In this document: positions 1-32,000 of the stretch, piece after piece
Layout of the letters: every line of letters starts with the position of its first letter
Numbering within the stretch: position 1 is the first letter of the stretch
Assembly (NCBI GenBank): GCA_000830275.1
Contig: CP010424.1
Span: forward strand, 390,001 to 422,000
DNA: 32,000 nucleotides
Direction: 5' to 3'
DNA from: an archaeon GW2011_AR10
GTDB taxonomy: Archaea; Iainarchaeota; Iainarchaeia; Iainarchaeales; GW2011-AR10
Notes under the pieces: model-generated
The model's database searches: none
The model's input: the letters and a program-made list of their open reading frames with translations, nothing else
Told to the model about the DNA's origin: nothing
Made by a program: the position numbers and the translations under genes

Positions 1-111
1 CAAAGAGGGGCAATCAACTACACAGAATTCAAATCACTTGCATTAACCCTCCCGAAAGAGAAAGTTGACTCGCAACTTGAAGCCTTGCTCAAAAAATCTG
101 CTACAAAATAA
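1..111 (+). CDS. 3' end of an upstream CDS running into the window (product unknown)
   Basis: Frame 1 is open from base 1 to TAA at 109-111 (...QLEALLKKSATK*). It is too short to assign. Confidence 0.3.
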   Translation, partial: QRGAINYTEFKSLALTLPKEKVDSQLEALLKKSATK

Positions 112-182
112 AGAAGTTTTTGGCAAGCGCCCCAAAAACAATTTGTGCAGTTTTTTTAATCAGGTTGCCTTATTTTTTTTAC

Positions 183-482
183 ATGCATGACCTGAAAGCT
201 TTCAGGAAAAACGTTTGGTATCTGGTTGGGGCAACGCGCGGCGGGCCAATGCGAATCAGGATAATCTACGAGCTGATGGATAGGCCTTTGAACGCAAACC
301 AGTTGACGAAAAAGCTCGGCGTTGACTACAAAACCGTGAGGCACCACCTTGAGGTTCTGAAGAAAAACAACTGGATTACTATGGGGGAAGAAAAGTACGG
401 TTCCCTGTTTTTCCCTGCCTTCACCGAGGAACAAAAACAGGTTTTTGAGGAGGTTTTCCTTAAAATTGGGAAAAAATTTTAA
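183..482 (+). CDS. ArsR/winged-helix family transcriptional regulator
   Basis: ATG at 183 is in frame with track ORF 120-482. RIRIIYELMDRPLNANQLTKKLGVDYKTVRHHLEVLKKNNWI is a typical ArsR-type HTH. The TTG at 120 would only add a hydrophobic extension. Confidence 0.75.
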   Translation: MHDLKAFRKNVWYLVGATRGGPMRIRIIYELMDRPLNANQLTKKLGVDYKTVRHHLEVLKKNNWITMGEEKYGSLFFPAFTEEQKQVFEEVFLKIGKKF

Positions 483-500
483 TACACGCAATGGAGAGAC

Positions 501-788
501 ATGTATATGGTGGTTGAATTGATTGTTGTTATGGAGGCAGTAAACGTGCTGCTGCTTATTTTCCTGCTAAAGGTTTACGTGCAGAACTATATCCAAATGA
601 AGTCAGGCTTCAGCCTTGGACTGATACTTTTCTCTCTAATCCTTTTGCTGCAGAACGTTATGGCAGGATACTTCCACTTTGCCATGGTTGACTATTACTC
701 CGTTGAAGCAATGGGGCAGTCAACAGCTTTGACCATTTTGGAAACCGTTGCGTTGGCTGTTTTGGCATGGGTTACTTGGCGGGAATAA
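501..788 (+). CDS. small integral membrane protein, unknown function
   Basis: 95 aa with about 3 hydrophobic helices. GGAGA lies a few nt upstream of the ATG. It sits directly downstream of the ArsR-like gene. Confidence 0.55.
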   Translation: MYMVVELIVVMEAVNVLLLIFLLKVYVQNYIQMKSGFSLGLILFSLILLLQNVMAGYFHFAMVDYYSVEAMGQSTALTILETVALAVLAWVTWRE

Positions 789-843
789 CACTTCAATAAA
801 AGCATCTGGCTTTAAATACTAGAAAAAGTTTATTCTTATTCGC

Positions 844-1563
844 ATGAAAAAAACAGCGTTTTTGATTATTGCCCTGCTTTTGGCAGGCACTGCTTTTTCC
901 CATGAGACAGCGGAAAACAATGAGGAAGACCTGCCTGAATCTGACGCTGTTCTGGCGTTCATATACAATAACCCTCCAACAAATTATTTGATTGTAGGAT
1001 TTTTCGGCACAATTGCGCTCATAATCCTGTCAATTGTTCTCAAGCCAAAACAGGATGGAACCAAGAAAATCATTTTTGCATTCATTGTGGCATTTATTGG
1101 AATTCCCTCAGCTTACCTCGCTTTCTCAACTGTGTACGAAAACATTGTTTCAGAAACCGGGGGGCCAGTACACTGGCATGCAGACTACGAGATATTGGTT
1201 TGTGGAGAGCCACTTGAGCTGCTTGAGTCAGAGGGCATTGAAAACAAAGTTGGAAGCGCTGAAGTGCACGGACACAACGACTACAGAATACACATTGAGG
1301 GAACGCTTCTGTCAGAGCGCGAGGCCTCCCTTGGCAACTTTTTCAGGCAGATTGGAGGAGAGATGACTGAAACATCTCTTACAGTTCCGCTTAAGGACAA
1401 AACAATTGGGCACTGGGACAATGACATGGAATGCCCTGATGGAAAACAGGGAAAGTGGAAAATGGTTGTAAATGGAACTGAAACAGAATTTAACCCAGAG
1501 TATGTAATAGCCCCTTACTCCACTGTTCCACCCGGCGACTACATTGAAATGGTGTTTGAATGA
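844..1563 (+). CDS. membrane-anchored exported protein with paired His motifs
   Basis: CTTTAAATAC box at 810-819. The N-terminus is signal-like (MKKTAFLIIALLLAGTAFS) and is followed by two more hydrophobic helices. The C-terminal domain carries VHWHADYEILVCGE and VHGHNDYRIHIEG plus SLGNFF. I associate this pattern with exported proteins found next to thiol-disulfide genes, but I cannot name the family. Confidence 0.6.
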   Translation: MKKTAFLIIALLLAGTAFSHETAENNEEDLPESDAVLAFIYNNPPTNYLIVGFFGTIALIILSIVLKPKQDGTKKIIFAFIVAFIGIPSAYLAFSTVYENIVSETGGPVHWHADYEILVCGEPLELLESEGIENKVGSAEVHGHNDYRIHIEGTLLSEREASLGNFFRQIGGEMTETSLTVPLKDKTIGHWDNDMECPDGKQGKWKMVVNGTETEFNPEYVIAPYSTVPPGDYIEMVFE

Positions 1564-1578
1564 GGAAAAGTGATTTGA

Positions 1579-2289
1579 ATGGCAGTTGAGGCAAGCCTGC
1601 CAACTCTTGGCACAGTGGTAGTTACTGCCCTTATTGACTCAATTAACCCGTGTGCTATCGGCGTGCTAATTCTGCTGATTTCAACAATTATTGCCGGCTC
1701 CCAATCAAAAAAACAAATGGTTAAAATGGGGCTTATTTACATTGCAGCTGTTTATGTTACTTACTTTGCGGCAGGCTTGGGATTGACTCTGTTCCTCACG
1801 CAAATTCCCCTCATCTTTGCTGAATACATTTCAATTGCAGTTGGGCTTGTCATTATTTCTGCCGGGCTGATTGAAATAAAGGACTTTTATTGGTATGGAA
1901 AAGGCATTTCGCTTGCAATTCCTGCAGATAAGGCAAAAAAAATCCATGAGCTGTCAAAAAACCTTACACTACCTGGGCTGATATTTTTAGGGGTGTTCGT
2001 TGCAGGGGTTGAACTGCCGTGCACTGGCGGGCCCTACCTTGCAATAACGCTTATTCTTTCGCAGAACTTTAACCTGACAGCAGTTGCACTGCTGGCATTA
2101 TATAACATTATATTCGTTCTCCCGCTTGTGGGAATTTTGCTTCTTGCAGCAGCGGGAACAAAAATACAGGACATCAAAATGTGGAAGCACGCCAACAGGG
2201 CATACATGCGCCTTGCAATCGGCTTGCTCCTGGTTGTTCTCGGCTGGATGCTGATGCTTATTGCAAACGGCACAATCAACTTTGGGTAG
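1579..2289 (+). CDS. CcdA/DsbD-like thiol-disulfide transporter family membrane protein
   Basis: Polytopic membrane protein. It has two membrane-embedded Cys motifs, INPCAIG and LPCTGGPYL, as in the cytochrome c biogenesis/DsbD transmembrane family. It starts 15 nt after the previous gene. Confidence 0.7.
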   Translation: MAVEASLPTLGTVVVTALIDSINPCAIGVLILLISTIIAGSQSKKQMVKMGLIYIAAVYVTYFAAGLGLTLFLTQIPLIFAEYISIAVGLVIISAGLIEIKDFYWYGKGISLAIPADKAKKIHELSKNLTLPGLIFLGVFVAGVELPCTGGPYLAITLILSQNFNLTAVALLALYNIIFVLPLVGILLLAAAGTKIQDIKMWKHANRAYMRLAIGLLLVVLGWMLMLIANGTINFG

Positions 2290-2297
2290 GTGAAAAA

Positions 2298-2567
2298 GTG
2301 GTTTTAATAGTAAAAAGGAAAGGGCACAAGGAAAAGTTTGACGAAAAGAAAGCGTACGCTTCATGCTATTATGCTGCAAGAAACTGCCATTACTCCGAGC
2401 AAAAATCTGAAAAAATCGCCAGCGCAGCATTAAGTAAACTCAAGTCTTGGCTTAAGGGAAAAAATGAAATTGACTCAGCAGAACTTTTCCAGTTCATTGC
2501 AAAGCAGCTAAAACAAATAGATAAGGACGCCGGATTCATGTACGAAACGCACAGGGATATAAACTGA
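2298..2567 (+). CDS. stand-alone ATP-cone domain protein
   Basis: GTG at 2298 is preceded by GGTGA (2289-2293). VVLIVKRKGHKEKFDEKKAYASCYYAARN fits the ATP-cone opening pattern (VIKRDGxxExFDxxK). The longer track ORF from 2181 overlaps the previous gene. Confidence 0.55.
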   Translation: MVLIVKRKGHKEKFDEKKAYASCYYAARNCHYSEQKSEKIASAALSKLKSWLKGKNEIDSAELFQFIAKQLKQIDKDAGFMYETHRDIN

Positions 2568-2653
2568 ATTCACCAAAAAAATAAGTTGAAATCGCGGAAA
2601 GGAATAAGCCAGAGGTTCACTTTGCCGCGATCATTGTTCACAAAAAATAAACA

Positions 2654-2730
2654 CGCGGGGGACGAGATTTGAACTCGTGAAGCGGAAAGATCCGCTTGCA
2701 ATCAGTGGGTCTCGCTCCGCTCGAGCCCAC
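2654..2730 (-). other. orphan tRNA-Ser-like 3' half (split-tRNA half gene, or att-type remnant)
   Basis: The minus strand starts with a leader hairpin, GTGGGCTCG-AGCGGAG-CGAGACCCAC, followed by CTGATTGCAA. Next comes a variable-arm-like hairpin GCGGA-TCTT-TCCGC, then TT, then CACGAG-TTCAAAT-CTCGT CCCCCGC G, then TGTTTATTTTTTG. The last 27 nt are identical to 4180-4206. There is no matching GCGGGGG 5' strand nearby. Confidence 0.5.
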
Positions 2731-2798
2731 TTAAAAACAAATTTTTACTTTTGACTTGGTTATTTTTGCGCAAAAAAAATTCTTCCATCAAATCACCT

Positions 2799-2814
2799 GC
2801 TATTTTCAAATAGC
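2799..2814. promoter_or_regulatory. palindromic operator candidate upstream of the RHH antitoxin gene
   Basis: Inverted repeat GCTATTT-TC-AAATAGC. An extra AAATAGC half-site at 2857-2863 overlaps the GTTTAAATAG box at 2853-2862, about 27 nt before ATG 2885. Confidence 0.4.
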
Positions 2815-2884
2815 GTTTATCCAAAGCCTATTAAGCAATTTTGGGCAATTAAGTTTAAATAGCTTTAGGTTCCTATTGATATCT

Positions 2885-3139
2885 ATGGTTACTAAGCAGA
2901 TTAATCTAAAGATTTCGGATAACCTTTATTCTTCTGCAAAGTCTTTTGCACAAAGCTACGGTTACAAAAACGTGCAGGAACTTGCGGCCGACTCATTGAG
3001 AGAAAAGATTTTTGAAAAAAGCGCATTTGACGAGTCATTTTCAGACAAAGAAATAGAATTAATTGACAAGATTATTGAGAAAACTGTTAAAAGCGGAAAG
3101 CTTGTTGATGCAAAAGAATACTTTAAGGAATTTGAATGA
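2885..3139 (+). CDS. ribbon-helix-helix (CopG/Arc-like) antitoxin candidate
   Basis: ATG at 2885 is in frame with track ORF 2756. The N-terminal KQINLKISDNLYSSAKSFA (beta strand then helices) is RHH-like. The stop overlaps the start of the toxin gene by 4 nt (ATGA). Confidence 0.6.
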   Translation: MVTKQINLKISDNLYSSAKSFAQSYGYKNVQELAADSLREKIFEKSAFDESFSDKEIELIDKIIEKTVKSGKLVDAKEYFKEFE

Positions 3140-3426
3140 CTTTCACAGTAAAGCTTTCTCCTGTAATGGTAGAGCAATTAAACAAACTCGACGAAAAATC
3201 CAAAAAAATCATATCAGAAAAAATAAAGATTATAGAAGAAAACCCATTTCACTTCAAAAAAATCCACTCAAAGCGCTTCCGAAAAGTATTTCGGATAAGG
3301 TTGAATCTGCAAGGCAAAGAAATGCGACTAATTTATGTTGTTTTTGAACCAAACATTATTCTGGCGTGCCTGCTTGATAGAAACAAAAATTACACGGACT
3401 TGGAAAAATACCTCAACAAAATTTGA
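3136..3426 (+). CDS. RelE/ParE-superfamily toxin
   Basis: 96 aa. FRIRLNLQGKEMRLIYVVFEPNIILACLLDRNKNY matches the RelE-like pattern (R-I-R-x-G-x-x-R-L-I-Y ... I-x-x-H-R-K-x-x-Y). It is translationally coupled to the upstream RHH gene. Confidence 0.7.
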   Translation: MTFTVKLSPVMVEQLNKLDEKSKKIISEKIKIIEENPFHFKKIHSKRFRKVFRIRLNLQGKEMRLIYVVFEPNIILACLLDRNKNYTDLEKYLNKI

Positions 3427-3437
3427 ATGGGCAATAT

Positions 3438-4028
3438 TTATTTTTTGAATTGCGTCCAATTTTTTAGTTCTGTTGCCGTTGCAATTTTATCCACTGCAAA
3501 TACAAAAGCAAAGCCAGCAATTGGGTTTGGAATCAATTGGAGGCCAATTAAAACCCAGAACAATAGTGTAGTAAGTATGGCTCCAATCAAATAGGTTTTT
3601 TTGGAATACGACTTTTCACTGATTCTTTCTTCAAACAACTCTTTGTCTGTAAATGGTTTTCCTTTCAGCTCTGCAACTGCCACTATAATAATTACTGTCG
3701 CTATGATGCTTAATGTATAAATCACAGTGAAATTTTGAAATAAAGTATTTGAACTGAAAGAAAAAAGTCCTGATTCAAGTTGAGCCATTAATGCTGCTAA
3801 GACGGGGATTTGAGAGAAAGCATACAAATATTTTTTTGACTCAATACTGCTGTTTCCTTTTAAAATAAACTTCCAAAGGTAAAACAAAAAAAGTAAAGTC
3901 CCGGCTAAAAATCTTGGGTCCAAAACAAGATCGGGTAATGATAAAATTATCCAAAAATAATAGACAATAAAGTTTGTAAAGTCAAGTTTTGAAAGAGTTG
4001 GCAAAAAATTCAAAAAAACTTTTCTCAT
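3438..4028 (-). CDS. polytopic membrane protein, unknown function
   Basis: Multiple hydrophobic helices. ATG at 4028 is preferred. TTG at 4079 (the track start) would add 17 aa. Confidence 0.5.
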   Translation of the reverse strand: MRKVFLNFLPTLSKLDFTNFIVYYFWIILSLPDLVLDPRFLAGTLLFLFYLWKFILKGNSSIESKKYLYAFSQIPVLAALMAQLESGLFSFSSNTLFQNFTVIYTLSIIATVIIIVAVAELKGKPFTDKELFEERISEKSYSKKTYLIGAILTTLLFWVLIGLQLIPNPIAGFAFVFAVDKIATATELKNWTQFKK

Positions 4029-4180
4029 CAAAAAAAAACTCCATTTGAACTTGTATACTAAATTTTTGTGCTTTTCCAATATTTAAACATCACACAGATT
4101 TACACTTTTTAACTCACGCGGGGAACGTAACAAAGTTACGAAATCCGACGCGGCAAATGCCCGCCAAAAAAAGGGCAAGA

Positions 4181-4362
4181 CGCGGGGGACGAGATTTGAA
4201 CTCGTGCACCCTTTCGAGTAACAGCTTGCTGCAAACCAAAATTATTTTTTTATTTCATATTTATGAGGGTTCGAATGAAATGAGAACCCTCGACGTATTC
4301 CGTCACAGCCGGACGGAACCGGCTTAGCAGGCTGCCGCGTTAGACCACTCCGCCACCCCCGC
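4181..4362 (-). tRNA. tRNA-Ser(GCU), class II, with two intron-like inserts
   Basis: The minus strand reads GCGGGGG TG GCG GAGTGGTCTAA CGC G GCAGC CTGCTA [about 14-nt insert, 4311-4324] G GCTGT. The variable arm is GACG-GAATA-CGTC. An insert of about 82 nt follows (about 4209-4290), then TGC ACGAG-TTCAAAT-CTCGT CCCCCGC G. The mature length would be about 86 nt. No CCA is encoded and a T7 tract follows. Confidence 0.75.
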
Positions 4363-4382
4363 AACTTAAGCCGAAGTTGACT

Positions 4383-4546
4383 AAAACTTTGGCAACTGAA
4401 TATGTTTAATCATTTCTTTCGCCAAAGTTTTACACGGCGTACCATGCTTTGCATGGTACTGGTTCGCACTTTCGTGCTCGCAAAAACGGAAACCTCCGTT
4501 TGCCGCCTATGCCACCCTCGCTAGCACATGCTTGGCATCTAATGCC
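4383..4546 (-). ncRNA. unassigned structured RNA candidate (hairpin plus 72-nt cloverleaf-like fold)
   Basis: An 11-bp inverted repeat AAAACTTTGGC/GCCAAAGTTTT spans 4383-4431. GGCG/CGCC closes three hairpins within 4436-4507. On the minus strand these are ACGGA-GGTT-TCCGT, GCAC-GAAA-GTGC (flanked by possible tandem G.A pairs) and TACCATGC-AAA-GCATGGTA. A further hairpin GGCAT-CTA-ATGCC lies at 4534-4546. The strand is guessed from the GAAA loop. Confidence 0.3.
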
Positions 4547-4653
4547 TCGCACAATTTCGGTCAAAACAATTTAGGGGGAATAAATTATTTAATGCTTGCT
4601 TAACCAAAAAAACCTTGAAAATGGCTTAAAATTAAATAAAACAAAGAAGTACT

Positions 4654-4812
4654 ATGATTATGCCCCAAAAGCCTGAAAAGTCAAAGGAAGAGGTGCTGGA
4701 AGAATTAAAGCAAAAAGTTTACTCTGACAGGTTCGTGCTTTGGGTGAAAATAATTTTTTTGGCCCTGCTTGCACTTGCACTGCTAACCTACTTTTACTTG
4801 CACTTCAACTGA
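4654..4812 (+). CDS. 52-aa tail-anchored small membrane protein candidate
   Basis: The ORF runs from ATG to TGA and encodes MIMPQKPEKSKEEVLEELKQKVYSDRFVLWVKIIFLALLALALLTYFYLHFN. It is below the track length cut-off. It has a polar N-terminus and one TM helix. Confidence 0.35.
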   Translation: MIMPQKPEKSKEEVLEELKQKVYSDRFVLWVKIIFLALLALALLTYFYLHFN

Positions 4813-4857
4813 AATGCAAGAGTAAGCTTAAATTAAAGTTTGAGTTCAATATAAAGC

Positions 4858-5502
4858 ATGAAAATTCCAAAACAAATGGTTTTAGGAATTGCACTGTTTT
4901 TGCTTTTAAGCGGCTGCACGCAGCAACAGCCACCAGGCAACGGCAGTGAACCAGAAAACGGAGGCGCTTCCCCTGAAAAGTTCTGCAGCAACGCAACAGG
5001 ATACAAAACATCAGAGCTGGAACTTGATTCAGGAGAAAAACTAATTCAATTGGACCAAAACAGCAGTGAACTGCTCTGGAACAGGCTTGCAGAAAACCCG
5101 GCAGCGGTTTCAGAGTTAAGTGATTTGAGCTGCCTTGAAATCCTATCCCTCTCCTACACTGGTGTCAATGACTTAACCGCTTTAAGCGGTTTAACAAAAC
5201 TAAAATCGCTTTATTTGAAGGGAACCGCAATTGGCGACTTGCGAGGAATTTCCGGTTTTACTTCACTGAAGCAGCTATACCTATCTGACACAAACGTTTC
5301 AGATATTTCGATTGCGAAAAACTTCAAAGAGCTTGAAGTGCTAGACTTGTGGGGAACAAATGTTTCAGATGTGAGCAGCTTGCGCGGGCTGGACAAACTT
5401 AAAGAGGTTTACTTGCCTGAAACCAATGTTTCACAGCAGGACTGCGAGTCGCTGAAAGAACAGCTTCCTGAAACAGAAATAATCTGCCCAGAAGATATTT
5501 GA
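4858..5502 (+). CDS. leucine-rich-repeat lipoprotein/secreted protein
   Basis: Lipobox-like LLLSGC. There are at least 6 tandem units of about 22 aa of the form L-x-x-L-x-L-x-x-T-x-V-S-D-(I/L/V)-S-x-L. Confidence 0.75.
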   Translation: MKIPKQMVLGIALFLLLSGCTQQQPPGNGSEPENGGASPEKFCSNATGYKTSELELDSGEKLIQLDQNSSELLWNRLAENPAAVSELSDLSCLEILSLSYTGVNDLTALSGLTKLKSLYLKGTAIGDLRGISGFTSLKQLYLSDTNVSDISIAKNFKELEVLDLWGTNVSDVSSLRGLDKLKEVYLPETNVSQQDCESLKEQLPETEIICPEDI

Positions 5503-5543
5503 ATACGCGATCTAATCAAACATTTATCCAAAAATGGTTCTTT

Positions 5544-5624
5544 TTACAGTAAAACAAACAGCAAAACTATTACTGCGGCAATCGCCCAAATCACTATCGC
5601 GAAATCGCTTAAACTGACTCTCAT
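5544..5624 (-). CDS. 26-aa hydrophobic micro-protein candidate
   Basis: Encodes MRVSLSDFAIVIWAIAAVIVLLFVLL. AGGTG lies 6 nt upstream of the ATG. A TATA-like box lies at 5654-5667, about 35 nt upstream. Confidence 0.3.
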   Translation of the reverse strand: MRVSLSDFAIVIWAIAAVIVLLFVLL

Positions 5625-5653
5625 ATAGGCACCTGAAAAAAATACGCTTTCCC

Positions 5654-5667
5654 GGTATTTAAAGGTT
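5654..5667 (-). promoter_or_regulatory. TATA-box-like element (AACCTTTAAATACC on minus strand)
   Basis: Identical 14-mer to 6985-6998. It is positioned upstream of the 26-aa ORF and overlaps the stop codon of the 5666-6964 gene. Confidence 0.35.
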
Positions 5668-6964
5668 AGGTTGTTTGAGCGAACTCTCTCCTGAATTTCT
5701 TTTCAACTGATTTTGGAATAAATTTCCTGGCACGTTTTTTTCCTTCCCGAATTTGCTTTTTTCTTATATCCAAAGCCTGCATTGTTTTCTTCGCTCTCGT
5801 TGCCTTGCCTTTCAAAACCGGCAACTGGCCGTTAACGGATGCAGTAATCTCGCCTTGAACTGTTCTCAGCCTATTTCGCTCGCCCCTGATTCTTTCATTA
5901 AGGCCCTTAATTGTAACTTGGTGGTTTAGCGTTAGGTCCTCAATTTCTTGTCCAAGCCTGACAGCTGTGCGGTGCAAGCCAGCACGCTTTCTGCCGGAAG
6001 CAGCCTCACGCTGCGCCTTTACTTGTTTTAATAAAACAACTTTTTTGAGCCTTTCCATCCTTGCTTTTTTCTCTTTAGGCGCCGTGCGTTCCCTAATCAA
6101 AGCAATTTTTCCAACAATGTGGCTTTTTCTCTTAACCGCAAGTTTCCTTAAGTTCTCTAAACGAGTCCTTTCCTTTGGCAAAAATTCTTTGGAAGCCAGT
6201 TGAGCATCAAGGCCCTTAATCAATGCATTCTCTTTCCGCAAAAACTTGGTAAGCTCTCCAATGGTGGCTACGTTCATGTAATAGTTGACCAATGAGGTGT
6301 TTTCGCGCATATTAATTTCTTTTGAGCCGAATTCCTCGTATTCAGGGTTAAATTCCTTTGCTTTGCGTTCTACAATCTTTAACCTGTGCTCTGCATCACT
6401 GATTTTTTTATTTAGCAATGTTTCTTCAATGGTTGAAGGCTTTATGCTGCCGTCAGAATATCCCTTTTTCAGCAGTTTTTGCAGCACACTGATTGTTGTT
6501 TCCTCTTCCTCTGCAAACCTCGCCAAGGCACTGAAGTCTCTTATGTTATTCAGAATTCTGGTTCTATGGATGTGTTCATCAAGGGCCTGCCCAAAGTGGT
6601 ACTCTCTCTCCAGCTTAGCTGCCCTATTAATGCTCTCCGAGGCACTCTTTCTCAGGTTGCCTGCTCTTTTTTCAGTCCTTGTAAGAGCGGAAACCCCTTT
6701 CCAAAAAAATCTTTTCAGCGGGTTTCTCGAGGGCTTAATCCTGCCCATTAACTCTTTATCCGGCACACCACGAAGCTTCAGTTGCGCGCCAAACTCATCA
6801 AGCCTGTTCCTGCTCATTCCCTTGGTGGCTCTTGCCTCAAGCGCTTCAGCCTTGCTTGTTAACCTATCAAACCTAGCGTACTCTGACTCATAAGCTCGCT
6901 TCAGTTCCTCCAAAGAGCGCGGCTCATTAAGGCGCTTCCCGGCACTTCTCCTTCTAAAAGGCAT
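5666..6964 (-). CDS. 432-aa Lys/Arg/Glu-rich coiled-coil-like orphan protein
   Basis: Long ORF. ATG at 6964 lies about 25 nt downstream of a TATA-like box. TTG at 7003 (the track start) is an alternative. I recognise no domain. Confidence 0.65.
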   Translation of the reverse strand: MPFRRRSAGKRLNEPRSLEELKRAYESEYARFDRLTSKAEALEARATKGMSRNRLDEFGAQLKLRGVPDKELMGRIKPSRNPLKRFFWKGVSALTRTEKRAGNLRKSASESINRAAKLEREYHFGQALDEHIHRTRILNNIRDFSALARFAEEEETTISVLQKLLKKGYSDGSIKPSTIEETLLNKKISDAEHRLKIVERKAKEFNPEYEEFGSKEINMRENTSLVNYYMNVATIGELTKFLRKENALIKGLDAQLASKEFLPKERTRLENLRKLAVKRKSHIVGKIALIRERTAPKEKKARMERLKKVVLLKQVKAQREAASGRKRAGLHRTAVRLGQEIEDLTLNHQVTIKGLNERIRGERNRLRTVQGEITASVNGQLPVLKGKATRAKKTMQALDIRKKQIREGKKRARKFIPKSVEKKFRREFAQTT

Positions 6965-6984
6965 AGAAAGAATACGCCACTTTT

Positions 6985-6998
6985 GGTATTTAAAGGTT
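6985..6998 (-). promoter_or_regulatory. TATA-box-like element for the 5666-6964 gene
   Basis: AACCTTTAAATACC on the minus strand, centred about 27 nt upstream of ATG 6964. Confidence 0.45.
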
Positions 6999-7238
6999 TT
7001 CAAAGCAAAAAAAGTATTTGAATGCAGAAAAAACAGTTAAATAAATTGGCTAGAAACCAGCGCCCTCATCAACAATAACTTTCAACTCCTTTTCCATTCT
7101 CCGATCAGGGCCAGTGAAAGCAACTTTTTTACCACTATTTTTTCTAGGTCTCCTCGGTTGCGGCATGAAAAAATAGCATGAAAAAATAACAACAAAACCA
7201 CTATTTAAAAGTGTTTTTTTGGCGTACGAAATGTAAAG

Positions 7239-7311
7239 CGCCGAAAGTAGGACTTGAACCTACGACCCTCTGGTTAACAGCCAGATGCTCTACCTACTGA
7301 GCTACTTCGGC
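7239..7311 (-). tRNA. tRNA-Asn(GUU)
   Basis: The minus strand reads GCCGAAG TA GCTC AGTAGGTA GAGC A TCTGG CTGTTAA CCAGA GGGTC GTAGG TTCAAGT CCTAC TTTCGGC G. This is a canonical 73-nt cloverleaf. Confidence 0.9.
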
Positions 7312-8022
7312 CTAAAATAAGTTCCTTAACTCTGAAGTACTAAGAATATAATTTTCTATAGGTTTATAAAATCTTCTCAAATTGTCAGGAATTACAACTT
7401 TAATGGCATATCCGGATTCTTCCAATTTTCTAATTTTACTCAGAAGAGAATACGCCTTTTGTTCCCCTCTCCATGCAGTACACTCAATTATCAAATTCCC
7501 GATTTTGAAATCGGGGAAATAGGATTTAGAACAAACACTTAGGAAAGGTTCATAGCAATAATCGAGCCCTAACTCAAAAAGGAGATTCGCAACTTCTAAT
7601 TCCAAATCAGTTCTTACAAATTCCCCCCGCATTGTCCTTTTTTTGTAATCTGCAACTTTCTTAAAGCGCTCATATTGAAGTTTATAGTACGCCTCTGGGT
7701 TTTCTTTCTTCATTTTTTGATGCCACTTTTTCATATAATTGGAAGAACCCCTTCTCATTCTTTTATGAATTTCAAAAAACCTATTTTCCTTAAGGTATTT
7801 TTCTTGAACTTCAATTCCCCCTTTAACCCTAAATTCCTTTGGGTCAATGAGTTCAAAAACGAAGTCGGATTTTTTAAATCCAAGAAAACCAGCCAAGAGA
7901 TTAAATCTGTTGTAAGGTAAGCGCCATTTAAATTTTTTATAATAATGGACTGATGCATGAGGAATTCCTGTTAATTTCTCCGGCTTTCTCTCAGAACCAG
8001 CTTTTCTAACTGCGTCCAGCAC
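7312..8022 (-). CDS. HTH plus restriction-endonuclease-like (DUF559/Vsr-like) domain protein
   Basis: The C-terminus LELEVANLLFELGLDYCYEPF...YFPDFKIGNLIIECTAWRGEQK looks like a PD-(D/E)xK-type core. The N-terminus LTGIPHASVHYYKK is HTH-like. The GTG start at 8022 is uncertain. Confidence 0.5.
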   Translation of the reverse strand: MLDAVRKAGSERKPEKLTGIPHASVHYYKKFKWRLPYNRFNLLAGFLGFKKSDFVFELIDPKEFRVKGGIEVQEKYLKENRFFEIHKRMRRGSSNYMKKWHQKMKKENPEAYYKLQYERFKKVADYKKRTMRGEFVRTDLELEVANLLFELGLDYCYEPFLSVCSKSYFPDFKIGNLIIECTAWRGEQKAYSLLSKIRKLEESGYAIKVVIPDNLRRFYKPIENYILSTSELRNLF

Positions 8023-8171
8023 TAACCTCGACTGAATATCTTTTCACAAATCAACATGCATATTATAAATATATTTTGGAATGGTATTAGGTTTTCGGAA
8101 CCACATTGCCAGTGCGAAGCCGAGAGAAGAAGTACTGAGCTACCTGAGCAGGTTCAAAATGCAGGAGGCCT

Positions 8172-8199
8172 ATTTTCGCCAGCCTTTTCCTAAAAGGCT
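8172..8199. repeat. copy of a small palindromic intergenic repeat (ATTTTCGCCAGCCTTTTCCTAAAAGGCT)
   Basis: Same architecture as the copies at 11233-11260 and 11274-11301: TTTTCGC, then a GCCTTTT...AAAAGGC hairpin. Confidence 0.5.
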
Positions 8200-8238
8200 G
8201 AAAGCACTAATAAGCTTTCAATGAATAAATTAAAAAGG

Positions 8239-8493
8239 CTATTTTTCCCAATACTGTTTTCTGGGTTTTTCCTTGAATAGAAGGTTGAACAGCACCAGCT
8301 CTTGCTCGTTAAGAGGGCGGGACTTTGAGAGCTTGGTTAAGCGGGTTATTTCTGCTTCAATTTGTTTAATATCCATTAAGGGAATGTTTGCCTTCACCTT
8401 CTCAAACTGTTTTTCAGTCATTGGTTTAGGGTGAGATTTTTTCCTGAAAGGGTTAAGCTTACGAAAACTTAATGCCATTAAAATCTTTCTCAT
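8239..8493 (-). CDS. 84-aa basic hypothetical protein
   Basis: Its ATG overlaps the stop of the upstream KaiC-like gene (ATGA at 8490-8493). Confidence 0.5.
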   Translation of the reverse strand: MRKILMALSFRKLNPFRKKSHPKPMTEKQFEKVKANIPLMDIKQIEAEITRLTKLSKSRPLNEQELVLFNLLFKEKPRKQYWEK

Positions 8494-9119
8494 TTGATGC
8501 TAATAATTCTATCGCAGAACTGGCTGAGTTTCCTTAAGCTGGCGTCTGACTCAATTGAGTCAATCGCAACAAGGATGCCTTTCACTTTTGGAATTGCGCG
8601 AAGCTGCGTGGAAAGAGAGTGAACAAATTTTTCGACAAGCATCGGCTCATTGTAAATTGATAGGGTGGAAATGGAGTCAAGGATGACAAAGAAATCCTTC
8701 TCTTTCAGGGATGTAACCGCTTTCCTGAAGCCGATTGAGAGCGAGGAAAGGTCGTCAGGGGAGCCAACCAGTACAATGTTTGATGGAGCCTTCAAAGAAC
8801 CCCTTTCTTTTTCGCTTCTCGGCGAGCAGTCAACCACAATCATTTTAGAAGAATTAATGCCTTTTCCGGAAAGGTTTTTCGCCAGTTTTTCAAACGGCTT
8901 GTTGCCTGAAATGTAGATTCCGGAAAGCTTTCTTTCCACTAAAAGAATTCGCAGCAGCTCCTCATTGATTTTGGAAAAGTTTTCAGGCGAAATCAGCAAC
9001 AACACTAGGAACTCGTTGCCGAGACTTTCAAGCTCTCTGTGGAGCGACTGGCTAGACAGAAAATCTGGTTCAAGGTACTTTACTAATTCGTCAAAGTCCG
9101 GTTTGGTGCCTGCTGCCAT
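8490..9119 (-). CDS. KaiC/RecA-like fold protein lacking a Walker A motif
   Basis: The start is reset to ATG 9119 because the track extension to 9251 runs into the SRP RNA. An AAATTTAAAT box lies at 9141-9150. The overall pattern is KaiC-like (LVLLLIS..., GIYIS, IVVDC, FFVILDSIS), but the P-loop position reads ISPENFSK. Confidence 0.55.
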   Translation of the reverse strand: MAAGTKPDFDELVKYLEPDFLSSQSLHRELESLGNEFLVLLLISPENFSKINEELLRILLVERKLSGIYISGNKPFEKLAKNLSGKGINSSKMIVVDCSPRSEKERGSLKAPSNIVLVGSPDDLSSLSIGFRKAVTSLKEKDFFVILDSISTLSIYNEPMLVEKFVHSLSTQLRAIPKVKGILVAIDSIESDASLRKLSQFCDRIISIK

Positions 9120-9214
9120 AATAACAAAGTGGTTGCTGAAAAATTTAAATGAATCGGATAAAATGTGATGGTGGAAAGCCGGACAAAACAGGATACAAAA
9201 AGGAAGGTTTAAAA

Positions 9215-9488
9215 GTGTGGGCCGCCCGAAAGTGGAGTGCAGTTCAGCCAAAGGCTTGAGCCTTCTGGTTTCCTCGCTTCCGTTTTGCCTTAAGCACTGA
9301 TCAGTTAAGCTACCGTTGCTCCGGTCAAGGCCTAGCGGGATTAACTCAAAAAACCAATCTCAAGGGACAGAAGGTCACTGTCAGCCAAAAGAACCATTGA
9401 CTGAAAGGACCCGCCTCTCAGGCTTCAGCCCCGGCATAAAGCGGTTTTCCGGTGCAGGGAACCGCTGGCTCCCCGGCCTGGCCCACAA
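9215..9488 (-). ncRNA. signal recognition particle (7S/SRP) RNA, archaeal type
   Basis: The minus strand begins GTGGGCCAGGCCGGGGAGCCAGCGGTTCCCTGCACCGGAAAACCGCTTTATGCCGGGGCTGAAGCC. This matches the archaeal Alu-domain pattern as I remember it. S-domain-like elements are GGAGCAACGG...CTGATCAGTG...GGAAGCGAGGAAACC. The 3' end CGGGCGGCCCACAC pairs with the 5' end and is followed by TTTT. An ATATTTAAAT box lies at 9507-9516. Confidence 0.85.
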
Positions 9489-9964
9489 TTAATATGCGCA
9501 GGACAAATATTTAAATCAAACAATTCTCCTCATTTTAATGATTGGTTTAAAAGCGGAATTGTAACATTAAAGGCAGAGCTTTTATCTGGCGGCATAGAAG
9601 CAACCAATAGGAACACCAAACATTCATGCTTTCAAGAAAGCTAAAAGAAGCCTAATGCACAGAATATAGGCAACCAAAGGGAAGCAGAATGACCTGCAAT
9701 TCAAAAAAAAAGCAAAAATAACACTTTAACAAAAAAAGGAAGCACTGTTAAGTCATAATGGTGTTTTTCTTATAAAAAAAGGCAGGATTTTATATATACA
9801 TAACGAGTAATTGGCTTATCAAGAGCCTTTTTTGAAAAAAATTGTTAAAAAACGCTTATACATAAAAGTAAACCCTTTTTAAGTAGTTAAGACGCAATAG
9901 ATACGTAAAACAGTTTTTTACTGTTTGCATGAATTGCTTTCAAGTAGAAGGGGTGATATGACAA

Positions 9965-11050
9965 ATGAAATCTATTATCGAGGAAGCAATGAATAAACCG
10001 CAATCTGCGGAGAAAACTGAAGACAGACTAGAGGAATTCGGTTCTCCTAAGATTATGGTTGTTGGAGCAGGTGGAGCAGGCTGCAATGCAGTAAACCGCC
10101 TGGCAAATATGGGGATTTCGGGGGCACAGCTTGTGGGGGTTAACACTGACAAGCAGCACCTGGCAATGATAAACGACGAACTTACAAAGATTTTGATTGG
10201 AAAATCTGTAACAAGAGGCCTTGGTGCAGGAGGCTACCCTGAAATCGGCGCTAAAGCAGCTGAAGTCAGCAGAAATGCTCTTGAGGAAATCCTTGACGGG
10301 GTTGACATGCTCTTCATTTCAGCCGGAATGGGTGGGGGAACAGGAACAGGTTCGGCTCCAATAATTGCAGAAATAGCAAAACAGCAAGGAGCAATTGTAA
10401 TCGCAATAGTAACCTACCCTTTTGCACTTGAAAGGGCTCGCCTCATAAAGGCAGAGGAAGGCATTGAAACACTGCGAAAGAACACTGACACTGTTGTTGT
10501 AATAGACAACAATAGGTTGGTGGAGCTGGTGCCAAACCTTCCAATACAGGACGCATTCAAGGTTGCAGACGAAGTAATGGCAAGAACTGTTAGAGGCATA
10601 ACAGAAACAATTACGCAGCCATCGCTCATCAACCTTGACTTTGCAGATGTCAGAAGCGTCATGGTAAACCAAGGTTTGAGCGTCATAGCAGTGGGAGAAA
10701 GCAAGAGCGTTGACAAAGTCAATGAAGTAGTAGAGGACACTTTGAAGAACGCCTTGCTCGATGTGGACATTACCGGAGCAAAAGGCTGCCTGATTCACAT
10801 TACAGGGGGCCCGGAGCTGACACTGGGTGAGGCAAACGCTGTTGGTGAAATGCTGACTGACAGGATTGACCCAAAAGCAGCCGTTATCTGGGGTGCAAGG
10901 GTTGACCCTACATTCGAGAACAAAATGGAAGTAATCAGCATCTTCACTGGAGTGCACTCTCCTTACATTAAGGGTGGTTCACCGGAAGACTCTGATGTAA
11001 AATACGATAGGAAGTCAAGAAGAGACCTTGGCCTTGATTTCGTACGATAA
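9965..11050 (+). CDS. ftsZ: cell division GTPase FtsZ
   Basis: Contains [13 protein letters not shown] and the tubulin signature [16 protein letters not shown] lies 7 nt upstream of the ATG. Confidence 0.95.
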
Positions 11051-11067
11051 GAGAAGCAGGTTACTCC

Positions 11068-11096
11068 TTCTCTTTCTTTTTCTTTTTTTTCTTTTT
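11068..11096 (+). terminator. pyrimidine/oligo-T tract downstream of ftsZ
   Basis: TCTCTTTCTTTTTCTTTTTTTTCTTTTT lies immediately after the ftsZ stop. Archaeal termination commonly uses oligo-T. Confidence 0.4.
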
Positions 11097-11123
11097 GCAG
11101 TTGCAAGAACCATTCCATGGTTT

Positions 11124-11301
11124 AGCCGAAGGCACTTTTTCGCAAACCTCCTTGCAAAACCTTTGGTTTTGCGAGGCCCGCAAAATCTTTGATTTTGCTT
11201 GGGTTTCCAAAAAGGTTTTTGGCGGAAGCCGGTTTTTCGCAAACCTTTTTTTAAAAGGCTTCGGCGAAGCCCATTTTTCGCAAGCCTTTTTTTAAAAGGC
11301 T
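11124..11301. repeat. cluster of degenerate ~40-nt repeats with palindromic ends
   Basis: Two adjacent units: GGCGGAAGCCGG-TTTTTCGCAAACC-TTTTTTTAAAAGGCT (11221-11260) and GGCGAAGCCCA-TTTTTCGCAAGCC-TTTTTTTAAAAGGCT (11262-11301). A partial unit lies at 11124-11149. A hairpin TTTTGCG-AGGCC-CGCAAAA lies at 11167-11185. Confidence 0.6.
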
Positions 11302-11304
11302 TTT

Positions 11305-12810
11305 TCAGATGAAGAGCGGCAGCGCGTTCAATATGAAAAGTGATACCAGCGTGTACAAAAAGAATTTTACAATTGTTTTCTTTGCTTTTTCCTCCGGCAA
11401 ATTGAAAGCACCGAGATAGCGGTGCAGGAGAAGCGGTGCAATCCTTCCACCATCAAATGTTGGAATTGGCAGGAAATTCATGAGCGCTAGGAGGAAGTTA
11501 AGCAAAATGAACCACCCAAAGAAGTCAGCGAAAAGCGAAATGAACTGCGAGTAAAGCAGGAATTCCTGCGGTGGATTAAAATCGCTTGCCGGAATGTTTT
11601 GAACAATGAATCCAAAGGAACCTAGCTCATTAGGCACAAGAAGAATCTGCTCAGCCAAGCCATTTAAGTCAACTGTCAATGTTATTGGCTGAAAGCGGGT
11701 AGAACTTATTTCGCTTGTTATCTGGTCAATGCGCTGCACTTTCTTCCCGTTTATTTCATTAACTTTCATTCCTTCACGCAACTGCCCAAAAGATGAACTG
11801 CCGTATGTTTTCCCGCAGAATTCTATTTTTTCCTGCACTCCAACTATTTCAACGCCTGCAACTGACTTGTCCCTGATTTCGTTCGCCCAAGGCGCAATGG
11901 TTGCGCCGATTAAGAGAAAAACTGCAACAAGGAAAATGTTTAAGCCGGCAAAAGCTGCAAGGTTTGCTGCCGGGCCTGCCGCATAAACTCGTAGCTGCTT
12001 TTTTTCTTCTGCTGCAAGAAGCTTTTTTTCATCCGGTTCAACGAAGCCGCCGATTGGGATAAAACCGAACAAGAGCAGGCCTGTTGACTTAACAGGGATT
12101 TTTTCTTTCCTGGAAACAATGCCGTGCATTGCCTCGTGGATTATAAGAATTAAAATCAGCGAAATCCAAGCGTGAGCTGGAATCACCACTGGCACTGACG
12201 GTATTTCAATGCCTGGAATAAGAGGCGCTACCCCGGGGCATGCCCTTTCCCCAACCAGGTACTGGGAAACAATCTGGACTGCCTGCATTGCAAGTATTGC
12301 AATTGTGAAGCCGGCAAACCCCATTAAGCCAAACACCAGGGAAAGAATGAAGAAAAAATTCTTTGTGAGAACTCCTTCGGAGAAGGCATTATTGAATAAC
12401 AAGTCAATGCCGAACAATAATGCAATTAAAAAAAGCACAGTGAAAGCAAACAATGCAGCTCTCTTCATGCCACCTGCCTTTCTCCCGTGAAGGTAGTCAA
12501 CTGCTATCGCGCCAAAGCCCAGGACAAGGCCTGCTTCTGTTAGGAAGTCAAGCAGCCTTGAGTGGTGCGCGAACCTGTCAAAAATCCACAATGGCTTCCT
12601 TGTTCTAAGCAGTGTAACAACAGTGTGTGTTTCAAAGGAAGTAAGTTTTTTGACAAAGTATGTGAAAATGATTGAGAAAAGCAGGAACAATGCAACAATG
12701 CCGTAAAACCCTAGAAGCCCTCCAAAAAATATTGCAATTGCCGCGAAAAGGGATATGGATACAATTAAAAGTGCGGTAAGTTTTTTTGAGTCGGATAACG
12801 GCGCTGCCAA
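11305..12810 (-). CDS. M50 site-2 protease (RseP-like) with PDZ-like insert
   Basis: Contains HEAMHG (HExxH) and NFLPIPTFDGG (NxxPxxxLDG). A PDZ-like segment lies between them, and the protein has many TM helices. The TTG start at 12810 is uncertain. Confidence 0.85.
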   Translation of the reverse strand: MAAPLSDSKKLTALLIVSISLFAAIAIFFGGLLGFYGIVALFLLFSIIFTYFVKKLTSFETHTVVTLLRTRKPLWIFDRFAHHSRLLDFLTEAGLVLGFGAIAVDYLHGRKAGGMKRAALFAFTVLFLIALLFGIDLLFNNAFSEGVLTKNFFFILSLVFGLMGFAGFTIAILAMQAVQIVSQYLVGERACPGVAPLIPGIEIPSVPVVIPAHAWISLILILIIHEAMHGIVSRKEKIPVKSTGLLLFGFIPIGGFVEPDEKKLLAAEEKKQLRVYAAGPAANLAAFAGLNIFLVAVFLLIGATIAPWANEIRDKSVAGVEIVGVQEKIEFCGKTYGSSSFGQLREGMKVNEINGKKVQRIDQITSEISSTRFQPITLTVDLNGLAEQILLVPNELGSFGFIVQNIPASDFNPPQEFLLYSQFISLFADFFGWFILLNFLLALMNFLPIPTFDGGRIAPLLLHRYLGAFNLPEEKAKKTIVKFFLYTLVSLFILNALPLFI

Positions 12811-12924
12811 AAAAAAACACTCTCTTGAATCAGCCAGTTGGATGCATTAATGGGAAAGGCAATCTGTTTTTAATGCTTGTCAAAAGCAAAGCAAAAACCG
12901 GAAGCAACAAAAAAAAGAGAAAAT

Positions 12925-13059
12925 AGGGGGAAATATTGCCGTAAGGCAACATTTCCTAGGATGTTAGAAGAGAGACTTAGAACAATTCGGGTATTAGGCT
13001 CACCATTTGGACTAAGTCTTCAGCGTGGAAAAAATTTCCACTATAATATGGTGCCCCCT
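12925..13059 (+). ncRNA. unassigned four-way-junction RNA candidate
   Basis: AGGGGG (12925-12930) pairs with CCCCCT (13054-13059) and encloses three hairpins. These are AAATATTGCC-GTAA-GGCAACATTT (12931-12954, GNRA loop), AGACTTAG...CTAAGTCT (12973-13019) and GTGGAAA-AAA-TTTCCAC (13025-13041). Confidence 0.3.
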
Positions 13060-13126
13060 GATATATTTAAACCCATATGGCATTCACCAAAACCATTAAA
13101 TACAGGGTTTTCTTTATAATTAGAGA

Positions 13127-15154
13127 ATGCCTGCCAAACCAAAATTTTTGGATTCACTAGTTTTACTCGCTGTTTTTGCACTGGTTTTACTGGTTTTTTT
13201 CAGCGGGTGCATTAAGCCAGTAGACGGCAACGGCGGAAATGGTGATGACAATACGGTTGAGAATCCGACAGACGAAAATGAGTTTGTGGAGCAGCCGGGG
13301 CCAGAACCAACGCCTGCAACCTTGCAGCAGCAGATAAACGCCTGCCTTACATTTGAAAGCGAGGGTCTGGCTGATTCGTGCCTTGTGGATGTTGGGCTTT
13401 CACTCATGGATTCAACGCCGTGCGAGTATGTAAGGGTTCTGCCGAAAGACAGCTGCTACCAGGAAATTGCAATCAACGCGAAGAACGTTGCTGATTGCGA
13501 CAAAATAGTGGAAAGCGACCTTGCAAACCAGTGCTATGAGTCTTTAGGCATTGAGTTAAGGGATTACGTGGCCTGCTCTAAAATAGTGGGGGATGAAGCA
13601 AAAAAAGACAATTGTTTGAAGGAAGTTGCCTCTGCTGTGAACGATTTTGAGGTATGCAGCCGCATTTCGGTTGCAAGCCTAAAGGATGAGTGCCTGACGC
13701 AGGTGGCAACTGCAACAGGCAACACTAATGCCTGTGAAGGTGTTTCCGGCGCATTTGTTCAAGGAACCTATTTAAGGGATGACTGCTACCTGTCTGCTGC
13801 AGGGGAAGCTGTTTCAATTGAGTTATGCAATAAGCTGTTAAGCGAGGAACGAAGCATTGAGTGCTTTGAGCTTGTAATTTCAGATGAGATAGAGTTTGAC
13901 ACCTGCAGTTCGATTTCATTGCAGGAGAAGAAGGATTCCTGCATTAAGGCATACGCGCTGAACACAAAAGAGTTCAGTGCATGCAGCGAAATTTCCGCTC
14001 AGGAGCTCCAGCAGGAATGCTATGAAAGCATTGCAAGGACAAGCTCTGCAACTGAAGAGCTCTGCGGATTAGTGGAAGATGACCTTATTGTTTCACAGTG
14101 CTTTACGCAGATTGCACTGAATGAACTGGATGTTGAGGTTTGCAATAAAATCAACTTGCGCCGGGACAAAAATGACTGCGTTGCAAAGGTTGCGGTTACA
14201 TCAAAGGACTCTGACAAATGTCTCTTTATTGTAGCTGACCCTGGCAAAAGAAACGAGTGCATTTCAGACGTGGCAGTTGCGAATTTAAGCACCGGGCAGT
14301 GCAAGGAAATAGAGAACTCCGGCCAGTACACGATTCAATGTTATAGTGGAATAGCGGTTGCACTTAACACTTTAAGCGTTTGTGATTCAATCGAGGTGAA
14401 AAAGTATTCAACTGAAAAATATGAGAGCACGCCGACTTGCTACAAGCAGTTTGCTGTTGCAACTGAAGATGCCAATGTATGCGAGCTTATTGACGAGAAC
14501 GCATTATACTATGAATGCAAGAACGATGTAAGGGTTGTAGTTGAATGCATTGATGGGGATGGAAGCTGCCAAGGCTTTTGCTGGTACGCAATTGACAAGG
14601 ACTGCGAGAAGCCTGGTTATTGTGGTTTAGCCGAGGAGTGCGATGACGGCCTTGTAGGAACAGAAAACAAGTGCGAGGAAAACGCATGCGTGTTTGTCGC
14701 GATTACCCAGTGCAGTAATGGAGATGACTTCTGCCCTGATATTTGCTCAATTGAGGATGACACGGACTGCGTAGTAAGCGAGCCAGGCCAAGGACTAGTA
14801 ATTGACTCGGTTTCATTCGACCCCGCCGCACCTGTTTATCCTTTCACTGAAGTGCTTTCAATGCAGTTGAGGAACGCTTCAACCAATACGATTACTGAAT
14901 TCCATTATGATGTATCAATTGTCGGGCCAAATTACAAGGCAACAGGAAGCGATAGTATTTCTCTTGGCAGGGGTGAAACCTATGAGCTTCGCCTTGAGAA
15001 CTTTTTGCCTTCATTTAACTGCACTAACGGTTATGATGGAGGAGGAAATTACACTATAAAGGCGCAGATTGATTTGGATGGCTTTGGCACTGGTGCAGGG
15101 CTGAGCGACGAATGGGAAGGCTCATTCGCTTTTTCCGGAGACTGCCCCACATAA
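13127..15154 (+). CDS. secreted/anchored cysteine-repeat surface protein with C-terminal beta-rich (CARDB-like) domain
   Basis: CATTAAATAC box at 13094-13103 and an N-terminal TM/signal sequence. There are about 12 or more units of the form C-x2-(I/L)-x6-10-C-(Y/L/F)-x2-(V/I)-A-x5-9. A Cys-dense block follows, then a beta-rich tail. Confidence 0.8.
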   Translation: MPAKPKFLDSLVLLAVFALVLLVFFSGCIKPVDGNGGNGDDNTVENPTDENEFVEQPGPEPTPATLQQQINACLTFESEGLADSCLVDVGLSLMDSTPCEYVRVLPKDSCYQEIAINAKNVADCDKIVESDLANQCYESLGIELRDYVACSKIVGDEAKKDNCLKEVASAVNDFEVCSRISVASLKDECLTQVATATGNTNACEGVSGAFVQGTYLRDDCYLSAAGEAVSIELCNKLLSEERSIECFELVISDEIEFDTCSSISLQEKKDSCIKAYALNTKEFSACSEISAQELQQECYESIARTSSATEELCGLVEDDLIVSQCFTQIALNELDVEVCNKINLRRDKNDCVAKVAVTSKDSDKCLFIVADPGKRNECISDVAVANLSTGQCKEIENSGQYTIQCYSGIAVALNTLSVCDSIEVKKYSTEKYESTPTCYKQFAVATEDANVCELIDENALYYECKNDVRVVVECIDGDGSCQGFCWYAIDKDCEKPGYCGLAEECDDGLVGTENKCEENACVFVAITQCSNGDDFCPDICSIEDDTDCVVSEPGQGLVIDSVSFDPAAPVYPFTEVLSMQLRNASTNTITEFHYDVSIVGPNYKATGSDSISLGRGETYELRLENFLPSFNCTNGYDGGGNYTIKAQIDLDGFGTGAGLSDEWEGSFAFSGDCPT

Positions 15155-15189
15155 TAAAAGGTTAAAAATCTCTCACTTCTTATTATTGT

Positions 15190-16992
15190 ATGGGAAAAGA
15201 AAACAAGATAATTGTGCTGGACTTTGGCGGCCAGTACACTCACCTGCTTGCAAGAAGAATAAGGCAGCTCAAAGTTTTCTCTGAAATAATGCTGCCAACT
15301 GCACCAGAAAAGGAGCTTCAGAAGGCGAAAGGAATCATTCTTGGCGGCGGCCCAAGCTCCGTTTATGAAGGAGATGCCCCAAAATTCAACAAAAAAATAT
15401 TCACGTTAGGGCTTCCTGTTCTTGGGCTTTGCTATGGGCAGCAGTTAATGGCGCAGGAGCTTGGAGGAAACGTGAAGCCCGGAAAAGTCAAGGAGTATGG
15501 CAAGGCCTCGCTTGAGGTTCTAGAGCAAGGCACCTTGTTTAAGGGTTTGGGAAAAAAAGAGCTTGTGTGGATGAGCCACGGCGACAAGGTCGAAAAGCTG
15601 CCTGAAGGGTTTAAGGCCACTGGCAGCACAACTGATTGCAAGTTTGCAGCAATTGCAGATGAGGGCAAAAAACTTTACGGTTTGCAGTTCCATCCAGAGG
15701 TAACGCACACAGAGCACGGGCTGAAAATGCTGGAAAACTTTGTGTTCAAAGTGTGCAATTGCAAGGCTGATTGGACAATCAAAAACTTTGCAGAAGAGAA
15801 AATTAAAGAAATAAGGAAACAGGTTGGAAAGAAAAAGGTTTTTTTGATGGCTTCAGGCGGGGTTGACAGCACTGTTGTGCTTGCGCTGCTTGAAAAGGCA
15901 GTTGGCCAAAAAAAAATTGTTGCACTGCACGTTGATCATGGGCTTATGAGGAAAAATGAAAGCGCACAGGTTAAAGAAGCCCTTGAAAAAATAGGCGTAA
16001 AAGAGCTTAAGATAGTAAATGCCGGTGAAAAATTTCTTAAAGCGCTTGAAGGCACCACAGATCCGGAAAAAAAAAGAGAAATAATTGGGAACTTGTTTGT
16101 TGAGGTTGCAGACAAGGAAATCAGGGCTCTTGGCTTGAATGAGGAAGGCTGGCTGCTTGGGCAAGGCACAATTTATCCTGACACAATTGAAACGCAGGGA
16201 ACAAAGCATTCTGCAAGAATCAAAACCCACCATAACCAGGTTGAATTAATTAAAACCCTTACAGCCCAAGGAAAAGTGATTGAGCCAATCAGGGAACTCT
16301 ACAAGGACGAAGTGAGAGAGCTTGGCTTGAAGCTTGGGTTGCCGAAAAAAATTGTTTCAAGGCAGCCTTTTCCTGGGCCTGGCTTGGGCATCAGGATTCT
16401 GTGCTCTAATGGAAAGCAGGAAAGTGTTGAAGGGATTGAGGGGAGAGCAAAAAAAATTTCTGCAACATTTGGTTTTAACGCCAAAATTCTGCCTGTTAAA
16501 GCAGTTGGAGTGCAGGGAGACAGCCGCACTTACCGTTTTGTAGTTGCGTTAGGAGGGAATCTTGACTGGAAAAAACTGGATGCGTGTTCAACCCGCCTAA
16601 CCAATGAGCTGAAAGAGGTTAACAGGGTTGTTTTCACTCTTTTCCCGGAAAAAACTGATAACGTTAAATTGGTTGAGGCTTATCTGAGCAGGGAAAGAAT
16701 TTCTTTGCTGCAGGAGGCTGATGCAATTACAATGCAGGAAACGGATGCAGCTGGTTTAACCGAAAAAATATGGCAGTTCCCTGTTGTTCTTCTGCCACTA
16801 AACATTAACGGAAAAGGACAAGGCATAGTGTTAAGGCCGGTTTTCAGCACTGAGGCGATGACTGCCGAATTCGCGGCAATGGATGAAAGGGTTTTAAAAC
16901 GAATTGTGGAAAAAATTTCATTGCTTAAAGGAGTGGGCGCCGTCTTCTTCGATGTTACACACAAACCACCCGCAACAATTGAGTGGGAATAA
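15190..16992 (+). CDS. guaA: GMP synthase (glutamine-hydrolysing), fused long form
   Basis: The GATase part has LGLCYGQQ and FHPEV. The ATP-pyrophosphatase P-loop is SGGVDSTV. Also present are PFPGPGLGIRIL and the C-terminal HKPPATIEWE. Confidence 0.9.
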   Translation: MGKENKIIVLDFGGQYTHLLARRIRQLKVFSEIMLPTAPEKELQKAKGIILGGGPSSVYEGDAPKFNKKIFTLGLPVLGLCYGQQLMAQELGGNVKPGKVKEYGKASLEVLEQGTLFKGLGKKELVWMSHGDKVEKLPEGFKATGSTTDCKFAAIADEGKKLYGLQFHPEVTHTEHGLKMLENFVFKVCNCKADWTIKNFAEEKIKEIRKQVGKKKVFLMASGGVDSTVVLALLEKAVGQKKIVALHVDHGLMRKNESAQVKEALEKIGVKELKIVNAGEKFLKALEGTTDPEKKREIIGNLFVEVADKEIRALGLNEEGWLLGQGTIYPDTIETQGTKHSARIKTHHNQVELIKTLTAQGKVIEPIRELYKDEVRELGLKLGLPKKIVSRQPFPGPGLGIRILCSNGKQESVEGIEGRAKKISATFGFNAKILPVKAVGVQGDSRTYRFVVALGGNLDWKKLDACSTRLTNELKEVNRVVFTLFPEKTDNVKLVEAYLSRERISLLQEADAITMQETDAAGLTEKIWQFPVVLLPLNINGKGQGIVLRPVFSTEAMTAEFAAMDERVLKRIVEKISLLKGVGAVFFDVTHKPPATIEWE

Positions 16993-17030
16993 GGGGAATA
17001 ATAACGTGAATTAAACGATTCCCTTGTAAG

Positions 17031-17999
17031 CTATTTCAGCCTCCTGTACTTAACCTGTTTCAGGAATGCCTTATAGCAGAACTCTACAAAGAATTTTTCA
17101 TTCCCTGATTCAACCGACTTTATCAGATCTTTGAAGTATTCAGAAGTGTCCTTTGAAATGTTTAGTATTGGATAGCTGGCATCCTGAAGAATCTTGTTGA
17201 ACAGCAAACGGCACATCCTCTTGTTCCCGTCCTTGAAAGGGTGTATAAGGTGGATTTTTAAGTGAACCAAGGCGGCAAGCTCCAAGGGATGAACGTCTTT
17301 ATTTCTTTCAAACCATTCAAAGAACTTTTCAAGCTCGTTTTCAACATCCTTTGGGGCAGGAGGCCTGTACTTAATTTCCTCGCTTTTAAGAGTAAGGGGA
17401 TTAAATCTAGCAATTATCCTTTGGTCATCTCTAAGCTGACCGGGACTAATTCTTTCAAAAGAAGACATCACTATGCTGTGTAATTTGAGAACATCACTCT
17501 TGTTTATTCTTATTTTTGGCAGGTAATTGAAACCGGTAATCATTGAACTCGAAATAACTACCTTATTGTCAAAAGTATGCTCTTTTTTCCTTTTGTCAAT
17601 AATATCAAAAGCCGTTTCAACATCAGAATAATCAACATCAACTCCTTCAGTGCGGAGTGTCGTATACACAAAATGCAGAACCTCATTTTTTTCATATTCC
17701 TGCTTCTGTTTTTTACTTAGTTTTTCAAAACGAGATAAAAAATTTTCCTTTACTTTTTCAGCCTCAACAAGTTCCTTCCTTGAAAGAAAAGAAAACTTGA
17801 ACTTGCTTAAAGTTTTGTCATAGTATTTACCTAATGCCTTTTTTTTCAGTTCCTTTTTCTTTTTCTTCAATTCAGATTCAGAAGGCTTTTCCTTTCCCAG
17901 ATATTCATAAACCTTCCTAACCTTATCCCCCACTCTGATAGTGAACTCCAAGTAGTAATATTCTTTGCCCTTAACTTTTCTCTTGACAACACTAACCAT
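17031..17999 (-). CDS. Fic/DOC family protein
   Basis: HPFKDGNKRMCR matches the Fic core HxFx(D/E)GNGRxxR with Gly replaced by Lys. The N-terminus KGKEYYYLEFTIRVGDKVRKVYEYLG resembles that of many archaeal Fic proteins. Confidence 0.85.
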   Translation of the reverse strand: MVSVVKRKVKGKEYYYLEFTIRVGDKVRKVYEYLGKEKPSESELKKKKKELKKKALGKYYDKTLSKFKFSFLSRKELVEAEKVKENFLSRFEKLSKKQKQEYEKNEVLHFVYTTLRTEGVDVDYSDVETAFDIIDKRKKEHTFDNKVVISSSMITGFNYLPKIRINKSDVLKLHSIVMSSFERISPGQLRDDQRIIARFNPLTLKSEEIKYRPPAPKDVENELEKFFEWFERNKDVHPLELAALVHLKIHLIHPFKDGNKRMCRLLFNKILQDASYPILNISKDTSEYFKDLIKSVESGNEKFFVEFCYKAFLKQVKYRRLK

Positions 18000-18001
18000 G
18001 A

Positions 18002-18182
18002 GTAGTTATAACTACAAAGTATTTAAATAATGTAGTTATAACTTTTACAACTACAAATTCTGTAAAAAATGTAGTTATAACTGAACAATTGGCTTTTATC
18101 GCGTTCTCAATGGGATTGCGCGGGAATGAAAGTACTGGTCAATAAGCTTTTATATACTTTTATATAGTTATACGGTATAACT
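18002..18182. promoter_or_regulatory. divergent Fic/vapBC control region with four AGTTATA-type palindromes
   Basis: GTAGTTATAACTAC at 18002-18015 abuts the Fic ATG. GTAGTTATAACT occurs at 18032-18043 and 18071-18082. AGTTATAC-G-GTATAACT lies at 18166-18182. A TATTTAAATA box lies at 18020-18029. CTTTTATATA occurs twice in tandem at 18147-18166. Confidence 0.55.
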
Positions 18183-18194
18183 ATTGGTGTTAAA

Positions 18195-18428
18195 ATGATT
18201 GAATACGAAGTCCAATTGAAAAAATGGGGAAACTCGGTAGGCCTTATAGTGCCAAAAGAGGCCTTGGAAAAAGAGTCACTCAAACCCAGGCAAATGGTAA
18301 GAGCAATAATAACGCCGATAAAGACACTCAAGGTAAAGGATATTTTTGGAAAACTAAGACTCAAAAAGCCGACAGCACAAATAATGGCCGAAATAGACAG
18401 GGATTTTGAAGAAAAATTCGGAAAGTGA
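18195..18428 (+). CDS. vapB: AbrB/SpoVT-type antitoxin (VapB-like)
   Basis: LKKWGNSVGLIVPKEAL is the typical SpoVT-AbrB swapped-hairpin motif. It lies directly upstream of a PIN gene. Confidence 0.75.
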   Translation: MIEYEVQLKKWGNSVGLIVPKEALEKESLKPRQMVRAIITPIKTLKVKDIFGKLRLKKPTAQIMAEIDRDFEEKFGK

Positions 18429-18434
18429 AGCCGA

Positions 18435-18797
18435 GTGAAGTACTTCTTTGACACCTACGCCCTATTTGAAATAATAGGTAGAAACAAAAATTACGAAAAG
18501 TTTTCAAACGAGGAAATAGCTACTTCCACGTTGAATCTTGGAGAACTATACTACGGACTCCTGAAAAACCACGGCAAAAAAATAGCAATACACTGGTTCA
18601 ACAAATTCAAGAACTCCACAATACCAATAAACGAAAACACCATAAGACGCGGAATGGACTTCAAATTTGAAAACAGGCAAAAAAAATTCTCTTTTGTAGA
18701 TTGCGTGGGCTATGCAGCGGCCAGAAACCACAGCCTAATGTTCCTAACCGGCGACAACGAATTCGGGGGAATTCCGGGGGTAGAATTCGTAAAATAG
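18435..18797 (+). CDS. vapC: PIN-domain toxin (VapC-like)
   Basis: Acidic PIN residues are in context: N-terminal FFDTYAL and C-terminal FLTGDNEF. GTG start at 18435. Confidence 0.8.
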   Translation: MKYFFDTYALFEIIGRNKNYEKFSNEEIATSTLNLGELYYGLLKNHGKKIAIHWFNKFKNSTIPINENTIRRGMDFKFENRQKKFSFVDCVGYAAARNHSLMFLTGDNEFGGIPGVEFVK

Positions 18798-18877
18798 CCA
18801 CGCCCCAAAAAAATTAACGGGATTATTGTCTAGTTCTCAATAGGATTGAATTGGAATAATTATCTAAAGCTGATAAA

Positions 18878-19291
18878 ATGCCACACCCGATATTTCATTT
18901 CATTGTATCTGCGGTTATTGCCGCTTTTCTCTGGCCGTCGATTGGATGGTTTGCTTTGCTTGCATTCGCGGGAGGCTTTTTGATAGATTTGGACCACTTT
19001 TTTGTTTACATTGCCAGGGGAAAAGGCCTTGATTTCATTAAAGCTTACTACTTTTTCCTCAACCGGGAAGAAGAATGGGTAGATGAATTGTTTGTCTTCC
19101 ACAACATTGAACTGGTTTTTCTTGCAACCATTATTCCGCTTTATTTTCCTTTCCTGTTAGCCTGCTCTGCTGCTTACATTGCCCACCAAATAATGGACCT
19201 AATAAATGAGAGGTTCATTGAGAGAATTACCCCAAAACAAATCTCAATAACTTTGTTTTTGCTTAAAGGCGGTTCTGCAAAAAAGCAGTAG
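18878..19291 (+). CDS. small membrane protein, possibly DUF457/YdjM-like metal-dependent hydrolase
   Basis: Has 3-4 TM helices with His/Asp motifs at helix ends: HPIFH, LIDLDHF, FHN and AHQIMD. The assignment is tentative. Confidence 0.45.
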   Translation: MPHPIFHFIVSAVIAAFLWPSIGWFALLAFAGGFLIDLDHFFVYIARGKGLDFIKAYYFFLNREEEWVDELFVFHNIELVFLATIIPLYFPFLLACSAAYIAHQIMDLINERFIERITPKQISITLFLLKGGSAKKQ

Positions 19292-19371
19292 AATATAGCA
19301 AAATGCTTTTGTATTTGAGCAAAAATTGCATTTTGCAACTAGCAAACAGCAAATTAAAGTTGTTTGCTATA

Positions 19372-19384
19372 CGTTTAAATACTT
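19372..19384 (+). promoter_or_regulatory. TATA-box-like element CGTTTAAATACTT
   Basis: Lies about 25-50 nt upstream of the candidate starts at 19407 and 19428. It is preceded by inverted repeats AGCAAACA...TGTTTGCT (19341-19368) and TTGCA-TTT-TGCAA (19326-19338). Confidence 0.45.
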
Positions 19385-19427
19385 CTTTTGAGTTTAATTT
19401 ATTGTAGTGGTTTTTGTGCCTAAAAAC

Positions 19428-20396
19428 ATGTCTTTTAAGAGGATTGAAACCAGGCCGCTAAAAAGGTTTCCGCCTGCTGTTGACAGGAAGTCAATTGTTA
19501 ACACTGCTAGGATAGTGGAGAGACTGCGAGCTGCAGGAGAAAACATGCTGGCAAAAGAGCTTGAAGAAATGAAGTACATGAATCGGGTTAGGGGCAGGTT
19601 TATGAACAGGCTTGTTCATGATCTCTTAAGCGGCAGAATTAATAGGAAAGAATTCAGGCAAAAGATGGGGTTTGTTGACAGGAGGATTCAAGATAAGACC
19701 GAAAGGGTTACATCAGTTGTTAAAAAAAGGGCTTTCCTTTTGAGGCCCAGGACCAAAAGACTTGCGTCATTGGCAATGACTGACCCTTTTTTTAAATACA
19801 TCTACAGCCATAATGCTTTCTCAGAGCTTGTAAAAAGAAAGTTTACTTCTTGGAGGAAGAGTGGAGTGCAAACAATAGTTTTTTTTGACGTGGATTTGGT
19901 AAAGCAAACAAACGATGCAATCGGCAGTCACCTTGAGGGCGGAACCGCTCTTTTGACTGCTTACGCTGAGGCCGTGAAAGAGGTATGTGACAAATACAAT
20001 GGAATTGGAGCGCGTTATGGTACGGATGAGTTCACTCTCCACTTTTATATGCCAAAAGAAGAAGTTACAGCAATTGTTGACGAACTTAAGGGGCTCGCCA
20101 AAGAAAAAATCTTGAGTGGAACAGTTGAAAATCCATTCACTGGTGACCCTCTCTCAATAGTAAAATTGCGAGACGCAATGCTAAGAAAAGAAATTCCAGG
20201 AACTGTCACTAGCGCAATTATACAGGTAGACTTTGACTTTCAACATAAAAAGTTTCAGGAACCACAGCAAATTTATGCCAATGTCATGAATAATGCGAGC
20301 AAAAGTGTAATGCAACTAAAAAAAGGCGATAGAAGGGGAACATCAATAGTTGTTGAGGATAACAAAATCATTGAAAAGAACCTGCAGAAAAAATAG
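19428..20396 (+). CDS. GGDEF-like (GTDEF) palm-domain protein with basic helical N-terminal region
   Basis: By eye, FFDVDLVKQTNDAIGSH and ARYGTDEFTLHF align with D-x-D-x-F-K-x-x-N-D-x-x-G-H and R-Y-G-G-(D/E)-E-F of diguanylate cyclases. YSHNAF aligns with the N-R-R-x-F position. ATG 19428 is preferred; GTG 19407 is an alternative. Confidence 0.6.
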   Translation: MSFKRIETRPLKRFPPAVDRKSIVNTARIVERLRAAGENMLAKELEEMKYMNRVRGRFMNRLVHDLLSGRINRKEFRQKMGFVDRRIQDKTERVTSVVKKRAFLLRPRTKRLASLAMTDPFFKYIYSHNAFSELVKRKFTSWRKSGVQTIVFFDVDLVKQTNDAIGSHLEGGTALLTAYAEAVKEVCDKYNGIGARYGTDEFTLHFYMPKEEVTAIVDELKGLAKEKILSGTVENPFTGDPLSIVKLRDAMLRKEIPGTVTSAIIQVDFDFQHKKFQEPQQIYANVMNNASKSVMQLKKGDRRGTSIVVEDNKIIEKNLQKK

Positions 20397-20415
20397 GTTC
20401 CAATTATTTTTATTT

Positions 20416-21048
20416 ATGAAACGAAATCATTGGGGTCAAAAAAGCAAGAAAAAGGTTTCAGAAAAGAAGCCTTATGAAAAAAGGCCCACTCAGGAAAAAG
20501 TTAATCGGCTTCTCGCCGGACTGCAGGAAAAATTTGGTCAGGGGATTGATTTTCAGGGAAACCATGCTTTCATGGCATTAATCCAGCAGGTGGCCAGAAC
20601 AAATGGATATTTTAATGAGCATTTGGGAAAATCCGCGTTTCTGGCTGAGAAAAATTTCCCAGAACTCAGGAAACCAGAAACTCGTGTAATAACAACTTCA
20701 ATAATTGGAAAAAAGGCAGAAAAGGCAGCCCGGCAGATTATAGGCGAATTGGCAACAAAACCAACTGGATTCATTCATTTTTTCAGAGAGCTGGATAGAG
20801 CAAAATCTCCAACCGAATTTCAAATTTTAAAATCATCTGAAGATTATGCTCGCTATAGCAATGTTCTACATGATACCGGGATTTGGAGGAAAGGCCAAGG
20901 AATAGACAAAGTTCTTCTTAAAGAAGTGCTCCCGATATTGGAAGCGGAAACAACAAGAAGAGCTCTGAGAAGAGAAGAACAAAAGGCAAAAAATGCCGAC
21001 CAACAACAAGCTACGAGAGAAAGGAAGCAAAATCCTTTTCGTTGGTGA
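20416..21048 (+). CDS. 210-aa basic hypothetical protein
   Basis: ATG at 20416 is in frame with track ORF 20350. It lies 20 nt after the previous stop and is co-oriented. I recognise no domain. Confidence 0.5.
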   Translation: MKRNHWGQKSKKKVSEKKPYEKRPTQEKVNRLLAGLQEKFGQGIDFQGNHAFMALIQQVARTNGYFNEHLGKSAFLAEKNFPELRKPETRVITTSIIGKKAEKAARQIIGELATKPTGFIHFFRELDRAKSPTEFQILKSSEDYARYSNVLHDTGIWRKGQGIDKVLLKEVLPILEAETTRRALRREEQKAKNADQQQATRERKQNPFRW

Positions 21049-21172
21049 AATAATTCAGCATATGCCAAAACACGATTCACTTTAACTTAAATCTACTGAC
21101 ACCATGGAAAAGAAGCAAAAACAGCGCACAAAAAGTTTAAGTAGTTGAAAAAACTTAATATAAGTGGTTAAA

Positions 21173-21565
21173 ATGAGGGCAAAAAAAGCTAGTCAAAGGG
21201 GCCTCACATCGGAGCGGCGGAAGGCACCATACGGGCACCCTGAAAAAAGAGCTAATTGGAAGAACAGGGTTGGCATTCCATTAGATTCTCTCCCAAAGGA
21301 AGCTGTGCGAGTAATACCATTCTATGGAGCAGCGGTGATTACTCCTGAGAATCCAGTGAGAAAAAGACTTGAAATATTCAATAGACGGTTGATTCCACTG
21401 CTGAAGGCTAGAAATAGGCCCGATGAACTCGAATATTACTGGAACAAGGAAACAGGAAGCAATTATATACTGCTCCGCGGAAACTTGACTGGAAAAAAAG
21501 TATTCCAAGTCACTAACAAAAGTGTTATTGACGTCCTTGAAAAAATGAGGACAAAAAAACTATAA
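21173..21565 (+). CDS. 130-aa basic hypothetical protein
   Basis: ATG at 21173 (GTG 21164 is an alternative). No recognisable domain. A T-tract at 21607-21613 follows. Confidence 0.45.
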   Translation: MRAKKASQRGLTSERRKAPYGHPEKRANWKNRVGIPLDSLPKEAVRVIPFYGAAVITPENPVRKRLEIFNRRLIPLLKARNRPDELEYYWNKETGSNYILLRGNLTGKKVFQVTNKSVIDVLEKMRTKKL

Positions 21566-21747
21566 GCCCTGGAAAAAATAACTACTATTAAATGTTAAAA
21601 CTTTCTATTTTTTGCGAAAGAACTACCGTCCTTCCGAAGAAGGGGCATGTACAAGGTGCCGGCTGACTTTTCAGCCGAATGCGAGCCTGAGAAACGAGCC
21701 GGTACTGCTTTCAGCAGTACGCTTTACCGCCGCAAGCAGGCGGCGAA

Positions 21748-21820
21748 TGGACCGACCGGGAATCGCACCCGGGACCTCTACCTTGCGAAGGTAGCGCTCT
21801 ACTAACTGAGCTATCGGCCC
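21748..21820 (-). tRNA. tRNA-Ala(CGC)
   Basis: The minus strand reads GGGCCGA TA GCTC AGTTAGTA GAGC G CTACC TTCGCAA GGTAG AGGTC CCGGG TGCGATT CCCGG TCGGTCC A. The G3:U70 alanine identity pair is present. Confidence 0.9.
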
Positions 21821-21886
21821 TTTATTTTTGCGAGGCTCACAGAGCCGAGTCAAGTCCAGTGAAACTGGACTGATGCTACCGCCGCG

Positions 21887-21932
21887 CATTTACGGCGCTG
21901 AGCTATCGGTATTTGCGGCGCTAAGCTATCGG
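21887..21932. repeat. 23-nt tandem duplication containing tRNA-Ala 5'-end-like sequence
   Basis: The two units are CATTTACGGCGCTGAGCTATCGG and TATTTGCGGCGCTAAGCTATCGG. Their CT(G/A)AGCTATCGG core equals positions 21806-21817 of the tRNA gene. Confidence 0.6.
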
Positions 21933-22033
21933 CCCGTGAAACTATTTGATGATGGTAAGTAATATATTAGTTATATTGCTGGGTTTTTGTCGTGATTGAA
22001 AAGTATTTAAACTATTGAACGCAATGTTCTTGT

Positions 22034-22771
22034 ATGCGTTTTTTAAAGCTAAAGAGAAGGAGAATCCCAGATGAGAACCCAAAAAGAAGAAGAGAAAGGG
22101 AACAATACTGGGCAAAAAAGTATGCCGCGTTTAATGATTTTGTATACGGTTACCACACTGAAAGCTCTTTGCACAGAAAACTCATCAGACTTTTTGGACC
22201 TTGGAAGTTAAAAGGAAAAACTGTTCTAGATGTGGGTTGCGGAGTTGGCAGCTTAAGTTTAATGCTTGCTTCAAAGGTCGGCAAAGGAAAAGTAATTGCG
22301 TGTGACTCGCAGAAAGTGGCAATTGATATTTGCATGGAAAAAATTGAATTAATGAAGTCATCAAAATCTATCGAAGAATTTAGGGAAAGGCTGACTCAGG
22401 AAATGCCTGAAAAGCTTTGGGGAAGAGATGACTTGCTTGCTTTTAGGGAAAAGGAAAACGTGGAAAAAAATGTTGCTTTTTTTGAGCAGCCAGTAGAAAT
22501 GTTGCCAAACGCGAATGCTCACCTTACTATTTCAAGGTATGTTCTGAACACTTATACGCGCTGGAGCACAAGGACTGATGCATTTTTGTCTCCAAATATT
22601 GGCCCCTTTATTAGGGCACTTGAAAGTCATACAAGGAAAGGTGGCAGAATTGTTATTATTGACAGAAAAAACCACTTTGATAATTATTCTTTAGGCCAGT
22701 TAAAACAAATGGGTTATAAGCGAGTATCGTTGGGAAATGAAATTATTTTCTGGAAAAAGAAACGCTTTTAA
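22034..22771 (+). CDS. class I SAM-dependent methyltransferase
   Basis: GTATTTAAAC box at 22003-12. Motif I is VLDVGCGVGSLS, followed by VIACD. The substrate is unknown. Confidence 0.8.
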   Translation: MRFLKLKRRRIPDENPKRRREREQYWAKKYAAFNDFVYGYHTESSLHRKLIRLFGPWKLKGKTVLDVGCGVGSLSLMLASKVGKGKVIACDSQKVAIDICMEKIELMKSSKSIEEFRERLTQEMPEKLWGRDDLLAFREKENVEKNVAFFEQPVEMLPNANAHLTISRYVLNTYTRWSTRTDAFLSPNIGPFIRALESHTRKGGRIVIIDRKNHFDNYSLGQLKQMGYKRVSLGNEIIFWKKKRF

Positions 22772-22793
22772 AGCTGGGAAGTGAAAGTATTGT

Positions 22794-23273
22794 ATGGCTT
22801 TTTTGAGGAAACCGGTCGGCAAAAGAAGGGGCTTGAATATTTCAAAGAAACAAGCCCGCAAAAAAAGGAAGCTGAAGAGAAAAGTTATTGCCGGTGCTGT
22901 AAGTGCAGCATTGCTTGCCGGCATCGGGATTCCAACGTACAAGGTGGAGCGATATAATTTTTTCAACAGGGGAGTGAATGCTTTGGCTGCACAGCACGGC
23001 ATAAGCGAAGAGCACATAATCAAGGAAAGGACAAAGGTTTGGGTTGATATGGGGCTTTCCAATCTGCCGGGAGAGTATTGGCCTGAGAAAGCGACAATAA
23101 TAAAGGGTTACTGGAAGGCTCCTGAAGCCGAAAAAAAGCTTTTGGAAAGGTTAAGGAATGGGATTAAGAGAGGCGATTTTGAGAAGGGCGGAAAACCGAA
23201 AGGGAAAGATAAAAAAATTTATATTAAGAGAAATAAAGGGAACCGTGGTTCAGGCAGAACTGCTTTTTCATAA
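22794..23273 (+). CDS. membrane-anchored basic protein, unknown function
   Basis: A Lys/Arg-rich N-terminus is followed by one TM helix (VIAGAVSAALLAGIGI), a globular part and a Lys-rich tail. Confidence 0.5.
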   Translation: MAFLRKPVGKRRGLNISKKQARKKRKLKRKVIAGAVSAALLAGIGIPTYKVERYNFFNRGVNALAAQHGISEEHIIKERTKVWVDMGLSNLPGEYWPEKATIIKGYWKAPEAEKKLLERLRNGIKRGDFEKGGKPKGKDKKIYIKRNKGNRGSGRTAFS

Positions 23274-23367
23274 AATTCATTCACTTTTTGGTTTCCTAAC
23301 CGACAGGTTAATATACGTTAAAATGCATGAATTTTTAGTATAGGGCATTTCAAGGAAAGGTGGCAGA

Positions 23368-26223
23368 ATGGCCAAAAACGTTGATTCTCCCGCAAAAAAA
23401 ATGAATAGCCGTGTAAGCAGGGAAAAGACAGAAAAGGACACTGACATTTTTGACGAAATCCTTGAGGAAAAGGCAGAAAAGGAAAAAGACAAGAAAGAAG
23501 ACGAAGAAGAGAAAGAGGATGTAACATTTGATGAGGAAGATGAAGGGCAGAGAACAGATGATAAAAGCGAATATAGCGGGAAAGAAGGCAATGAGGAAAA
23601 GCAGGCAGATGAAGAAGAAAGCAGCGAAGACACGGATGACTTTGAGTATTCGCTTGAAAGAGAGGAAGACTCAGTAGAGCACGGTGTAAAGGAAAAGGAG
23701 CTTGACGAGGTTCCTCTAAAAGAACTAGGCAAGAATAGGGAAGAAATTAAGGACACTATCATTCACAAGGCGTCTCTGCTTTCATTAAAGGATAAGGGCC
23801 CAGCAGAAACTGGATTGAAGCTGAATTTTCTCTCTGACCCGGCTACTGGAAACGTTTTCATTGGGAGGAAAAAAGCAGTCCACAAAAAGTACGGCTATGA
23901 GGGAGCGCTCCACGTAGGCAGGGTAAACGAGCAGGAGTTCAAAGACAAAGACATTTACCTTGACAGCCTTAACCCGCACGTTGTATTTGTGTGCGGGGCA
24001 CGTGGAAGCGGAAAATCGTACGTAATGGGGGTAATAGCTGAAGAGATTGCCCTGAAGAACAAGAATGTTGGCACAATTGTCATTGACCCAATCGGGGTTT
24101 TTTGGAGCATGCGTTTTCCAAACAGAGAGGAAAGGGAACTGGAAAAAATCAAGGAGTGGAAACTGAATCCTCTTGGCCTGAAGAACATTCGGGTGTTTGT
24201 TCCTGCTGGAATCAGGGGTCAAGTTCCGAAAACAACTTTTGATGCCGGCTTTTCAATGCAGCCTTCACTGCTGAGCTCGGAGGATTGGGCTCTGACATTC
24301 AAAATTGACAGGTTCAGTGTAACCGGCTTGCTGCTGGAAAAAGTCCTTAAAAAGGTTGAGTCTGGCTATAAGAGCCTTGAAGACAAAAAAATTCCGGCTA
24401 AGGGAAGGAACTACTCGCTTGACGACATAGTAATCTGCCTCGAATCCGATGCTGAGTTAAACTCCAGGGAGAAAGGCTATAAGCAGGACTCAATAAGGGC
24501 GTTGTCAAGCAGGTTTGAGGCAGCGAAGGCTTGGGGAATATTCGATGAAAAAGGAACGCCTTTGAGTGACCTTTCAAGGGAAGGCCAGATGACAATTCTT
24601 GACACGAGTTTTCTGGATGACACTGTAACTGCTCTTGTTATTGGAGTGCTTGCAAGGAGGATTCTTGCTGCAAGAAAGATTTCGACAAGAAAGGAGGCTG
24701 CTTCTAGGTTCAAGACTTTGGATGTAGATCAGCTGCTTGAGCTGGAGATTCCTCCAACATGGCTTTTCATTGATGAAGCGCATACTCTTATTCCAAGCGG
24801 TAACGAAAAAACCCCTGCTAGTTCTGCGCTGGTGGAGTATGTCAAGCAGGGAAGGAGGCCTGGCTGCAGCCTGGTTTTTGCAACCCAGCAGCCTAGTGCA
24901 ATTGACACAAAGGTTTTGAGCCAGCTCGACATAATCATGACTCACAAGCTTGTTTTTGACGATGACGTAAAAGCTGTTTTCAAGAGAACACCAACTATTA
25001 TTCCAGCTGCATTCAAGAGGAAGAGCTTCATTAAGACTCTGCCGGTTGGAGTTGCATTAACTGGAGATAGAAGCGAGGAAACCAGCAGGGCATTCATTAT
25101 GAGCATCAGGCCAAGGCTGAGCCAGCACGAGGGAAGGGACGCTGAAACTCTTGGAATGAGTGAAACTGTTTCAGCTGAACAGCTTGAAAATCTTATAGTG
25201 GAGGTTGTCCACAGAGACCTGCTTAAGGAAGGGGAAATCGAAATCGAGAAAATAAAGAAGGTTATAGAGACGCTTAATGCAAAATACAATGGGAACGCGC
25301 ACCTTTCAGCAATACTGCAGGGCTTGAGGGAGAAAGGATTTATTGTAGGCCAGAAAACTGTTATGCTTGAAGGAGCCAAGGGCGACAGGAAAATAGCCAA
25401 GGAAATAATCAAGGCTGAAAGCGGTGAAGAAGAGGAAACAGGAGAGGAAGGTGAAGCACTAAAAGGAGAACCCCTGCAGGATGTGGAAACAACTGAGCTT
25501 TTGGCTTTGCCGCAGAGAATTCCTGAAAGCAGGGCAAAGGAAATTGTGAACGAAATCAGGAAGAAGAGGCTGTTAGGGCTGCTTGGAGGCGAGGAAGTAG
25601 TAAGAGACACAGCACTGCGCTATCACACTGTCTGGAAAGTGAACTACGACATTGTTAGCACAAAAAACGAATTCCTTTCACGGCAGTGCTTCATTAGTTC
25701 CTCAAGCGGTGAGTTCCTGCACTTTTCAATGGGAAAGTTTGTTGAATCCAAAGGCTTGAACGAGTTCTTTGAACTAGGGGAAGACGAACTCTCAGTGCTT
25801 AAAGCCCTGATGAAAAACCAGTTGAGTGCAGAGGAACTGATTGGCATAACAGAATTTGGAGAGGGAAAAGTGCTGAGAATCCTGAAAAAGCTGGGTGAAC
25901 GAGGCTTAGTTGGAGTAGCTGTTGAACAAAAAACAGGGAAACGGATTTACTGGCTGAAGCAGCAGTTTGATTTGCCGCCAAGTGAAAGGCACGAGTTGCT
26001 TGGCTCAATAAATTATCTTCCATTTGTGAGGGCTGACGCGATAAGCAAGGAGCACGAGTTGTTCGGCAAAGAAAAAATTCCTGAACTGCTGCAGAAAATG
26101 TGGAAGAATGTCATAGTGAAAAGCATTGAGGAGATTTACAGGCCCGTGTGGCACTTTAAGCTGGAACTTGACGGCAAGGAAAGAACTGTTCTGGTTGACG
26201 GCGTAACAGGAAAGGTCATTTGA
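23368..26223 (+). CDS. HerA/FtsK-superfamily (DUF87-like) ATPase with acidic N-terminal region and C-terminal winged-helix
   Basis: AGGTGG lies 6 nt upstream of the ATG. Walker A is GARGSGKS (23995-24018). Walker B is WLFIDEAH (D-E at 24772-24777). VKQGRRPGCSLVFATQQPSAIDTKVLSQLDIIMTHKL matches the HerA-type arginine-finger/sensor region. The C-terminal LSVLKALMKNQLSAEELIGITEFGEGKVLRILKKLGERGLV is wHTH-like. Confidence 0.8.
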   Translation: MAKNVDSPAKKMNSRVSREKTEKDTDIFDEILEEKAEKEKDKKEDEEEKEDVTFDEEDEGQRTDDKSEYSGKEGNEEKQADEEESSEDTDDFEYSLEREEDSVEHGVKEKELDEVPLKELGKNREEIKDTIIHKASLLSLKDKGPAETGLKLNFLSDPATGNVFIGRKKAVHKKYGYEGALHVGRVNEQEFKDKDIYLDSLNPHVVFVCGARGSGKSYVMGVIAEEIALKNKNVGTIVIDPIGVFWSMRFPNREERELEKIKEWKLNPLGLKNIRVFVPAGIRGQVPKTTFDAGFSMQPSLLSSEDWALTFKIDRFSVTGLLLEKVLKKVESGYKSLEDKKIPAKGRNYSLDDIVICLESDAELNSREKGYKQDSIRALSSRFEAAKAWGIFDEKGTPLSDLSREGQMTILDTSFLDDTVTALVIGVLARRILAARKISTRKEAASRFKTLDVDQLLELEIPPTWLFIDEAHTLIPSGNEKTPASSALVEYVKQGRRPGCSLVFATQQPSAIDTKVLSQLDIIMTHKLVFDDDVKAVFKRTPTIIPAAFKRKSFIKTLPVGVALTGDRSEETSRAFIMSIRPRLSQHEGRDAETLGMSETVSAEQLENLIVEVVHRDLLKEGEIEIEKIKKVIETLNAKYNGNAHLSAILQGLREKGFIVGQKTVMLEGAKGDRKIAKEIIKAESGEEEETGEEGEALKGEPLQDVETTELLALPQRIPESRAKEIVNEIRKKRLLGLLGGEEVVRDTALRYHTVWKVNYDIVSTKNEFLSRQCFISSSSGEFLHFSMGKFVESKGLNEFFELGEDELSVLKALMKNQLSAEELIGITEFGEGKVLRILKKLGERGLVGVAVEQKTGKRIYWLKQQFDLPPSERHELLGSINYLPFVRADAISKEHELFGKEKIPELLQKMWKNVIVKSIEEIYRPVWHFKLELDGKERTVLVDGVTGKVI

Positions 26224-26815
26224 AAAACTCGTTCGGCATTATTTTTGAATTGTTTGGAACAATCGCTCCGCAATTGATTGAAGAGTTTATCCCTGTTTTC
26301 GTGTTGCTGCCAATCAGCGCTCCAAGTTTTCTCCTGCCTGAATCAACGAGCCGGCCATTAACCAAGACTTTTACATTTGCATTGTCATGGCGCAGGTTGG
26401 CTATTTTTGTTCCGGCACCGAGGTTAACATTCTCCCCCAAAATGGAATCGCCAACGTAGTTGAAGTGAGGAACATTGCTGTTGCTTAAAATAATGGAGTT
26501 CTTTACCTCGCTTATTCCAACATGGCAGTTGTCTGCCACGATTGTGCCACTGCGCAGGTAGGCATTCGGGCCTATCCTGCAGTTTTCACCCACCACAACA
26601 GTTCCTTCCAGCACTGAACCGCTTCTAAGCACAGAGCCTTTGCCTAAAACAATTTTTCCCCTTATTTGAACGTTTTCTTCGATGGTTCCTGCAATTTTTT
26701 CTCCAATGCTTTTCATAGACTTTTCTGATTCATTCAAATAATTCCAGAACTCAAACTGTTTTCCTGCATCAATTTCTTTTTTGAGGCGCACCAGAAATTC
26801 CTGCAATTGCTTCAT
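26216..26815 (-). CDS. left-handed beta-helix (hexapeptide) acyltransferase, GlmU C-terminal-domain-like
   Basis: Tandem hexapeptide repeats run through most of its 199 aa. It is the last gene of the glmS-glmM operon. It has no nucleotidyltransferase domain. Confidence 0.75.
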   Translation of the reverse strand: MKQLQEFLVRLKKEIDAGKQFEFWNYLNESEKSMKSIGEKIAGTIEENVQIRGKIVLGKGSVLRSGSVLEGTVVVGENCRIGPNAYLRSGTIVADNCHVGISEVKNSIILSNSNVPHFNYVGDSILGENVNLGAGTKIANLRHDNANVKVLVNGRLVDSGRRKLGALIGSNTKTGINSSINCGAIVPNNSKIMPNEFFK

Positions 26816-28180
26816 TTAGGCACCTATCTCTTTTTTTATTGAAGCAACGATTTTGCTAGCAAGGGAATTAATTAGTTTCTCATTCTTTCCCTCAAGCATT
26901 ACTCTTGCAATGTTTTCCGTTCCTGAATACCGCAGCAGCACCCTTCCATTTTTTCCAAGCACTGATTCAGCATCTTTTACAGCCATGCTCACAGCAGGCA
27001 TCATCTCAAATGGCTTTTTTTCCCTGACATTGACGTTAATCAGAACTTGGGGAAAGCGATTCATTAATCCGCTTAACTCTGACAACGGTTTTCGTGTTTC
27101 CTTCATTATTCTAAGAAGCTGAAGGGCAGTTATCAACCCGTCTCCCGTAGTAGAATAATCCCCAAAAATTATGTGGCCTGACTGCTCGCCGCCAAAATTA
27201 AATGAATTTGACTTCATTTCCTCTATCACGTAGCGGTCACCAACAGCTGTTGTCCTAACATTAATTCCTTCCTTTCTCATTGCCTCATGGAATCCAAGGT
27301 TGCTCATCACAGTTGCAACAACTGTTTTCTTTTTCAGCTTGCCATCATCTAAAAGCTTCTTGGCGCATAAAGCCATTATTTGGTCTCCGTCTAAAAGCTC
27401 GCCTTTCTCGTTGCACGCAATAACCCTGTCAGCATCCCCGTCAAAAGCAAAGCCTACATTGGCTCCTGTTTCTTTCACTGCCCTCTGCATTCCCTCTGGA
27501 TGCAGGGCACCACAGTTTAGGTTGATGTTTAACCCATCAGGGAAAACATTGATTGCTTTGACTTCCACTCCGAGTTCAGAGAAAACTGCTGGCACAACAT
27601 TGTATGCTGCTCCATTAGCACAGTCAACTACAATTTTAAACCCCTTCAGCGAAGTGTTGTCAACTGTTCCCTTAACGTACTCAATATAGCGGCCTTTTGC
27701 CTCATTCACCCTAAAGGCTTTCCCGATTGAATTGTTGTTTCCAAGCTCTTTGCCGGAAAAAACAACTCTTTCTATTTCAAGCTCTACTGCATCACTTAAC
27801 TTGAATCCCTTTGAGTCAAAAATTTTTATTCCATTGTGGCTCGCGGGGTTATGGGAGGCAGATAGGACAATTCCTGCATCAGCATTAAGTGATTTGGTCA
27901 AGTGAGCAATAGCAGGGGTTGGCAGAGGCCCAACCAGCATCACTTCAACGCCCATTGAAACAAGGCCAGAAGTCAAGGCAGTTTCAATCATGTAACCTGA
28001 AAGCCTTGTGTCCTTGCCGATTACCACTTTGTGGGTTCTGCCGTTCTGCTTCTTGAAAACATCTGCAACTGCTTTCCCAACCCTAAGCACTGTTTCAGGA
28101 GTCATTGGGGGAGCATTGGCAATGCCTCTGATGCCATCAGTTCCGAAAAGCCTTCTTTCAGTTTTACCCATGGAAGTCAC
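26816..28180 (-). CDS. glmM: phosphoglucosamine mutase
   Basis: Contains FGTDGIRG, the phosphoserine loop SASHNPASHNGIK and the Mg site FDGDADR. The GTG start overlaps the glmS stop (GTGA). ATG at 28171 is an alternative. Confidence 0.9.
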   Translation of the reverse strand: MTSMGKTERRLFGTDGIRGIANAPPMTPETVLRVGKAVADVFKKQNGRTHKVVIGKDTRLSGYMIETALTSGLVSMGVEVMLVGPLPTPAIAHLTKSLNADAGIVLSASHNPASHNGIKIFDSKGFKLSDAVELEIERVVFSGKELGNNNSIGKAFRVNEAKGRYIEYVKGTVDNTSLKGFKIVVDCANGAAYNVVPAVFSELGVEVKAINVFPDGLNINLNCGALHPEGMQRAVKETGANVGFAFDGDADRVIACNEKGELLDGDQIMALCAKKLLDDGKLKKKTVVATVMSNLGFHEAMRKEGINVRTTAVGDRYVIEEMKSNSFNFGGEQSGHIIFGDYSTTGDGLITALQLLRIMKETRKPLSELSGLMNRFPQVLINVNVREKKPFEMMPAVSMAVKDAESVLGKNGRVLLRYSGTENIARVMLEGKNEKLINSLASKIVASIKKEIGA

Positions 28181-29931
28181 TTAACCGTAACAGATTTTGC
28201 AAGGTTTCTCGGCTTGTCGGGATCAAGTTTTTTCTCGACAGCCAAGTGGTATGCGAGCAATTGAATAGGCAAAATCATTAAAATCGGGTTGGCGTTTCCA
28301 ACTTCCTCAACCCTGAAGAAATAGTCAAACAGCTTGTTTGGCTTTGAATCTATTCCAATAATGAAAGCGCCGCGGCTTTTGAGTTCCTGCGCGTTGCTCA
28401 TAATCAGCGGCCTTGTCTGGTCAGTGGAAAAAACAATGCATGGAATGCCTTCCTCCACCAAAGCAATTGTTCCGTGCTTTAATTCCGCGCCCGCAAAGCC
28501 CTCAGCATGAATGTAGGAAACCTCCTTGATTTTAAGTGCTCCTTCAAGCGCACTCGGAAAAGCCAAGTCTCTTCCAATCAGGAAAAAGTCCCTGCTGTTC
28601 TTGAGCCTTGCTGCAAGCTCTTTTGCCGGAGCTGAGCTTTCATCAATTACTTTCTGGGAAAGGGCAGCTGCTTTCTCCACTAACTCATGACCTTCCACTT
28701 GCTTGCCTGCAACAACGTAAGCCAAGAGAAGCAGGATTGCAAGCTGTGAAGTGTAACTCTTGGTGGAAAGAACACAGATTTCTGGGCCGGAGTTCATCAT
28801 AATTGTTTCATCGCTTAAGCGGGTAAGGCTTGAGCCCATGACATTCACAATGCTAACGACTTTCGAGGAACGCTTTTTGGCTGTTTTAACCGCGTCAAGA
28901 ACATCAGCGGTTTCACCGCTCTGCGAGACCGCTATAACCAGTGTTTCCTTTTCCAAGAACTCCTCATAGTTTCTGAACTCAGAGGCAAGGACAACATTCA
29001 CGTGCATTTTTGCAACGTGGGAGAAAATGTATGCAGAGGAAACGCAGGCATGGTAGGATGTTCCGCAGCCAACAAAGAAAACTCCTTTCGCATTCTTAAT
29101 CATTGAGGAAACCTTTTCAATAATTCCTTTAGGCTGCTGCACTGCCTTTTTGATTGTGAATCGCTGCTCGTTTAATTCCTTGAGCATGAAATGGGGGAAT
29201 TCCCCTTTCTGCGCCTGCTCAATGCTCCAGTTCACTTCCTCAACATCTTTCTCCAGCTGCTTTCCTGTGAGGACATCAAAAAACTCGGCTTTTTTTCCAA
29301 GCAAAGCCATTTCAAAGTCATTGAGGTAAACCACTTTTTTGGCGTGGTCCAAAAAAGCAGGAACATCAGAGGCAGCAAAAATTGAGTGCTTTCCCAATCC
29401 TATAACAAGCGGGGAACCGTTCCTTGCAGCAACCAACTCTCTTTCGCCTGCATGCATTGCAACAACCGCGTAGCTGCCATCAATTTTTTTAAGGCTCAAG
29501 CGCACTGCTTCCTTGAAGCTCTGCCCTTCACCCATGAACAGCTGGATGAGGTTAGGGATTATTTCTGTGTCAGTTTCACTGTTGAAGGAAAAGCCTTTCC
29601 CTTCAAGGAAATGCTTTAGTTCCTCGTGGTTTTCGATTATGCCGTTGTGCACAACCGCGATTGTTTTGTCGTTGCTTAAATGCGGGTGCGCATTGGCTTC
29701 AGTTACTTTTCCGTGAGTTGCCCAGCGAGTATGCGCTAAAGCAGTGCCTGAACCGGCTTGGAATGAAAAACTTTCAGGCAGTTTCCCTGTTTTCTTGAGC
29801 ACCTCAATGCTTTTCCCGCCTTTGAATGCAACACCCCAAGAGTCATAGCCTCTGTACTCAAGCCTCTTGAGTGCAGCGAAAGCCATTGAGGCAGCATTTT
29901 TTTCTGCCAAAACCCCTACTATGCCGCACAT
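28177..29931 (-). CDS. glmS: glutamine--fructose-6-phosphate aminotransferase
   Basis: The MCGIVG N-terminal nucleophile is present, with an Ntn amidotransferase domain plus two SIS domains. The C-terminal NLAKSVTVK resembles the bacterial ...NLAKSVTVE. Confidence 0.95.
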   Translation of the reverse strand: MCGIVGVLAEKNAASMAFAALKRLEYRGYDSWGVAFKGGKSIEVLKKTGKLPESFSFQAGSGTALAHTRWATHGKVTEANAHPHLSNDKTIAVVHNGIIENHEELKHFLEGKGFSFNSETDTEIIPNLIQLFMGEGQSFKEAVRLSLKKIDGSYAVVAMHAGERELVAARNGSPLVIGLGKHSIFAASDVPAFLDHAKKVVYLNDFEMALLGKKAEFFDVLTGKQLEKDVEEVNWSIEQAQKGEFPHFMLKELNEQRFTIKKAVQQPKGIIEKVSSMIKNAKGVFFVGCGTSYHACVSSAYIFSHVAKMHVNVVLASEFRNYEEFLEKETLVIAVSQSGETADVLDAVKTAKKRSSKVVSIVNVMGSSLTRLSDETIMMNSGPEICVLSTKSYTSQLAILLLLAYVVAGKQVEGHELVEKAAALSQKVIDESSAPAKELAARLKNSRDFFLIGRDLAFPSALEGALKIKEVSYIHAEGFAGAELKHGTIALVEEGIPCIVFSTDQTRPLIMSNAQELKSRGAFIIGIDSKPNKLFDYFFRVEEVGNANPILMILPIQLLAYHLAVEKKLDPDKPRNLAKSVTVK

Positions 29932-30037
29932 AATAAAGTATATAGTTTAAATTAATATTAAAAAGAGCCTTGGGACAACAATCGAAAGAAACAGAAATTA
30001 ATGGGGTTTTTAAGCGTTTTCTGGCTGAGTTTTGTGA

Positions 30038-30325
30038 ATGGAACTTGACCAGTTTACCGGCAGGCCCTGCAAGAGTAGCCTTGCGTTCGAGTTCTTGCCC
30101 AAAAAAAAAGAAAAACTGGATTTGGCAAGTGCAGCAAAACAGCTGCGCATGGCAAAAGTTGAGGTAGAGGTTGAAACACCGGTGCTGTTGATGGTTAAGC
30201 TGGAGGGCACAGACTTAAGCCTCTTCAGGAACGGCAAAATAATGGTCAAGGAAACAAGGGAAGAGGCAAAGGCAAGGGAAAAAGCCGAAAAGCTCCTGAA
30301 ACTGCTTAAAACAGGCAGGGGTTAA
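30038..30325 (+). CDS. 95-aa hypothetical protein
   Basis: LSLFRNGKIMVKETREEAKAREKAEKLL reminds me of the C-terminal tail of some archaeal ThiF/MoeB-like proteins. This is a weak recollection only. Confidence 0.4.
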   Translation: MELDQFTGRPCKSSLAFEFLPKKKEKLDLASAAKQLRMAKVEVEVETPVLLMVKLEGTDLSLFRNGKIMVKETREEAKAREKAEKLLKLLKTGRG

Positions 30326-30399
30326 GCTTAAATAGGAAAAACAACATATTAAACCTAAATTGCTTCATTCAAATAAACTTTGAAAAAGGTGAAAAAAAG

Positions 30400-31044
30400 A
30401 TGGTTGATTTCGCTGGAGCGATAAAAAAGCCTTTCTCTGACGGCAAGACGGCACTAATAGGAATAGTCGTCGGGTTGATTCCGGTTGTGAGCCTGCTTCT
30501 TTCAGGCTATGGAGTAAAGGTTGCACAGAACACTCTGAACAAAAACAAGTCACTTCCTGCTTGGGGTTTAACCAACATTGGAGACCACATAATAAAGTCA
30601 ATTATGGTGCTGGTTATCCATATAATTTACGGCATTCCTGGAGGAATTTTGTTGGCTGTTGCGCTCGGCGCAGCAATAGTTACCCTGCTTTCAAGTGGTG
30701 ACTTCATCTCAGCGTTTGCAGCAGGCGGGTTAATCGGAATTCTTGGCATTCTACTCCTGCTCGTTGGGGCAATTCTTGCTTCAATGGGAGTAATCTTTTA
30801 TGCTAAGGAAGGAAACTTCGGTGCAGCCTTCAAGTTCGGCGCAATACTGAAAAAAGTCCTGACAGGCAAATACATTATATCATTAGTGGTGGTAATAGCT
30901 TGGGCTATTGTCCTAGGAATAGTTGCAGTAATTCTTGCAATCATTCCAATAATAGGCTCATTGGTTGGAGCAGGGCTTTTGGGGTATGCACTAACAGTAA
31001 CTGCCTACACGATATTCTCCGAAGTCTTTAACGAAACCAAGTAG
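30400..31044 (+). CDS. polytopic membrane protein, DUF4013-like
   Basis: The N-terminus AIKKPFSDGKTALIGIVVGLIPVVSLLLSGYGVKVAQNTL...LPAW fits my memory of the DUF4013 opening. The rest is Gly/Ala/Ile-rich TM helices. Confidence 0.55.
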   Translation: MVDFAGAIKKPFSDGKTALIGIVVGLIPVVSLLLSGYGVKVAQNTLNKNKSLPAWGLTNIGDHIIKSIMVLVIHIIYGIPGGILLAVALGAAIVTLLSSGDFISAFAAGGLIGILGILLLLVGAILASMGVIFYAKEGNFGAAFKFGAILKKVLTGKYIISLVVVIAWAIVLGIVAVILAIIPIIGSLVGAGLLGYALTVTAYTIFSEVFNETK

Positions 31045-31109
31045 GCATTTCAACTTTTTTTCTTTTTTTATACAAAGTCTTTTAAACATCTGTGGGTTTA
31101 AAGTTCCGT

Positions 31110-32000
31110 ATGCGAAACTTTTCCCTCGGAAAGCTGTTCGGAATAAGGCTGGAGTTGCACAGCACGTTCATTCTGCTTATTGCCGCAATAACCGGCTTCC
31201 TCGCAATATTTGATTTCCCTAGCCTTGTTCCAACTCTTGTACTTTTGTTTTTCCTTTTCGTTTCGGTTTTCATCCACGAGCTGTTCCACTCAATCGTTGC
31301 AATATCAAAAGGAATAAAGGTGGAAAAAATCACGCTGCTGCCAATCGGCGGGATTTCATTAACTGAGGAAATTCCGGAAAAGCCTTTAGACGAGTTCCTG
31401 ATAGCTGTTGCAGGGCCAATGTTCAATTTCATTGTTGTAGTGCTGATTGCCCTGCTATTAAGTTTTTTTCCGCAGCTACCGTGGCCGTGGCACATATTCA
31501 CTGACCCTGCTGCAGGAGCAGAGGAACTCAACCAAGCGCTTTTAGATTTCCCGCTGTTCAGCCTGTTCTGGGTTAACCTGGTTTTAGGCGCATTCAACCT
31601 CTTTGTACCAGCCCTGCCTCTCGATGGTGGAAGAGTGCTGAGAAGCATTCTCTCCTGGAGGCTTGGATTCAGCAAAGCAACAAGGATTGCAGCAGGAGTG
31701 TCCACTGTCCTGTCATTGTTTCTCTTCCTCATAGGTTTTTTTTCTGGAAACATTATTCTGCTAATAATAGCAATTTTCATTTACTTGGGAGCAGGCCAAG
31801 AAAATGAGTTTGCAGCACTCAAGGAAACACTTAAGGGGGTTGACTTAACGGCAGTGCTAAACAAAAAGCCTCTAATTCTCAAGCAGGAAACAACGCTTGA
31901 AGAAGCATTCCAGCTACTCCAGAAAAAGAACCAGACAGCATTTCTTGTTGAAACCGGCAATGGCATTGGCTTTGTTTCAGTTGACGTTTTAGAGGGAATC
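31110..32000 (+). CDS. M50 site-2 protease family protein with CBS-like C-terminal region (partial, runs off window)
   Basis: Open frame from ATG 31110 to the window end (297 codons), so it is absent from the track. Contains HELFHS (HExxH) and NLFVPALPLDGG. The opposite-strand ORF 31082-31780 is its compositional mirror. Confidence 0.8.
   Translation, partial: MRNFSLGKLFGIRLELHSTFILLIAAITGFLAIFDFPSLVPTLVLLFFLFVSVFIHELFHSIVAISKGIKVEKITLLPIGGISLTEEIPEKPLDEFLIAVAGPMFNFIVVVLIALLLSFFPQLPWPWHIFTDPAAGAEELNQALLDFPLFSLFWVNLVLGAFNLFVPALPLDGGRVLRSILSWRLGFSKATRIAAGVSTVLSLFLFLIGFFSGNIILLIIAIFIYLGAGQENEFAALKETLKGVDLTAVLNKKPLILKQETTLEEAFQLLQKKNQTAFLVETGNGIGFVSVDVLEGI

Follow-up and report, generated by a model that had tools for sequence, protein, structure and literature searches.

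Can an archaeon produce a cyclic dinucleotide with a GGDEF-type enzyme, and does such an enzyme act together with the genes next to it? Both questions are raised by a locus of archaeon GW2011_AR10 (Iainarchaeota, assembly GCA_000830275.1), which we studied within a window of 32,000 nt, i.e., positions 390,001-422,000 of the forward strand of contig CP010424.1. According to reviews, GGDEF signaling is almost exclusively bacterial (PMC5847659, PMC10249747, PMC8646023), and c-di-GMP was detected in none of the archaea examined (PMC8646023, PMC10249747). A first-pass annotation, made from the letters of the window, had nevertheless proposed a GGDEF-like protein here that forms a nucleotide-signaling module with two basic proteins encoded behind it.

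Gene model and upstream region

The cyclase gene and its upstream region comprise the following features.

19407..20396, + strand: gene of the stalk-GGDEF protein, 329 aa from GTG 19407
19374..19381, + strand: TATA-box-like TTTAAATA, 33 nt 5' of GTG 19407
19292..19373, + strand: intergenic region preceding the TATA box, containing two inverted repeats (9 nt, perfect)
19298-19306 and 19328-19336, + strand: inverted repeat 1, GCAAAATGC/GCATTTTGC, perfect 9-nt
19340-19348 and 19361-19369, + strand: inverted repeat 2, TAGCAAACA/TGTTTGCTA, perfect 9-nt

The cyclase ORF is uninterrupted from 19407 (GTG) or 19428 (ATG) to 20396. Alternative starts to GTG 19407 are GTG 19416 (326 aa, the choice of NCBI) and ATG 19428 (322 aa). 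A scan for bacterial promoters and terminators, which is inapplicable to archaea, found sites no more numerous than in shuffled sequence, and the TATA-to-start spacing was checked instead. The same TATA motif is present at the same distance from the start codon at other genes of the window (g844, g13127, Fic, and GlmS), and an A/T-rich TAAATA is retained 5' of the cyclase orthologues at the related loci L001 and L019. Based on this spacing, GTG 19407 is the likelier start, in which case the mRNA would be leaderless. All residue numbers below are counted from ATG 19428.

The promoter had been described as flanked by inverted repeats. Both the TATA box and the repeats are present, but the repeats are located 5' of the TATA box and do not flank it. 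They exceed chance weakly, i.e., at least two such pairs are found in 6.5% of dinucleotide shuffles and also in 10/560 tiles of the window, and they are not kept in the 61% relative L001. The region is possibly an operator or the terminator of the upstream gene. Given the marginal excess over chance and the lack of conservation in L001, we give the repeats no weight.

Fold of the protein

Two parts can be distinguished within the protein.

19485..19775, + strand: basic N-terminal stalk (AlphaFold helices, family conservation, charge)
19779..20357, + strand: GGDEF (palm) catalytic domain, residues ~118-310 (Pfam, family profile, hhalign, Foldseek)

The gene product is a genuine GGDEF-type domain protein with a palm fold, and the respective claim of the first-pass annotation holds. 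The Pfam GGDEF profile PF00990 is matched above threshold (27.4 bits vs. a cut-off of 23.8, E 3.2e-6), with the match confined to profile positions 9-95 of 161 (the first half of the model), while TIGR00254 is narrowly missed (35.1 vs. a cut-off of 37.4). A profile of 14 family members matches the diguanylate cyclase 3ign with E 2.1e-14 (residues 1-173 of 177), and hhalign against 15 canonical GGDEFs yields a probability of 99.8 (E 2.5e-29). In NCBI, its entry already carries the title "diguanylate cyclase [Candidatus Diapherotrites archaeon]".

With a pLDDT of 70, the AlphaFold model, built from 4 sequences, reaches moderate quality. When this predicted structure is compared with the PDB using Foldseek, GGDEF-domain structures occupy all ranks from 1 to 27, with diguanylate cyclases first; the top matches are SiaD (7.8e-6), Dcsbis, WspR, and DgcZ. 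Target-normalized TM-scores for isolated GGDEF domains range from 0.60 to 0.68. Class III adenylyl/guanylyl cyclases and Cas10/mCpol share the palm (RRM-like) fold and are found lower in the list, i.e., class III cyclases from E 6.6e-3 and Cas10 at 2.9e-2. Furthermore, the archaeal signature is G-x-DEF and not GGDD as in Cas10/mCpol, and the cyclase has no CRISPR or CARF neighbors. Ranking and motif rule out a Cas10, mCpol, or class III cyclase identity.

The predicted basic helical N-terminus is likewise found. It covers about 125 strongly basic residues (pI 11.5, net +20), which the AlphaFold model folds into two long helices, one at residues 20-67 and one at 73-116; E44, K90, R93, K100, and L104 are conserved. 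The best structural match of the protein is the stalk-GGDEF enzyme SiaD (7e6g), and the SiaD model of NCBIfam covers residues 37-217. We presume the stalk to be a dimerization or regulatory module; since its sequence is conserved, a regulator probably binds there.

Enzymes of the SiaD/WspR type (7e6g, 3i5c, 3bre) are thus the best Foldseek, phmmer, and NCBIfam matches, with an identity of 13-19% in structural alignments. As in the archaeal cyclase, their helical stalk leads directly into the GGDEF domain, and DxD, Asn, [D/E]EF, and the C-terminal Lys all align. In contrast, the archaeal protein has neither a REC domain nor a known activator, and its stalk is a basic two-helix unit conserved in archaea only. 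It also differs within the catalytic domain, i.e., the guanine Asp and the RxxD I-site are missing and Thr takes the place of the second signature Gly.

Catalytic residues and specificity site

The sites discussed in the following are listed with their coordinates.

19887..19895, + strand: D154-V-D156, metal-binding DxD, both Asp invariant in the family
19911..19913, + strand: N162, equivalent of the base/ribose-contacting Asn, matching PleD N335 and GacA N339, invariant
19938..19946, + strand: G171-G172-T173, specificity site, where canonical proteins have G-D with the guanine-specifying Asp
20019..20033, + strand: G198-T-D200-E201-F202 signature with G198, D200, and E201 invariant
20319..20321, + strand: K298, Lys of the C-terminal helix, invariant, aligned with the Lys of the canonical AD-ALY-AK-GRN

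The catalytic motifs, first lined up by eye, were recovered by formal alignment. D154-V-D156 and K159-Q-T-N162-D align with DxD and FKxxND of WspR (phmmer against the PDB, 3ign profile, and hhalign), R-Y-G198-T-D-E-F202 with RYGGEEF, and VTSAIIQV with the canonical T-x-S-x-G strand, where S262 corresponds to Ser and I264 to Gly. The metal-binding D154 and D156 as well as D200 and E201 of the signature are in register, and the replacement of the second signature Gly by Thr (T199) is confirmed. Among 14 sequences with identities down to 25%, D154, D156, N162, G171, G172, G198, D200, E201, and K298 are invariant.

The signature itself varies. Across the family it reads G[G/S/T]DE[F/Y], such that the protein of the window departs from the intact G-G-[D/E]-E-F. 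GTDEF or GSDEF is found in its subclade, while more distant members carry the full GGDEF. The RxxD I-site, expected five residues before the signature, is absent; the position reads K189-Y-N-G192 here and K-x-x-G in nearly all family members. Between strains, the codons of the catalytic domain differ by 30 non-synonymous and 19 synonymous changes.

Next, we consider the specificity site. Canonical guanine recognition is provided by an Asn and an Asp, N335 and D344 in PleD. The former is kept as N162, and the nucleotide-contacting role of this Asn is described in PMC6456294. The equivalent of the latter had been suggested to be Gly. The Asp is indeed missing, and this holds family-wide: the site has a one-residue insertion, GG is invariant and, within the core family, followed by T, A, or S, and Asp is found in no member. 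The identity of its replacement depends on the method, i.e., phmmer and hhalign place G172 at the position of the canonical Asp, hmmsearch and MAFFT place T173 there. From the family-wide loss of this Asp, a product other than c-di-GMP, as had been supposed, is a legitimate possibility as far as the sequences can tell.

A small residue instead of Asp at the Watson-Crick-face position is shared with the Hypr GGDEFs (GacA/GSU1658, Bd0367), which produce 3',3'-cGAMP. The archaeal equivalent of their Ser/Thr (S348 in GacA) is Thr/Ser/Ala in 2/4 alignments and G172 in the other two. Due to the extra Gly of the archaeal site, the Hypr-equivalent residue may be Gly and not Ser/Thr, such that the analogy holds in one of two registers. 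The motif center is always Asp in Hypr enzymes (rule from PMC6456294), and D200 is invariant here; natural GGDEFs with Ser/Thr at the specificity site exclusively carry GGDE[F/Y] (Hallberg et al. 2019, PMC6456294). In contrast to the Hypr enzymes, the protein studied here has an archaeal host and neither REC domain nor I-site.

Family and host lineage

Among 1.84 billion representatives, about 12 clusters belong to the family. Every member combines a basic two-helix stalk with a subsequent GGDEF domain, and all members with a named organism are archaeal, mostly Diapherotrites/Iainarchaeota (named are Ca. Iainarchaeum andersonii, 'archaeon' MAGs, and Diapherotrites). The Diapherotrites hosts are tiny groundwater archaea.

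Beyond the family, the next-best matches are short DPANN-type stalk-GGDEF proteins (P0018, P0037, P0055, P0071, P0116, P0151; GG-type P0017, P0019, P0021), which score 47-72 bits against the family profile compared to at least 160 for full-length core members. As in the family, a basic N-terminus with helical stalk precedes a C-terminal GGDEF domain, and those with names are from Diapherotrites or 'archaeon' MAGs. Many of them keep the canonical GD and GGEE and thus resemble ordinary diguanylate cyclases; others carry GN or GH at the specificity site.

The window contains an archaeal SRP RNA (9215-9488, 123.6 bits), in agreement with the archaeal context assumed in the first-pass annotation. 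The SRP RNA on the contig and the archaeal closest relatives exclude bacterial contamination or recent transfer. Given this genomic context, the spread from AR10-like Diapherotrites to Ca. Iainarchaeum andersonii, and the archaeal nearest relatives, the GGDEF family is native to the archaeal lineage and not a contaminant. The notion that GGDEF proteins are essentially absent or rare in archaea is outdated: Braun et al. 2021 (PMC8646023) report over 300 BLAST hits for GGDEF in archaea, to which DPANN and Asgard lineages contribute many, and an NCBI annotation exists for the present protein. In the literature, we found no experimental work on GTDEF proteins or characterized archaeal GGDEF enzymes and no biochemical data on archaeal GGDEF proteins.

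Downstream genes

Two ORFs, termed p2 and p3, follow the cyclase in the same orientation.

20416..21048, + strand: p2, 210-aa basic protein, starting 19 nt past the cyclase stop codon
21136..21143, + strand: TATA-like TTTAAGTA, 28 nt 5' of the p3 start codon
21164..21565, + strand: p3, 133-aa basic protein (130 aa from ATG 21173)
21748..21820, - strand: tRNA-Ala(CGC), context marker, also 3' of p3 in L001

The description of both as basic proteins free of recognizable domains stands. Their pI values are 10.1 (p2) and 10.65 (p3), and searches of Pfam, NCBIfam, PADLOC, PHROGs, and PDB sequences gave no usable match, with sub-threshold Pfam noise for p2 and a sub-threshold uS19/S15e similarity for p3 (E 0.04). 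Neither a nucleotide-binding nor an effector domain is recognizable in p2 or p3. Since 13/19 other ORFs of the window also show a pI of at least 9, basicity is no distinguishing mark. A structure model of p3 (2 sequences, pLDDT 50.6) was discarded, its best Foldseek match (E 0.28) being meaningless.

As p2 starts so closely behind the cyclase and lacks a separate TATA box, the two are probably co-transcribed. A word-indexed search of 5.8 billion proteins revealed no p2 homologues outside its own 90% cluster. The gene is absent from L015, despite a 91%-identical GGDEF protein there, and a gene for an MFS transporter takes its place in L001. We thus consider p2 a likely strain-specific passenger gene.

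For p3, its own TATA box indicates a separate transcription unit. It is limited to close relatives, with 57-58% identity in L001 and L015 and matches in two clusters among the 5.8 billion proteins (word-indexed search). Locus L010 is 100% identical to the window from 21128 on, and p3 adjoins a phosphoglycerate kinase gene there with no cyclase nearby. That is, p3 accompanies the tRNA-Ala and a methyltransferase gene rather than the cyclase and appears to be an independent neighbor of the latter.

Neither p2 nor p3 is present at L016-L019, four more distant loci of the family, whose readable flanks are unrelated (endonuclease III; GTP cyclohydrolase I and Fe-S/Mrp genes; large secreted proteins). 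The cyclase therefore has no conserved gene partner: the proposed three-gene neighborhood breaks up in L015 and L001, in L010, and in L016-L019. Within the 32-kb window, we observed no EAL, HD-GYP, or PilZ domains and no cyclic-dinucleotide receptor or phosphodiesterase.

Discussion

On balance, we consider it somewhat more likely than not that the protein is a cytoplasmic, stand-alone stalk-GGDEF enzyme of a small archaeal family that acts as an active dimeric cyclase and whose product possibly differs from c-di-GMP or includes other dinucleotides besides it. The stalk would pair two GGDEF domains, as in SiaD and WspR, each of which would bind one NTP with Mg2+ via D154, D200, and E201. The paired domains would then form a cyclic dinucleotide, with no feedback inhibition by the product. 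The choice of base is probably relaxed, given that the Asp is replaced by Gly or Thr/Ala/Ser while the motif center is always Asp; c-di-GMP, cGAMP, c-di-AMP, or several of these may result. As counterpoints, we note the Thr of the signature, the partial Pfam coverage and the TIGR00254 miss, the moderate quality of the AlphaFold model, the two registers at the specificity site, and the lack of a cyclic-dinucleotide receptor or phosphodiesterase in the 32-kb window.

A rival reading is a degenerate GGDEF domain that binds a nucleotide without cyclizing it and serves, via its stalk, as a scaffold or as a sensor of NTPs or cyclic dinucleotides. Possible models are the GEDEF domain of PdeA and the ATPase-type GGDEF of GdpP/YybT. 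According to studies cited in PMC13571940, the PdeA domain solely binds GTP and the GSDEF protein SesB shows no detectable cyclase activity, from which the S/T subclade of the window protein, with its GTDEF/GSDEF motif, could be inactive as well; the YybT GGDEF domain has ATPase activity (Rao et al. 2010, as listed in PMC8646023). The lost guanine-reading Asp and the 30 non-synonymous against 19 synonymous changes between strains fit this picture. However, metal-binding and catalytic residues stayed invariant after the G to S/T change among sequences that are 30-44% identical, and distant members keep the full GGDEF. Furthermore, Pfam and NCBIfam reveal no second enzymatic domain that a sensor could regulate, and the I-site of receptor-type GGDEFs is absent. 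We therefore rate degeneration as somewhat unlikely. An ordinary diguanylate cyclase with c-di-GMP as sole product, as annotated by NCBI, would agree with the best sequence and structure matches, all of which are diguanylate cyclases, with the kept nucleotide-contacting Asn, and with the canonical GD and GGEE of related DPANN proteins. It is distinctly unlikely, though, given that the GTP-specificity Asp is missing in every family member and that the equivalent residue of GacA decides between c-di-GMP and cGAMP synthesis (PMC6456294); the reported lack of c-di-GMP in the archaea examined and of EAL, HD-GYP, or PilZ in the window point in the same direction.

The second-messenger defense or signaling operon suggested by the first-pass annotation, in which the cyclase product activates p2 and p3, we consider highly improbable. 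The shared orientation of the three genes, the 19-nt gap before p2, and the fact that three related lineages have p3 adjacent or close to the cyclase would suit it. The tract is also locally hypervariable between strains, as defense islands often are, and Fic, VapBC-like genes, and a HerA-like ATPase are encoded nearby. Nevertheless, synteny largely refutes the operon: p2 is confined to its own cluster and found in neither L015 nor L001, p3 possesses a promoter of its own and occurs in L010 without the cyclase, and both are missing at the four distant family loci. In addition, PADLOC models match neither cyclase nor p2 or p3, PHROGs match neither p2 nor p3, and the two lack any recognizable domain that could receive a nucleotide signal or act as an effector.

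Returning to the active stand-alone cyclase, the locus reveals no new kind of system, but the protein provides a defined, small (~320 aa), and soluble target with which to address whether dinucleotides made by GGDEF enzymes are used in archaea and, if so, which. Its value as a target stems from catalytic residues that are constrained while the base-specificity site is altered. The narrower idea that the subfamily, similar to Hypr enzymes, makes a cyclic dinucleotide that is not c-di-GMP but, for example, cGAMP, c-di-AMP, or a mixture is tentative and taken by itself unlikely. If true, no GGDEF-based second-messenger pathway would have been shown in Archaea before this one, and the variation between D, N, H, and G/T at the specificity site among DPANN stalk-GGDEFs would reflect a diversification of nucleotide signals in small symbiotic cells.

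Identity of the cyclase

The window is archaeal. It encodes an archaeal SRP RNA and two tRNAs, and its genes include FtsZ, GMP synthase, GlmS and phosphoglucomutase. The NCBI entry identical to the cyclase is titled 'MAG TPA: diguanylate cyclase [Candidatus Diapherotrites archaeon]', while a protein identical to p3, the second of two ORFs 3' of the cyclase gene, is found in the 'archaeon GW2011_AR10' genome and in many groundwater metagenome contigs. Respective features are listed below; cyclase residues are numbered from ATG 19428.

9215-9488 (-): archaeal SRP RNA, 123.6 bits
19374-19381 (+): TATA-like box of the cyclase gene, 33 nt before GTG 19407
19407-20396 (+): cyclase ORF, open frame from GTG 19407 (or GTG 19416 or ATG 19428) to stop 20396
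20416-21048 (+): p2, 210 aa in public annotations
21164-21565 (+): p3

The cyclase is a GGDEF protein proper, as the first-pass annotation had read from its motifs, because Pfam, phmmer, profile, AlphaFold2 and Foldseek results place it there. Pfam PF00990 scores 27.4 bits (gathering score 23.8) over the first half of the model only, and TIGR00254 lies 2 bits under its cut-off. Searching PDB sequences with phmmer yields diguanylate cyclases only (best WspR, E 3.5e-6), and both motifs picked out by eye align, i.e., DVD..K..ND with DVDyFKsYND (the DxD/FKxxND match) and RYGTDEF with RYGGEEF. A profile of 14 members of the cyclase's archaeal stalk-GGDEF family matches residues 1-173 of 177 of the diguanylate cyclase 3ign (E 2.1e-14), and profile-profile comparison of the family with 15 canonical GGDEF proteins gives a probability of 99.8 (E 2.5e-29). 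The AlphaFold2 model (pLDDT 70.3, four input sequences) shows helices 20-67 and 73-116 followed by an alpha/beta domain. Its Foldseek ranks 1-27 in the PDB are GGDEF-domain structures throughout, led by SiaD (~306 columns), with Dcsbis, WspR, DgcZ and GcbC next. The first class III adenylyl cyclase comes at E 6.6e-3, a Cas10 subunit at 2.9e-2; both rank below the 27 GGDEF structures, which rules out a Cas10-like or class III palm identity.

The basic helical N-terminal region described earlier is also recovered: residues 1-125 (net charge +20, pI 11.5) form two long modelled helices. Beyond its helical character, the stalk sequence itself is conserved, with E44, K90, R93, K100 and L104 nearly invariant in the 14-member alignment, and the NCBIfam SiaD model aligns to residues 37-217. 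By analogy with the stalk diguanylate cyclases SiaD and WspR, from which we carry over stalk-driven dimerisation of GGDEF domains by inference, the stalk would dimerise the catalytic domains and serve as a site of regulation.

Active site and base specificity

Active-site conservation was read from the alignment of 14 family members with identities down to 25%. Here, D154, D156, N162, G171, G172, G198, D200, E201 and K298 are invariant, including the metal-binding Asp pair, the nucleotide-contacting Asn, the signature D-E and the C-terminal Lys. The signature is G-T-D-E-F, i.e., the second Gly is indeed Thr; it reads G[G/S/T]DE[F/Y] family-wide, with GGDEF kept in more distant members. In place of the canonical G-D with its guanine-specifying Asp, the family has G-G-[T/A/S], one residue longer. 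Thus, the proposed absence of this Asp holds for all family members, but its replacement by Gly depends on the method: phmmer and hhalign align G172 with the canonical Asp, hmmsearch (family profile vs. PDB) and MAFFT L-INS-i align T173. Where the inhibitory RxxD site would be, the cyclase has K-Y-N-G and nearly the whole family K-x-x-G.

The Hypr GGDEF protein GacA, a cGAMP synthase, has Ser at the specificity position and uses ATP as well as GTP, becoming GTP-only when Asp is restored; natural Ser/Thr variants occur exclusively with GGDE[F/Y] (Hallberg et al. 2019, PMC6456294). The motif centre of the family is always Asp, which is consistent with this rule without proving the analogy to GacA.

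On balance, we lean slightly towards a stand-alone, stalk-dimerised cyclase of a Diapherotrites-specific subfamily, which would probably make a cyclic dinucleotide, free of feedback inhibition and with a base specificity that is relaxed or changed. The main rival, a GGDEF domain that binds nucleotide without cyclising it, seems rather unlikely to us: judged from the alignment, the constraint pattern is what retention of nucleotide and Mg2+ binding, and probably of catalysis, would produce. What speaks against an active cyclase is SesB, a GSDEF protein reported to lack cyclase activity according to the passage citing it in PMC13571940. Its main value is as an accessible case on which to test GGDEF signalling in Archaea.

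Taxonomic range

A word-indexed search of 5.8 billion proteins found four clusters only, at 100, 91, 61 and 40% identity. A profile search run exhaustively over 1.84 billion representatives gave 9 proteins at E < 1e-30; full-length members number about a dozen, beyond which a continuum of ordinary GGDEF proteins follows (3950 at E < 1e-3). Those members whose source names an organism are all archaeal (Ca. Iainarchaeum andersonii SCGC AAA011-E11, 'archaeon' isolates P6-4 and P6-8, an uncultured archaeon, Diapherotrites MAGs). Next-best matches are short proteins with basic N-terminus, helical stalk and GGDEF domain, likewise from Diapherotrites or 'archaeon' MAGs; there is therefore no close bacterial donor. 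By these sequence matches, the gene looks native to the DPANN lineage. Within the wider DPANN-type stalk-GGDEF set of the representative search (lower-scoring proteins P0017-P0151), the guanine-specifying position varies (D with GGEE, N, H, or GG-x).

In 2018, Methanocella arvoryzae was stated to have the sole archaeal GGDEF domain detected by then, other cases being flagged as possible contamination (Galperin et al. 2018, PMC5847659). BLAST later gave more than 300 archaeal GGDEF hits, many of them from Asgard or DPANN lineages, and c-di-GMP was not found in Haloferax or Sulfolobus (Braun et al. 2021, PMC8646023). A 2023 review still calls diguanylate cyclases almost exclusively bacterial (PMC10249747). 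Our literature search on archaeal GGDEF enzymes found no experimental work.

Neighbouring genes and strain variation

The observation of a GGDEF-type protein in an archaeon is thus borne out; its interpretation is supported in part only, and the signalling module with p2 and p3 as effectors is not supported. Since p2 starts 19 nt past the cyclase stop codon and lacks a TATA box at the usual distance, it is probably co-transcribed with the cyclase gene. The word-indexed search found no p2 homologues beyond its own 90% cluster. A separate TATA-like box lies 28 nt before p3, whose homologues (57-58% identity) are confined to relatives L001 and L015. L015 has a 91%-identical cyclase directly followed by the p3 homologue, without p2, and L001 (61% relative) has an MFS transporter gene between the two. 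In L010, p3 stands beside a phosphoglycerate kinase gene without any cyclase, 100% identical from window position 21128 onward.

At more distant family loci, the neighbours are entirely unlike those in the window: endonuclease III, GTP cyclohydrolase I, an Fe-S assembly protein and Mrp ATPase (L017, L018) or large secreted proteins (L019). Neither the cyclase nor p2 or p3 matches a PADLOC model; in PHROGs, the cyclase alone is matched, to families of unknown function. The structure model of p3 is too poor for use. Both proteins are basic as claimed, but a basic pI is the norm among the window's ORFs, and the partnership does not stand. Given the p2/p3 distribution, the distant neighbours and the missing PADLOC match, 'cyclase plus two effectors' describes the local gene order of one species-level population rather than a conserved three-gene module.

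The L015 strain is otherwise 99.1% identical to the window over 9.8 kb. Of 92 mismatches, 54 fall into the 250-nt bins from 19750 to the cyclase stop, i.e., the 3' two-thirds of the gene; its codons show 30 non-synonymous and 19 synonymous differences, from codon 95. Beyond the cyclase, p2 is missing and p3 is 58% identical. The stretch 19750-21565 looks like a recombination or hypervariable tract starting inside the catalytic domain. The identical part of L010 spans the p3 promoter, p3, tRNA-Ala and a methyltransferase; upstream, L010 instead has genes for phosphoglycerate kinase and subunit D of ATP synthase. Position 21128, just 5' of the p3 TATA box, marks a rearrangement breakpoint or an assembly chimera.

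The block 17000-23000 has a GC content of 0.36-0.39 vs. 0.42-0.48 in most of the remaining window and may be a variable genomic island. Within it lie genes for a Fic protein, a VapBC-type (AbrB-like/PIN) pair, a methyltransferase, tRNA-Ala(CGC) and a protein of 137 aa with hydrophobic segments, along with the genes for the cyclase, p2 and p3.

Promoters

Several window genes, among them those starting at 844, 13127, 17999 and 29931, have a TTTAAATA-type or similar box 28-33 nt ahead of the start codon, which suggests mostly leaderless transcripts in archaeon GW2011_AR10; the spacing is usable for choosing start codons there. Since the cyclase box precedes it by 33 nt, GTG 19407 is the likelier start. 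L001 and L019 retain an A/T-rich TAAATA upstream of their orthologues.

The inverted repeats said to flank this promoter exist as two 9-nt perfect pairs, but both lie 5' of the box and are only marginally unusual (at least two such pairs in 6.5% of shuffles and 10/560 tiles). L001 does not conserve them. Around 18000-18070, upstream of the Fic gene (17031-17999, -), GTAGTTATAACTAC-type palindromes enclose that gene's TATA box, suggesting autoregulation.

Other genes

The 675-aa very acidic protein (13127-15154, +; pI 4.08) has no match in Pfam or PADLOC and occurs at the same position in L015. An acidic 214-aa leucine-rich-repeat protein (LRR_4, E 6e-23) is encoded at 4858-5502 (+). At 23368-26223 (+), a 951-aa HerA/DUF87-type ATPase matches the PADLOC models HerA and mad8; its N-terminal ~110 residues are highly acidic, and its C-terminal part has a TrmB-like winged helix and, at the end, a weak PepSY-like match. 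For the KaiC/DUF7504-like ORF (8490-9251, -), starting at the listed TTG makes it overlap the SRP RNA gene by ~37 nt at the latter's 3' end, so its true start is probably further downstream.
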